Assembly (NCBI GenBank): GCA_030390025.1
Contig: CM059431.1
Span: 112,718,001 to 112,778,000, forward strand
DNA from: Squalus acanthias
Lineage: Eukaryota
Reading direction: 5' to 3'
Length of the DNA stretch: 60,000 nucleotides
Part shown: positions 1 to 60,000 of the stretch, one piece after another
Position numbering within the stretch: position 1 is the first letter of the stretch
How the letters are laid out: every line of letters starts with the position of its first letter
Translations under genes and position numbers: made by a program
The notes under the pieces: generated by a model
What the model was told of the DNA's origin: nothing
Seen by the model: only the letters and a program-made list of their open reading frames with translations
Databases searched by the model: none

Positions 1-98
1 AAAATACCCCTGGTATTGTATTATATTCAGAGGCATATTAAAAGCTAGAAAGAATTAAGCTTCTATTAAAATTAGCATTCTTTTTCTCTCCAACTTAC

Positions 99-373
99 CT
101 GATCTAGGCAATTAAGCAGGTCACAAAGACAAGCCCACTGCAATCCAGGGGTAGGATAAAAAGAATGAAAACAGGCTGTAAAGGTGTTGTGGCATTCCTG
201 AAGAACTGCTTCTAATAGAGTCCTGGGTTGTGAATGGTAACCATGAGGATCATTGTCAAGCCTCAACATACAATGGTCAACTCCTTCTGATAAAATCTTT
301 CTCAGGAGAGATCGAGTCTTTCCCACACATTCTGCCAGTTTGCTGGTTTCCTCCACCACTGCTTTAGCACCAA
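99..373 (-). CDS. MYCBP2: MYCBP2 exon ([15 protein letters not shown]...[13 protein letters not shown]), 275 nt
   Basis: ttgcag| ... |gtaagt, phase 1-0. Confidence 0.95.
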
Positions 374-3300
374 CTGCAAGGCAAAATATCAACAGATCAA
401 CATATTCTAATAAACCTGCCATCGAATCAGAATTGTGATGGTAGATGTTGCTGAACTGGAGAACGCTAAATGCACTTTTAAATGTACACAAACTTTTAAA
501 TCAGTGATCCAACTACTACTGGTTTGCACTCAGTTTGGAAGCAGAATTTTTTTTTTTTTTAAACACTATAGCAAGCCTGATCAACCCATTACTAGAAATG
601 TGTTGTAAATAAAACAAAGCACCAGAGCCATAGCTTTGTACGAAGAACTGGCAGTACTCGCGCCTTCCACTCCACCACCCCACCCATTGTTCAGTTAACT
701 GCTGAATGCAGGTACTGTTCCTACAACAAATGGAATAGGAACCAATTTGACTGGGAGAAGGAAATAAAGGAGTCGCTGTACAAAATTGGGAGAAAATGAA
801 AGGAGACAGTATTAAAAGAAATAAGTAAAACTGAAGAAAATAAATGTTTAAAATTAAGGTTAAAATACCTTTTTTTAAAAATATAGCATACATAAATAGT
901 AAAGAGTGAAGGCTAGACTGTGACATTCCACCCATTCACTTTAAAAGGAAGAAACTTATGGAGTGTCAGGTGCAGAAGCAAAATTTCCTAGCCAAAATAC
1001 TTAATCTTAATGGTATGTGTAATCTAAAAAGAGAGCGCCAATATTTCGAAGAGTATATACATCTACCAACATATGAATAAATGTTTTGTATCTGTCATAT
1101 TACCACTTTAACCAATCATTTCCTAGAACCATGTTAAGAGGGATCAATTAGATCCTAGAACCATGTCATTGATATTTCTAATTGGTTGAGTCACATTGCC
1201 TATCCGAATCATTAAGCCATCTATGACTTTTTGTTTAAGCACAGCCAATTGCTACACACAAACACGATCCTCAAATGGACTGAATGAAATGTACTCTTTG
1301 AATCAAATGCTGATCAAACACAAGGGCCTTGCTGTACATCTGCTGTTGAGATCCACCTAAAGTAGTAAAAACTACATCCTGATCAATAATTTTTAATAAC
1401 TCAATTGACATTTTGTGTTCATTATTTGCTGTACCTGATATCGGGTATATCTCACAGATGTAGACACGCAGCAGTCGCAGGCAACAAGTACCAACAAATT
1501 TTAGTCGTTCCAAGTCTAGCAGAGTGGCTGTATATTGAAAGCCTTTTAACCCCTGCAGCTCCTCCACTCCCAATACCAGGGTTGTCCAACTCCACTGTAG
1601 AATGCTCAGCAATGACTCAAAACACTCCTATATTTAGGATTAATAGATTTAATAAAAAAGTAATGTATTTCAACTGTATTTTCACATGTACACCCATGAA
1701 GAACTAAGTTCACGTTTCCTTTAGAATGAATTTACAACACACTTAACACTATCTTACCAGCATTTTATTTTTCAACTGAATACTCAATTAAACATAATGA
1801 TGAAATTAATGTAACAGAACATGGGGAATTTTCCAACCAGCTTCCCTTCAACTAACAATCATACAAGAATTTATTTTCAACGGAGATCTTATGCCTTTGA
1901 AGGACTGAGATTATGTAGGAAAAACATTCATTGTTAATTCTCCTTCAAAATACGCCTCATCACAGTAAATATATGAGCGTTGTACTCCTCATTCTTTCTA
2001 ACTGGAGTAGCTATTAAATATGCGTCTGCAAACATTAAAATACGTTCCTATTTAGTTTTGGAGATATGGTAAGAGGCGGGTGCCATGATTTCCAGCAATA
2101 AGTGGGGGGAAAGAAACTTATTGCAGAAAGGAGGGTGGGGGGAGCTTGAAAGCTGCCCTATCATGTGCCATGCAAGGTAAAGGGGGTCCACCACTAGCAC
2201 CTGCAGTTCACAATCCATACAAATTTGAGGGCAAGTAAAGCAATCATCTTGAGTGACAGAAATCTAAACTCTCAGCCCAGGATTCAATCGACTCTAGATT
2301 TAGCTTGCTCTGGATCATAGAACGTTCTTGATTCCTTCGATTTTTTTCAATCCTACAAAAATACTTGCTGATCTCCAGCTTCCATTTCAAACAGTGGGCC
2401 CACACCCAAAATGTTAATCCATCTTATCTTTTTTTTTTTTTAAACAGAGGTTTCTGGGCTTCCTGTGTATTTCCAGTATTTTATTACAGATTTAGAGCAT
2501 TTGATTACCCCCTACCTGCCTATGTTCTCAGAGATTAATTATGCTGTATTAAGATGAGCTATATTAGACAAAAGACAAATGTCATGGGAGTCAGTTACTG
2601 GAAAGGATCCGTGGCACACCTTTTTATTGAACACAATGGGGGAAGGGAACGGCCAGATGATGGTCAGAGTTTGGGTCGCCAAATTCTGAAAGCAATGCTA
2701 TCCCAGTTTATTCCTGTCTAGATACTGGCCCCAATGATTATTTGCAGGTTGAATGAATGCAGAGTAATCTTGTATTGAAAAATGAACTCAATAAATACTT
2801 CCCCGCCTCAATGTTTGCACCATTTCAAATTACAATGTTTATTCTATCAACCAAATAGTTCAGGAAGAATGTAATTTTGATTAGCTGTCTGCAAGAAACT
2901 GCTAGAACCACTCCAACAACAAAATTAGTTCGAAACTGTATTAGTTAATCTGTAATCTGATCTCTATGTCAAAGGAATCTCTTATAGATAAGTTTCTTGA
3001 ATACATTGGCCAGAATTTTATTCGGGAGGCGGGCTTGGTGGGGGCGGGATGGATTGAGGCCGGAGCATTGGGTGGGGGGGGGGGGGGGGGGGGGGGAGAG
3101 GAACAGGGCGGGCCTGAGGACCATCGGTAGGGGTGGAGTGCAGGGGGAGAGTCTTGGATCCCTATTGGGTGGGGGGGGAAATCGGAGGCCTCATGGGGGG
3201 TGAAAAAATCAGAGGCCTCGCAGGGGGGTGGGGGGAATCTCTGATCGCGGTGGATGGGTGAGGCAGGGACACTTGATCCAGGAGGTAAGTGTAAAGGCAC

Positions 3301-6300
3301 TTACCTCCTGGATACAGCATTCCTTGCCTTACTTTAGCTGGCGGGTTCTCCGAGGCCTGCGAAACCCACCCGCCCAGTTAAATTTTAAATGCTGGTTAAA
3401 TCCGAGGCAGGCCAGTCTCAAGATATTTAAATGAATGACCCGCCTCCTGGGAGCGGGTTGGCTGCCCGCTCCCTCCCACCACCATCCTGCCTCTGTTAAA
3501 GCCGGAAGTGGGCAGATTGTGGTTGGGATTCAGTTTAACCTCCCACCCAACCTGTTTTTTGGGGTTAAAATTCCCACCATTGATGTACTAAACTATGGTT
3601 CTAGATAGCACACTGAAAATAATTTGTATTCAAATTTGTTCACTCACCACTGAGACAGTCCTTGCAAAAGATCGTCTCAAAATATGCACTGGTTCACTGG
3701 GTTGTTGCTTTCCTTTTCCAGAGTTTCCATCATTAGATGGTAACCTGCACCCAAGTCAATCAAATTCAACACAACTTAATTCTAGCAAATGAATCAGCCA
3801 AATTATAAATGTTATAAAAATACAAGTTCAATGCCTAAATCAACAGATCACTTACAATTTAATAAAAAAATAACATACCTGTACAACAACTGCGGTATTT
3901 GGCCTGCATTCACATCTGTCCCATTGTTGGACTTCTTTGAGCTTTTAAACTGGAAAACAACCCTGAAACAGGAACATGTATATTTAAAACACTGTCTTAA
4001 GCTTCTATCTGCTACTTTGGCAACACATTAATTAAAGCTACTCAGATTATTCTTTCAACCTGGTGACCCAAATTCAAATTCAGCCTCAACTATGTAGGAT
4101 GCAAGTCTCTTCTCTCTGCTGAAGTGTTTCATTTGAACCTAATTTGGGTAGTCTCAACCCTACTGTCATTTGGGAATTGGCCCATAGCACTAACTCGCAC
4201 CAAACAGCGAAGGTGGAAACAGTCACACTTCCATAGGGATCGTTCGAAGCTTATAGCGTTGAAGCAGTGTTTGGTAGAGTACAGGTTGCTTTACTCTGAA
4301 TCTGGCCACGATGTACAGAACCTGGGAGAGTTCAATGTGAAGATTGAATGTAAATTGCACTGACATGTCTCATGTGAGAAGCGAAAACATTTACCAACAA
4401 AGAAATAACTATAACATAGAAGTGGGGGAAAAAAAATTCTTACCCATCATCAGTGGTGATAGAGGCCTGGCCATGGGAGCCACAATCACTGCTGGGCCCT
4501 GAAACTCGAGCCCAAGCCACATACCACCAACCAGCCTGCAACAGCACAGGCTCATCAAACATCATTGCATATTTCTCTCTGAAAAATACAAAAAGTTATG
4601 TGAACGGAACTCAGTATAAAATAAATTCTTTAATTTTGTAATTAAACTAGTTGATCTCTATGGCAAAGCGCACAGGGATAGTTTACAGATTAAGCAGAGG
4701 GGGAGGATAGGGGATAAATGGATCATGGCGCAGAGATACAATTCAGTCCCCATTTTAAAGCCATACATTCTTTCTGTATTTTTTTTAAATAATACTTTGA
4801 GAATATATTCACAGTTAGGAAGCAAAGCATACAGCAATTTGGGAAACAGAGAAATAGAATGGGATATAACATCGAAATTTCTCTGTATTCCAGGCTGAGG
4901 AGCTGAGAAGCAAAATTGAGGTGCTTTAGTGTCATTACTGGCAAGAAGCTGTAATTACAGTGTAACACGTTTACATAGGCAGCTTCAATTATAAAAGGGA
5001 GACACAAATTTATAATGGAGAAAAAACTTGACAGGAAAACTCAACAGGAAAGTGCATGTAGATTCAAGATTTTTAATATATTTTTAAGATTTTTCAGCAC
5101 AACATAAAACATTTGTATTCTAAAAATGATAGTTTGGAAAACAGATCACGACAGCTGGTAAATACCTAAAAGGGAAGATTTAGACAGAAATTAAGTTACC
5201 GACTTACCTAAAATATAAAGTAAGTGTTCAAGCATTTCATTTATGCACAACCAGATCAATAATATTGCTATATTGTTACTAAGCATTCTGAACACAATGC
5301 ATTCTTAATAAATCACCACCAAATGTTGGAATTGACATTTTTATAGTACGCAACGTAAAACAATATCCAAGTGTTTTACAAAGGAAAGAGGTGGCTGTTA
5401 TGTTTCTAGATCTTTTCTGCCATTCTTGCTCTAGATTTGTCAGCTTCTGAATTTGAGAACACTCAGACAAGTCCTGACTCCCCATGATTCGTAGAGTCTT
5501 TACTAGCCTTATCAAGATAATAGGAACAATCATCTGTTTATTTTTAGCTACCAAAATTATCCCATGCCTCATAGTATGTCGCACATTTCTTCGTTAAATG
5601 TTTGAGCATCACAACTTCAGATCTCATTTTAAGTTTAAATGATTAAACTAATTTATTTTACAAAAGATGAATAACCTATCAATACAATACATATACATTT
5701 ACAGTAGAAATCCTTCTCTGCTCAAAATGAAAAAAGTTGCAATCTAACGCTAAGCTATTCTGTAAATAACACTTTTTTAAAAAAAAATACAGTTCTTTTC
5801 TTATAATCTTTACCAATTATGGAAGCTAGCTAGTCTATCATGTCTTTCTGTGAAGATTTCAATCTGCTCGACGTGGCTGCCACTCAACTCTTCCAACCCA
5901 TTTTATATCGCTCAAATGGGTGCCAAGGCTTATTTTCATAACCGTCAGCCCCATTGAAAAATAACAGTCATATCCATAGCTGAAGCAATTATGAAGTCAG
6001 TGGATTGGCTCCTTTCTGAAATCAGTTACCATAGAAACAACCACAAACCTTGCAACATCTAGTAATTCAGGCTAGGACAAAGCAGGAGGCTTTTTAAACA
6101 TTTTATGCATTATGACCAAATTTAACGGACAGCTACCAGACAAAACAGCTTCAATTTGTCAAAGTGGACAATAAGCAAGAAGCAAAAGAATTTGGGAAGG
6201 AGAAAAAATAAAGTGATGATCAAGGAATTGTTCTTAAAAGGAGATTTCTGGTGCCGGGGGAAAAGAGAGCGTGGTAAACTGGTTCTGAAAGAGAGTTTGA

Positions 6301-9300
6301 GAGAGGAGCGATGCTATGGCTGAAAAATTAACTTCCAATGGTGTCCTGGAAAGGGACATGCAGTAATCTGGAGTCAGAGGAACAATGAGTGCGAGTTGGT
6401 AACAAAAACAAGGAGCCCCTTGAGCTCAGTGACGGCAGGGCTGATGGGTGCTGCAGAGTTCTTTGAGAGAGCAATACAAAAATGCATTTGATAAAAATCA
6501 ATCCTCGAGGAAAAGGTAGCGAGAATATTACATGCAGTGTCCAATCCAACACAAATTTTATTCATTAGCCTCTGTTCACTGTGTACATCAATGATTTGGA
6601 TATAGGACAAGAGGGAGCGGTGTCTAAATATATTTGAGACTGTACTAAATAGGAGGCATAGTAAATCATTCTGTAGAACCCAAATGAAGCTGGAAGGGGA
6701 TATTGATAATATAGAGAATCAACAAAAAAAGGTATATGGAATTCAATGTCAATAAATAGGTGGTACATTTTGGTAAAAAAAAAATTAAATAATTATACGT
6801 TGAATTGCGGGGGGTGGGAAGCTGGATAATGTGGAAGAATTAGGAGGTTCTGGTTCTGAAGATATTAAAAGCAGCACCTCAGGTCGATGAAGTCATAAGA
6901 ATGCTGAAGGAATACTAGGTTTTAGGAACACAGGTATGGATTCACTTGGATGCTGTCCACTATGATAAATAAATACAAATACAAAAATGGAGCAGTTCTT
7001 ACTAGAACGGAGGAGATTAAGGGATGATTTGGTATGAAGGACAGAGCAGATAGAAACAGACAGTTTCCAGTAATTGAGGGGTCTAGGGACATGGATACAA
7101 GATGCAAGAGATTTAGGACACAGAGCAGAATGTTTTTCTTTTACACAGATTTGAGGCAGTGGAATTCATGGTTGAAGCAGAGACCATGTCAATATTTAGA
7201 GGAGCTTAGATAGGTAGTTGAAGGGGGGCTATCAACATATGGGAACATAATAACATAAGAGAACATAATAACATAAGAATAGGAACAGGAGTAGGCCATT
7301 TGGCCCTTCGAGCCTGCTCCGCCATTCAATAAGATCATGGTTGATCTTCTACCTCACCTCCACTTTCCTGCACTATCCCCATATGCCTGGATTCCCTTAA
7401 TATTCAAAAAACTATTGATCTCTGTCTTGAATATACTCAACGACTGAGCTTCCACAGCCCTCTGGGGTAGAGAATTCCAAAGATTCACCACCCTCAGTGA
7501 AGAAATTTCTCCTCATCTCAGTCCTAAATGGCCGACCAATTATTCTGAGACTGTGACCCCTGGTTCTAGACTCCCCAGCCAGGGGAAACATCCTCCCTGC
7601 ATCTACCCTGTCAAGCCCTGTAAGAATTTTGTATGTTTCAATGAGATCACCTTTCATTCTTCTAAACTCTAGAGAATATAGGCCTAGTCTACTCAATCTG
7701 TCCTCATAGGACAATCCCCCCCTCCCAGGAAACAATCTGGTGAACCTTCGTTGCGCTCCCTCTATGGTAAGTATATCCTTCCTTAGGTAAAGAGATCAAA
7801 ACTGTACACAATACCCCAGGTGTGGTCTCAGAGCGGCGGCGGACCTGCGGGGAACCAGGCGGCGGCGGCGAGGTTTAAGAGGCGGCAGAGACCAGGTAGG
7901 CCTCAGAGCGGCGGCGGACCTGCGGGGAACCAGGCGGCGGCGGCAAGGTTTAAGAGGCGGCAGAGACCAGGTAGGCTTACCAATCTCCGAGCTTGGAGGG
8001 AGAGAAGTAAAAAGTAATCGAAGTGTGACGTCACCAGAAAGCAGGTAAGTAATTGGTTGGTGAGTATTTCTCTCTTTTTAAACTTAAACTCTGTGGTTTA
8101 TAGTTTCTAAGCTCTCTGTGGTGTAGCGGGGACTGTTGGTAAACCAGGGCCCTTAAGTATATCATTTAACTGTAGTGCAATTGGTGGGATTGATTTGTTT
8201 TAATTTAATTTGAATTAATTAAAGGGTAAGTCATGGCAGGAGAGCTCGGCCCCGTGGTATGCTCCTCCTGTGTATTGTGGGAAATCAGGGACCCTTCCGG
8301 TGTCATTGACAACCATGTGTACGGGAAGTGTATCCAGCTACAGCTACTGGCAGACCGCATTACGGCGCTGGAGCTGCGATTGGATGCTTATTGGAGCATT
8401 CGCGATGCTGAGAACCTCCTGAATAGCACGTTTAGCAAGTTGGTCACACCGCAGGCAAAGGGTGTACAGGCAGGAAGTAAATGGGTGACCACCAGGCAGA
8501 GTAAGAGGTGCAGGCAGGTAGTGCAGGGGTCCCATGTGGACATCCCCCTCTCAAACAGATATACCACTTTGAATACTGTTGGGGGGGATGACTTATCAGG
8601 GGAAGGCAGCAGCAGCCAACTTCCTGGCACCATGGGTGGCTCTGCTGCACAGGCTGGGAGGAAAAAGTGTGGAAGAGCTATAGTGATAGGGGACTCAATT
8701 GTAAGGGGAATAGATAGGCGTTTCTGCGGCTGCAACCGAGACTCCAGGATGGTGTGTTGCCTCCCTGGTGCAAGGGTCAAGGACGTCTCGGAGCGGCTAC
8801 AGAACATTTTGGAGGGGGAGGGCGAACAGCCAGCTGTCGTGGTGCACATAGGCACCAACGATATAGGTAAAAAAGGGGATGAGGTCCTAAAAGCAGAATA
8901 TAGGGAGTTAGGAGGTAAATTAAAAAATAGGACCTCAAAGGTAGTAATCTCAGGATTGCTACCAGTGCCACGTGCTAGTCAGAGTAGAAATAGGAGGATG
9001 TTTCAAATTAATACGTGGCTAGAGGAATGGTGCAAGGGGGAGGGATTCAAATTCCTGGGACATTGGAACCGGTTCTGGGGGAGGTGGGACCAGTACAAAC
9101 CGGACGGTCTGCACCTGGGCAGGGCCGGGACCGCTGTCCTAGGGGGAGTGTTTGCTAGTGCTGTTGGGGAGGGTTTAAACTGAAGTGGCAGGGGGTTGGG
9201 CACCTGAGCAGGGAGACAGAGGAAAGCGCGTCAGGAAGGGACAGAAGGTATGGAGTAAAAGGTAAAGTGTTAAAAAAGGAAAAAGCAGGAACTAAGTGTC

Positions 9301-12300
9301 ACAAAACATATTTGAAAGTTATTTATCTGAATGCACGTAGCATTCGTAACAAAATAGACGAGTTAACGGGACAAATAACTACGTATGGGTATGATCTTGT
9401 GGCCATTACAGAAACATGGCTGCAGGGTGACAACGACTGGGAACTAAATATGCCAGGGTATTTAACAATCAGGAAGGACAGGCAGGAAGGAAGGGGAGGT
9501 GGGGTGGCTATGTTAATAAAGGAAGGAATCACTGTAATACAGAGAAATGATATTGGGTCAAAGGATCAGGATAATGAAACAGTTCGGGTGGAGATAAGGA
9601 ATAATAAGGGGAAAAAAAACACTAGTGGGAGTAGTATATCGGCCTCCTAATAGTTGCAACTCTGCTGGAAGAAGTATTAATCAGGAAATAGTTGGGGCAT
9701 GTAATAAGGGAACAGCTATAATTATGGGGGATTTTAACCATCATATTAACTGGACAAATCAAATTGGGCAGGGCAGCCTTGAGGAAGAGTTTATTGAGTG
9801 TATTAGGGATGGATTTCTTGAGCAGTATGTAACTGATCCTACAAGGGGGCAAGCAACCTTGGACCTGGTCCTGTGTAATGAGTCAGGATTAATTAATAAT
9901 GTCCTAGTTAAGGATCCCCTTGGAATGAGTGACCATAACATGGTTGAATTCCATATCCAATTAGAGGGTGAGAAGGTTGGTTCTCAAACAAGCGTACTGA
10001 GCTTGAATAAAGGAGACTATGATGGTATGAGAGCGGAATTGATTAAAGTGGACTGGGAAAATAGATTAAAGGGTAAGACGGTACATGAGCAGTGGTGTTC
10101 ATTTAAGGAGTTATTTTACAACTTTCAAAAGAAATATATTCCACTGAGGAAAAAAGGGTGTAAAAGAAATGACAGCCATCCATGGCTAAGTAAAGAAATT
10201 AAGGATAGTATCCGACTAAAAACAAGGACATATAAGGTAGCCAACTAGTGGAGGATAGAAGATTGGGAAGTCTTCAAAAGACAGCAAAAAGTAACTAAAG
10301 GATTGATTAAGAAAGGGAAGATAGATTATGAAAATAAATTAGCAAAAAATATAAAAACAGATAGCAAGAGTTTCTATAGTTATATAAAAAGAAAAAGGGT
10401 GGCTAAGGCAAACGTAGGTCCCTTAGAGGATGAGACCGGGAAATTAATGGTGGGAAACATGGAGATGGCAAAAATGCTGAACAAATATTTTGTTTCAGTC
10501 TTTACGGTAGAGGACACTAAGAATATCCCAACACTGGACAAACAGGGGGCTCTAGGGGGGGGGGGGGAGGAGATAAATACGATTAAAATTACTAAGGAAT
10601 TGGTACTCAGTAAAATAATGGGACTCAAGGCGGATAAATCCCCTGGACCTGATGGCTTACATCCTAGGGTCTTGAGGGAAGTGGCAGTAGGGATTGTGGA
10701 TGCTTTGGTAATAATTTTCCAAAATTCCCTGGACTCAGCAAAGGTCCCGGCAGATTGGAAAACTGCTAATGTAACACCCTTATTTAAAAAGGGTAGTAGG
10801 CAGAAGGCTGGAAATTATAGACCAGTTAGCCTAACATCTGTGGTGGGTAAAATTTGGGAGTCTATTATTAAGGAGACAGTAACGGAACATTTAGATAAAC
10901 ATAATTTAATAGGACAAAGTCAGCATGGCTTTATGAAGGGGAAGTCATGTCTGACAAATTTGCTCGAGTTCTTTGAGGACATAACGTACAGGGTGGATAA
11001 AGGGGAACCAGTGGACGTAGTGTATTTAGACTTCCAGAAGGCATTCGACAAGGTGCCACATAAAAGATTATTGCTCAAGATAAAAAATCACTGGATTGGG
11101 GGGAATATTCCGGCATGGGTGGAGGATTGGTTATCTAACAGGAAGCAGAGAGTTGGGATAAATGGTTCATTCTCGGACTGGCAACCAGTAGCCAGTGGTG
11201 TTCCGCAGGGGTCGGTGCTGGGTCCCCAACTCTTTACAATCTATATTAACGATTTGGAGGAGGGGACCAAGTGTAACATATCAAAGTTTGCAGATGATAC
11301 AAAGATGGGAGGGAAAGTAGAAAGTGAGGAGGACATAAAAAACCTACAAGGGGATATAGACAGGCTGGGTGAGTGGGCGGAGATTTGGCAGATGCAATAC
11401 AATATTGGAAAATGTGAGGTTATGCACTTTGGCAGGAAAAATCTGAGAGCAAGTTATTATCTTAATGGTGAGAAACTGGAAAGTACTGCAGTACAAAGGG
11501 ATCTGGGGGTCCTAGTGCAAGAAAATCAAAAAGTTAGTATGCAGGTGCAGCAGGTGATCAAGAAGGCCAACGGAATGTTGGCTTTTATTGCTAGGGGGAT
11601 AGATTATAAAAACAGGGAGGTATTGCTGCAGTTATATAGGGTATTGGTGAGACCGCACCTGGAATACTGCATACAGTTTTGGTGTCCATACTTAAGAAAA
11701 GACATACTTGCTCTCGAGGCAGTACAAAGAAGGTTCACTTGGTTAATCCCGGGGATGAGGGGGTGGACATATGAGGAGAGGTTGAGTAGATTGGGACTCT
11801 ACTCATTGGAGTTCAGAAGAATGAGAGGCGATCTTATTGAAACATATAAGATTGTGAAGGGGCTTGATCGGGTGGATGCGGTAAGGATGTTCCCAAGGAT
11901 GGGTGAAACTAGAACTAGGGGGCATAATCTTAGAATAAGGGGCTGCTCTTTCAGAACTGAGATGAGGAGAAACTTCTTCGCCCAGAGGGTAGTAGGTCTG
12001 TGGAATTTGCTGCCCCAGGAAGCTGTGGAAGCTACATCATTAAATAAATTTAAAACAGAAATAGATAGTTTCCTAGAGGTAAAGGGAATTAGGGGGTACG
12101 GTGAGCAGGCAGGAAATTGGACATGAGGCTGAGTTCGGATCGGTCAGGGCCCTGTGGGTGGCGGAGCGGGCCCAGGGGGCCGGGTCCTGCTCCTACTTCT
12201 TGTGTTCTTTAGATTTGAGGTTAGGATCAGATCAGCCATGATCTTATTGAATGGCGGAGCAGGCTCGAGGGGCCGAATGGCCTACTCCTGCTCCTATTTC

Positions 12301-15300
12301 TTATGTTCTTACCAGGGCCCTATATAATTGCAGTAAGACGTCTTTACTCTTATACTCAAATCCTCTTGTAATAAAGGCCAACATACCATTTGCTTTCCTA
12401 ATTGCTTGCTGTACCTGCATATTAACTTTGTGATTCGTGTACAAGGACACCCAGATCCCTCTGAACACCAGCATTTCCCAATCTCTCGTCATTTAAAAAA
12501 TACTCTGCTTTTCTATTTTTCCTACCAAAGTGGATAACTTCACATTTCACCACATTAGATTCCATTTGCCATGTTCTTGCCCACTCACTTAGCTTGTCTA
12601 TGTCCCCTTGAAGCCTCCTTGCATCCTCCTCACAGCTTACATTCCCACCCAGCTTTGTACCATCAGCAAACTTGGATATATTACCTTTGGTCCACTCAGC
12701 CAAATCACTGATGTAGATTGTGAATAGCTGAGGCCCAAGCACTGATCCTTGCGGTACCCCACTAGTTACAGCCTGCCAACCGGAAAGTGACCAGTTTATT
12801 CCTATTCTCTGTCCGTTAACCAATCCTCAATCCATGCTAGTATATTACCCCCAATTCCATGAGCCCTAATTTTGTTTAATAACATAAGAACATAAGACGT
12901 AGGAGCAGGAGTAGGTCATGTGGCCCCTCGAGCCTGCTCCGCCATTCAGTAAGATCATGGCTGATCTGATCTTGGCCTCAACTCCACTTCCCTGCCCGCT
13001 CCCCATAACCCTCGACTCCCTCACCATTCAAAAATCTGTCTATCTCCACCTTAAATATATTCAATGACCCAGCCTCCACAGCTCTCTGGGGAAGAGAATT
13101 CCAAAAAGATTCACGACCCTGAGAGAAGAAATTCCTCCTCATTTCCGTTTTAAATGGGTGCCCCCTTATTCTGAAATTATGCCCCCTAGTTCTAGATTCC
13201 CCCACGAGGGGAAACATCCTCCCTGCATCTACCTTGTCAAGCCCATTCAGAATCTTATATCTCTCTCATGTGGCACCTTATCAAATGCCTTCTCAAAATC
13301 CAAATACACCACATCCACTGGTTCCCCCTTATCTATTCTGCTAGTTACAACCTCAAAAATTTCTAACAGATTTGTCAAACACGATTTCCCTTTCATAAGT
13401 CCTATTATTATTTTCTAAGTGCCCCGTTACCACGTCCTTATTAGATTCTAGAATTTTCCCTACTACTGACGTCAGGTTAACTGGTCTGTAGTTCCCCATT
13501 TTCTCTCTCCCTCCTTTCTTAAATAGTGGGGTTACATTTGCTACCTTCCAATCCGCAGGAACCGTTCTAGAATCTGTGGAATTTTGGAAAATGACAACCA
13601 ATGCATCCACTATCTCTATAGCCACCTCTTTCAAAACCCTAGGATGTAGGCCATCAGGTCCAGGGGATTTATCAGCTTTCAGTCCCATTAATTTCTCCAG
13701 TACTATTTTTTTTTACTAATACTAATTTCTTTCAGTTCCTCATTCTTGGTTCTCCACTATTTCCGGGAAGTTTTTTACGTCTTCTTCCGTGAAGACAGAG
13801 AGAGAGGCTGGAATTTTGCCGGCGCTCAGAGTGCGGGTTTGGAGGCGGGACGCTGTCAAAATCGCAAAGATTGACAGCGGGTAGGAAACCCGCTGTCAAC
13901 CCACCTCCAATTACTCTTCCCAAGTGTCGGGTCCCCGATTTGCGCATGGACCAGACACCTAGCAGCGGAAAGAGGATTATAGCCACTTAACTGCCTGTTA
14001 ACAGGTACTTGATAGTTGTTAACAGACTCTTTTTCAATTTTGCCACTTCTGCCTCGGGTTTCCCGACGTCCGGACACCACGCCAGGTAAGTGTGGCGTGT
14101 TGTGAGTCTGCTGTAATGTTTCTGCATTGATGACAGCTGCAGAAGTGGTGTGAAGGATCCAATGGTACACTGGTGAGTTTCAGAGGTAAGAAAATGTTGG
14201 GAAAATCATTTTTAATGCATTTACACTTTTCTGTAGGTAACAAGTTTTGAATCGGATGTCTAGTCCCATCTCATTGGGAGAATCTCTCACCAGTGACAGA
14301 TCGCTTCTGTAACCTCACCTGCAGCTGCCATCTGTTCTAGCCTAAGGAGGGAGTCACTGGGTGCAAGAGCTCAGTTTTGTACAGTGATTGTCAGTGTTTG
14401 CAGCACCTCAATGCTGTCAAACACTGAGATATGAGCTGTCAAAAAAAAATTGTGCGTGGTCCCTTTAAGAAAACCGGCAGATGTCACGTCATCAAATGAC
14501 GTCATCTGACCGGCTTCCTCTTAACTGGCTAGCAAGCCCGCAGGCGGGCTTAACAAGGGTAATCGACGTAAAATCACGTCCATGGGCCGGATGCAGTTGG
14601 GGGCGGGACTGGAACCCGGAAACCAGCTGACCCGCACCCAATGACAAAATCGCGGCCAAAGTATTTGTTTAATTTCTCTGCCATTTCCTTATTCCCCATT
14701 ATAATTTCTCCTGTCTAACCCTGTAAGGGACCCACATTTACTTTTGCTAATCTTTTCCTTTTTACACACCTAGAGATGCTTTGAGTCTGTTTTTATGTCT
14801 CTCGCTAGTTAACTCTCATTCTATTTTCCCTTTCATTGTCAATTTCTTGGTCCTCCTTTGCTGAATTCTGAAATCCTCCCAATCCTCAGGCTTGCTACTC
14901 TTTTTGGCAACATTATAAGCCTCTTTCTTTGATGTATCATCATCTTTACCTTCTCTTGTTAGTCACGGTTGGCCCACTTTTCCTGTGGGGTTTTTGTGCC
15001 TTAAAGGAATGTATATTTGTTGTAAATTATGTATTAATTCTTTAAATGCTAGCCATTATCTACCGACATACCTTTTAATGTAGTTTCCCAATCTACTGTA
15101 GCCAACTCGCTCCTCATACCTATATAGTTTACTTTGTTTAGATTTAAGACCCTAGTTTCAGATTTAACTAAATCACTTTCAAACGCAATATAAAATTCTA
15201 TCATATTATGGTCACTCTTCCCTACAAGGTTATTAATTAACCCTTTCTCATTGCACAATACTAGATCTAAAATAGCCTGTTCCCTAGTTGGTTCCTCAAC

Positions 15301-18300
15301 ATACTGATCTAGAAAGCTATCTTGCATACATTCCATGAATTCGTCCTCCACACTATTAATGCAAATTTGGTTTGCCCAGTCTATGTAGATTAAAGTCGCC
15401 CATGATTACTGTATTACCCTTGTTACATGCACCTCTAATTTCCTGATTTATACTCTGCCCTACATTATAACTACTGGTTGGGGGCCTATAAACAACTCCC
15501 ACCAATGTTTTCTGCCCCTTGCTGTTTCTTAGCTCCACCTAAACTGATTCTACTTGATTTTCGGAGCCAAGCTCCTTTCTCTCTACTGTCTTTATCCCAT
15601 CCTTTATCAGAGCTACACCTTCTCCTTTTCCGTTTTGCCTATCTCTTCTAAAAGGTAAGTATCCTGGAATATTTAGTTCCCAACCTTGGCCACTTTGCAA
15701 CCATGTCTCCGTTATGGCTATTAGATCAAACCTGTTACTTTCTATCTGCGCTATTAATTCATCTATTTTGTTGTGAATGCTTCGCGCATTCAGATATAGT
15801 ACCTTTAGCTTTGACTTATTTCTATTTTCTCCTGATGCCTTATTACCTTTGTTACGCTCTGTCCCTTCCTGACCCATACTGCTTAGTTTTACCCAAAACT
15901 CTGCTCTAGAGCCTTGACATTTCTCTTGCTGCTTTTAAATTTACTCTTTCCTGAAGCCTCCCACCCCACCTTCATTAGTTTAAAGCCCTGTCTACTGCCC
16001 TAGTTATTCGGTTGGCCAGGACACTGGTCCCAGGGAACATAGCAGGCACATGGGAATAGAACTACTGCTCGTGTGAAAGAAAAACACAACCAGCTGGGTC
16101 GATCTGTCTGTTCCTTGCTGTCATTTCTATGTAATTTGGGTACTAGTACAGATTTAAAAATTGAATTGTAAAAAGTGAGAAAGTGTGCAAGACTGCATCA
16201 ATTTTACTACGGGTTAGTACCTGTGATTAATTCATTTTGGATATCAGTACATGAACTAGTACTAGTCTACTGATGCTATTTCAAATAATTCAAGGGAATC
16301 AAGTCACCGGTTATAAACTGGTTTGATCAATGAAAACTTCACTTTAAACGTAGATTGCACATATACCTTGCAGCACAGTCATATGCCAGGACATCAGTTT
16401 CTGCCAGTAGGTCACCATCAGTTTCATGATCTCCTCCATCAGGACCCAGCTCAAACAACTAGTAAAAAAAAAATTCCAGTAATGTCAAAGTATACTTTAT
16501 ATTTTCAATTTAGGTTGTTGTATTCCTCTTTTTTTTTAAAAAAAAACCAAGCAAGCACCATACCATCAGTGCAGCTTCTATGTTAAACCACCAAGTGGCA
16601 TGCTTGAACAAACCATAATCAGATCCAATTTTCTTTCATTTCCTCAGATAACCCAGCAAAATCCAAATTGCCCCCAGGGTATCAGAAGGGATGCCTTCTG
16701 CTGTTGTACAAGCTGTACTTGTACTAATCCAGTACTCGTACCATCTGTCCCCAATTTGTATAGTTACTATCCTTTTAATGGGAATTTAGGACTACCTGCT
16801 GCTGACAAAGCAAGAATAGAACATGCTTGAATTGCATTTAATTTGGTTACAAAGAAATATGAACTTTTATTAATACAAAAGCAAAATACTGCGGATGCTG
16901 GAAATCTGAAATAAAAACAGAAAATGCTGGAAATACTCAGCAGGTCAGGCAGCATCTGTGGAGAGAGAAGCAGAGTTAACGTTTCAGGTCGATGACCCTT
17001 CATCAGAATTGGATTAGGCACTTTACAGCCTTCTGGACTCAACATCGAGTTCAACAATTTCAGACCATAACCTCTGCCCCTATCTTTTCTTTCTTTCTCC
17101 CACATGGCAGCTGTCTTTCATTCTGCCATTGCCATTTACACTTCATCTGAGCCATCTTTTGTTTCTTAACTTATCCCATTACCATCTCCTTTTGCCTTGC
17201 ACCATCATCCCTTTTGTCTCTTAATCTCTCCTGCCTTCCATCCTATCACAGACCTTCCCTTTTATTCTTTCCTCCCCACCCCTACCCCTGCACTTGCTTA
17301 AAAACCTGTTCCATCTCCAGCTTTTTCCAGTTCTGACGAAGGGTCATCAACTTGAAACGTTAACTCTGGGGGGGGGGGGGGGGGGGGGGGGGGGTGTTTC
17401 TCTCTCTCCACAGATGCTGCCTGACCTGCTGAGTATTTCCAGCATTTTCTGTTTTTATTTTTGAACTTTTATTAGTTGCTTTGCTAGTTAACTCACCTTT
17501 ATTTTTGCTGTGTATTCACCTCTCCCACCAAACAGGCCAAGACCTCCAAGTAGTATGTCTGTATCTGCACAAAAGCGAATGGCTTCCACAGAATGAGCAG
17601 AATACCCCCAGCCACCTCCATGGCCTAAACGTTAATAGCAGATACAAATATAGTTAATACAAATTGCTTGTCAGAAGCTAAAACAAAGATAAAAGAAAGT
17701 AAATTTATTTTTATATATATATAAAAACCTACTTTCAAATCTATTAACCACACTATAGTCTTCTTTGGAATATACTTTAGTAACTGCTTGTATCTCCTCC
17801 TCTGTATTAGTGACTCCCATTTTCAGGTCCTGCATAACAGCCAATGTGTCCAAACAACCTGTTTTAATATTTGAAAAGAATTATTCAGGAAAATAAATAC
17901 TTCACACTTTGCACCCACTGACAGTATTGGACTGAGGAATTTAGTTCAGATGATACATAATTATTGTTTACTATATTTTTACTTCCTCCTCCCAAAAAAT
18001 GCACAATTAGAACATGTCCATTCATAACAATCCTAAACTAAGTAATCATAAGTTGTGGGACTTTACAAAAGCTGAATGCTCACATATTGATGGTAAGGCC
18101 CAATTTCACTGAATGAACATGTAAAGAAAACTGGAGATCAAAAATATATTAACTGCAATGTAAGAAATTTCAGCATTACTCAAGAATGGCATGCAAATTA
18201 AAAGGTGCCATGATCTTCATTTCATGAAAAGTTAGTTCAGTAATCACTTACATATACCAAATAATATGAGGTCGACTACTGTTGTGCAAGTTAAAAATCC

Positions 18301-21300
18301 TAAACACACTTTCATAAGCACTGGTGTTCGTTACATTAAATACAAACTTTGAATATACATTCATTGAGTACTTTAATCACTATAAAAGCAGATAAAAAGT
18401 GACAACTCACTACTACACTGCAAAAAACAAACGTGTCACCTATATGTACACAGCAACCAAGAATGGTTACTTATTTTCTTATATCAAAGGGTCAAACTTT
18501 ACTTAGAATAGACAATCTAGTGTCACAGGAGCGTAACAGTGTTTTGAGGACATACACATGGTGATTATTCAATGGAGCAGGACACGAAGGATTTGAAAAT
18601 TAGAATTTCTGGATCCTGAAGTTGATTTCACTCGGCAGAGGTAGCAGTGAAGCTTATTGGGAATGGAAGATGATGGATGTGCAGGGGGTAGATCGGGAAG
18701 TTCTGAACAAATTAGGAGTCTGTGGCTGGTGTGGAGAGGGTTAAAGAAGTCAATCCTCAAGGTTCAAAAGTATGGATTATGGTTTAGGCAGCCATAAGAG
18801 GGAGTTCGAGGCATACACAGTAATGATCTGAAGAAAGGCAGGACTCTTAACAATGAAGCTCAGGGTCAAACATGATACCGAGGATGTAACTAGGGAGATC
18901 TGATGGAAGTCTAGATTAAAAAGGGACATAGGCACTAGCAGGAACTGGAGAGAATGGCCTTGATTTTGAAGTGAAGGAAATTCTGACTCATCCAGGACTT
19001 GAAGTCATATAGGCAGTCAGAAAATATTGCAATAGTTTTGGAATTGATAGTAGAAATGGAAGGTAGAATGGGACACCGCCACTGTATTTGTGGATGCCGA
19101 CACTTCGCTTCTAAATGATGACACGGGGGAATGGGGTTAGGTGTCCCATGTTAAATGAAGAGACGACCAAGGATGGAGCCCTGAAGAATGGTCACTTGCA
19201 CAAGGTACTGAAGTGCTATTACTGCATGCAAACTGTATTCCAACGTAAGCCAATGTAGTTACAAGAGCATGGGAGAAAATTTAGAAATTAAAAAGCAATC
19301 CCCTGAACATCCATGGAGAATGCAATTTTAATAGTCAGTACCTTCCTAAAATTGTTGCTGCAAGTCTGGCTAACAAATTCAATACAAAAATCAACTGATA
19401 GCTACCGAAGATACTGGTAGAATTCCAATACGGCTTCATCTAGTTTATTATAATGAATCACACACTCAGATTACTATTCTTTGCATTAACACCCCGACAC
19501 ATCAAGGCTGTACATAACCATGCCCAACAATCTCACTGGTATCTGCGTGCCTCTAATTCTTGCCTCTTCAATGTTCCTGATTTTAATCACTCAACCATTG
19601 GTGGCCGTGCCTTCAGCTGCCTAGACCCTAAGCTCTGGAATTCCCTCCCTAAACCTCTTTCCACCTTTAAGACGCTTCTTAAAACTTACCGCTTTGACCA
19701 AGCTTGGTGTCAAATTTTGTTTTAGAACACTTCTGTGAAGTGCCTTGTGTCGTTTTACTACGTTAAAGGTGCTATATAAATACAAGTTGTTGTTTTTGTT
19801 GGTGCTTAAGCATGAACACAACTTTGCAAAAACTTCTGAATGAATACTGCATCTCACTGCAGAGCTTCAGGATTAACATATGCACATACAATTATCCAAG
19901 TAGCCATACCTAGAATGTGCAAAGCCCCATGAGACCTGGTGGTATTTGCTTTAGATCCTGTTGGTAGAGCAAGTTCAGGACTCAGTATACTACATCTACT
20001 GTGCATATCTGATGCTGCAGGAAGCCTGGCATCTGCTGTAACCGCATTGTAACACCAAACTTCTTTTGTACCTGGTATGAACCTTTGGAGAGAAAGAACA
20101 ACCTGTCAATTTTACAACTGTTGGGATTTTAAGAGTACTGACTTATGAATTTGATAGAAACATAGAAGATAGGAGCAGGAGTAGGCCATTCGGCCCCTCG
20201 AGCCTGTTCCGCCATTTAATGAGATCATGGCTGATCATCCAAATTCAGTACCCTGTCCCTGCTTTCTCCCCATATCCCTTTAGCCTTAAGAAATATATCT
20301 AACTCCTTCTTGAATATATTTAATGAATTGGCCTCAACTGCCTTGTGCGGTAGAGAATTCCACAGGTTCACCACTCTCTGGGTGAAGAAATTCCTCCTCA
20401 TCTCAGTCCTAAATGGCTTACCCCTTATCCTTAGACTGTGACCCCTGGTTCTGGACTCCCCCGCCATCGGGAACATCCTTCCTGCATCTAGTCTGTCTAG
20501 TCCTGTTAGAATTTTATAAGTTTCAATGAGATCCCCTCTCATTCTTCTAAACTCTAGTGAATATAAGCCTAATCGATCCAATCTCTCTTCATATGTCATT
20601 CCTGCCATCCCAGGTATCAGTCTGGTGAATCTTTGCTGCACTCTCTCCATGGCAAGAACATCCTTCCTCAGATAAGGTGACCAAAACTGCACACAATATT
20701 CAAGGTGTGGTCTCACCAAGGCCCTGTACAACTGCAGCAAGACATCCTTGCTCCTGTACTCGAATCCTCTCGCTATGAAGGCCAACATACCATTTGCCTT
20801 GTTAACCGCCTGCTGCACCTGCATGCTTACCTTCAGCGACTGGTGCACAAGGACACCCCGGTCTCGTTGCACTTCCCCTTTTCCCAATCTATTGCCGTTC
20901 AGATAATAATCTGTCTTCCTGTTTTTGCCACCGAAGTGGATAACCTCACATTTATCCACATTATACTGCATTTGCCATGCATCTGCCCAATCACCCAACC
21001 TGTCCAAATCATACTGGAGTTTCTCTGCATCCTCCTCACAGCACACACGCCCACCCAGCTTTGTGTCGTCTGCAAACTTGGAGATATTACATCTAGTTCC
21101 CTCGTCTAGATCATTAATATATATTGTGAATAGCTGGGGTCCTAGCACCGATCCCTGCGGTACCCCACTGGTCACTGCCTGCCACTCGGAAAAAAGACCC
21201 GTTTATTCCAACTCTTTGCTTCCTGTCTGCCAACCAGTTCTCTACCCAAGACAGTACCTTACCCCCCAATCCCGTGTGACTAAATGTGACCCAAATTTTG

Positions 21301-24300
21301 CTCATCACATGCCCCATTTCTTTTTTTTTTTGAATAGCAAACCAGAAATAGTGTTACACTTAGGAACAGGTGTAGGCCATTCAGCCCCTCAAGCCTGTTC
21401 CGCCAATTAGATCTGTACCTCAACTCCATTTACCCACCGTTGTTCCATATCCCTTGATACCCTTGCCTAACAAAAATTTATCAAAATGGGACACGAAAAT
21501 TGTAATTAACCCAACATCCACAGCCTGCTGAGAGAGGAGAGCAGAGTGGAGAGAGATCCAATTACCCTTACTTCAGGATTGGCATTTCAAGCATAAACCA
21601 GAGGTATTCAGACATTGGTCATAAAATTTGGGAATGTGTCAATTTGGGTATTTGAAATGCAACTATAGTGAATTTTCTCTTCATGCACTTAAAACATCTG
21701 ATAAGACTAAACTTGCTGTACTATTTGATCATTTTTTTTTTAATAAAACAAATTAAGGACTGCATAAAATGTGGATGACCAACATGGGTTCTGAAGATTC
21801 AATTAACAGCCCTCATCTAGCCTACTAAAATCAGGAAATAAAAACCTCAAATGAAAATAAGGGAGAATAATGGGTGACAAAGACCAACAATTAATAGTTA
21901 TTAATACCTAGTATTGAGGGAAAAAAAACAAAAGCAGAGTTTGGCTATGGATTTCAGCAAGAAAGTCTGATGGAAGACATTGTTTAAAGAGAGGCTAATG
22001 ATTCATTGTCCAGTCTTGTGGTCATCATAGGAATGTTTAACTTAAATTAACAAATCGTATTCCCATAGGAGCACTCCTAAATAATAGTAGCCAGCCTCAA
22101 ACAATCATTTAACAGGGTGCTTAGTTCTGTGTTTTCTCCACTTGTAAGAGTAGAGGAACTGCAGGAAAATGGAAAAATCACCTTTAATGTGGTAGGAAAT
22201 GAAAGCTCAGAGATTCTCCAGCTGCACAAGAGCCTCCAATTAGCACCAACATAGCTATGGCAACATAGCAGGTGTACTCCTTTCATGCAGCAATCTGGGG
22301 GTAAAATGTCTTTAAAAAGTTTCTAAGCCATGCCAGATGTTGATCCAATTGTAAACCATGACCCGTAATTTGCGGCCCCTACGGGCGCGTACAAGGTACA
22401 AGAATCTTCTTGACAGGTCATCCGCATCCCCAGGAAAAGGGCATCCGCAAGCGGAGAGTTCTGCCCAGTGAATGCCCGTGAAATTCTTACGCCTGGTAAA
22501 AGCAGGCCAGCTTTTACTAGCGTAAGAGTTTAAATGAACATAAAAATAATTTTTTTTCAAACATTAAAAAAAACCTGTAAAATAAGGTCGTTTTATTTTT
22601 AGCCCCTTTAAAACACGTAAATTTATTTTTCAAATTTAATTTGTTTTAAATATTTAATTAAATGGCATTTTAATTAATTTTAAAACACGTAAATTTATTT
22701 TTCAAATTTTTTAATTTGTTTTAAATATTTAATTAAATGGCATTTTAATTAATTTTAAATATGTAATTTTTAAAAATTTATTTGATGTGTAGATGTATTT
22801 TTGGGGGTATTCCCATTCATGCTTATGGGGTTTCCGTACACACGGAATCCCCATAAGCATGAGTGGGGATCCCCTTCTTTCATTCGTTGGGCTGGCCTAC
22901 GTGATCCCAGGGTTGCTTGCGAACCGCCTACGCCCCGGGATACGTGGGCCTCTACCCACGGGTACCCGGAGAGGCCCAGGACCGCGAGTCTTCGTACCTC
23001 CCGGACCACCAGGTAGGCAGGCATTTTATTTGCGGATCGGAGGCATTTCCCCGCAGGAAGCCTCCGACCGCAAATTCAGGGATATTGTTTTTTCCTACTG
23101 GGCTGGAGAATGGCCCACTGAATTTCAAGTGTAGATTTAATACACCAATATTTATAGTTCTACAAATGAAATATTCAAACAAAATAAATTATGCAGGCTG
23201 TGGGACTAGACCTTACCCTCTGTTACTGGGAATGTGAATTCTACTGTAAAACTTTGCACAAAAAGATCGAACTAACTGTTATAATAGTATTGTACAGAAT
23301 CACTCTGAAGCTTGAACAATAGAAACTCAAGGCCTATTGTATTTAGTCCTACAGGTACACAGTGACAAGCAAATTAACTCATTTCCTGAACTGCATTTTA
23401 GACTCTGCAATAAACCTAAAGTAATCTTTTTTGTAACATATGCTGCTGAATAAACTGCATGCAGATAACACAATAAATGTACAAACCTATAGTTTAAGGG
23501 TTAGTCATCATGCTTTTCAATATTCAAATTCAATAGAACTGAAAACGAAAATATCAAGGCAACCTTAACATTTTCCCCATAATCTTTTCAATGGTGAATT
23601 GGTTTTCAGTGCATATTTTCACAAGCAACTGTAGAAAACAAACTTTAATATACAAGGCTCAGTAAACACAGCAACATGTTAATATGGAGTAAAGTATAAG
23701 ACATCTGAAGATCCCCAAGATAATAAACAGTATACCAAACTTAGTTCCTTAAATACCCATTTTTCAGATTTCCGCATGTTTACATGAGCATGTCATACCT
23801 GACTATGTCTACAAGTTTAAAATCCAAAAATGATGGAAAATGACATTACAGCTTTGTGCTCAAAAGTTCTATTGCAGAGAAATATTGTAACATTACCTCC
23901 AAATTACATCATATACAGGATCCAAGCAAACTCCAAATCCTCTTAAGTCTTCCTGTTCTGAATCATTAAATGTCCTGCAGCTTCCATCCACCTTATTGAT
24001 TAACAGGCATTTAAAGGGCGGTGGCTCAGTTATGGATGCAGGAACCAAACCTGTATGAACAAACACCATAGATCAGACTTCCACAAGACATTTAGCCATA
24101 CCATTACAGCTCTTGAAAAGTTTCCAGATTTGTAATAAAACTGGAAATCAAGAGCTCACCCCTATTTGCCCCTCCTCTCCAGCAACTTATCCTAGATCTT
24201 AGTTCCTAGTCTACATTGCTCAAAACGGCACACTGTACAGTGAATTTACCTCTGCAATATCAGGAAAGCCAATCTAGCTCTACTTAAAATTGAGTTATTT

Positions 24301-27300
24301 TGCTTTGTGGTATATTATTCAGGTTGTATTTTGATAAAATCTACATTTTAAAACCTTGGCTTCAATTTGCAACGAGCGCCTGATTGCTGTTAAGTTTTTT
24401 AAAAATTCACAGCACAATTAAGTACCAAAGTAAAAAATCTGTCTTGCCTATAATGCTTCTGCTGGCAAAGATTTCTGAAGTTGATAAAACATGCGAGTTG
24501 ATAAGTGCTTCATCAATGCGTAAGAAGGTCTGGTCTCCACTTGCACCTATCCAGGTAGCCTTTCGACCATACTTTGAGCCTATGTTTGGCATAGGAGATG
24601 GTTTCGTGTTCCAGAAAGGCATATCCAAAATTGGCCTACCAAGTTGCCCTTTCTACAAGGGAAAGGAAAGATCTTAAAAATGTCACACAGTTTCACTTCC
24701 ACTAATATGAACTTAATTAACAAATTGCATTTATATAGGAAAACAGCCCAAGGTGCTTCACAGAAAAACAAATAATAAAATAGACACCAAGCCACTGAAG
24801 GAGATACAAGGAGGGGTGATGAAAAACTTGGTAAAAGAGGTGAGTTTTAAGGAGGTTGATAAAGTAGGAGAGGGAGGTGGAGAAACAGTGAGGTTTAGGG
24901 AGAGAATTGTAGTGCGTGGGGCCTAGGCGGCAGAAGCCACCGCTGCCAATGGTCGGGAGAGTGATGTATGAGAGGCTGGAGTCAGATGCATGGAGAACTT
25001 TTTTTTTTTTGGGGGGGGGGGGGGGGGGGGAGGAGGATTTGCACTGAAGATTACAAAAAGATGGGGGAAGAGGCAAGGCCATGGAGGAATTTAATCATGT
25101 GGATGAGAATTTTAAATTTGAGACACTGAGGAAACCAGGACCCAAAGTAGGTCAGTGAGGAGGATGGGAGGACAGCCAGAAAAGCATTATAATAGTTGAG
25201 TCTGGAGATGATAAAAGCATGAAAAAATGTTTCAGCAGTGGATGGGCTGGGTGGGAAATGTTAGAGGGTGAAGTAGGCAGTCTTTGTATTGGAGAGAATA
25301 TGGGATCAGAAACTCAATTCAGGACTGAATAGAGCATAGAGGTTGAGAACAATCATCACTTAATACATTCAAAATGTCTACATTTCATCTCAACTGAAAT
25401 TATTTTTGGGCCAATTTTATGCTCAATAAGAACAAAACACTTTTCACATAGAGGAGTCCCAAGTAATTTAGCACAAAAGGATATAACTCACAAGCCACAG
25501 TTGTGACTGAGCAATTAAATCTTCATCTTGAAAACTAATAATCTTGTACTAAATGATTAGGATCATTACTCAAGAAAAGAATAATGAATTAAATGGTGTG
25601 CAGGCTGCTGTCGTAATGACAGACTGCATTTGAAAATAGTGAGGAAATACGTCTTCAAAAAATTCTACTTGTTACATTTATTCCATATAATCTACAGTCT
25701 GACATTGTAAAACAGAGATTTATCATGGCTTCTGAAGCACTCTGCTTTGCTTCTGTTATATTGCATGTAAAATGTTTTATATCAATACAATTAACTTGTA
25801 TATATCCTGATTTATTGAAACATTACTTAAAATAGCAAGCAAATCCTAAAAAATAATTCTTACAGAGAAGCTTCCAAATGTGAAGACTTGTCCATCTGCT
25901 AACAGTAGAGCTGTGTGGTTACTGCCTGCAGTTACTTGGGTGCAAGGAGCTGGTAAGGCCTGTACCAATGTGGGTGCCCCTCTGAAACAAAGAAAATATT
26001 TAGCAAGGTAACGCAAAAAAAAATACAAATGCAAAGTTTTCATTGTTTTACTTGTTACCTTGAATTTACATCGCCATGTCCAAGCTGACCATGTTGTCCA
26101 TATCCAAATGTATACACATCACCATTCTCCATCAGAATCACTGTAGATTATTTGTAAAACATTAAAAACCTTGGAGTAATAATTTGAGTACCAGTAGCAT
26201 ATAAACATTTACTCCTCTGCAAAAAAAATGCCAATATATTGACTAGTGCAAGTCAAAATATTTACGCAACTGTCAATTTACAAACTTTTCGAATTACTGG
26301 AAATTACAAAAATTTTCTAGTCAAGTGTTAGAATAAAAAAAATGCTTGGCTCCCCCAAAAAGGTCAGTGAGTTTAGCCAGCAAGAAGCTTGGTCATACAG
26401 CCCAAAAAGGGCACAAGTACAATGCTCAGTCTATCCTGAATTAGCTGGCCTCAGCTCAGGCGGTACTGAAGCCATAATTTACCAGTGTCCTTGTATTTTG
26501 GGGGTGGCATGGGATGGAGAAAGAGAGGATAGGGGAATCGGGAGGGAAAGAGGGAGGAAGGAAGCAAATATTAGCAAGGTATCCAACTCCCTATCACAAT
26601 CCAACAGAAACTGCTGGTAATGTTTGTGTATGCATGGAGGTCAGGTGGAGATAAGATAGGACTCGGCAGTGGTGCCCACCATCGAGAATTAGCCTTCTAA
26701 CACGAAGCATCGAAGCTCAGATATGAATAATGACCACGTGGGAAGGGTACCAGAGGATGACCAGAACCTATGGAACCATATCCCAGGGATTCAATGTCTC
26801 TAGGAGAGGAAAGTGTGTGGAGAAAAAAAAACTGGAGAGAGAAATTTTAAAATTCCAAATAGTATTGTTTGAACAATATTTGAAATTGAACTACTATAGC
26901 TTTCAAAGGGATAATTACTTCAGTTAATAAACAAATTAGCTACTGTAATTGCGGAATGAATATGTCAAGACTGAAACAGATCTGAACTTTGTTGTGGGTC
27001 TCAGGAATGTATGAATTAATATTTTAGAAACACTGACGGGCACAATTATAACGTCTTTCTCACGAATGTTGATTTAAATAATGTAAACTAAATGATCTTA
27101 TCTAAATATGATATAATTCAATTATTGTCCCTTAGGTCAACTAACAGGACTTTCCACTTTGCTGGTACATTAACAGCTCCTGGCCCACTTCTCGATTCAT
27201 ATAATGTTCACAGACCTATTTTCATAATTTATGAATGCTATTACCCAGAGTTGGATTTAAAAATGATCAATACTACTACATTTGGAACATTTTATAGAAC

Positions 27301-30300
27301 AAATTATGCTCATGTGAGCTTTATGCTGACTTTTCTACACTCAGAATTACTAATAAACCACTTGATTTACAAATAGTAACATGCAAGCAACAAGAACATA
27401 GTTCCCTTGGAGGATCACAATTCTTCCTAAAACTGTTCTGTGAATTCCATAAGAACCATATTGTTTTTAAACAAGTTTTCTTAAAAAAAAAAATTATACA
27501 GGATGAGAGTATTGCAGCCTTTATGGGTTAACATGGACAACTTCCGAGTTGAAATAACCCTATTAAAGAGAAGTCTGAAAATTGTTTTTTTGATTATGGT
27601 GAACTATTTTAATAATCCAGAAGAAATGAAGTATGCCTACATACCTAGCATCAGACACCTTAACTATAAAGAGAGCCTACAGAAGCTTTGAGGGGAACTT
27701 ATGGAGATATTCAAGATCCTTAATGAAACTGGGTCCTGAGAAACTGTTTGCCATGACCCAAGGAACAACAAGGGGCTGTGGGATCAAACTCAGAAAAGGG
27801 ATGATGAAGAGACAGATCAAATATAACAATTTTTTTTTAAATGGTGAATGTCTCGAATGGACTACCCAGGGAGTCAATTAGTAATTTTAAAGTGGGTTGG
27901 TCAGACATCTGGTGAGAAACGTAACCGAGGATACAACAGTGAACCGTGCATCATGTTTTTAAACATTGGGGTCAGGAAGATGGACCAAAATGGTCTCTTC
28001 TGGTCCTGTACATCCCTGTAACATAGTGACTGCACTTCAATGTAATTCATTGGATGTGAAGCACTTTCAGATTTCCTGAGTACGTGAAAGGCACTGTATA
28101 AAAGTTAGTTTTTTTTTTAAATGTCTATTTATTCAGATCACAACATAGTATGCATACCTGAGTGATGGAATCCACAGCTAACCTGGACTGCTTGGAGCTC
28201 ATAGTCAAGACATACAGCACCTGGAGGGTATGTTGTAATCTTGCTGGTGTCCTTATCCCCCCTTTCTCCATTTGCATCTGAAAAGAAATGCCCAACCGCA
28301 CAGTGATCCACAACATTGAAACTGAGAGAAAAATCACAACAGTCGAGCCTTATATTTGCAGAAATTTCTTAACTATAACACACGGCAACTTAGGTTTCAC
28401 CACAAAGCCAAAACACTCCTTTTGCAAACGTTATGCAAATTTTGAAAATGCAGTCTTTGTACTTTTCTATTCAATTGAAATTGTGGGTGTGCATTATTTA
28501 GAGTCACGACCCCACTACTTTTTCTGGATTTATTTCCTTTTTTAAAAAAAAAAAATAGCGTAGTTATGAAAACATACCAAAAATACCATTTCCTGTAATG
28601 TTTATACAATGTGAGTACATCAAAATCTGCAGCTACTTGGACAGTCATAAATCATTTGACTTGCAGTGTGAAAGCCCCCCCTCCAAGTGGGGACAAAAAA
28701 TAATGAATAACCATTAGTGGAAAGGGCAGCAGATATATGGAAGTCTTCTTTTGGAATAATGTTCCTCTGGAGAAATATACAAATGAAGGGCTAATGATAG
28801 CTTAACTTAGACATTTTAATTTTTTTTTTTTAAAAACACATCATTGGTATAGTTGTCCTCATTCTTTAAAAGTTCAACCTCCACATGCATATGGGGGAAT
28901 ATACCAAGGTGTTTGTCCTCCAAGGAGGTCTCACCATGTGGGTCCCTTGATCTTTCCTAGTCACATTTTCTTCTGGTCAGCTGGGTGCCTGACACATGCA
29001 GAAACCCAACATGTTTAAAAATCTAGAAACCAAGCTACTGAAAAATCTATACCTACTTTGAGGCCTTCTGTTTGCCTAATATGGAATGCACACACTACCT
29101 CTGTAGGGATACATCCTACTTACCCAAGTCCAGCAAGATAAGATGCTGTTGGCAAAGCCAAAGTTTCAAATTATGTAGAATGTTACAGCACAAAAATAGG
29201 CCATTCGGCCCAACTGGTCTATGCCAGTGTTTATGCTCCACACGAGCCTCCTCTCATCTGACTTTATCTCACCATATCCTTCTACTCCTTTTTCCCTCAT
29301 GTACTTATCCAGTTTCCTCTTAAATGCATCTATAATATTCACCTGAACCACTCCATGTGGTAGCAAGTTCCAGAATCTAACCATTTTCTGGATAAAGAAG
29401 TTTCTCCTGAATTCTCTATTTGAATTAATAGCAACTACCTTATATTTATAACCTTAGTTTTGGGCTCCTTCACAAGTGGAAACATTTTCTCTTACATCTA
29501 TATATTAGTCAATCTCAGTGAGTCGGAGGTTATACTGTTCTCGAACAGGGGTGTGAATGCCACGTAACATGCAAATGCATCATCAAGGCCCCTGATCTGT
29601 AATGACTGAAGATGCACGGTATTTTGGGTTTTTTCCCACCTGGGGTTTTGGCGATCAAGCCTCATGACTGCCCATTTTACTATGGACCTCAGTAGAAACA
29701 GAAGTATTACTGGAGTTTAATCAGTTAGAACTTTACAGCTTACCAGAGCTGTTTCCTGCTGTCACGGTGATGCTTTTGCTGAACATTACTACACATAAGG
29801 TAGTAGGTCTCGAGAGGAACCCTCACCATTGCTGAGACGGAGCTCCAACTTTCCCTGCCATAGAGTAACACAAGGGGATACACTCCACCAGCCCATTTTC
29901 TACCTCAAGTAATGGGTTTCAGTAAAACCTTGCTCATAAGGAAAAAGATTTATGTTGAAGATCCTTGTACCTCATCGATAGGGAAGGCTGCTACCTTGTG
30001 CACATCAACTAATGCTTTCAATTAAAGCAAGATGAGGTAGTGGACAAAACCTGGCACCATTATTTCCTGATGCAAGAAAAATGCAATCTGACAAAACCGA
30101 TATATGGGGCTTGTGAACACAGACAAGATAGGATAGGTCCACCATTAATGGATTGAGTTTATTTTCAGCATCAATAGAACAACTGTTTTGAGCGAAACTA
30201 ATTTTCAAGAAGCCCCAACTTCCAAATGTTCTTTCATTTGCTTAGAACCAAGCTGAAGTCCTAAGCAGGAACAAACTAAGGGACAACTTTTGCAAATCAT

Positions 30301-33300
30301 TTCACCAGGAGGTATTCCTCCAGGTAGTCAGTAGTGGTTCCTATGCCAGATCTAAGCTAGAATGGGGTCAGTACCAAGGGAGTGGAGTTTATGGATGGAG
30401 TCAAAAAAAATGGCATAGATCTTCTTGATGTTCAGTTGGGAGTAATATTTTTTCCCCCACCCACTCATTAATCAAAATAAGCCAGACCAAAGGACACAAA
30501 TTAAAACTAGCGTTAAGTATATTTAAACTGTTCAAGTAAATTTGAACCAAAATGAGAAAAGATTACTCAAAAGATATGACATGTTCCTCCAGGTAACTGA
30601 TTACATTCAAAGTAATTAAAGGGCATTTAAAATGGAGTCTAGGCTAGGAGAGTTAAGAGTACTAGAAGAATGAGCTCCCATGGCCAAATGGCCTTTTTTC
30701 AGCCTTGGCTTTAAGCATCATATGGCAACCTTGAATGCACCACAATAATAGCCTTCACAACTAGGATATGAGGTAACAACGCACCTATATCCCCGATCTT
30801 GGTTAAGTCATACATGAATGGTTGTCAATTTGTCTGATCGGAGGGAGACAAGTCCAACTTGCTTCTGGTGACATCTAAACTATCCCTGCAGCTGGGGTGA
30901 GAGAGGGGTAAATAATCCCACGTGACCACCTTACGGAGGGAAAAAAAGACAAGATGGCACAATTCTCTAACATCAGAGAAGTCCAGCTTCAACATTCTTC
31001 AGCCATGACAGCCTTCCAGTTTATGAAATGGTCCTTGTGCTGAGTTTCAGATTCAGTGATTTTCACAGTTCAAATCACTGTGCAGCAAAGGAAAACAGAA
31101 AAGATGGATGTAATTCAAGGCAGCCACTGGGAAGGATTCAGAATATGGTGAAAACTTCAAAACTCAGTGCTGACATCAACTCATGGCCAAGGTAGGATCT
31201 ACTGGAGTTGGCCCGATTGGGTTAGGCTGAATTAAAGACTGCATTGATTAAAGACAGAACTGTAGATTTAAGCTACAAATAAAAATGAAAAACTTGGCAA
31301 AGAACTCAAATGTATATTTACTCCACATGTTCCAGAACTGTGGATCAGCATAAAATCATTTTGAACATAAAACAAAGAACCCAGGAACAACTTGTTCTGG
31401 TGTGGGAGATAAGTGACTGGTCTGCTTCTGATAAAGGCAGAAAAAGGACTCAATGGTACAGCTCAAAGCAAAACAGTGGTGATGGGGATCATTTAACAGC
31501 ATAAGACAAATCACCAGGAGTGTTCGCAGGTCTTCTGCTTGTGAGGTCCCAGTATCTTTTGTGTGGAAGCTAACTGGTGTTACAAACTACAGGGACCAAA
31601 AGCTTCACTACTAATGTTTAACACATCAATAACAAAGTGTACAGTCAGGTTTACTGTGCACTTCCCATTACATAACCAAGAGTGTTTTCTCCAGAGGAAC
31701 AAGCTCAGTAAAAAATTGCGGAGGTATACAATTTTAACATTCATAAGCTGCAAATCATGTAACCAAAATACAAGAAAAGTGTGTGGTATGGCTATATGAT
31801 TACTACCAATTACCTAGAATCAACAGTTTGGAAATGAACATAAAAAAGTATCAAGGTCTGGAAAATAAAGCGTTGCCACTAGGATTTCAGCAAAGTATTA
31901 ACTGTGTGTAAAATGTTCATACAATGGTACTTAAGTGTGAAAAATACCCAGCAGTACAATTATCTTTCTATATTTGTAGTATATCTGGAGAAGTACATAT
32001 CAACACAAAGTACTGGTGGTTACCTATCTGTTACTCAAGTGGTGGGAACAACTCGATATGATTTATTTAAAAGCATCACGCAATATTAAAGCCCAAGTGC
32101 AATTAAAGCTGAAGTACAATCTTCATAAAGTATATTAGTGCCAATACATTAAAGAAGCCTGGTGACAACACTATAGTTAACTGTGCATTCGATCCTTGTG
32201 AGTATTTAGTCCAGGAAAAAAAATGGGTTGCTTGACCCAGAACTCAATGCAGAATTGTGCCCAAGTTGGCCAAATGCGTGAGTAACATGACATCAAGGAT
32301 CAGTCTGTACATTTTCAATAAATACTGATGAAACCCTCCAATTTGTTTTTAAATGTGGAGAAATTAAATGAATTAATCAGACTGCTCACTTGCAATTACA
32401 TTTTGTAAGCCGAGTTCAGGTTCAAGAAGAAAACTCATACATTTAACCTTTTTCAGTCAAAACAAAAAGCATGTACCAATCACATTTTTAAAAAAATTTT
32501 TTTACAAGGAGTAATATGATCTTTACTCTGCCCGACTCGGAGATTAAATGTTAGAGATTTTAATACCGCACAAAAGGAGGCAATTTACACGTGTATTCTC
32601 ATCACAAAGTAACTACGTGCATCACAATTGCTTCCCTAATTCCATCATAAACCAGGCCAAATGGCTTTAGTAATTTAATTATTTCCAATTTTTTTTGGAA
32701 CATGACCAATAAACCTCAAAATTTAAATCTAAGTCTCAAAATAGAATCTGCAAAGGGAAACAAGATAGCCAATTGATTCTACTCATTAGGTGAGGTCCTG
32801 AAACTATAAGTCAGCCAATTGTGGACCATGAGGTGCATTAAATTGCACATCTCACTATTATCCATTAGATGGAGCGTGCATACAAAGGCAGATAGATGGT
32901 CAATGCAACACAGTGACCACTTACAATCAAGACATTTTTGACTGGAAAGGGTTAATAGCAATCATCAAAACAAATCAGCTGACAAGTTACTTTCAACTCA
33001 AGAAAGAATACAGAAAGCACAAATGCAATGCAGTAAGTTATATAAATGTACAGCAACCTGTAAGCAGAGTAACATTTTAGCATATAACTTATTCTCCCTT
33101 TCTTCAATATAACAATCTCCATTCTTCAAAATGGAATTGCACAATTTCAGAACAAAACAATGACAAAGTACAAACATCTGAATAAAAGCAAGAGGCATTC
33201 TTTCTTGTACAAAGTAAAGCAACTAAGCAATGTTCCCATTCCACTCTAGCCAATCTTAAACCAGAGCGCTTTATTTTCTCCTCTGGTTACTCAACATTAA

Positions 33301-36300
33301 GACATAAAAAGCAGAATCAGTTCTGTACAGTTGTCCACATTAGACAGAGACTCAGCTGACAGAAGAATATGACTGGCAGGATAGGTTGTAGTCCTCCAGC
33401 CAGTAAGGAAGGATGACCAAGTACCTTTATGCTTGTCCCGTTTATGCTTTAGCTTTGCTGGAAGGGGTCTTAGCCTGGCTATGGCCTGTTCTCGATGATT
33501 CAAATAAATGGGACCAGGAAATACAATGGGGCCTGAGGAGAAATAACTTGCACATGCATAGGAAAGCTCACAAATGAAATAACTGTCAAAATTAAAAGCA
33601 AAAAATATAGTTTGTCTATAATATAAAAAGAAAAATGGCATCTACTGCATTTGAGGCATGAGTAAAAGACTACATTGAAGGTAGTAATGTGGTATAGAAA
33701 ATTAAGGAAAAATGTCAATGAACAGTAAAGTGGTAACATGACAAATTATAAACATGACAAATTTCAAACAAATTCTGGTGTGCTCTGTTTAATCAAGGAC
33801 AGCCCACACAAATCTCAATAAATTCACAATTACAAATTTTGTAGACTAGAATCCAGTTGCCTTGCTAAAGTGGTAGCTTAGACTTTATTTCCCATATTAC
33901 TATGTTAAAATGCACATTACAAAAATGCCTGTGTAAGAAAATTTATTTAACTACAATGTAATTTTGTACATCTTTTTTAGCACAAAATAGCAGATACTTT
34001 AAAATAAAATCTCAGTATTCAGGTTATCATGCTGCTGCTTTGAAACTACAGTTCCAAATAAAATTCAGTAAACCCCTTGCTCTCACTAACAATCATGATG
34101 ACCTCGTCATACAAGAGAATTTATATAGTGATGGAGGCAAAACATTTATAAGACAGGTGTGGTCTCAAACCATTTTAAAGCTTAACTGAAACAGACTGCC
34201 ATGATCATTTTTGTGAATGATACTTTTTATGAAATAATTACTCCAGTGTCATAATAAGCTTCTATATTTTGTTACAAATAAATTTAACAGTCTTTAGGGC
34301 ATGTCTTCACCCAAACAGAGGTCGCTTTTCAGTAAAGAAAAACTGTGCACCTAAATTGGTAATTATAGTATTGGAACATATACTTGCAACACTTCATAAC
34401 ACAAGCAATGCAATATTCCAACCTATTAAAAGCTAAGACTAAGGGAGTTAATCTTTGACCTAGAACAATTAACTAATCTAAAAATGTCCACACTGTATTG
34501 ATATGGATAACTAAAGTAGAGAAAAAGCCAAGGGAAAATAAATATTACTTTTAAAATTAAAGATCTACGAACATTGCAACTACAGACCAGTTAGCCTGAC
34601 ATCAGTAGTAGTGAAAATGCTAGAACCTTTTTATTAAGGACATGGTAACAGGGCACTTAGAAAATAATAATAGGATTGGGCAGAGTCAACATGGATTTAT
34701 GAAAGGGAAATTGTGTTTGACAAACCTGTTAAGAGTTTGTTGATGTTGTAACTAGCAGAATAGATAAGGGGGAACCAGTGGATGCGGTGTATTTGGATTT
34801 TCAGAAGGCATTCGATAAGGTGCCACACAAGAGGTTATTAAACAAAATTAGGACTCATGGGATTGGGGGTAATATACTAGCATGGATTGAGGATTGGTTA
34901 ACGGACAGAAAAGAGAGTAGGAATAAATGGGTCATTTTCGGGTTGGCAGGCTATAACTAGTGGGGTACCGCAAGGATCAGTGCTTGGGCCTCAGCTATTC
35001 ACAATCTACATCAATGATTTGGATGAGGGGACCAAATGTAATATATCCAAGTTTGTTGATGATACAAAGCTGGGTGGGAATGTAAGTTGTGAGGAGGATG
35101 CAAGGAGGCTTCAAGGGGATGTAAACAGGCTAACTGAGTGGGCAAGAACATGGCAAATGGAATATAATGTGGAGAAATGTGAAGTTATCCACTTTGGTAA
35201 GAAAAATAGAAAAGCAGAGTATTTTTTAAATGGTGAGACATTAGGAAATGTTGGTGTCCAGAGGGACCTGGGTGTCCTTGTAAACAAATCACAAAGTTAA
35301 CATGCAGGTACAGCAAGCAATTAAGAAAGCAAATGGTGCGTTGGCCTTTATTACAAGAGGATTTGAGTACAAGAGTAAAGGCGTCTTACTGCAATTATAT
35401 AGGGCCCTGGTAAGACCACACCTGGAGTATTGTGTACAGTTTTGGTCTCCTTACCTAAGGAAGGATATACTTGCCATAGAGGGAGTGCAACGAAGGATCA
35501 CCAGACTGGTTCCTGGGAGGGGGGGGGGGGGATTGTCCTATGAGGACAGATGGAGTAGACTCGGCCTATATTCTCTAGAGTTTAGAAGAATGAGAGGGGA
35601 TCTCATTGAAACATACAAAATTCTTACAGGGCTTGACAGGGTAGATGCAGGGAGGATGTTTCCCCTAGCTGGGGAGTCTAGAACCAGGGGTCACAGTCTC
35701 AGAATAATGGGTCAGCCATTTAGGACTGAGATGAGGAGAAATTTCTTCACTCAGAGGGTGGTGAATCTTTGGAATTCTCTACCCCAGAGGGCTGTGGAGG
35801 CTCAGTCGTCGAGTATATTCAAGACAGAGATCGATAGATTTTTGAATATTAAGGGAATCAAGTGATATGGGGATAGTGCAGGAAATTGGAGATGAGGTAG
35901 AAGATCAGCCATAATCTTATTGAATGGCAGAGCAGGCTCAAAGGCCTACTCCTGTTCCTATTTCTTATGTTATGATATCTGAGCATGGGAAAAAAGGAAT
36001 GTTACTGAGTTTAGACATTTACCAATCTAATCAGTGTAGCACTTGTGCCTCTGGGTCAAAAGCTGTGGATTCAAGCTCCAAGCCAGCAGTTTGGGTTCAT
36101 AACCTAGACTGACAGTCCAATGCAAAACTGAAGGAGTGCTCTATTGTCTGAGGTGCTATTCTTTAGATGAGACATTAAATCGGGGCCTCATCTGCCTATT
36201 TCCGTGATTCATGTGGACATTAAAGATCCCATGGCACTGTTTAAAAAGGAGCAGGAAATTCTATGTCCTGGCAAATATTCTCTACCAGTACCATAAACAA

Positions 36301-39300
36301 ATTAATCGGTTACTTATCTCATTATTGTATATGGGACCCTTCTGAGCTTCCAACAGCTGCTATATTTGCCGAGATAACAATAACTGCACTTCAAAGTAAT
36401 TCAATGTATATGAAGCACCTTGAGGTGTTGAGATGTGATCAGGAACTATATAAACACAAATCTTTCTTTGTAATCTGGATCTGCTTGAAGTTCAAGTCTA
36501 CTCAGTTGCTGTGTGAAGCAGTCAAGCCCCTTAAAGTGAGCTCCCCGCCCTACAAGTAACTAAAGCCAGCAAAAGGTGCCAAGGCTGCGCAGCTGCAGCT
36601 TAGTCAACAACGGTAACCATCCAAGGTGGACAAACAACCATGATGTGTGTTGACTTCTTCAGACAATTGAGAATATGCAAACAACTCGGCTGAAGCTATT
36701 TCTCTGTAGCAAATAAACCTTTAACTAGCAATCTTCTAGAGTTTGTAAAAGTTCTTTATTTGTTCACCTCAAAGACTACTTATTTTAAAATTCTCATCCT
36801 GGTTTTCAAATTCTCCATGACCTCACCCCCTCCCTGTAACCTCCTCCAGCCCGACAAATTTCTGCGCTCCTCCAATTCTAGCTTCTTGCGCATCACTGAT
36901 TTTCTACACCCCGCCATTGGCAGCTGTGCCTTCAGCTGCCTAGGCCCTAAGCTCTGGAATTCCCTTCCTAAACCCCTCTGCCTCGCTACCTCTCTCTCCT
37001 CCTTTAAAACGCTACTTAAAACCTACCTCTTTGGCCAACCTGTCCTAATATCTCCTTATGTGGCTCGGTGTCAGATTTTGATTATCGCTCCTGTGAAGTA
37101 CTTTTGGACATTTTACTAGGTTAAAGGCAATATATAAATGCAAGTTGTTATTAGTTATGATTCAACTTTTGAATTTGAGTGTACTTTTTAGGCCAGCTAA
37201 AATGTGCTACATATTATAGCTACAGTGCATTCTCCAGTAGATTGTATGGTGGAATATAAGACAATTAATTAAGCAGATTACATACAAATGCTTAATCAGA
37301 TCAAAGTGCACAGTTAACGAACTGAAGATTGTACTACAACCATTAGTAGTTTTAAATCATTCAATCATTCAGATGACTCTTCAAATTTAGATTTTTATAC
37401 TGTGCATGATTCGAGAGTCATCCATTCAAAATATTTAAAATGTGTAAAGATAATCTTTTACTTGTGTCTGAAAAACACCAGTTTAGAAGGATGTCAACTG
37501 TCATTCAAGCCATTATAGAAAACATACCTCTCACTTCTTCCAGCCTGTGTCTTCTGCTCAACCGCTGCCTCTTTTCTTCTTGTCTTAGTTGAATATGTTC
37601 TTCTATATTAACTCCTGGTGGGACAGGTCCTGCTGAAGAAAACACAATTATTTAAAGAAAACAAAACCAGTGTGTGCACTGGAAGCAGTACTGGAAACAT
37701 ATTCTATTGAAATATTCTTCCAATATTCTCAATTTCATTTAATCTTGTAGCAATAATGCACAACAAAAATCTCCCAAAACCCTATTTGAGAGTCTATTTT
37801 AACAGCTAAAATTGAATTTATAGTAACCATTTCATTTATTTTATACAGAACATTGGGGGTTTTACTGAAAGCTTTCTTCTGCATTTTAAAGCTAAATGAT
37901 ATTCTTCCATCCTGCAACAAACTTAATTTAATGCAATTTTTCTGTTATGTTATGTAGAGCTGCCAATAACTAAATACTGCAGTACTATGTGATATTTTAT
38001 CAAAACAGCAAACATTTTTCAATTGTTAGGGTTGAATGTCCAGAATTAATGAATGGTAGTCATCCACGATAAACTGAAAATGTAGTTACTAGTGACCAAG
38101 TTTTACCAATAAGTGCCTGGAATGCTTCAGCACAAGATGGTTATCAAAGCAGAAACTTTCACGTCAATTAAAAACGAAGTGGGTACGTATTTAAAAAGGA
38201 AAATTATAAAAAGGATACAAGGAAAGGGAAGTGGGAGTAGAGTAGATAGCTCCAGTTAGAGAGCTAGCAATCCCCATAAGTTCAGTGTGCTAAAGGGCCT
38301 CCAGCTGCGTTGGAATTTCTAGGATTCTATGAAATATATTTTACTGCATCACTTAACATTATATCCTTCTACAACCCAATGTTAAAAGTCGTATCAAATG
38401 GAAGTTACTTCAGGTGGATTGTAAAGATCTAAACTTGTACCTATAAAACTCATTAATCTGAAATTGCAGGGCAAACCAATTACTTCTCAAAATACTTATT
38501 TTCCTTTTGGCTGAAATTTTAAATACACTACAGGAATTCTGCTAACACACATTGTTGGATCTTGTTTTGATACATGCGAAGCAAAACTTCAGAGAAATCA
38601 AACTGTGCTGATAAAAACACTCACCTAAAAGAAGATCTAAAGGGATCATCTCTTTAACAGCATCAAGAATCCCTCGCTGCCTTGCCTCTTGTCCATCCAG
38701 CTCTCGGGCACAGGCCTTACAGCAACCACATAGAGCACAACCAGACTCACCAGACCCACATCCACAAAGCCTAAAATAGACCACGATAAAAACATCTAAT
38801 TGAAGCAAATAAAGACTTCCCTCTACGTGTTCCCAGCGTTTATTATAATCCACTAATGCAGTTACCTTTTAACTTGGTTTTTCAGACACCACAAACACAA
38901 CAGATGCAGCACTGACTTTACAAGTTATAACATAGAAGATTTCTAACAAACTGAAGATGAATCAGCAAAAAGATAATGCGGCAGTCAGTAATGTGGAGAG
39001 AAACGTACAGCAGTGAAACCAGAGCCGACAAGTAACATTAGACTAAATGCTCCAACAGTTGATGCAATTGATTTGGACTTTTACAGAATTGGAACTTGAT
39101 CACTCAAGTCAACCAAACTAAATATTTTAAAAGATTAGAAAGAAAATATTAAAAAGCAGATGTACAATATATAATAAACTGAGAAACTATATATAAATTG
39201 AGGATGCATGCGAGACTCATAGGTACATTCTGGTCGGAGTATGAAGAATTGAAATTGGAGCTATAGTCTTCCTCATGCGTTGACTGAAGTTCACCTCAAA

Positions 39301-42300
39301 TTAGGGCAGCTGAGAGAGAGAAAAAAATCATCTAGGGACAGTGTCCTTGCCGCTTTGATCAGATGATCTTCCCCCACTCTGTCTTGTGTACAATACCCCG
39401 TTCTGAAACAAACTTAGTTCTTTGAATAGAGTAGCAAATACTGCAGGCACGGCAATACAAAAACTAAAATCGAACACCAAGATTCAGATTAATTTAATGC
39501 TGAGCAACCATCATGAGCCACAACGGATTACCTATTTGCCATTTAGTTGAAATTATGATACTTCAGAAATTCTATTTAGAGAAACAACCTTGGGTATCAC
39601 TTTGATCAAAAATCATGATGGATGAACTTTCGAAATGAGTGATTGGGAACTTTGCTTATTGAGTCCCACTGCTAAGGTGGACCTTACACCTGCTGAAAAC
39701 ACCCATCATGAAGCTCTGAATCGGAGCAAGGTGTTGAGCAGAAAGGTGTGGAAGTTTGACTTGATTACATCCACAATTTACTATGTCCAACCTTGTGAAG
39801 GAAGCAGAAACTACAGCGAGATGGGCTAGAGACTAGAAAGTGAAGTGCATAGTCCACTGAAGTTTATCATCTCAATGAGCAGCTAGTGCACTCGATCTTG
39901 CCTTTTTTGGATTATGGAAGTGTGTTAGTGATCAGGTTCAGTTACTGTAGTCTCATGAGTTGCCTTGATTCATTAACTATAAATATAGCTGCTGCCATCA
40001 GCCTTAGTATATACACATGATCTGAAAACCCAAGGTATAGTTTCACTATCGATTGTGCTAATGGTAGTGACAGTACAACCTGAAGGTCAGAGAAATGGCT
40101 TCTTAAGAACACAATGTCCTGCAGTAACTGGCATTCTTCTCAATTTACAATAAACCCTCAACTCAAATCTCAGAAATTGTTGGATGAATGCAGGTGCTAC
40201 ATTCTGGAAAGGATCTCTAATCAGCCATTCATCTGGAAAGAGATAGATGCATAGGTAGCCAAAGGTTGAAAAATGTTACTTCTACCAACAGACATTTGGC
40301 AAAAACACTTGTTGCGAAAGTCCAGGCAACAAGATTATCAGTAGTTTAACTGAAGTTACTTTGAGAGACTCTGACGCCAAAACAAAGTATGCATCTTTTG
40401 AGAATTGCCAGCTGTCAGGCAATCTCCTGAACAAATCACCGGAATTGTTTCCACTAGTGTCACCATCTTCAATTTTTATACATTTATATTAAACTACTTC
40501 CTATAGCTTGAAAAAGCAGCAGTTTCTGCATTTAACAGGTTAATAATCCCTGATCAAAAACACTCCGCTGAATTTTGGGAGTCAGTGAAATATAGTAGGG
40601 TTCTGTCCTCCCCTGCTGAAGTATCTAATGAGACAAACAGGCAGGCATATAATATAAAGCACCCACATATAATTAAGCTCACTACATTCACATAATTTTC
40701 TGGTGCTCTAGGGCACATGCCAGCAACTGTGAAGGGCTGCCAGCTGCCTGTTCTGCACTCAGATTTTCTGCTGCGGAAAGGAGGGGCGGCCGATATACAG
40801 ACCACTCAATTATGGGGCAGCTGCCAAATTTCCATGAAAGTCAGAACATAATTGGTTTCAGTTTGCAAGCAGGCTCCCAAACCCCTCTGCTCTACTGTGC
40901 ATGTGTTTGAGTGCATTGGGCACCTTATAGGGCTTAGGCCGTTGCACCCAATTATACAAGGAGCAAGAGATCCATGTGCACATCGCGTGCCTGGCATTGC
41001 ATGATCAAAACTAAAATCTCACTTGCTTAAAAAAAAATATGGACCTGTACTTCAGAAGCCATGACCTCAATTAACTGCTGGTGAGTGACGGAGTTGAAGT
41101 CATGTTCAGGGTAGGTTTTAAACTTAGCTTGTGTCCGATGAAGCCCTTTAGGGTGGCCTCCATTTAATTGTAGAGCCCTTTAAGAAAGGTAATTCCAGAG
41201 TTTAATTTGGATGCCCATCGAGAACTGAAATTCTTAGCCATGCACACGTGCACAGCAAGGAACATCAAGTGGAAGTCTTGGCCTCCAGATCAAAAGTCTT
41301 CCTGTGGACTGCTGCAACAATCTGGGTTGTATTCAGCTTAGCATACTGGCAACTGCCATAGCAGTTTATCCTAGAGTAGCACTGATCTGACAGAATCTTC
41401 TACATAAAGAAACCAGAGTCAGATACAAATATATTCTCACTTAGAAAGTGCCTTGAGAATGGCTTATTATGGCTTCTGGAGGAATTGATGCATTGATATA
41501 AATTGAGCATTTTCTACACTGGGTTTTATGCACCAACGACCAGATATTCTGTTACATGCCATGTAAGCAAGTGGCTCTAAAAACTCAATTTCTGGCTAGA
41601 TGGAATGCTGTATTTATTAATAGTGTCAAAAACACTTTTTCTTGGAGAAATTTGACAAAAAGTCGTTGCCAACAATCAGATAAAGGACTGAAGCCTGGTT
41701 CAGAATACAACAGAGTGAGAGAACATCACTGGGCAAAAAGGCAGAAAAGACACGTTATTTTTAAAGAAAAGGAATTTCTATGTGTGGTTTGCTTTTCTTC
41801 TCTTACTTTACTCCCCCTTGCAAAATACAAGGCCATGAATCATATTTGACGTGGCATTTGAATGAGGAAGATGACAATGTTAATTGGATCTCCACATTCA
41901 ACCAGTTTTGTGTTAAGCAAGGCTAATCCATACGTATATAAAAGACACAAGACCTCCACAGGATTAAAAAAAGAAAAAGACTTGCATTGGATATAGCGCC
42001 TTTCACGACCACCGGACGTCTCAAAGCGCTTTACAGTCAATGAAGTACTTTTGAAGTGGAGTCACTGTTGTAATGTGGGAAAGCACGGCAGCCAATTTGC
42101 ACACAGCAAGCTCCCACAAACAGCAATGTGATAATGACCAGATAATCTGTTTTTGTTATGTTGGTTGAGGGATAAATATTGGCCAGGACACCGGGGATAA
42201 CTCCCCTACTCTTCTTCGAAATAATGCCATGGGATCTTTTACGTCCACCTGAGAGAGTAGACGGGACCTCGGTTTAATGTCTCATCCGAAAGACGGCACC

Positions 42301-45300
42301 TCCGACAGTACAGCACTCCCTCAGCACTGCACTGGAGTGTCAGCCTAGCTTTATGTGCTCAAGTCCCTGGAGTGGGACTTGAACCCACAACCTTCTGACT
42401 CAGGCGAGTGTGCTACCCACTGAGCCACAGCTGATGCATAACAAAGAAGCTGCAAGATGAGCATTTTTATGGAGGTTGATTTAAAAAACTGATCTGACTG
42501 TTTTGAAATGCAGCTTCTGGCTGGCACAAAGAAAATGGATAATTTTGCTTCAAGCAGGTGCATAATAAAATTGACTAGACTACTGATAAGTTTTGATGAA
42601 AGATCATCGACCTGAAACGTTAAACTCTTTCTCGCTCCACAGATGATGTCTGACCTGCTGAGTGTTTCCAGCATTTTCTATTGTTATTTCAGATTTCCAG
42701 CATTCACAGCATTTTGCTTTTGTTACAGATTATGTTTACTAACTCTTAAGTACATTTCTCAGTTATTCATTTTACTGGTTGATACTTTAAGACATACATT
42801 ACTGGCTCAATACGAAACAATGGCACATTGTGAACCCACCCTCCAGGGACTCTGTCTGGTCGCCCACTGCTGACACAACTGGCTCCATAGCCTGTGCAGT
42901 CTCCACACACAGTGCAGACCATGCACTGGTCCAGCTTCCATTTGTGCATTCCAGGGGGGCACATTATGGATTTCTCATCCTTTTCATCCAGCTCCTCTTC
43001 CAAATCCTCATCCATTGCTGTTGCCATGTTTTCCACATTGAAACCTACTCAAAAAAACCAAACATGGTCACTTCATTCACAATATTTCTGCCTAAATTAG
43101 TCTCACCATTTATTTAACATCTAATTATTCCAATTAAAACTGGCCAAGAATAAGACTGTTCACGCCATTCAAGGGCAGCACGGTGGCATAGTGGTTAGCA
43201 CTGTTGCCTCACAGCGCCAGGGACCCAGGTTGGAATCCGGCCTCGGTTGACTGTCTGTGTGGAGTTTGCACATTCTCCCCGTGTCTGCGTGGGTTTCCTC
43301 CGGGTGCTCCGGTTTCCTCCCACAGTCCAAAGATGTGCGGGTTAGGTTGATTTGGCTATGATAAATTGACCCTTAGTGTTAGGGGGGATTAAATACGTGG
43401 GGTTACGGGGATAGGGTGGGATATGTGTCGGTGCAGGCTCGATGGGCCGAAATGGCCTCTATCTGCACTGTGGGGATTCTGTGAAATGATTGTACAGAAT
43501 GATTACGTTGAAGTGCCTTTGGATTTCTCCTATTTGTCAAGGTGTGAAATATCCAAGGATGTCATCTTATCCCCCAGCATCATCTTCTAGCGAGTCAGCC
43601 TTCAATAGGTCACTCACCTTGCGAAACTGCAATGCTGGGAGACAAGCGCAAGGCACTGCTCCTAAATGTCATAGCACTGGATATTTCAGGGTCTCAATCA
43701 CCATGCCAAGTATTAAAAGATGTGGAAATGTGCTCTAACCATTCCAGCACAACATCCAATGGGGGAAGAATATATTTTTTGTTGCTATTTTCATATTTGA
43801 CACAACATGGTAAGTGTAACAAGTCTGACTGAGCTCAAAGTACTAGTGCTCATCAAAAAAGTTCAGTGAAGCACTAATTGGTTGTCTCAGTCAGAATAGC
43901 CATATGGAGAGCTGGTATGGAAAACTGAAATGTTCTGACTCAAACAGAGATTTCCCCTTCATTTAACTTGCTGGATATTAAAGCTAATGCTGGCTGCAAA
44001 AATGTTCCAATCGTCAGCATTGACCTTTTCTCACCTTGTGGAAGAAACACCTATACCAGTACTTTAAGTTTTAAGTACTCTTGGTCAAAGATACATGCTT
44101 TTTTTTTTATATACAGTACCTGCTACCTTGGAGGAAATAACTTCAATTTAGAGGGACATTGTCTTGTACCACTGACCATTTTCACCTGCACTCAAAGTCG
44201 TTAAATGATAACATACAAGTAGCTTCATTCACTTCAGGCAAGCTTCAAACCAGTCTAGGTCCAATCTGAAGGCAACTAAGTTATGAAACAAATTCGTAAT
44301 GCCCGCATATGCAGCATCTATGCCTGAATTAACTTTTCCCATCTTTGGTACCTGTATCCAGGCCAATCCAAAGCACCATCGTTCATGAAAACCCAATAGC
44401 GCTGCCCTGGCACATATCAGTCACCCCATACTCTTAATTCATTGGTAAGACTACAGGTGCAAATGGAGACTAGAGTGGATCTCCATGGCAGGATGCTGAC
44501 AAAAATCAAAATTCTCTCCTACTTTAAAAATAATACAACACTTTTACAAAGGTCGCCACCCAAAACATTAACCTTTTCTCTTTTCAGATGCTGACAGAGC
44601 TTTGTATTTCTTGTATTTTCGGTTTATAAATCACTTACAATACAAAATACTTTTTACAAGGTAACAGACTTTACAAAGTTCCTGGCAAGAATCCGAGTTT
44701 GCTCAAAGGAAACAGATTATACATAATAGATTCTTTTACCAAAATGGAGTGCTCCCGACAACAAATATGCTTCTCACAAAGTGAAAGTCTGAGCTGCTCT
44801 TGAATGACACTGCTTACCTTTCCCCCCTTGACAGAGTGCACCAGTCTCCCTTCCACATTGTCCTTTATTGTTCACACCAAATGTCCAAACCTCTCCATTC
44901 TTTGTCAATACACAGGCATGAGCTTTACCCATGGCTACTTGTATCACAAAGTGGCCCTTCAACTCAGTCACAAGACCTATTTATAAAAAAAGTTTAAGAA
45001 CATGTGCTTAACCAAATGAAGGATCACTGAAGAAAAAGCTTTGGCAGAAAGACAAAATACAAACATTTATGTATTGACCATTTTAGATTACCAACCTGAG
45101 CTGTCACAGTAAACAGCATCTTTTCCAAACATGTACAGTTCTCCCTCCTTTGTTGTGATGGCGCTGCTTCCATTGTTACATGCTGTATAGATTGCGGTTT
45201 TACTTTCCATTTTAATCATTTTCTTTGGCTTATAAGGTTTTGGTTGGCGTCTGCTTTTAGCTACAAGGGAGTAGAAAATCTAAGTCAATAGTTATACATT

Positions 45301-48192
45301 TCAATTGTAGTACAGGTTGAGCGTCCCAAATCCGGAGTTCCAGAATGTTCCGGAATCCGGGACGATTGGTGGCAGGGGCCCAGAATCCGTAAAATGTTCC
45401 GGAATCCGGACACCTGAGGGAGGCTTACCAAAAACGCAACCTGGGCCCTGGCATTTCCGGACTCGGCACGTGTTTCTGATGTCCGAAGTCCGGAAATATC
45501 GCAACCTGGGCTCGGGCGTTTCTGTACTTCGGACATCAGAAACACGTTCCGAAGTCCGCAAAAACCCGAAAACCGGCTCGGCCTCAGTCCCGAGGTTGCC
45601 GGAGTCAGGACGCTCAACCTGTATACACATTAATGGTTATGTTTATTTGAAAAGAAAGACAATTCCAGAGATAATTAGCTCCTCTAGAGCCTGGATTATG
45701 CTTTGCACTCAGTTTATTTTTAAATCTTAAATGTCCAGGCTTTCTCTAGGGAGGACAGTTGCATAAAAATGATAAGACTATCAGGAGGAATGGCAGTACT
45801 TTTGTTTATGCAACGTACCCAGCTGGAAGCATGTTTTCCCCAGGGTTAGGTGGTTGTGCATCAGCTTGTAAGCTAGTTTCAAGTGGCAAACCCCAATGAA
45901 ATGAATGGGGCTGCTCCATGGTACAGGTATCTCCACCCCATCACTGACAGCATTGGAAGGTAAGCTCCTCCAAATGGGATGTGTTCAGAGTGGGAAATTT
46001 TAAACACTTAGTTTTAAAGTGGTACTTATATTTTGTTTCCTATCTCCATCCCCTCAGGATATCGGAGTAATTTGAACAGACTTTCCTTCAAGACAGTAAT
46101 TCAGATAAAGATCCAAAAAAAAGTCCTGGGACAGAGCAGCTAGACCAATGACTTAGGAACTATGATAAAGATTTTTCTATTTTTACTCATCTTAGACCAG
46201 TAAGATTTTGTGATACCTGTAATCACTTAAAATTGTGTATCCATTTATACACGAAATGTCAGGAGGTGGTTCTTTTCCCAGAGAATGGTGGACCTCTGGA
46301 ACAGGCTGCCATCTTGTGCGGTGGATGCTGATTCGCTGAATTCCTTCACCTGGACCGGTTTCTGGTTGGGGCAGAGATCACCTTATAGAAGGTAGGTACT
46401 GGAGGGAATTCAGGACCAAAGTGATCTTCTGGACTAGTCTGATCGCCTAGATGGGTCAGAGAGGAATTTCCCAGATCTCCCCCCCCCCCAAATTGGCCTG
46501 GTTTTTCACCTCTCACAGGAGATCACTTGGTTTCGGGTGTGGTGGAGTGTATATATTGTGATACACCAGGGATCGCAATTTTGTGGGACAGGCACGATGG
46601 ACCAAGGGGTCTTTACCTGTCCATCGTTGTTTTTATGTTCATATACCAGGATGTTGCGCATTTTTCTAAGCAGCAATTTTTTTTTCATTGTTCATAGCTC
46701 TGAATATGAAACATCAAAACCTTGCATTATTCCTTTTATTTTTTTTAATTGGCATGGAGAGTTAACTTTGAAGGATGAGTGCGCATTAAAAGGATCCTTT
46801 TGGAACTCTTCATAAAGTAGGGTCCCATCAAACTCATTTCTATCATTTCCAATAGTGCTAGTCATTTTCCTATTTGTTGTTGTCATACATGTCTGACTAC
46901 CACTACAATTTTATCTCCCTGCTTTTAGAAGTACTAGTGCCCTGAAATGGCTGTGTTTTATACACTCATGGCTATTTCATATCAGCAAATGACACACACA
47001 AACATTCTTGATTAAATATGCCCATTTCCAAGCTTGTACCTGATTCACCATCCTCTCCTTTACTAGCCAACCCCGTGAAGAAAACGCTTCCATCTTCGGC
47101 CACCATTAAGGCATGAGAACCATCATGGCCCACAGAGAACTGTACAATCTTTGGTGATTTTGTGATGGGCAGTTCAACCCATTTCCCTGCAGTAGGACCT
47201 CCTTGTTTGATTCCAAGGCTCTGATATTTGCCAGTATAATACATCTAGGGACAAAAATGAAAATGTACTTTTTAAAAAAGTAACTGCACAATTTTAATAT
47301 CCATATTCTATCACTTTTTAAGCAGAATAGCAACATCCATCATGCTTTATCTGCAACCCTGCAGATTTGAAGGAGAAGAAATTGCAGGGATATGGCTGAA
47401 GAAAAAAATTTGCAGGGATATAGGGAAAGAGCAGGGGAGTGGGACTAACTGGATTGCTCTTCGAAGAGCCGGTACAGTCTTGATGGGCCGAATGGCCTCC
47501 TTCTGTGCTGCATGATTCTATGACTAACCACTGTAAAACCATATAAAATCACTACTAAAAATGTAATTGGGATTGAAAATGCTCATTGTCACAAAAAATT
47601 CATGTTCCAAAATATATGTACTCCATATATTGGAATTAGCCGAGTCCAAGTATATTTTTGCAGGCTGTTTTTTGCCAGACAAAGAACAAATTTTCTTTTA
47701 CTGCAATGATCATCAGTTTTACAGCATTCTATGCTATGTTTACTAACAGCCATACAAGACCACATCACATTACTGAGTTCGTACTGGGTTAATTAGGACT
47801 TAACATCCCAGAAAGAATTAATTTCAACTTCAATTATGCCAATCCTAAGCCCGTGGCCAAATTATGCAGATCAAAAATTAGACATCTAACCACTCAAACT
47901 TTGACTTGGATTTTGCGGTCAGCGCCGAACGAATGGCGTTCGCCCTTCATTACACCTACCCACAGACATTCTGTGGGGTTTTGCACGACAACTTGCAGTA
48001 ATTAGAGTGTGAAATCAGCACTTGGCCCTATACAGGGGATCTGGGACCTGTGTGAAGAGGGCAAGCAACGGTGTGCTTCCTTAATCAATCACATTGAAGA
48101 ATCCTTACTGAGACACAGCAAAGGTAAGTTAGAATATTTATTCAATGCAAATCATGTACAAAAAGTGAAATAAGGAGGGAAAGAAACACGGG

Positions 48193-48231
<39 letters not shown>

Positions 48232-51200
48232 ACAAAATCTCCAACAATAATTAAAATCTGAAGGAATGAGACTCCACGTTTTTAAAAGTAATTTTTCAGT
48301 GCAAAGAGGCTGTTTGGCAGTAATCATGACTTATCACGCTGTTAAAAATTCACTTACACTTCAATGGACAAGCCCTATCATTTTTTGGTATATTTAGTGG
48401 ATATCTGTTGGATAAGTACCACAGTTTCACACCCTTCCATGTGTTTGAATGCCGAGTCTGTCAGTGAGACACCGGTGTAGCAAAGCTTCTGGAGGAGCAG
48501 GGTGACTCGAACAGCAACTTCCTGATTTCCACGTTCAACTGTGCATGTGCAGATGCCGGAAGTTGCTGTCCGATTTACTCTTTAATAACAGTCAGCGCTG
48601 GTAGCCTCACTGTTATTCTTCCTGCAAAATCCGGTCCATTGTGTCAGACAGCAGTAGAAAGTAGAAATTATAAGATCTGTTCCTTCAGAAAATGAGCATT
48701 GTACTAGGCCCGATGATTTAGGTTTTCAGCCCATACTGTTACACTATTGCAGTAATAAAGGACAGCTTTATTATAGTATTGACGCTACATAACTAAAACA
48801 ATTAGAAACACTAGTTCTGCACATTCCACCTGCGCCCGCTATCTCCCCCTTTTGCTTTAGTTTTAAATTTTTAATTCTTCCCCCCCCCACCCCAACTTAT
48901 ACTTTCTTTTCTAATCCTAAAAAATCTTTTCATTCGTCTTGTTTCTTTTTCCTTCTGGCTTCCAATGAGAGTTTTGGAGATGGATGCAACTTTTAAAAAA
49001 TGAGTTTTCATGAACTGAAAACACTTAATAGTCTTTTGTAAGTAAGTCAGTCACGTCGGCAGTTCACACAACTATTGCGAGACAAGCTTTAAAATGGTAT
49101 GGGGTCCCACTGTTTCTCCACACCCCCCTCCCCTCATTTCAATAGCCCCGCTTATTCATTTCGATGTAGAATCTGAATAAATGAGTTGCATCATGATTGT
49201 TTCAAACATTTCACAAACACAGCAGTTAATAAAAATTATAACGCAATTATTTTAAAAAAGACTGAGAAAAGGTACAATCTCTGAACAAAAATTCCAACAG
49301 ATGGGCATGACAATGGATTCTTTTGACTTCGCATTCTGGACCTACCATGTTTTTTTTCTTTACAATGGATTAATTACCAGACCAAAATGACTCAATCCAT
49401 AAAGTGGACCATAATTGACAAACACAAATCATTTTGAACTCATTACTTAATACAAGATACAAAAACATGGCCAATCACTCGCTTAAGCCTTTGCTATAAT
49501 ATTACATGCCATTATAAAAATGTTACTATTTGTAATAGTTGCATGGCAGATTTACCAAACCTGTACACAGTGGTGGAAGAAGTAAAGTTTGTGCCTTAAA
49601 TTAGCAATACAGAAGTCATCACAGGCACATACAGGCAAAGGAAAAGAAAAATCAACTTGCTACCCATGTACATTCTATGTTGGCTGGCTGTAGGGAAAGA
49701 TCATCAAAATGGAGTAGGCTTCTGTCCATCATAGACGAGTACATGATCAATGAACAAAAGCCTAAAAAATACTGTTGGCTACATTAGCAGATGAATGGTT
49801 AATGTGCTCATATGACTTCCTATGCCCACTATTTTAGCAGAGGCATTAATTCATTTAAAATAAATGGATTAACACCACGTCCAAATAGAGGACAAAAGAA
49901 CGTCATACTATTAACCAGTCATTAACTGACATCGCCAACAGTAACTTCTAGGCTTTATTTTTTTTTAATAAAATGAGTCAAGAAACATAACTATTTCTAC
50001 ACATACCTTTCCATTAGCAGTTTTCATTAGTGCAAACTCTCTGCCAGCTCCTACAACAGCTGACTCCTCATCAAATCCTGTACCTGATAAAAATGAACAC
50101 TTGTCAGGACTTCAGTATATTCATATAATGCAAAAAGATTTTTTACATAGACTTAATAAATGCTAGAAATTTATCGGGTATTGACTGCATAGCACCTAAG
50201 TTTTGTCAGCGTGAGGAGCTACCATGAAATTTGTAATGCTGTGTATAGAAAATGAGTCAACACCCATGTGCAAATAGCAAAGGATGTTTAAATACAGACA
50301 CATTAACCATTCAATAACATTGCCAATAGAAATTTCTATTGGCATTTTTTGAAAAATAAAGATAGACAAAACAGAGCTATTTCTATATATCCCTTTCTAT
50401 TAGCGGTTTATCTATTGGAAAATCATGTTTAAAAGTGCCAACCTTCATAATCAGTTACGCCTGTACGTGATGCTGTGATATGGCGTTTTCAACGTTAAAT
50501 GTCACGTAATGTTACCGGTGTAGCGACAGCTATGGCGTGAAGTGGCGGCTGACGAGGTCACATGGTCGGCAGCAGCGCAAAAGAGCAGGCGGCCGATGGG
50601 TCACATGGTCGGGCCAGCACGAATCATCTTGTGGCGCGAAGAAACAGACGGCATGGGTCACGTGGTCGGCGGTAACACGAAGCAGAAGAGAGGAGCTCAG
50701 GGAGCACAGGTCCAGGGAGCTCGTGAGAGATGCAAGAAGAGGGGAACGATAGAGAAGGGGTAGCTCGGGGGCAGGATGCAATGCAATAGAAACAAAGAGG
50801 GTAAAAGAGAAGCAGACTAAGAGGTGCAGGGTAAGAGAGAGAAAATGCAGAGTAAAAGAGGGGAGTAGAGCAACGCAACAACTGAAGATCTCCTCATTGT
50901 CACGGGCCTGAGAGTATTGTTATACATTATATGTAATTGTGTTCTGTAATAAACAAGTTGCCACATTTAATTGACTATCTAAACTTATGTAGGATAATTA
51001 TTAAAGTGTAAGATTAATAAAAAGGATTTCAGAACCAATGACGAATAGAGTTTAGTGATTAACAAACAGCAATTAATCAGGCCCCAGCTGAACCTTATGG
51101 GAGAGAGATTCTCTTTAGGCTAAAACAGTAGCTGATAGTACACTTGAGAATTAATGGTTAAAAACAAGCTGAGTCACCACACAGTTGCAAATTACAGCTT

Positions 51201-54200
51201 CACCTACAGGCATAAATGGTACAGCAAGCAAATGTTGACACCTGAATGCATTTTCACAAAGATAGCATGACAGGACTTTTCAATAGAATAGAATGTTGAA
51301 CCCACTCAGCAATTTTAATATATATTTATATTCTAAATTTAATCCTTTGTTTCCTCATTAATTTTGTCCACCCATTTTCTTCCACCCAGTCCTACATTCA
51401 TTAACTCCTTGCTGGAGAGTTTCAGGGTTGGTCGTCACCATCCAGTGCCGTGCCCAATTAGCTACTTTCATGCGACGAGAGTCTTTATAGTCAGTCAGAA
51501 GACACTTTGATTACAGTCTGATCCTGCCATTATCTGAAGTTCACGCAGACTCTTCCAGCAAGCATTACACACCAAAAGGTGGCACTTCAGGCTAGGTTTT
51601 CCATCCCCACTCCAGGGCAGCTAAGTCTACCCATAGCACCGCAATGGCTAGCATTCAACAACTTGTATTTATATAGTGCCTTTAACATAGAAAAACATCC
51701 CAAGGTGCTTCACAGAAGCGTAAACAGACAAAAAAGAGACACCGAACCAAAGCATATTAGGAGGGGTGACCAAAAGAAGTGGATTTTAAGGAGTCTTAAA
51801 GGAGGAGAGGGAGGTGGAGCGGTGGCGAGGAGTAGGGAAGGAACTCCAGAGCTTAGGGCTTAGATAGCTAAGGCATGGCCGTCAATGGTTGGGGCCAAGT
51901 GAGCGGGCTGAAGGCATGGCCGTCAATGGTTGGGGCCAAGTGAGCGGGCTGAAGGTATGGCCGTCAATGGTTGGGGCCAAGTGAGCGGGCTGAAGGCATG
52001 GCCGTCAATGGTTGGGGCCAAGTGAGCGGGCTGAAGGCATGGCCGTCAATGGTTGGGGCCAAGTGAGCAAGCTGAAGGCATGGCCGTCAATGGTAGGGAG
52101 AAGCGAGCGGGCTGAAGGCATGGCCATCAATGGTGGGGAGAAGCGAGCGGGCTGAAGGCATGGCCATCAATGGTGGGGAGAAGCGAGTGAGCTGAAGGCA
52201 TGGCCATCAATGGTGGGGAGAAGCGAGTGGGCTGAAGGCATGGCCATCAATGGTGGGGAGAAGCGAGTGGGCTGAAGGCATGGCCATCAATGGTGGGGAG
52301 AAGCGAGCGGGCTGAAGGCATGGCCATCAATGGTGGGGAGAAGCGAGCGAGCTGAAGGCATGGCCATCAATGGTGGGGAGAAGCGATGGGCTGAAGGCAT
52401 GGCCATCAATGGTGGGGAGAAGCGATGGGCTGAAGGCATGGCCGTCAATGGTGGGGCGAAGCGAGTGGACTGAAGGCATGGCAGTCAATGGTGGGGAGAA
52501 GCGAGCGAGCTGAAGGCATGGCAGTCAATGGTGGGGAGAAGCGAGCGGGCTGAAGGCATGGCCATCAATGGTGGGGAGAAGCGAGTGGGCTGAAGGCATG
52601 GCAGTCAATGGTGGGGAGAAGCGAGCAGGGGGGGGGGGGATGTACAAGAAGCCAGAGTCAAAGAAAAGCATCCCAATTTCCCCCTTCCCACCCAGTTTTC
52701 TTCTCCATTCTCTCCTTTTAGAGGGAATGGTGGCATAGTGGTTATGTTACTGGACTAGTAATCCAGAGACCTGGACTAATGATCTGGAGACGCGAGTTCA
52801 AATCACATCACGGCAGCTGGGAAATTTAAACTCAGTTAATTAAATAAATTTGAAATGAAAAGCTAGTATCAGTAACGGTGACCATGAAACTATCAGATTG
52901 TCATAAAAACCCATCTAGTTCACGAATGTCCTTTAGGGAAAGAAATCTGCCATCCTTCCCTGGTCTGGCCTATATGTGACTCCAGACCCACAGCAATGTG
53001 GTTGACTCTTAACTGCCCTCTGAAATGGCCTAGCAAGCCACTCAGTTGTAAAAAACCGCTACGAAAAACAAAAGGAATAAAACCGGACGGACCACCCGGT
53101 ATCGACCACAGCACCGGCTACGGACACGACAACGGCACACCCAGCCCAGTCAAACCTGCAAATTCCTCCTCACCAACATCTGGGGGCTTGTGCCAAAATT
53201 GAGAGAGCTGTCCCACAGACTAGTCAAGCAACAGCCTGACAGTCATACTCACAGAATCATACCTTTCAGCCAAGGTCCCAAACTCCTCCATCACCATCCC
53301 TGGGTATGTCCTGTCCCACCGGCAGGACAGACCCACCAGGGGTGGCGGCACAGTGGTATACAGTCAGGAAGGATGGCCCTGGGAGTCCTCAACATTGACT
53401 CCGGACCCCATGAAGTCTCATGGTTTCAGGTCAAGCATGGGCAAGGAAACCTCCTGCTGATTACCACCTACCGCCCTCCCTTAGCTGATGAATCAGTACT
53501 CCTCCATGTTGAACACCACTTGGAAGAAGCAGAGTAGCAAGAGCACAGAATGTACTCTGGGTGGGGGACTTCAATGTCCATCACCAAGAGTGGCTCGGTA
53601 GCACCACTACTGACTGGCCGAGTCCTGAAGGACATAGCTGCCAGTCTGGGCCTGCGACAGGTGGAGAGAGAATCAACACGAGGGAAAAACCTACTTGACC
53701 TCGTCCTCACCAATCTACCTGTCGCAGATGCATCTGTCCATGACTGTGGTGGTCACTGCTACCAATACTGTCATTGTGGAGACAAAGTCCCGTCTTCACA
53801 CTGAGGACACCCTCCATCGTGTTGTGCGGCACTACCACCGTGCTAAATGGGATAGATTCAGAACAGATCTAGCAGCTCAAAACTGGGCATCCATGAGGCG
53901 CTGTGGGCCATCAGCAGCAGTAGAATTGTATTCCACCACAATTTGTAACCTCATGGCCGGGCATATCCCTTACTCTACCATTACCATCAAGCCAGGGGAC
54001 CAACCCTGGTTCAATAAGGAGTGTAGAAGAGCATGCCAGGAGCAGCACCAGGCATACCTAAAAATGCGGTGCCAGCTTGGGGAAGCTGCAACACAGGACT
54101 ACATGCATGCTAAAAAGCGGAAGCAGCATGCTATAGATAGAGCTAAGCGATCGCACAATCAACGGATCAGATCAAAGCTCTGCAGTCTTGCCACATCCAG

Positions 54201-57200
54201 TCGTGAATGGTGGTGGACCATTAAACAACTAAAGGGAGGAGGAGGCTCCATGAATATCCCCATCCTCAATGATGGTGGAACCCAGCACGTGAGTGCAAAA
54301 GACAAAGCTGAAGCGTTTGCAACCACCTTCAGGCAGAAGTGCCGGGTGGATGATCCATGTCGGCCTCCTCCTGAGGTCCCCACCATCACAGAAGCCAGTC
54401 TTCAGCCAATTCGATTCACTCCACGTGGTATCAAGAAACGGCTGAGCGTACTGGATACAACAAAGGCTATGGGCCCTGACAACATCCCAGCTGTGGTGCT
54501 GAAGACTTGTGCTCCAGAACTAGCTGCACCTCTAGCCAAGTTGTTCCAGTACAGCTATAACACTGGCACCTATCCGACAACGTGAAAAACTGCCCAGGTA
54601 TGTCCTGTCCACAAAAGCAGGACAAATCCATTCCGGCCAATTACCACCCCATCAGTCTACTCTCAATCATCAGCAAAGTGATGGAAGGTGTCGTTGACAG
54701 TGCTATCAAGCAGCACTGACCAATAACCTGCTTACTGATGCCCAGTTTTGGTTCCACTAGGACCACTCGGCTCCAGACCTCATTACAGCCTTGGTCCAAA
54801 CATGGACAAAAAGAGCTGAATTCCAGAGGTGAGGCGAGAGTGACTGTCCTTGACATCAAGGCAGCATTTGACCGAGTGTGGCATCAAGGAGCCCGAGTAA
54901 AACTGGGTCAATGGGAATTGGGGAGGAAAACTCTCCACTGGCTGGAGTCATACCTAGCACAAAGGAAGATGGTTGTGGTGGTTGGAGGTCAATCACAGCC
55001 CCAGGACAGGACATCGCTGCAGGTGTTCCTCAGAACAGTGTCCCAGGCCCAACCATCTTCAGCTGCTTTATCAATGACCTTCCCTCCATCATAAGTGGGG
55101 ATGTTCGCTGATGACTGCAAAGTGTTCAGTGCCATTCACAACTCCTCAGATAATGAAGCTGTCCATGCGCACATGCAGCAAGACCTGGACGACGTTCAGG
55201 CTTGGGCTGATAAGTGACAGGTAAAATTCGCGCCACACAAATGCCAGGCAATGACTATCTCCAACAAGCAAGCGTCTAATCACCGTCCCTTGACATTCAA
55301 CGGCAATGTCATTGCCGAATCCCCCACCATCAACATCCTGGGGGGGGTCACCATTGACCAGAAACTTAACTGGGCCAGCCACATTAATACTGTGGCAACA
55401 AGAGCAGGTCAGAGGCTGGGTATTCTGTGGCAAGTGGCTCACCTCCTGACTACCCAAAGCCTTTCCAGCATCTCCAAGGCACAAGTCAGGAGTGTGATGG
55501 AATACTCTCCACTTGCCTGGATAAGTGCAGCTCCAACAACACTCAAGCAGCTCAACACCATCTAAGACAAAGTAGCCCACTTGATTGGCACCCTATCCAC
55601 CACCTTAAACATTCACTCCCTCCACCACTGGCGTACCTTGGCTAAGTGTGTACCATCTACAAGATGCACTGCAGCAACTCCCCAAGGCTCCTTCGACAGC
55701 ACCTCCCAAACCTGCGACCTCTACCACCTAGAAAGACAAGGGCAGCAGGCACATGGGAACACCACCACCTCCAAGTTCCACACCATCCTGACTTGGAAGT
55801 ATATCGCCATTTCTTCATCGTCGCTGGATCAAACACCTGGAACTCCCTCCCTACATTCACCACACAGACTGCAGCAGTTCAAGGCGGGGGCTCACCACCA
55901 CCTTCTCAAGGGCAACTAGGGATGGGAAATAAATGCTGGCCTTGCCAGTGACACCCACATCCCATGAACGAATAAAAAAACCTCCCTTTCTGGAGTATAA
56001 TTCCTCAGGCAGCAATTCCCCTCCAGTACCATGACAATATAATCATTCATCATTTGTGAACCTTCATAGTGTGTGCCGTCAGGCTATTTGCAGAGGACAG
56101 CACAGATGTACCTAATCTTGTATAGAAACTCGAAGTTGCAGCAGAGAATGCTGGATAGGAATTGAGCAGGTACACCGACCTTTTCTTTCCCACTCCCCTT
56201 CACATCCCTAACCCAGGGGTATTGCAAAATTGCAGTGCCACTACCAATGCCTCAGCTGAAAATTTAAGTACAGGAAGTGTTTCAAAGTTTTCTCCAGGTT
56301 TTCCACCTGATTGACAGGCTAGCTGCCTGTCGGGAAAGCCTGCAGAAGGACGGGAGGGGGGGTAAGCGTGAGAGGGCGATTTACAGGGTAGCTTGTTGGG
56401 CCTGGAGGAAATACTCCTGCTTCTCCTGGCCCATAAGCAATGCTGTAAATGCACTTACCTTACGGACCCAGCCCTTCTCACCTGTCGGGTTTCCTGAGGC
56501 CAGGAAAACCCAGCCGACACGAGTTAAAAATAGAAACTGTGTTAAAATGCAGGCACACAGCCTCCTTTTAAAGCTTTAAAATGACCGACCTGCCTCCTGA
56601 GAGTGGATTGGTCGCCCGCCCCTCATTCCCCCTCCGTTAAAACCATAAGTGGGCAGGCTGGAAATTTTTTAAATTTTAACTTCCCACCCGTTTGAGCATT
56701 CAAATTGCCCCCATATTCTCAAGGCAATGGCGACCAACACTAGTCGCCCCAAGTCTCAGTGTTATCAGCTATATGAGTATCTACTTTCTGAACATTGGAA
56801 GGAACTACAGAGACAAAGGACAGCGTGAGTCATGCTAGCCATCATGACCTCTCTAGTTTTTTTGCTTTCTTCACTTTGTATAAATATCTTGCCTCTACTG
56901 CATTCCTTCCCAGATGCTCAGTGCTTGGGGGAAAGAAGTGTGGGGTGAAAACTCTGAGTCAGTAGGATGCACAGACCACACAGTCAGTAATGAGTAACCA
57001 GGTTTACAGCATTGAGCTTGGACACCTTGGCTAAGTGTGTACCATCTACAAGATGCACTGCAGCAACTCCCCAAGGCTCCTTCGGCAGCACCTCCCAAAC
57101 CCGCGACCTTTACCACCAAGAAAGACAAGAGCAGCAGGCGCATGGGAACACCACCACCTCCAAGTTCCCCTCCAAGTCACACACCATCCTGACTTGGAAG

Positions 57201-57745
57201 TATATCGTCGTTCCTTCATCGTCGCTGGATCAAACACCTGGAACTCCCTCCCTAACAGCACTGTAGGAGTACATTCACCACACAGACTGCAGCAGTTCAA
57301 GGCGGCGAGAGAGAATCAGCCTCTAAACAAAGTATTAATGACACAAATCAATCAAAAAAAATCTAGAATCCTTACTGATAATGTGCAAGTCTTTCTCTAG
57401 ATCAAACAAGGAGAGGCCGCAAGCATGTAGACACTTCCTGGCTAGCTTGAGCTGCAGCTCCTGTTGAAGTACAGGCTCTGTGCTTGTTGCGTATATCCGA
57501 ACTACAAAACCATCCTACAAGAGAGGGGGGAATAATATTGCTGATTACCTCATGTAAACTTCATTAGGTAATAATGCATGCACCGAATTAAAACTGGATA
57601 GTACTGCCACCATAAAAATATACTCAAGCAAAATTGTTTGAAAAGTTCATTGTTACAAATAATATACTTGCATCTTTTGATGCTGTAATTTGATTGATGT
57701 ATTCTCCATCTGTGAAAAGGATGTTCTGTCCTTCAGCCTGACAAC
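99..57745 (-). CDS. MYCBP2: MYCBP2 (PAM/PHR1) E3 ubiquitin ligase, partial; 24 internal coding exons, gene extends beyond both window ends
   Basis: Spliced translation follows vertebrate MYCBP2 colinearly ([16 protein letters not shown]...[10 protein letters not shown]...[14 protein letters not shown]...NRFESHGGGWGY...GQIPQLLY...LNCLDQ). Exon lengths sum to 3365 nt with matching phases. Confidence 0.97.
1435..1627 (-). CDS. MYCBP2: MYCBP2 exon ([23 protein letters not shown]...CEIYPIS), 193 nt
   Basis: atatag| ... |gtacag, phase 0-1. Confidence 0.95.
3007..3579. mobile_element. Putative non-autonomous DNA transposon (GC-rich, imperfect terminal inverted repeats)
   Basis: Ends ggccagaatttta...taaaattcccacc; the 3' half is homologous to 56450-56715 (gcacttacct...cgggtt..cc.gaggcc..gaaaccc...atgacc..cctcctg.gag). 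Confidence 0.55.
3648..3744 (-). CDS. MYCBP2: MYCBP2 exon ([32 protein letters not shown]), 97 nt
   Basis: gtgcag| ... |gtgagt, phase 2-0. Confidence 0.94.
3879..3962 (-). CDS. MYCBP2: MYCBP2 exon, end of PHR domain ([27 protein letters not shown]), 84 nt
   Basis: tttcag| ... |gtatgt, phase 2-2. Confidence 0.95.
4050..4200 (+). mobile_element. Degenerate LF-SINE-like tRNA-derived SINE fragment
   Basis: ctttcaacct...ttcaaattcagcc...aagtctc...gtagtctcaaccc resembles a LF-SINE head and body; highly decayed. Confidence 0.35.
4444..4578 (-). CDS. MYCBP2: MYCBP2 exon, PHR domain ([44 protein letters not shown]), 135 nt
   Basis: tttcag| ... |gtaaga, phase 2-2. Confidence 0.95.
6560..7240 (+). mobile_element. 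Old, decayed CR1 LINE 3' fragments
   Basis: Remnants of CR1 RT and 3' motifs (tgtacatcaatgatttgga, ggaattcaatgtcaataaat, ttaagggatgattt). Confidence 0.55.
7827..7976 (+). repeat. Two 75 bp CpG-rich tandem monomers at the LINE 5' end
   Basis: ctcagagcggcggcggacctgcgggg...accaggtaggc at 7827 and 7902, one mismatch. Confidence 0.9.
8233..9183 (+). CDS. CR1 ORF1p: N-terminal Cys motif and coiled coil plus SGNH/GDSL esterase domain
   Basis: Uninterrupted 316 aa with CSSC, heptad [12 protein letters not shown], and SGNH blocks IGDSIV, PGA, HIGTND, DGLH. Confidence 0.92.
   Translation: MAGELGPVVCSSCVLWEIRDPSGVIDNHVYGKCIQLQLLADRITALELRLDAYWSIRDAENLLNSTFSKLVTPQAKGVQAGSKWVTTRQSKRCRQVVQGSHVDIPLSNRYTTLNTVGGDDLSGEGSSSQLPGTMGGSAAQAGRKKCGRAIVIGDSIVRGIDRRFCGCNRDSRMVCCLPGARVKDVSERLQNILEGEGEQPAVVVHIGTNDIGKKGDEVLKAEYRELGGKLKNRTSKVVISGLLPVPRASQSRNRRMFQINTWLEEWCKGEGFKFLGHWNRFWGRWDQYKPDGLHLGRAGTAVLGGVFASAVGEGLN
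9180..12126 (+). pseudogene. CR1 ORF2p (APE endonuclease plus reverse transcriptase) with one +1 frameshift (~9615) and one in-frame TAG (10246)
   Basis: Motifs [61 protein letters not shown] across ORFs 9267..9650, 9625..10248 and 10303..12126. Confidence 0.9.
12881..13260 (-). mobile_element. 5'-truncated CR1 3' end nested in the host CR1
   Basis: ORF 12978..13217 (C-terminal ESRTRGH...RRNFF...WNSLP) plus 3' UTR and tail aacataagaacataag. Confidence 0.85.
13805..14658. mobile_element. Putative non-autonomous DNA transposon nested in the host CR1
   Basis: Interrupts CR1 ORF2; ends ggctggaattttg...gcggg / cccgc...caaaatcgcggcc form imperfect inverted repeats. Confidence 0.65.
16367..16458 (-). 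CDS. MYCBP2: MYCBP2 exon, PHR domain ([30 protein letters not shown]), 92 nt
   Basis: tactag| ... |gtatat, phase 0-2. Confidence 0.95.
16874..17460 (+). mobile_element. Penelope-like element 3' fragment with inverted pseudo-LTR and hammerhead ribozyme cores
   Basis: 17011-17070 encodes [18 protein letters not shown] (GIY-YIG C-terminus typical of PLEs); 16874-17010 is the reverse complement of 17329-17460; CTGAYGA...GAAACGTT cores. Confidence 0.8.
17497..17624 (-). CDS. MYCBP2: MYCBP2 exon, PHR domain ([17 protein letters not shown]...GEYTAKIK), 128 nt
   Basis: gtttag| ... |gtgagt, phase 1-0. Confidence 0.95.
17733..17858 (-). CDS. MYCBP2: MYCBP2 exon ([14 protein letters not shown]...YSVVNRFE), 126 nt, start of PHR1 domain
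   Basis: aaacag| ... |gtaggt, phase 1-1. Confidence 0.95.
19545..19800 (+). mobile_element. L2-clade LINE 3' fragment
   Basis: GGRAFS...PKLWNSLP...FKTLLKT coding remnant plus aaaggtgctatataaatacaagttgttg tail. Confidence 0.8.
19910..20082 (-). CDS. MYCBP2: MYCBP2 exon ([14 protein letters not shown]...[10 protein letters not shown]...HGALHIL), 173 nt
   Basis: ccaaag| ... |gtatgg, phase 2-1. Confidence 0.94.
20154..21278 (-). mobile_element. 5'-truncated CR1 LINE (RT C-terminal half), sense to MYCBP2
   Basis: ORF 20225..21175 with [10 protein letters not shown] and FADD, followed by the 3' tail. Confidence 0.92.
22360..23083. mobile_element. Putative non-autonomous DNA transposon with internal hairpins and a tandem duplication
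   Basis: Ends gacccgtaatttgcgg / ccgcaaattcagggat; 26 bp hairpin at 22812-22867; ~72 bp AT-rich duplication at 22607-22753. Confidence 0.65.
23897..24050 (-). CDS. MYCBP2: MYCBP2 exon ([22 protein letters not shown]...DPVYDVIW), 154 nt
   Basis: atacag| ... |gtaatg, phase 1-2. Confidence 0.95.
24448..24652 (-). CDS. MYCBP2: MYCBP2 exon ([18 protein letters not shown]...[10 protein letters not shown]), 205 nt, GC donor
   Basis: ttgtag| acceptor; protein colinearity (IIG|LVPAS) requires the donor ATAG|gcaaga, phase 0-1. Confidence 0.92.
24715..25340 (-). mobile_element. Decayed L2-clade LINE 3' fragment
   Basis: Reverse complement resembles 19545-19800 and 36780-37150 (NSLPKP...LLKTHLF; tail). 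Confidence 0.7.
25864..25981 (-). CDS. MYCBP2: MYCBP2 exon ([10 protein letters not shown]...[22 protein letters not shown]), 118 nt
   Basis: tttcag| ... |gtaaga, phase 2-0; preceded by a 77 nt intron. Confidence 0.95.
26059..26140 (-). CDS. MYCBP2: MYCBP2 exon, RCC1-like repeat ([26 protein letters not shown]), 82 nt
   Basis: ctacag| ... |gtaaca, phase 1-2. Confidence 0.95.
26345..26790 (+). mobile_element. Decayed tRNA-derived SINE-like repeat (related pieces on the minus strand at ~51420-51640 and ~56030-56260)
   Basis: Motif-level similarity between the three regions only. Confidence 0.35.
28158..28277 (-). CDS. MYCBP2: MYCBP2 exon ([19 protein letters not shown]...[10 protein letters not shown]), 120 nt
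   Basis: tttcag| ... |gtatgc, phase 1-1. Confidence 0.95.
29165..29500 (-). mobile_element. CR1 3' fragment
   Basis: ORF 29166..29384 VRFWNLLP...FKRKLD plus tail. Confidence 0.75.
33425..33532 (-). CDS. MYCBP2: MYCBP2 exon ([35 protein letters not shown]), 108 nt
   Basis: cctcag| ... |gtactt, phase 1-1. Confidence 0.92.
34578..35974 (+). mobile_element. 5'-truncated CR1 LINE (RT region, frameshifted)
   Basis: ORFs 34778..34960, 34980..35300 and 35302..35865; tail cctatttcttatgttatg; same family as the 7243-16033 host. Confidence 0.92.
36025..36468 (+). mobile_element. Old DeuSINE (SacSINE1-like) copy
   Basis: gatgagacattaaatcgggg...aaagatcccatggcac Deu-type core; homologous to 41966-42434. 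Confidence 0.7.
36780..37150 (+). mobile_element. L2-clade LINE 3' fragment
   Basis: ORF 36760..37119 [16 protein letters not shown]...[10 protein letters not shown] plus tail. Confidence 0.8.
37528..37632 (-). CDS. MYCBP2: MYCBP2 exon ([34 protein letters not shown]), 105 nt (102 nt with distal NAGNAG acceptor)
   Basis: ttcttcag|cag|ga acceptor, |gtatgt donor, phase 1-1. Confidence 0.92.
38625..38770 (-). CDS. MYCBP2: MYCBP2 exon ([23 protein letters not shown]...PLDLLL), 146 nt
   Basis: ttttag| ... |gtgagt, phase 2-1. Confidence 0.95.
41966..42434 (-). mobile_element. DeuSINE (SacSINE1-like), well preserved
   Basis: tRNA head (TGGCTCAGTGG A box, GGTTCAAGTCC B box), Deu core (ggatgagacattaaaccgagg...taaaagatcccatggc), L2-type tail. 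Confidence 0.85.
42591..42725 (+). mobile_element. Penelope-like pseudo-LTR fragment (mutated hammerhead core)
   Basis: ttgatgaaagatcatcgacctgaaacgttaa...cagatgatgtctgacctgctgagt; homologous to 17333-17460. Confidence 0.75.
42840..43044 (-). CDS. MYCBP2: MYCBP2 exon, acidic and Cys-rich insert ([16 protein letters not shown]...CTVCGDC...RVPG), 205 nt
   Basis: gagtag| ... |gtgggt, phase 1-2. Confidence 0.95.
43173..43484 (+). mobile_element. HE1-type V-SINE
   Basis: tRNA head gggcagcacggtggcatagtggttagcact, V-domain tgtgtggagtttgcacattctccccgtgtctgcgtgggtttcctccggg, CR1-derived tail gatgggccgaaatggcct. Confidence 0.9.
44818..44976 (-). CDS. MYCBP2: MYCBP2 exon, RCC1-like repeat ([19 protein letters not shown]...[16 protein letters not shown]...GGK), 159 nt
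   Basis: aaatag| ... |gtaagc, phase 1-1. Confidence 0.95.
45096..45260 (-). CDS. MYCBP2: MYCBP2 exon ([13 protein letters not shown]...[15 protein letters not shown]), 165 nt
   Basis: ttgtag| ... |gttggt, phase 1-1. Confidence 0.94.
45313..45621. mobile_element. Tc1/mariner (pogo/Tigger-like) MITE, 309 bp
   Basis: Perfect 14 bp TIR CAGGTTGAGCGTCC, TA target duplication on both sides, internal TCCGG repeats. Confidence 0.88.
46240..46640 (+). mobile_element. CR1-type 3' fragment with a distinct 3' UTR
   Basis: ttcttttcccagagaatggtggacctctggaacaggctgcc coding remnant; ends ttttatgttc. Confidence 0.6.
47040..47244 (-). CDS. MYCBP2: MYCBP2 exon, RCC1-like repeat ([11 protein letters not shown]...GEDGES), 205 nt
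   Basis: ccctag| ... |gtacaa, phase 0-1; ORF 46972..47244. Confidence 0.95.
47903..48637. mobile_element. Putative non-autonomous DNA transposon containing a (GA)n microsatellite
   Basis: Ends gacttggattttgcgg / cctgcaaaatccggtcc; (GA)n at 48196-48226; internal inverted repeat cagcaacttcc/ggaagttgctg. Confidence 0.6.
50007..50083 (-). CDS. MYCBP2: MYCBP2 exon ([25 protein letters not shown]), 77 nt
   Basis: tatcag| ... |gtatgt, phase 1-0. Confidence 0.95.
51655..51870 (-). mobile_element. L2-clade 3' fragment adjoining the minisatellite
   Basis: caacaacttgtatttatatagtgcctttaac tail; ccagagcttaggg. Confidence 0.75.
51870..52628. repeat. Minisatellite, 19 copies of a 39-41 bp unit
   Basis: Unit gctgaaggcatggccRtcaatgg(t)tgggg...gagcgg; copies counted by the aatgg anchor. 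Confidence 0.95.
52724..55980 (+). mobile_element. Apparently full-length single-ORF LINE (APE-EN plus RT, CR1-group-like, decayed) with a tRNA-like 5' head
   Basis: A box 52731-52741, B box 52796-52804. Coding remnants [42 protein letters not shown] across ORFs 53190-55565. 3' end ...cccatgaacgaataaaaaaa. Confidence 0.88.
56265..56715. mobile_element. Putative non-autonomous DNA transposon related to 3007-3579
   Basis: Shared internal motifs; ends caaattgcccc. Confidence 0.5.
57024..57306 (+). mobile_element. Internal fragment of the 52724-55980 LINE family lacking its 3' terminus
   Basis: Near-identical to 55636-55886. Confidence 0.85.
57376..57514 (-). CDS. MYCBP2: MYCBP2 exon ([46 protein letters not shown]), 139 nt
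   Basis: ttgtag| ... |gtaagg, phase 0-1. Confidence 0.95.
57672..57745 (-). CDS. MYCBP2: MYCBP2 exon ([24 protein letters not shown]), 74 nt, GC donor
   Basis: ctccag| acceptor, |gcaagt donor, phase 1-0. Confidence 0.92.
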
Positions 57746-58199
57746 CTGGAGAGAGAAATTACATTAATTTGTAATCTATGTTTTAGTTTGGTCAGCACAA
57801 AACATTTAAGAATGCTTTGGAATTAAGGTAACAATCATGTATACACAAGCCTCTTGCAGCAATGATTTTAAACAAACAGTTTAACTTCGAGTTATCGATT
57901 TGTTTTAACAGCTAACCCTTTGGTCCAGGGGTTTGATTTGAGATTCTTTGATACTGAAGTTATTGTCCAATGCAGTATTTGCATCTGCAAAGCCCATACA
58001 CTGAACTGATCACTTCTCCTATTTACATCTCACCACTTAACAAGAAAATGTACACTCTAAGCTCTGCTTCCAATGGTCTTGGAAGCTGTGAAATACACAT
58101 TTTTTTTTAAGAATTGTGTCTCAAAAGGAAAGAGTCATTTAAAAAATGTTACAATGTCAAATCAAGAAGATGGGGTTTTGATAATAGTAGATAGGGGGA

Positions 58200-58497
58200 A
58201 GAGTAGATAGGGTGAAACTGTTTCCACCGGCAGGAGGGTCAGTAACCAGAGAGGACACTGACTGAGGATAATTAGCGAAAGAACCAGGGGAGATGAGCAT
58301 TTTTTTTTTAAACCACAGTGTGTTGATGATCTGGAATGCACTGCCTGAAAGGGTGATGGAAGCAGATTCTTCGATAGTAACTTTCAAAAGGGAGCTGGGG
58401 TTGAAAAGGAAAAAAAATACCGGCTATGGAGAAAAAAGCAGCCGAGTGGGAATAATTGGACAGCTCTTTACAGAGCTGGCACAGGCATGATGGGCCT
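58200..58497 (+). mobile_element. CR1 3' fragment; tail resumes at ~59981 after a nested LINE
   Basis: WNALPERVMEA remnant; atgggcctc | ...gcctccttctgtgctgta. Confidence 0.7.
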
Positions 58498-59980
58498 CGA
58501 GCCAAGCTGTTCCAGTACAGCTACAACACTGGCATCTATCCGACAATGTGAAAAACTGCCCAGGTATGTTCTGTCCACAAAAAGCAGGACAAATCCAATC
58601 CGGCCAATTACCGCCCCATCAGTCTGCTCTCAATCATCAGCAAAGTGATGGAAGGTGTCATCAACAGTGCTATTAAGCGGCACTTACTCACCAATAACCT
58701 GCTCACTGATGCCCAGTTTGGGTTCCGCCAAGATCACTCGGCTCCTGACCTCATTACAGCCATGGTCCAAATATGGACAAAGGAGCTAAATTCCAGAGGT
58801 GAGGTGAGAGTGACTGCCCTTGACACCAAGGCAGCATTTGACAGAGTCTGGCATCAAGGAGCCCTAGTGAAACTGAAATCAATGGGAATCAGGGGGAAAA
58901 CGCTCCACTGGCTGGAGTCATACCTAGCACAAAGGAAGATGGTTGTGGTGGTTGAAGGTCAATCACAGCCCCAGGACATCGCTGCAGGAGTTCTCAGGGC
59001 AGTGTCCTAGGCCCAACCATCTTCAGCTGCTTCATCAATGACCTTCCCTCCAACATAAGGTCAGAAATGGGGATGTTCGCTGATGACTGCACAGTGTTCA
59101 GCGCCATTCGCAACTCCACAGATAATGAAGCAGTCCGTGTCCGCATGCAACAAGACCTGGACAACGTTCAGGCTTGGGCTGATAAGTGGCAGGTAACATT
59201 CGCGCCACAGAAGTGCCAGGCAATGACTATCTCCAACAAGCGAGAGTCTAACCACCTCCCCTTGACATTCAATGGCATTACCATCGCCGAATCCCCCACT
59301 ATCAACATCCTGGGGGTCACCATTGACCAGAAACTTAACTGGACCAGCCACATAAATACTGTGTCAACAAGAGCAGGTCAGAGGCTAGGTATTCTGCGGC
59401 GAGTGTCTCACCTCCTGACTCCCCAAAGCCTTTCCACCATCTACAAGGCACAAGTAAGGAGTGTGATGGAATACTCTCCACTTGCCTGGATGAGTGCAGC
59501 TCCAACAACACTCAAGAAGCTCAACACCATCAAGGACAAAGCAGCCCGCTTGATTGGCACCCATCCACCACCTTAAACATTCACTCCCTCCACCACCGGC
59601 GTACCGTGGCTGCAGTGTGTACCATCTACAAGATGCACTGCAGCAACTTGCCAAGGCTTCTTCGGCAGCACCTCCCAAACTTGCGATCTCTTCCACCTAG
59701 AAGGACAAGGGCAGCAGGCGCATGGGAACACCACCACCTCCAAGTTCCCCTCCAAGTCACACACCATCCTGACTTAGAAGTATATCGTCGATCCTTCATC
59801 GTCGCTGGGTCAAAATCCTGGAACTCCCTCCCTAACAGCACTGTGGGAGTACCATCACACCACGGACTGCAGCGGTTCAAGGCGGCGGCTCACCACCACC
59901 TTCTCAAGGGCAACTAGGGATGGGCAATAAATGCTGGCATTGCCAGCGATGCCCTGATCCCATAAATGAATTTTTAAAAA
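58498..59980 (+). mobile_element. 5'-truncated copy of the 52724-55980 LINE family (RT region)
   Basis: ORFs 58645..59010, 59067..59576 (FADD) and 59606..59917; same 3' end gggcaactagggatgggcaataaatgctgg. Confidence 0.92.
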
Positions 59981-60000
59981 CTGCCTCCTTCTGTGCTGTA

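Follow-up and report, generated by a model that had tools for sequence, protein, structure and literature searches.

A conserved slippery sequence at the ORF1-ORF2 junction of CR1 LINEs: a candidate site of programmed −1 ribosomal frameshifting

The CR1 element and its ORF1-ORF2 junction

We analysed a 60,000 nt stretch of DNA, hereafter the window, from the 3.7 Gb genome of Squalus acanthias (GCA_030390025.1, CM059431.1 forward strand, 112,718,001-112,778,000). The window carries a CR1-group LINE with an esterase ORF1; the name CR1 rests on an earlier reading and on the relatives of ORF1. In an excerpt of PMC13343379, esterases are the sole ORF1 type identified in CR1 and L2, and CR1-group elements are said to dominate the retrotransposons of most vertebrate species. 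The relevant features of the window are as follows.

7827..7976, + strand: two tandem repeats of 75 letters each, within what is presumed to be the element's 5' UTR (Tandem Repeats Finder: 2.0 copies at period 75, 98% matches)
8233..9183, + strand: ORF1, 316 aa, SGNH/GDSL esterase type, ending AVGEGLN followed by TGA (ORF listing; Pfam PF13472)
9156..9158, + strand: TAG in the −1 frame, five codons 5' of the conserved heptamer, the upstream limit of the zone of possible frame change
9159..12126, + strand: ORF2 (AP endonuclease and reverse transcriptase), broken in the window copy (ORF pieces 9159-9650, 9598-10248 and 10249-12126; Pfam)
9171..9177, + strand: G_GGT_TTA, the first in-phase heptamer, present only in lineages with Gly at this position
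9174..9180, + strand: T_TTA_AAC, the conserved in-phase slippery heptamer (comparison of copies and lineages)
9174..9329, + strand: linker, 52 codons long when read in the −1 frame; Lys, Gly and Glu are abundant, and neither Met nor stop codons occur
9181..9183, + strand: the ORF1 stop TGA, abutting the heptamer
9191..9195, + strand: GGGGG run, 10 letters 3' of the heptamer, a candidate stimulator (19-sequence anchored stack; 12-lineage alignment)
15963..15984, − strand: junction of a second CR1 copy, which is older, truncated at its 5' end and from another family, reading GCT TTA AAC TAA, 7 letters, GGGG (pattern match with one mismatch)

ORF1 matches Lipase_GDSL_2 (PF13472, E 1.1e-12) and has 129 homologues, of which those of sharks and rays are closest. 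The Pfam matches in ORF2 are, in order, PF03372 (Exo_endo_phos), PF14529 and PF00078 (RVT_1), which places an AP endonuclease ahead of a reverse transcriptase. At its 3' end, ORF1 reads GAG GGT TTA AAC TGA. The positions given in the initial annotation for the end of ORF1, both heptamers and the stop were all confirmed on the sequence. So was the claim that ORF2 occupies the −1 frame, and that this frame, following the TAG at 9156-9158, stays open from 9159 into the endonuclease. The first ATG of this frame is at 9450 and, as had been proposed, it is located 3' of the endonuclease active-site motifs. The landmarks of these motifs are the Asn of YLNARS (9330-9332) and the Glu of ITETW (9411-9413).

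The window copy of the element is dead. Its ORF2 frame is broken near 9614-9621, in a run of 8 A, with the first stop at 9648 and a second in-frame stop at 10246-10248. Of the four other copies shown at the break, three have 7 A and one has 6 A. The family to which the window element belongs, family A, is abundant, with at least 2,055 candidates; the 40 copies scored are 98-100% identical. A first look for ORF1 gave between 34,982 and 90,940 candidates in the Squalus acanthias genome.

Conservation of the heptamer, the stop codon and the G-run

U_UUA_AAC, found in coronaviruses, and G_GGU_UUA, found in the yeast L-A virus, are established −1 slippery sites; the first of the two heptamers in the window is identical to the L-A site. 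The initial annotation had put forward both heptamers, in overlap. Both are in phase, but only U_UUA_AAC is conserved; G_GGU_UUA needs a chance Gly before the Leu. It is missing where the preceding codon is GCT, TAT, TGT, CAT or TCT. T_TTA_AAC was invariant in 30 of 30 family A copies, and other families of the same genome had it unchanged in 24 of 30. All 12 readable family F junctions retained it. Among 15 metagenome junctions, 14 contained TTTAAAC and the remaining one contained GTTAAAC. The heptamer was in ORF1 phase in every lineage with an intact ORF1 end. In the comparison of junctions, the in-phase TTTAAAC-stop and the open −1 frame were kept in all CR1 lineages sampled as DNA.

Of 120 ORF1 homologues, whose hosts range from sharks to snakes, 84 end in Leu-Asn, which is also invariant across a 35-sequence ORF1 alignment. 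We compared codon use at invariant positions in four lineages. Only 7 of 45 invariant residues other than Met and Trp kept a single codon. The terminal Leu was the only one of 9 invariant Leu residues with a fixed codon (TTA in 4/4), and the terminal Asn was AAC in 4/4 lineages. At metagenome loci, the control residue Leu295 used 5 codons; the terminal Leu and Asn were TTA and AAC in 6/6. The residue before the Leu is variable (Gly, Ala, Ser, Tyr, Cys or His) and the third letter of its codon was T in 18 of 19 stacked sequences. Consistent with this, for 82 of the 84 homologues ending in LN the genetic code offers a T-ending codon for the preceding residue. Within 9166-9181, the contigs of four related organisms contained no variant at or above 5%. 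In the same contigs the ORF1 stop varied among all three stop codons, and the sole indel in the linker was of 3 letters. In the anchored stack, nothing 5' of the heptamer was conserved across distant lineages. Codon use of this kind indicates that the constraint acts at the nucleotide level, and not only on the protein.

About half of the residues that are identical between families A and F share a codon, so synonymous sites are not saturated. Hence, families within one genome weigh less than distant lineages. Sliding-window synonymous conservation along ORF1 was noisy and drew on one pair of intact ORF1s only; the per-column codon count across four lineages was used in its place.

The ORF1 stop directly follows the heptamer in every lineage. 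Its identity differs: TGA in 21 and TAA in 9 of the 30 family A copies, and TAG or TAA in other families. Besides the heptamer and stop, the only conserved letters in the 19-sequence anchored stack and the 12-lineage alignment were GGGGG. We refer to TTTAAAC, the stop, seven variable letters and GGGGG as the cassette. The exact pattern was present in 57 of 110 loci. In the Squalus acanthias genome, no fewer than five CR1 families keep it, namely family A and families B, C, D and F, with ORF1 in the last four about 40-65% identical. The cassette was also found at 15 of 24 metagenome loci with a readable ORF1 end, where ORF1 identity was 30-39%; the metagenome contigs place it in about seven CR1 lineages that are far more distant. 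In the window, shuffling predicts 0.02 occurrences of TTTAAAC-TRR-N7-GGGGG; we observed one exact match and one with one mismatch. The latter is the junction of the second CR1 copy, which has an endonuclease match at 15835-15497. By these counts, conservation of the cassette exceeds chance.

Access to the ORF2 frame

We next consider the DNA between the heptamer and the endonuclease. In 10 lineages, where this interval is 39-90 codons long, the −1 frame contained 0 stops, compared with 1-12 in each other frame. In the window linker, the −1 frame had 0 stops and the remaining frames had 5 and 3. On the 5' side of the heptamer, −1 frame stops are found 1-14 codons away; L080 has two, one codon before it. 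Therefore, entry into the ORF2 frame is confined to the heptamer. ORF2 itself is maintained: 8 of 29 sister copies were open over all 576 codons available 3' of the heptamer.

In family A, L061, L062, L065 and L091, the stretch from the heptamer to the endonuclease encodes no Met at all. The 30 family A copies have no shared AUG in the linker, and one copy has a private Met. Family B (..KMGLECMYVNAQS) and family C (..SMARLDGIYFNARS) have an in-frame AUG just 5' of the endonuclease, and family F has one inside the linker. In three bird-like metagenome copies (L066, L069 and L079), the only such cases among those copies, an AUG is positioned two to three letters past the stop. The initial annotation had treated an AUG 5' of the endonuclease motifs as evidence against frameshifting. 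Such AUGs do occur in families B, C and F and in some bird-like copies; they are absent from the five lineages without Met. The −1 frame codon that overlaps the stop is CUG in family A and CUA in most others, and a start codon overlapping or beside the ORF1 stop was not conserved among the families and metagenome copies compared.

On balance, we consider it probable that CR1 LINEs in general, beyond the window copy, use a programmed −1 ribosomal frameshift to yield an ORF1-ORF2 fusion. The sequence features were observed, as were their phase, their conservation and the fact that the −1 frame is coding; from these we infer the following course of events. The majority of ribosomes would finish at the ORF1 stop codon, setting free the esterase ORF1p. 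A minority would slip back by a single letter at U_UUA_AAC: tRNA-Leu would exchange UUA for UUU, and tRNA-Asn would exchange AAC for AAA. Having slipped, these ribosomes would translate the Lys/Gly-rich linker, about 40-90 codons long, in the −1 frame, followed by the endonuclease and reverse transcriptase. The predicted product is an ORF1p-ORF2p fusion of ~1,300 aa, made in a fixed low ratio to ORF1p, as for Gag and Gag-Pol. The core idea of the initial annotation, that ribosomes reach ORF2 by a −1 shift where ORF1 ends, survives the comparison of junctions, and that reading as a whole is partly supported.

The stop abutting the heptamer may also contribute. Because it does so in every lineage, and plain tandem slippage would not need it there, termination may be involved. 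The main rival to frameshifting builds on this arrangement. ORF1p would be released, and the ribosome carrying tRNA-Asn would re-pair from AAC to AAA, or restart nearby without an AUG, to make a separate ORF2p. The constant position of a stop whose identity rotates between TGA, TAA and TAG is consistent with such coupling, as are the five lineages with no ORF2 AUG and the lack of frameshift-type structure downstream. Precedents are the AUG-independent and unexplained start of L1 ORF2 and the stop-start coupling of SART1, both described in passages of PMC5009743 and PMC3894237. However, conservation at the nucleotide level extends to the whole heptamer, whereas a restart would need neither a TTA Leu codon nor a preceding T. 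Furthermore, neither CUG nor CUA is conserved as a near-cognate start, and a restart after a long ORF is argued to be improbable in part of PMC3894237. We regard termination-coupled entry as unlikely.

Less likely again is ordinary or internal initiation within the linker, with an AUG or a near-cognate codon as the start (by leaky scanning, internal entry or reinitiation) and the heptamer kept for a non-translational reason. The AUGs of families B, C and F, and of L066, L069 and L079, could serve as starts of this kind. Conversely, family A, L061, L062, L065 and L091 have none, and the AUGs of different families do not occupy homologous positions. Even when the AUG is 40-60 codons downstream, the frame stays open back to the heptamer. 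In family A, initiation at the first AUG (9450) would delete the catalytic Asn and Glu. Taken together, these points make downstream initiation improbable.

The two ORFs could also be brought into one frame at the RNA or DNA level, if slippage of a polymerase or reverse transcriptase added a letter near the junction. Family C2 speaks for this reading; it has an 8-G run directly 5' of TTTAAAC, and 12 of 130 scored C2 copies have open frames of 545-1,290 aa. All 12 of these long-frame copies, which represent two sequence backgrounds, have an extra letter in or beside the G run, compared with 0 of 9 normal copies. Most lineages, however, have no homopolymer at the junction. An extra letter would also pass to every new insertion, yet the out-of-frame layout is the rule in all families. 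No junction indel was listed in the contigs of four runs, although such contigs are uninformative on rare indels. Slippage of this type is very improbable. Scarcely credible is the reading that ORF1 simply needs its C-terminal Leu-Asn, invariant in the 35-sequence alignment, and looks slippery by accident; codon choice, the preceding wobble letter and the non-coding G-run past the stop are all conserved, the cassette is expected 0.02 times per window, and the codon-level controls already argue against protein-only conservation.

The downstream region and known recoding systems

Efficient −1 frameshifting in eukaryotes usually requires a downstream structure. The initial annotation had suggested a G-rich segment with a CAGG/CCTG stem. 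The GGGGG at 9191-9195 and the letters of the stem exist; the stem is unsupported. Its fold was no more stable than shuffled sequence, and sister families (e.g. family B) do not keep the letters. Folds of the 80-150 letters after the site, for six stretches, were no better in stability than shuffles (z −0.2 to +0.9). RNAalifold, applied to sets of 6 and 12 sequences, found 0 conserved pairs over the 12 lineages; a hairpin of 8 pairs, itself weak, was confined to one subgroup. Folding of the downstream region thus gave no conserved structure, just a G5-6 run at a fixed spacing of 10 letters.

Three candidate stimulators were rejected. A stable stem-loop or pseudoknot 5-9 letters downstream was unsupported by the folds and RNAalifold, neither of which is a dedicated pseudoknot program. 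For a G-quadruplex, the canonical three-tier motif was present in 0 of 19 sequences. The two-tier motif was absent in 5 of the 19, and in 2 more it was at least 40 letters downstream, away from the G-run. With respect to a C-rich pairing partner for the G-run, the element contains a single CCCCC, which is upstream in ORF1.

Hence, any stimulator is probably neither a hairpin nor a pseudoknot. The G5-6 tract, 10 letters on, would be located approximately where the mRNA enters the ribosome. It could act through a bound protein, either a host G-tract binder or ORF1p, or by contact with the ribosome. A wider proposal, which we advance tentatively, is that all CR1 LINEs share one ancient recoding cassette without structure (U_UUA_AAC, the abutting stop and G5-6), that the G tract acts at the mouth of the mRNA channel, and that the functional reverse transcriptase is an esterase-endonuclease-reverse transcriptase fusion. 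If true, this would represent a new type of stimulator, and CR1 would be the first LINE clade with a universal, defined route to ORF2p.

Two known modes of stimulation invite comparison. G-rich RNA 3' of a slippery site can stimulate −1 frameshifting via a G-quadruplex, according to an excerpt of PMC3919603; CR1 differs in having no canonical four-tract motif. In the protein-stimulated frameshifting of arteriviruses and cardioviruses, a viral protein acts with a C-rich motif or a hairpin, whereas CR1 has a G tract.

Translation of the second ORF of LINEs was described as a problem of both interest and importance in a passage of a 2013 review (PMC3894237). In the part of a 2016 recoding review concerned with them, non-LTR elements are represented only by unexplained cases (PMC5009743). 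We found no report linking CR1 to frameshifting in the literature searched; a comment on the overlap of the ORFs in CR1 may have been published earlier. The cassette is short, sharply defined and deeply conserved, which makes the LINE ORF2 question directly testable. If frameshifting were confirmed, annotators would gain a rule for joining CR1 ORFs, and the frequent absence of a start codon in CR1 ORF2 would be explained. The known frameshift stimulators would also be extended by a structure-less signal associated with a G tract.

Among LINEs, mammalian L1 and Bombyx SART1 resemble CR1 in having a bicistronic RNA and low-level ORF2 expression without a conventional start (described in portions of PMC5009743 and PMC3894237). 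L1 has a spacer between its ORFs and no slippery heptamer. In SART1, the AUG overlaps the stop (UAAUG), whereas CR1 has the heptamer, the −1 frame and no conserved AUG. The Dictyostelium elements TRE5-A and TRE3-A belong to another LINE clade and host and have no sequence in common with the cassette.

Coronavirus ORF1a/1b has the identical in-phase heptamer and a polymerase ORF in the −1 frame. There, the fusion sets the ratio of two products, and the same would be expected of CR1. Coronaviruses have a pseudoknot about 6 letters downstream and a 0-frame stop some codons beyond the heptamer. Conversely, CR1 has no detected structure, a stop that abuts the heptamer and the G5-6 tract 10 letters on. 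Gag-Pol of retroviruses, LTR retrotransposons and the L-A virus shares with CR1 an upstream structural or accessory ORF, a short overlap and a downstream reverse transcriptase ORF in the −1 frame. CR1 differs in being a non-LTR element with no protease to cut the fusion, and its ORF1 encodes an esterase rather than a capsid protein. Among animal LTR elements, pol is in the −1 frame in 28 of 51, as tallied in a section of PMC5009743.

The junction of the window element and its copies

The element is part of a 3.7 Gb animal genome and, among the homologues listed, the closest relatives of its ORF1 are from sharks and rays. Two junctions in the window are described by the following features.

CR1 features of the window
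8233-12126, plus strand: CR1-type LINE with ORF1 and ORF2 domains
8233-9183, plus strand: ORF1, SGNH/GDSL esterase, ending GAG GGT TTA AAC TGA
open from 9159, after TAG, plus strand: ORF2 in the −1 frame, AP endonuclease and reverse transcriptase
15480-16040, minus strand: second CR1 fragment, older, 5′-truncated and of another family, with its junction at 15984-15963 (GCT TTA AAC TAA, seven letters, GGGG)

Both heptamers proposed in the initial annotation, G_GGT_TTA (9171-9177) and T_TTA_AAC (9174-9180), are in ORF1 phase at those coordinates. The −1 frame is likewise open, as claimed, from 9159 into the endonuclease. Its first ATG is indeed late, at 9450, past the active-site Asn (9330) and Glu (9411). 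The window copy is dead. Eight consecutive A near 9614-9621 (7 in three of four copies shown, 6 in the other) result in a first ORF2-frame stop at 9648, and a second stop occurs at 10246-10248. The presumed 5′ UTR contains two 75-letter tandem repeats (7827-7976, 98% matches); passages of PMC13343379 describe repeating subunits near the 5′ UTR of some CR1-group elements lacking ORF1. On either side of the element are several more CR1 reverse-transcriptase fragments (7412-7795 and 12422-13712, minus strand); hence, the locus amounts to a nest of CR1 insertions. In the second fragment, a stop and a frame change disrupt the linker, the −1 frame stretch from heptamer to catalytic Asn. A minus-strand match at 48845-48866 (TTAAAAC.., one mismatch) is probably due to chance, with no ORF1 or endonuclease similarity nearby.

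We searched the genome for the window's own family, family A, using 401 letters spanning the ORF1/ORF2 junction. At least 2,055 candidates were found, and identity was 98-100% in all 40 scored. Family A is thus young and abundant. The ten letters GGGTTTAAAC are invariant in 30 aligned copies (the window and 29 others), in which the ORF1 stop is TGA (21 copies) or TAA (9 copies). Since the −1 frame is open through all 576 codons covered after the heptamer in 8 of the 29 other copies, ORF2 is maintained. Bar one private substitution, no in-frame Met precedes the endonuclease motifs in any of the 30.

Conservation of the junction across CR1 lineages

A Pfam esterase search of the genome gave 34,982 first-look candidates and returned 30 loci, all belonging to other CR1 families (B, C and D). 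Compared with the window element, identity in these loci is 58-78% for the best matching segments of ORF1 (about 62-65% over the full length) and about 35-47% for the start of ORF2. TTTAAAC is directly abutted by TAG or TAA in 24 of the 30; the remaining six have one or two letter changes, which is to be expected of decayed copies. In these families too, ORF2 occupies the −1 frame. Queries with a pair of more distant shark-type ORF1 proteins identified family F and C2, a young branch of C. The family F junction reads GGC TTTAAAC TAA ATAGTGG GGGGG, and TTTAAAC plus stop is present in all 12 readable junctions (15 loci). Family F copies differ in the length of the G-run that follows the stop (5 to 13 G). 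Altered lengths break the downstream −1 frame, which makes this homopolymer a common point of decay.

ORF1 homologues occur under source-given names in sharks, rays, chimaera, coelacanth, frogs, turtles, lizards, snakes and alligator. Leu-Asn is the C-terminal end of 84 of the 120 listed, the others being mostly truncated or chimeric gene models, and a 35-sequence ORF1 alignment has just eight invariant columns, two of them these residues. Some CR1 ORF1 sequences carry unrelated protein names (P0007, P0017, P0081, P0082 and P0116). One example, a Pseudomonas aeruginosa 'SGNH/GDSL hydrolase', sits on a contig of 4 kb and probably reflects contamination; others, from rays, are named as ribosomal protein S24, TMEM204 and ABHD14A isoforms and are likely chimeric gene models.

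Distant DNA was obtained by scanning metagenome contigs, which gave 50 loci with ORF1 30-39% identical. The ORF1 end is readable in 24; the records of the other 26 finish before the stop. Twelve of the 24 end in phase with ..NNT/G TTA AAC and a stop, three have the cassette displaced by indels (L066, L082 and L091) and one has ATAAAC. The cassette is absent from eight, of which three (L081, L098 and L100) are ORF1-like genes with a different ending and no downstream endonuclease match, and five are short or decayed matches. The junction pattern is genuine and very unlikely to be due to chance. The comparison of CR1 junctions proposed in the initial annotation finds the in-phase TTTAAAC-stop and the open −1 frame kept across families and distant lineages.

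In a heptamer-anchored stack of 19 sequences, only TTTAAAC, the T and purines of the stop, and GGGGG (+11 to +15 after the heptamer) are kept. Upstream and farther-downstream sequences of distant lineages are unrelated to each other in this stack and in a 12-lineage alignment. The amino acid preceding Leu is not fixed (Gly, Ala, Ser, Tyr, Cys or His), and the third letter of its codon is T in 18 of the 19 sequences; the remaining one has GTTAAAC, which belongs to a known class of shift site. G_GGT_TTA is present only where that residue is Gly. Hence, of the two in-phase heptamers, U_UUA_AAC is the conserved element.

Among four lineages, only 7 of 45 invariant non-Met/Trp residues use a single codon, and the codon varies (2-4 codons) at eight of nine invariant Leu positions. 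All four lineages encode the terminal Leu as TTA and the terminal Asn as AAC. The pair is also TTA AAC in 6/6 aligned metagenome cases, where control residues use up to five codons. GGG is the only Gly codon inside the G-run, which crosses codon boundaries. Taken together, these patterns indicate that constraint on the junction acts at the RNA, beyond the protein alone. Contigs from four related organisms have no heptamer variant among those listed, and their stop is TAA, TAG or TGA. One related-organism contig (run X20) lacks 3 linker letters at window position 9301, which keeps the frame, as expected of coding sequence.

Entry into the −1 frame and genomic fusions

The linker is 39-90 codons long and not alignable between lineages. 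We counted its stops in families A, B, C and F and in the metagenome lineages L061/L065, L062, L063, L066, L069/L071/L079 and L091. There were none in the −1 frame, versus 1-12 in each other frame. Upstream, stops close the −1 frame 1-14 codons before the heptamer. Ribosomes can thus enter the ORF2 frame only within a few codons around the slippery site, and in comparative analyses such a confined zone is the classical hallmark of frameshifting. In-frame AUGs ahead of the endonuclease motifs, which the initial annotation held would count against frameshifting, are present in three families (B, C and F), within the linker or immediately ahead of the endonuclease. Conversely, the linker has no Met in five lineages (family A, L061, L062, L065 and L091). 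Three bird-like copies have an AUG directly after the stop.

Family C2 carries an 8-G run immediately before TTTAAAC. In 12 of 130 scored copies, ORF1 and ORF2 are fused in frame as open frames of 545-1,290 aa. All 12 have one extra letter in or beside the run (G9 in eight); all nine ordinary copies fetched have eight letters. The extra letter is found on both local sequence backgrounds, so genomic fusions seem to arise repeatedly. They read exactly like the predicted trans-frame protein. Although no proof that the fusion is functional, the C2 fusions demonstrate that new copies inherit any shift made at the RNA level, yet the out-of-frame layout persists in all families, which favours a translational mechanism. 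A public stingray gene model, P0037, reads ..ASREGFKLNLQGAG.. and on into the endonuclease, with ORF1 passing into the −1 frame precisely at the heptamer. Either this copy carries an indel or the annotation pipeline corrected the frame.

The downstream element and mechanism

The proposed RNA stem is not supported by folding: folds downstream of the site are no more stable than those of shuffled sequence. No conserved base pairs were found across 12 lineages; a weak hairpin of 8 pairs, some 27 letters downstream, is present in one subgroup. No canonical G-quadruplex motif was found downstream; parts of PMC3919603 describe stimulation of −1 shifts by G-quadruplexes. Stimulators that begin 12-15 letters past the site and act with trans-acting factors are known (portions of PMC5009743). 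The downstream element of the CR1 cassette is apparently unstructured, and unusual. The folding and G-quadruplex results, the in-frame AUGs and the abutting stop all count against a textbook frameshift signal.

We consider a conserved CR1 LINE −1 frameshift cassette with this element the likeliest reading, and a reasonably probable one. Termination-coupled −1 re-pairing or restart, giving unfused ORF2p, is a serious rival, because the stop abuts the heptamer in every lineage, even as its identity changes, whereas simple tandem slippage needs no adjacent stop. It ranks below frameshifting since it leaves conservation of the first four heptamer letters unexplained.

Full-text searches found no literature tying CR1 to frameshifting, and older CR1-structure papers may hold a prior remark; the words frameshift and overlap were absent from a term search of the recent CR1 survey PMC13343379. 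Among other LINEs, excerpts of PMC5911963 state that −1 frameshifting is needed by Dictyostelium TRE5-A and TRE3-A. Sections of PMC5009743 and PMC3894237 describe an unexplained AUG-independent start for L1 ORF2 and UAAUG coupling for SART1.

The CR1 junction follows the same logic as Gag-Pol. Its U_UUA_AAC is the coronavirus heptamer, and G_GGT_TTA, first of the two at the window's ORF1 end, is that of the yeast L-A virus. The CR1 cassette is defined well enough for a simple reporter test.

What the first reader, a model, noticed from the sequence alone, without database searches (positions are those of the whole stretch)
52724..55980. Protein-coding LINE with a tRNA-derived Pol III head and almost no TTTT terminators
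Seen: the element begins like a tRNA-SINE, with A box TGGCATAGTGG (52731), anticodon arm CTGGA-CTAGTAA-TCCAG (AGT, Thr-like) and B box GTTCAAATC (52796). It then continues through ~350 nt of leader directly into an EN-RT ORF with no ORF1. A manual scan found one TTTT in 3.26 kb of sense strand (54746). The sister copy has TTT at that site and no TTTT in ~1.47 kb until a T5 at its 3' end (59971). AAAA runs are common, and the neighbouring CR1 has many TTTT. The EN frame (open from 53052) has no upstream AUG in this copy. Established: Pol III terminates at runs of four or more T and its transcripts lack an m7G cap. Inference: an autonomous retrotransposon transcribed by Pol III and translated cap-independently, blurring the LINE/SINE boundary.
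Basis: partly seen in the sequence, partly recalled or inferred. Interest (0 to 1): 0.85.

Follow-up and report, generated by a model that had tools for sequence, protein, structure and literature searches.

The report
LINE retrotransposon carrying a tRNA-type head
This is a worn copy of a 3.3 kb protein-coding jumping gene whose family always starts with a tRNA-like piece of the kind that normally drives only short non-coding SINEs, so it may be copied into RNA by an unexpected polymerase, though that is not shown.

Summary
Window 52723/4-55980 is one decayed full-length copy of a large LINE family with one long endonuclease plus reverse-transcriptase (EN+RT) frame. The tRNA-Thr-like head, with A and B boxes, is not a SINE that landed beside a truncated LINE. 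In 29 of 29 further genomic copies picked on head plus leader, the head runs straight into the EN/RT body. In a second sample picked on LINE-only sequence, 11 of 20 copies reach the head, 9 are randomly 5'-truncated, and none has another 5' end. A true SINE family equals the LINE's first ~325 nt plus its last ~80-100 nt, with several different internal junctions. The sense strand is poor in T runs. Over 100.7 kb of other copies no TTTT site is shared by more than 4 of ~30 copies, so the founder had none. The window's single TTTT is a private mutation. Six close relatives without a head, and other LINEs in this window, show no such lack. With the element's own codon usage kept, only ~2 TTTT are expected (P about 0.05-0.16), so the statistic is suggestive only. 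Pol III transcription of the whole LINE is the simplest reading of the fixed 5' end, at about 0.4. No transcript evidence could be obtained. I found no description of such a LINE, apart from one passing remark on RTE-1_DAn.

The parts
52723..52815 (+). tRNA-Thr(AGT)-like head, forming the 5' terminus of the element. A box 52731-52741, anticodon-like arm 52750-52766, duplicated arm 52771-52787, B box 52794-52804.
   Evidence: Sequence read. ARAGORN calls a 92-nt tRNA at the homologous place in 3 of 29 other copies. All 29 other copies picked on head plus leader start at 52708-52736. The minimum-energy fold is not a cloverleaf.
52816..53050 (+). Leader, which equals the 'body' shared with the SINE family. 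It contains the AUG at 52996.
   Evidence: SINE copies align to 52724-53040/53062. Pairwise identity among LINE copies is flat across the head, leader and LINE-only boundary.
52996..53202 (+). Short upstream reading frame A ([18 protein letters not shown]...). It has 68 codons in this copy and 75-76 in 4 of 14 copies. It overlaps the EN-RT frame.
   Evidence: Whether it is translated is unknown.
53052..55919 (+). EN-RT reading frame (frame B, which is frame A shifted by -1). In this copy it is broken by frameshifts and stops. It has no AUG before the EN motif [11 protein letters not shown], and its stop is TAG at 55917-55919.
   Evidence: ORF list. Pfam Exo_endo_phos_2 and RVT_1 on this and other copies. 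tblastn of the 934-aa homologue P0002 covers residues 2-931 on several copies. Homologues are 40-46% identical, 920-971 aa, on contigs of 3.1-9.4 kb.
54746..54749 (+). The only TTTT of this copy. It is a private mutation.
   Evidence: At 54749 nearly all contigs of four runs read G (for example X1 10727 of 10743.5 depth units). No other copy shares a T4 here.
55895..55980 (+). 3' tail shared with the SINE. An outer stem GGATGGG/CCCACATCC encloses the hairpin GCTGGC-CTT-GCCAG (55935-55949). The terminal motif is GAAT(T)nA(n).
   Evidence: SINE 3' parts start at 55877-55911; fold, -15.2 kcal/mol; termini of 14 copies.
58495..59971 (+). Sister copy, 5'-truncated (aligns to 54529-55973, 88% identity).
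57024..57305 (+). Third, internal fragment of the same family (aligns to 55635-55887, 87% identity).

Best explanation
SHOWN, about 0.9. The element is a decayed full-length member of a very abundant, stringent-type LINE family, about 3.26 kb long. It has one long APE-endonuclease plus reverse-transcriptase frame, preceded by a short overlapping frame. Its template RNA began at the first base of a tRNA-Thr-derived head of SINE type. The co-resident tRNA-SINE is the same element minus the stretch from about 53050 to about 55890. That is, it consists of internal-deletion ('bipartite') derivatives that keep the head, the leader and the RT-recognition tail.

INFERRED, about 0.4. The head's A and B boxes recruit TFIIIC, TFIIIB and Pol III, which starts about 8 nt upstream of the A box, as it does in the SINE. 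Because the sense strand of the founder held no run of four T, Pol III could read through all 3.26 kb to the variable T run at the element's end or to the first T run in the flank. The uncapped RNA would then be translated without a cap. The EN-RT frame has no AUG, and the LINE protein would act in cis on the 3' stem-loop of its own RNA.
For: 1. Linkage. In 29 of 29 other loci picked on head plus leader, the alignment starts at 52708-52736 and runs into the EN/RT body. Of 20 loci fetched at 4.2 kb, 9 are collinear over the whole 52724-55980 and 4 more reach both ends with one internal deletion.
2. Second sample, picked on LINE-only 53070-53420. 11 of 20 reach the head (one of them with an internal deletion), 9 of 20 are truncated at scattered places with unrelated flanks, and 0 of 20 have another 5' sequence.
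3. 3'-selected copies are ordinary 5'-truncated LINE copies. Apart from two unrelated neighbouring copies in L067 and L076, none of the 29 carries head or leader within the 1.5 kb flanks. The LINE therefore does not sit inside SINE copies.
4. The progeny keep the head, so the template RNA must start at or before it. The end is the same as the SINE's end, at the distance from an A box expected for a type-2 Pol III promoter (the promoter rule is established knowledge).
5. T4 counts. There are 23 T4+ runs in 100.7 kb of other copies (0.23 per kb against 1.42 expected from composition). G, at a similar frequency, has 2.38 per kb. No T4 site is shared by more than 4 of ~30 copies.
6. Controls.
- Five other LINE ORF pieces in this window have 16 T4 against 15.1 expected.
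- Six close relatives without a detectable tRNA have 25 against 25.6 in 10.9 kb.
- The focal protein back-translated with the codon usage of a same-genome CR1-like LINE or of relative L101 gives 3.8 T4 per 558 codons, P(0) 0.012-0.014.
- Phe TTT is the most avoided T-ending two-fold codon (0.19 against 0.32-0.50), and CTT and GTT are low.
7. The main frame lacks an AUG in 14 of 14 copies, while relatives start M(E)VNIRGL.
Against: - No transcript evidence exists. No listed run is on record as RNA, and contigs cannot show starts.
- With the element's own codon usage kept, only 1.4-2.6 T4 are expected per copy. Zero is observed in 10 of 14 copies, with P 0.05-0.16, and the copies are not independent, so this is in effect one observation.
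- A dinucleotide shuffle of the window copy expects 2.2.
- The codon shift may be general C-richness (C 0.28 here against 0.15 in other LINEs of the window).
- 15 of 80 unrelated metagenome LINE ORFs also have no T4, mostly T-poor ones.
- Natural Pol III transcripts of about 3 kb that encode protein are not known. A Repbase curator states that LINEs are Pol II units and that SINE length is limited by Pol III processivity (Kojima 2024, PMC10886601, passages).
- 4 of 20 copies end within 52913-52925, which could mark a second start site downstream of the head.
- No intact copy was found: among 126 scored, the best open frame is 787 aa.
Confidence: 0.4

Rival explanations
1. The LINE is transcribed by Pol II, and the head is a passenger. 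The LINE uses an ordinary internal Pol II promoter in its leader that happens to start at the head's first base. The A and B boxes matter only for the short deletion derivatives (the SINE), and T-run poverty is a by-product of C-rich codon usage.
For: - This is the field's default view (Kojima 2024 passages).
- The codon-preserving null leaves only a weak T4 deficit.
- The element is generally C-rich and T-poor.
- AATAAA motifs lie near the 3' end.
Against: An internal Pol II promoter should keep starting at its old position after a tRNA is added upstream, and the head would then be lost from the progeny. Instead 11 of 20 copies of the LINE-selected sample carry it and none shows a different 5' end sequence. 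Close relatives and same-genome LINEs do not share the T-run poverty.
Confidence: 0.2
2. The head is added at each round by template switching. The LINE RNA starts downstream, for example near 52913-52925. During reverse transcription the enzyme jumps, within the ~125 nt shared with the SINE body, onto abundant SINE RNA and copies its head.
For: - 4 of 20 copies end in the 13-nt span 52913-52925 (my rough scan estimate is P about 0.01).
- SINE type-b copies and LINE-attached heads are intermingled in a tree of the 5' 320 nt.
- Template switching is the accepted way heads are acquired (Kojima 2018, 2020 passages).
Against: - Switching would have to succeed in most events (11 with a head against 4 at the cluster).
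- Pairwise identity is flat across 52724-53105, with no step at the proposed switch zone.
- This reading does not predict the T4-free ORF.
- SINE type-b copies themselves have at least 4-5 different junction classes among 13 copies (joints in four runs). This fits derivation from a head-bearing LINE RNA better than one SINE master feeding heads to the LINE.
Confidence: 0.12
3. The head is a 5' processing signal. Read-through Pol II transcripts from upstream would be trimmed by RNase P at the tRNA-like head. This would give a precise, uncapped 5' end, as HDV-like ribozymes do in some other LINEs (recalled knowledge).
For: The 5' end falls precisely at tRNA position +1, and the main frame has no AUG.
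Against: The head folds poorly as a tRNA. ARAGORN accepts 3 of 29 copies and none in the window, Rfam gives no hit, and minimum-energy folds of four copies are not cloverleaves. A good RNase P substrate would also be cut at its 3' side, which would remove the head from the template.
Confidence: 0.08
4. Chance or targeted adjacency: a SINE lies next to a 5'-truncated LINE, or the LINE inserts site-specifically into SINE copies.
Against: The junction is the same in every full-length copy. 5'-truncated copies have unrelated DNA upstream rather than SINE 5' halves.
Confidence: 0.02

Closest known systems
tRNA-SINEs built on bipartite RTE or Vingi LINEs (CoeSINE4, SINE2_Gav, SINE2-1_EC, AfroSINE, Bov-tA; Kojima 2018, PMC5786205, abstract, passages and section 7 part 1 read)
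   Same: The SINE consists of a tRNA head, the LINE 5' region and the LINE 3' tail. The partner is a LINE of about 3.1-3.9 kb (table 1 of that paper), and deletion derivatives arise repeatedly.
   Different: In those pairs the head belongs to the SINE only, and it is thought to be added onto a headless deletion derivative. Here the autonomous, protein-coding partner itself carries the head at its 5' terminus.
[quoted passage not shown]
   Same: An autonomous LINE that holds a tRNA-like sequence.
   Different: The paper treats it only as a source of spurious hits. Position, function and T-run content are not described. It is the only held paper with that name. I could not see the sequence.
ingi/RIME and L1Tc/NARTc of trypanosomes (Kojima 2018 introduction passages; PMC3383444 and PMC1874656, listing abstracts only)
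   Same: The short non-autonomous element is the 5' plus 3' ends of the autonomous LINE. Both share the first ~77 nt, which act as an internal promoter.
   Different: That shared 5' module is a Pol II-dependent promoter and ribozyme, not a tRNA-derived Pol III-type head.
HE1 SINE / HER1 LINE of sharks and rays (row of a table in Ohshima 2013, PMC3747384; Ogiwara 1999 and 2002 are not held, so their content is recalled)
   Same: A tRNA-derived SINE and its partner LINE share a tail in cartilaginous fishes. Gene models named for shark and ray species hold fragments 51-83% identical to this LINE's protein.
   Different: Identity with HE1/HER1 could not be tested because no sequence was available. 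A head on HER1 is not something I recall being reported.
Cassandra, Helenus and Ajax 'TRIMp3' (Kojima 2024, PMC10886601, passages)
   Same: Retroelements that carry a small-RNA-derived Pol III promoter as their own promoter.
   Different: They are LTR-type, non-coding and at most 1.3 kb. The author argues that autonomous partners must use Pol II.

Membership tests
APE-type LINE (non-LTR retrotransposon) | ORF with an AP-endonuclease domain followed by a reverse transcriptase | tested here: met
   Pfam Exo_endo_phos_2 / Exo_endo_phos and RVT_1 hit translated copies. Full-length homologues of 920-971 aa carry the same domains.
APE-type LINE (non-LTR retrotransposon) | Many copies with a common 3' end and variable 5' truncation | tested here: met
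   Tail-selected loci start anywhere from 54362 to 55852. The LINE-selected sample has 9 of 20 truncated at scattered points.
APE-type LINE (non-LTR retrotransposon) | Target-site duplications flanking full-length copies | tested here: inconclusive
   Best ungapped flank matches in 14 copies are no better than mismatched flank pairs; the best is P 0.11. The copies are about 6% decayed each, and some LINE clades make no TSD (recalled).
tRNA-derived SINE (SINE2) | 5' head derived from tRNA, with A and B boxes | tested here: met
   A box matches TRGCNNAGTGG. B box matches 9 of 11 positions of GGTTCGANTCC in the family majority form (consensus motifs recalled). ARAGORN gives Thr-AGT in 2 copies.
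tRNA-derived SINE (SINE2) | Short (about 100-700 bp) and non-coding | tested here: not met
   The element is 3257 bp and carries EN+RT. Only its deletion derivatives of about 380-400 bp meet this feature.
RTE clade of LINEs | About 3.1-3.9 kb, one long ORF, frequent bipartite (5'+3') non-autonomous derivatives | tested here: met
   Length is 3.22-3.31 kb in nine collinear copies. Bipartite derivatives show several junctions. The defining traits are taken from Kojima 2018 and 2020 passages; the short overlapping first ORF of RTE-1 is recalled.
RTE clade of LINEs | Placement inside RTE in an RT-domain phylogeny with named references | not testable with these tools
   No named LINE reference sequences were available (no Repbase or Dfam). 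Database hits carry no clade names.
Type-2 Pol III transcription unit | Internal A and B boxes at workable spacing, with the start a few bases upstream of the A box | tested here: met
   The A box starts at element base 9 and the B box at about base 72. The common 5' end is GGGAAYGG.
Type-2 Pol III transcription unit | No T4 or longer terminator between start and end | tested here: met
   The founder state has 0 TTTT in 3.26 kb and the window's one is private. Significance is weak under codon-preserving nulls.
Type-2 Pol III transcription unit | Actually transcribed by Pol III | not testable with these tools
   No listed run is on record as RNA, and only contigs were available.
HE1 SINE / HER1 LINE | Sequence identity to the published HE1 and HER1 sequences | not testable with these tools
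   Ogiwara 1999 and 2002 are not held. Only a table row was seen.

The most novel reading that the evidence does not exclude
This would be an autonomous, protein-coding LINE whose full-length 3.3 kb RNA is made by RNA polymerase III from a tRNA-type internal promoter. Its sense strand would have been purged of T4 terminators through codon choice (TTC over TTT; few CTT and GTT). Its EN-RT frame, which has no AUG, would be translated from an uncapped RNA. The LINE and its SINE would then be one Pol III-driven lineage differing only by an internal deletion.
Probability: 0.35. Interest if true: 0.92.

Novelty: new variant of a known kind. Interest (0 to 1): 0.72.

Why it matters
The textbook division is that LINEs are Pol II genes and SINEs are Pol III parasites that borrow only the LINE's tail. 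Here the autonomous partner carries the SINE-type head at its own 5' end, and the SINE looks like its internally deleted offspring.

If the head drives the LINE, three things would follow. It would be the first Pol III-made mRNA of a natural cellular element. It would remove the assumed length limit on Pol III-driven retroelements. And it would give a direct one-step route from LINE to SINE.

Even if Pol II makes the LINE RNA, the family shows that a tRNA head can be fixed on an autonomous LINE. That reverses the usual order of events proposed for SINE birth.

The claim is directly testable with Pol III ChIP, inhibitors and 5'-end chemistry in any cartilaginous fish where the family is young.

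Tried and rejected
- SINE beside a truncated LINE, or a LINE targeting SINE copies: rejected.
- TSD test of 'one TSD pair': no TSD is detectable in 14 copies, so the test is not usable.
- tRNA detection in the window copy: ARAGORN found none, and Rfam at E<=1 gave only a chance snoRNA hit.
- Cloverleaf by minimum-energy folding of four heads: not formed.
- -1 frameshift site: reading the A/B overlap by eye in the aligned copies, I saw no canonical X XXY YYZ heptamer. No systematic scan was run.
- RNA evidence: no RNA holder was listed. Four runs laid as Logan contigs gave presence, joints and variants only, with no starts.
So the cluster of 5' ends at 52913-52925 could not be re-sampled, and only 8 further type-b SINE copies were added.
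- Clade naming: the Atlas search and the homologue names are uninformative.
- Earlier scan notes: none for this genome or sequence.
- Papers not held: Ogiwara 1999 and 2002, plus one PMC id guessed from memory.
- Search for print precedent of a LINE with a tRNA head or a Pol III-driven LINE: searches found only the RTE-1_DAn remark.

Full report
**What is there**

It has an A box at 52731, an anticodon-like arm with AGT, a duplicated arm, a B box at 52794-52804, and about 230 nt of leader. An endonuclease plus reverse-transcriptase frame then ends at TAG 55917, followed by a 60-nt tail.

The sense strand has one TTTT (54746), against 19 A4+, 7 C4+ and 9 G4+ runs. ARAGORN and Rfam do not call a tRNA in this copy. 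ARAGORN does call a 92-nt tRNA (Thr-AGT twice, Ile-AAT once) at the homologous place in 3 of 29 other copies. Pfam finds Exo_endo_phos_2 and RVT_1 in translated pieces.

The window lies in a 3.7 Gb eukaryotic assembly. Gene models named for sharks and rays contain fragments of this protein at 51-83% identity.

**Is the head part of the LINE?**

Yes. A search of the window's own genome with 52724-53060 gave 8186 first-look candidates. All 40 that were scored were 91-100% identical over the whole query. In 29 of 29 other loci the alignment to the window element starts at 52708-52736 and runs on into the EN/RT body.

Of 20 of these refetched at 4.2 kb, 9 are collinear over all of 52724-55980. Four more reach both ends with one internal deletion. 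Seven break off or are rearranged inside the fetched stretch.

That sample was chosen on the head itself, so I drew a second one on LINE-only sequence (53070-53420; 3825 candidates) and fetched the upstream 450 nt of 20 hits.
- 10 reach 52718-52735, and one more has the head with an internal deletion.
- 9 stop at scattered places (52762, 52795, 52913, 52918, 52925, 52925, 52992, 53026, 53061) with unrelated DNA upstream.
- None has a different 5' sequence.

Loci chosen on the 3' tail are ordinary 5'-truncated LINE copies with start points from 54362 to 55852. Three of the 29 fell outside my print filter. A search of all loci with the 5' part found head or leader in only two of the 29 tail-selected loci, and both are separate neighbouring copies.

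So the element is not a SINE next to a truncated LINE, and the LINE is not nested in SINE copies.

**Relation to the SINE**

A true SINE exists. A 381-nt copy found by chance in L035 recovers 8573 candidates. A second subtype recovers 11290.

Aligned copies (22; 28 mapped) consist of the LINE's first 320-340 nt joined to its last 70-100 nt. The 5' part ends at 53032-53062 and the 3' part starts at 55877-55911.
- Subtype a copies are 77-84% identical to the query copy and form a separate long-branched clade.
- Subtype b copies are 83-91% identical and are intermingled with LINE-attached heads in a tree of the 5' 320 nt (41 LINE-attached and 27 SINE sequences).

Among 13 subtype-b copies I count at least 4-5 junction classes, some shared by three copies. 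Contigs of four sequencing runs from four coded organisms show the same variety of joints, skipping 2812-2888 nt.

This is the pattern of repeated internal deletion of a head-bearing LINE RNA, with some products then amplifying. It matches the 'bipartite non-autonomous LINE' behaviour described for RTE and Vingi LINEs (Kojima 2018, 2020). The difference is that in those cases the tRNA head is on the SINE only.

**Coding anatomy**

In 14 copies an AUG at 52996, inside the SINE-shared leader, opens a short frame A ([18 protein letters not shown]...). It runs 75-76 codons in 4 copies and 68 in the window. In the other 9 copies it is cut short (six), lengthened by frameshifts (two), or fused by a deletion (one).

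The EN-RT frame is frame A shifted by -1. It opens after two stops at 53052, and it has no AUG before the EN motif in any of the 14 copies. Homologues start M(E)VNIRGL at that point. tblastn with the 934-aa homologue P0002 covers residues 2-931.

I saw no canonical slippery heptamer, by eye only. How the long frame is initiated is open.

No intact copy was seen. Of 126 protein matches scored, the longest open frame was 787 aa. A full-length homologue as query found many copies without frameshifts but with 1-8 stops, and one 5'-truncated copy without stops.

Copies differ pairwise by about 8-13%, so the sampled copies are old.

**The T4 statistic**

Across 75 aligned pieces of other copies (100,747 nt) there are 23 T4+ runs. 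That is 0.23 per kb, against 1.42 expected from T = 0.205. G, at frequency 0.224, has 2.38 per kb. The 23 runs fall in 14 places, and none is shared by more than 4 of about 30 covering copies, so the founder had no TTTT in 3.26 kb. The window's own TTTT is private: at 54749 nearly all contigs of four runs read G.

Controls that favour a real, lineage-specific depletion:
- Five other LINE ORF pieces in the same window have 16 T4 against 15.1 expected, with TT odds ratios of 0.97-1.12 against 0.78 here.
- Six close relatives recovered from metagenome contigs have 25 against 25.6 expected in 10.9 kb, and no ARAGORN tRNA. They are 43-68% identical to homologue P0003, which is about 45% identical to a translated copy of this LINE.
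- The full relative L101 has an ordinary AUG start and an (AAT)n tail.
- The focal RT half, back-translated with the codon usage of a same-genome CR1-like LINE or of L101, would carry 3.8 T4, with P(0) of 0.012-0.014.
- In that 558-codon stretch, Phe is TTT 1: TTC 13, against 11:14 and 13:16 in the two controls.
- Pooled over the 14 non-independent copies, TTT is the most avoided T-ending two-fold codon (0.19 against 0.32-0.50), and CTT and GTT are low.

Controls against:
- A dinucleotide shuffle of the window copy expects 2.2 (P 0.31).
- Synonymous-codon and codon-order shuffles expect 1.4-2.6 (synonymous) or 1.0-2.7 (codon-order) per copy. Zero is observed in 10 of 14 copies, with P 0.05-0.16 for the synonymous shuffles and 0.02-0.35 for codon order.
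- The copies share one ancestor, so this is one observation.
- 15 of 80 unrelated LINE ORFs from metagenomes also lack T4, mostly T-poor ones with 1.8 or fewer expected.

In sum, the T-run poverty is real and derived. It is produced by codon choice, and it is compatible with selection against Pol III terminators. It does not prove that selection.

**Mechanism**

The strongest argument for Pol III is not the T4 count. It is inheritance of the head. Progeny can keep a 5' module only if the template RNA starts at or before it. Here the start is fixed at GGGAAYGG, 8 nt before the A box, exactly as in the SINE.

An internal Pol II promoter would be expected to keep its old start and lose a newly added upstream tRNA.

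Three rivals remain:
- A Pol II start that coincides with the head (about 0.2).
- Template switching onto SINE RNA in the shared leader at each round (about 0.12). It is hinted at by four 5' ends within 52913-52925. It is not supported by the flat identity profile across the boundary, nor by the SINE's own junction variety.
- RNase P-type trimming of read-through RNA (about 0.08). It is weakened by the poor tRNA fold.

I put Pol III transcription of the full LINE at about 0.4, and the structural statement at about 0.9.

**Comparison with what is known**

The closest described systems are:
- tRNA-SINEs that contain RTE 5' and 3' parts (Kojima 2018).
- The ingi/RIME type of shared 5' promoter.
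- The elasmobranch HE1/HER1 pair, which I could not compare by sequence.

[quoted passage not shown] No other held paper mentions it. Eight literature searches found no account of a LINE with a terminal tRNA head or a Pol III-driven LINE. A 2024 paper by the Repbase curator states the opposite expectation.

The size, the single long frame with a short overlapping one, and the bipartite derivatives fit the RTE clade. I could not place the RT against named references, so clade membership is untested. Supplementary figures of Kojima 2018, which I did not open, might show RTE-1_DAn's structure.

**Verdict**

- This is a new variant of a known kind (a LINE/SINE pair), with a real but unproven chance of being something categorically new.

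Noticed in passing
window 52913-52925 (homologous 5' ends in L184, L186, L191, L194): 4 of 20 copies picked on LINE-only sequence end within this 13-nt span, each with unrelated upstream DNA. This may mark a second start site or a stop for the reverse transcriptase. My rough scan estimate is P about 0.01.
   Followed up: partly
window 55970-55980 and 59968-59979; 3' ends of L031-L050 and L081-L100: The family's terminus is GAAYGAAT(T)nA5-7 with a variable T run: n is 0-4 in most LINE copies, T5 in the sister copy and T10 in L050. It is T4 or longer in 5 of 22 SINE copies by my reading of the alignment. A terminal T run could serve as the element's own Pol III terminator or be RT slippage.
   Followed up: no
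window 52400-52640: Directly upstream of the element lies a minisatellite with a period of about 40 nt (unit like GGCATGGCAGTCAATGGTGGGGAGAAGCGAGCGGGCTGAA), followed by a G12 run.
   Followed up: no
window 8230-12126 (+): A different LINE with an ORF1 carrying a GDSL-like esterase domain, then EN and RT (a CR1/L2-like layout). It is C-poor (0.15) with T4 at the expected rate, and I used it as a control.
   Followed up: partly
own genome, 125 other copies listed: Nearly every copy has at least one in-frame TGA within the 315-aa stretch (only 5 of the 125 have no stop at all), far more often than TAG or TAA. This is probably CGA to TGA decay at CpG, but I did not check whether one site is shared.
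   Followed up: no
metagenome loci L111, L113, L114, L116, L117, L122, L127, L129, L131, L134, L135, L151, L171: Thirteen T-poor (0.17-0.19) LINE ORFs from metagenome contigs have no TTTT at all, although about 16 are expected in sum from base composition. Absence of T4 can therefore arise from codon bias alone in other lineages.
   Followed up: no
L185 (locus 282-312): One head-bearing copy has a 31-nt inverted segment corresponding to window 52903-52933.
   Followed up: no
window 57024-57305: A third, internal fragment of the same LINE family lies between the full copy and the sister copy.
   Followed up: no
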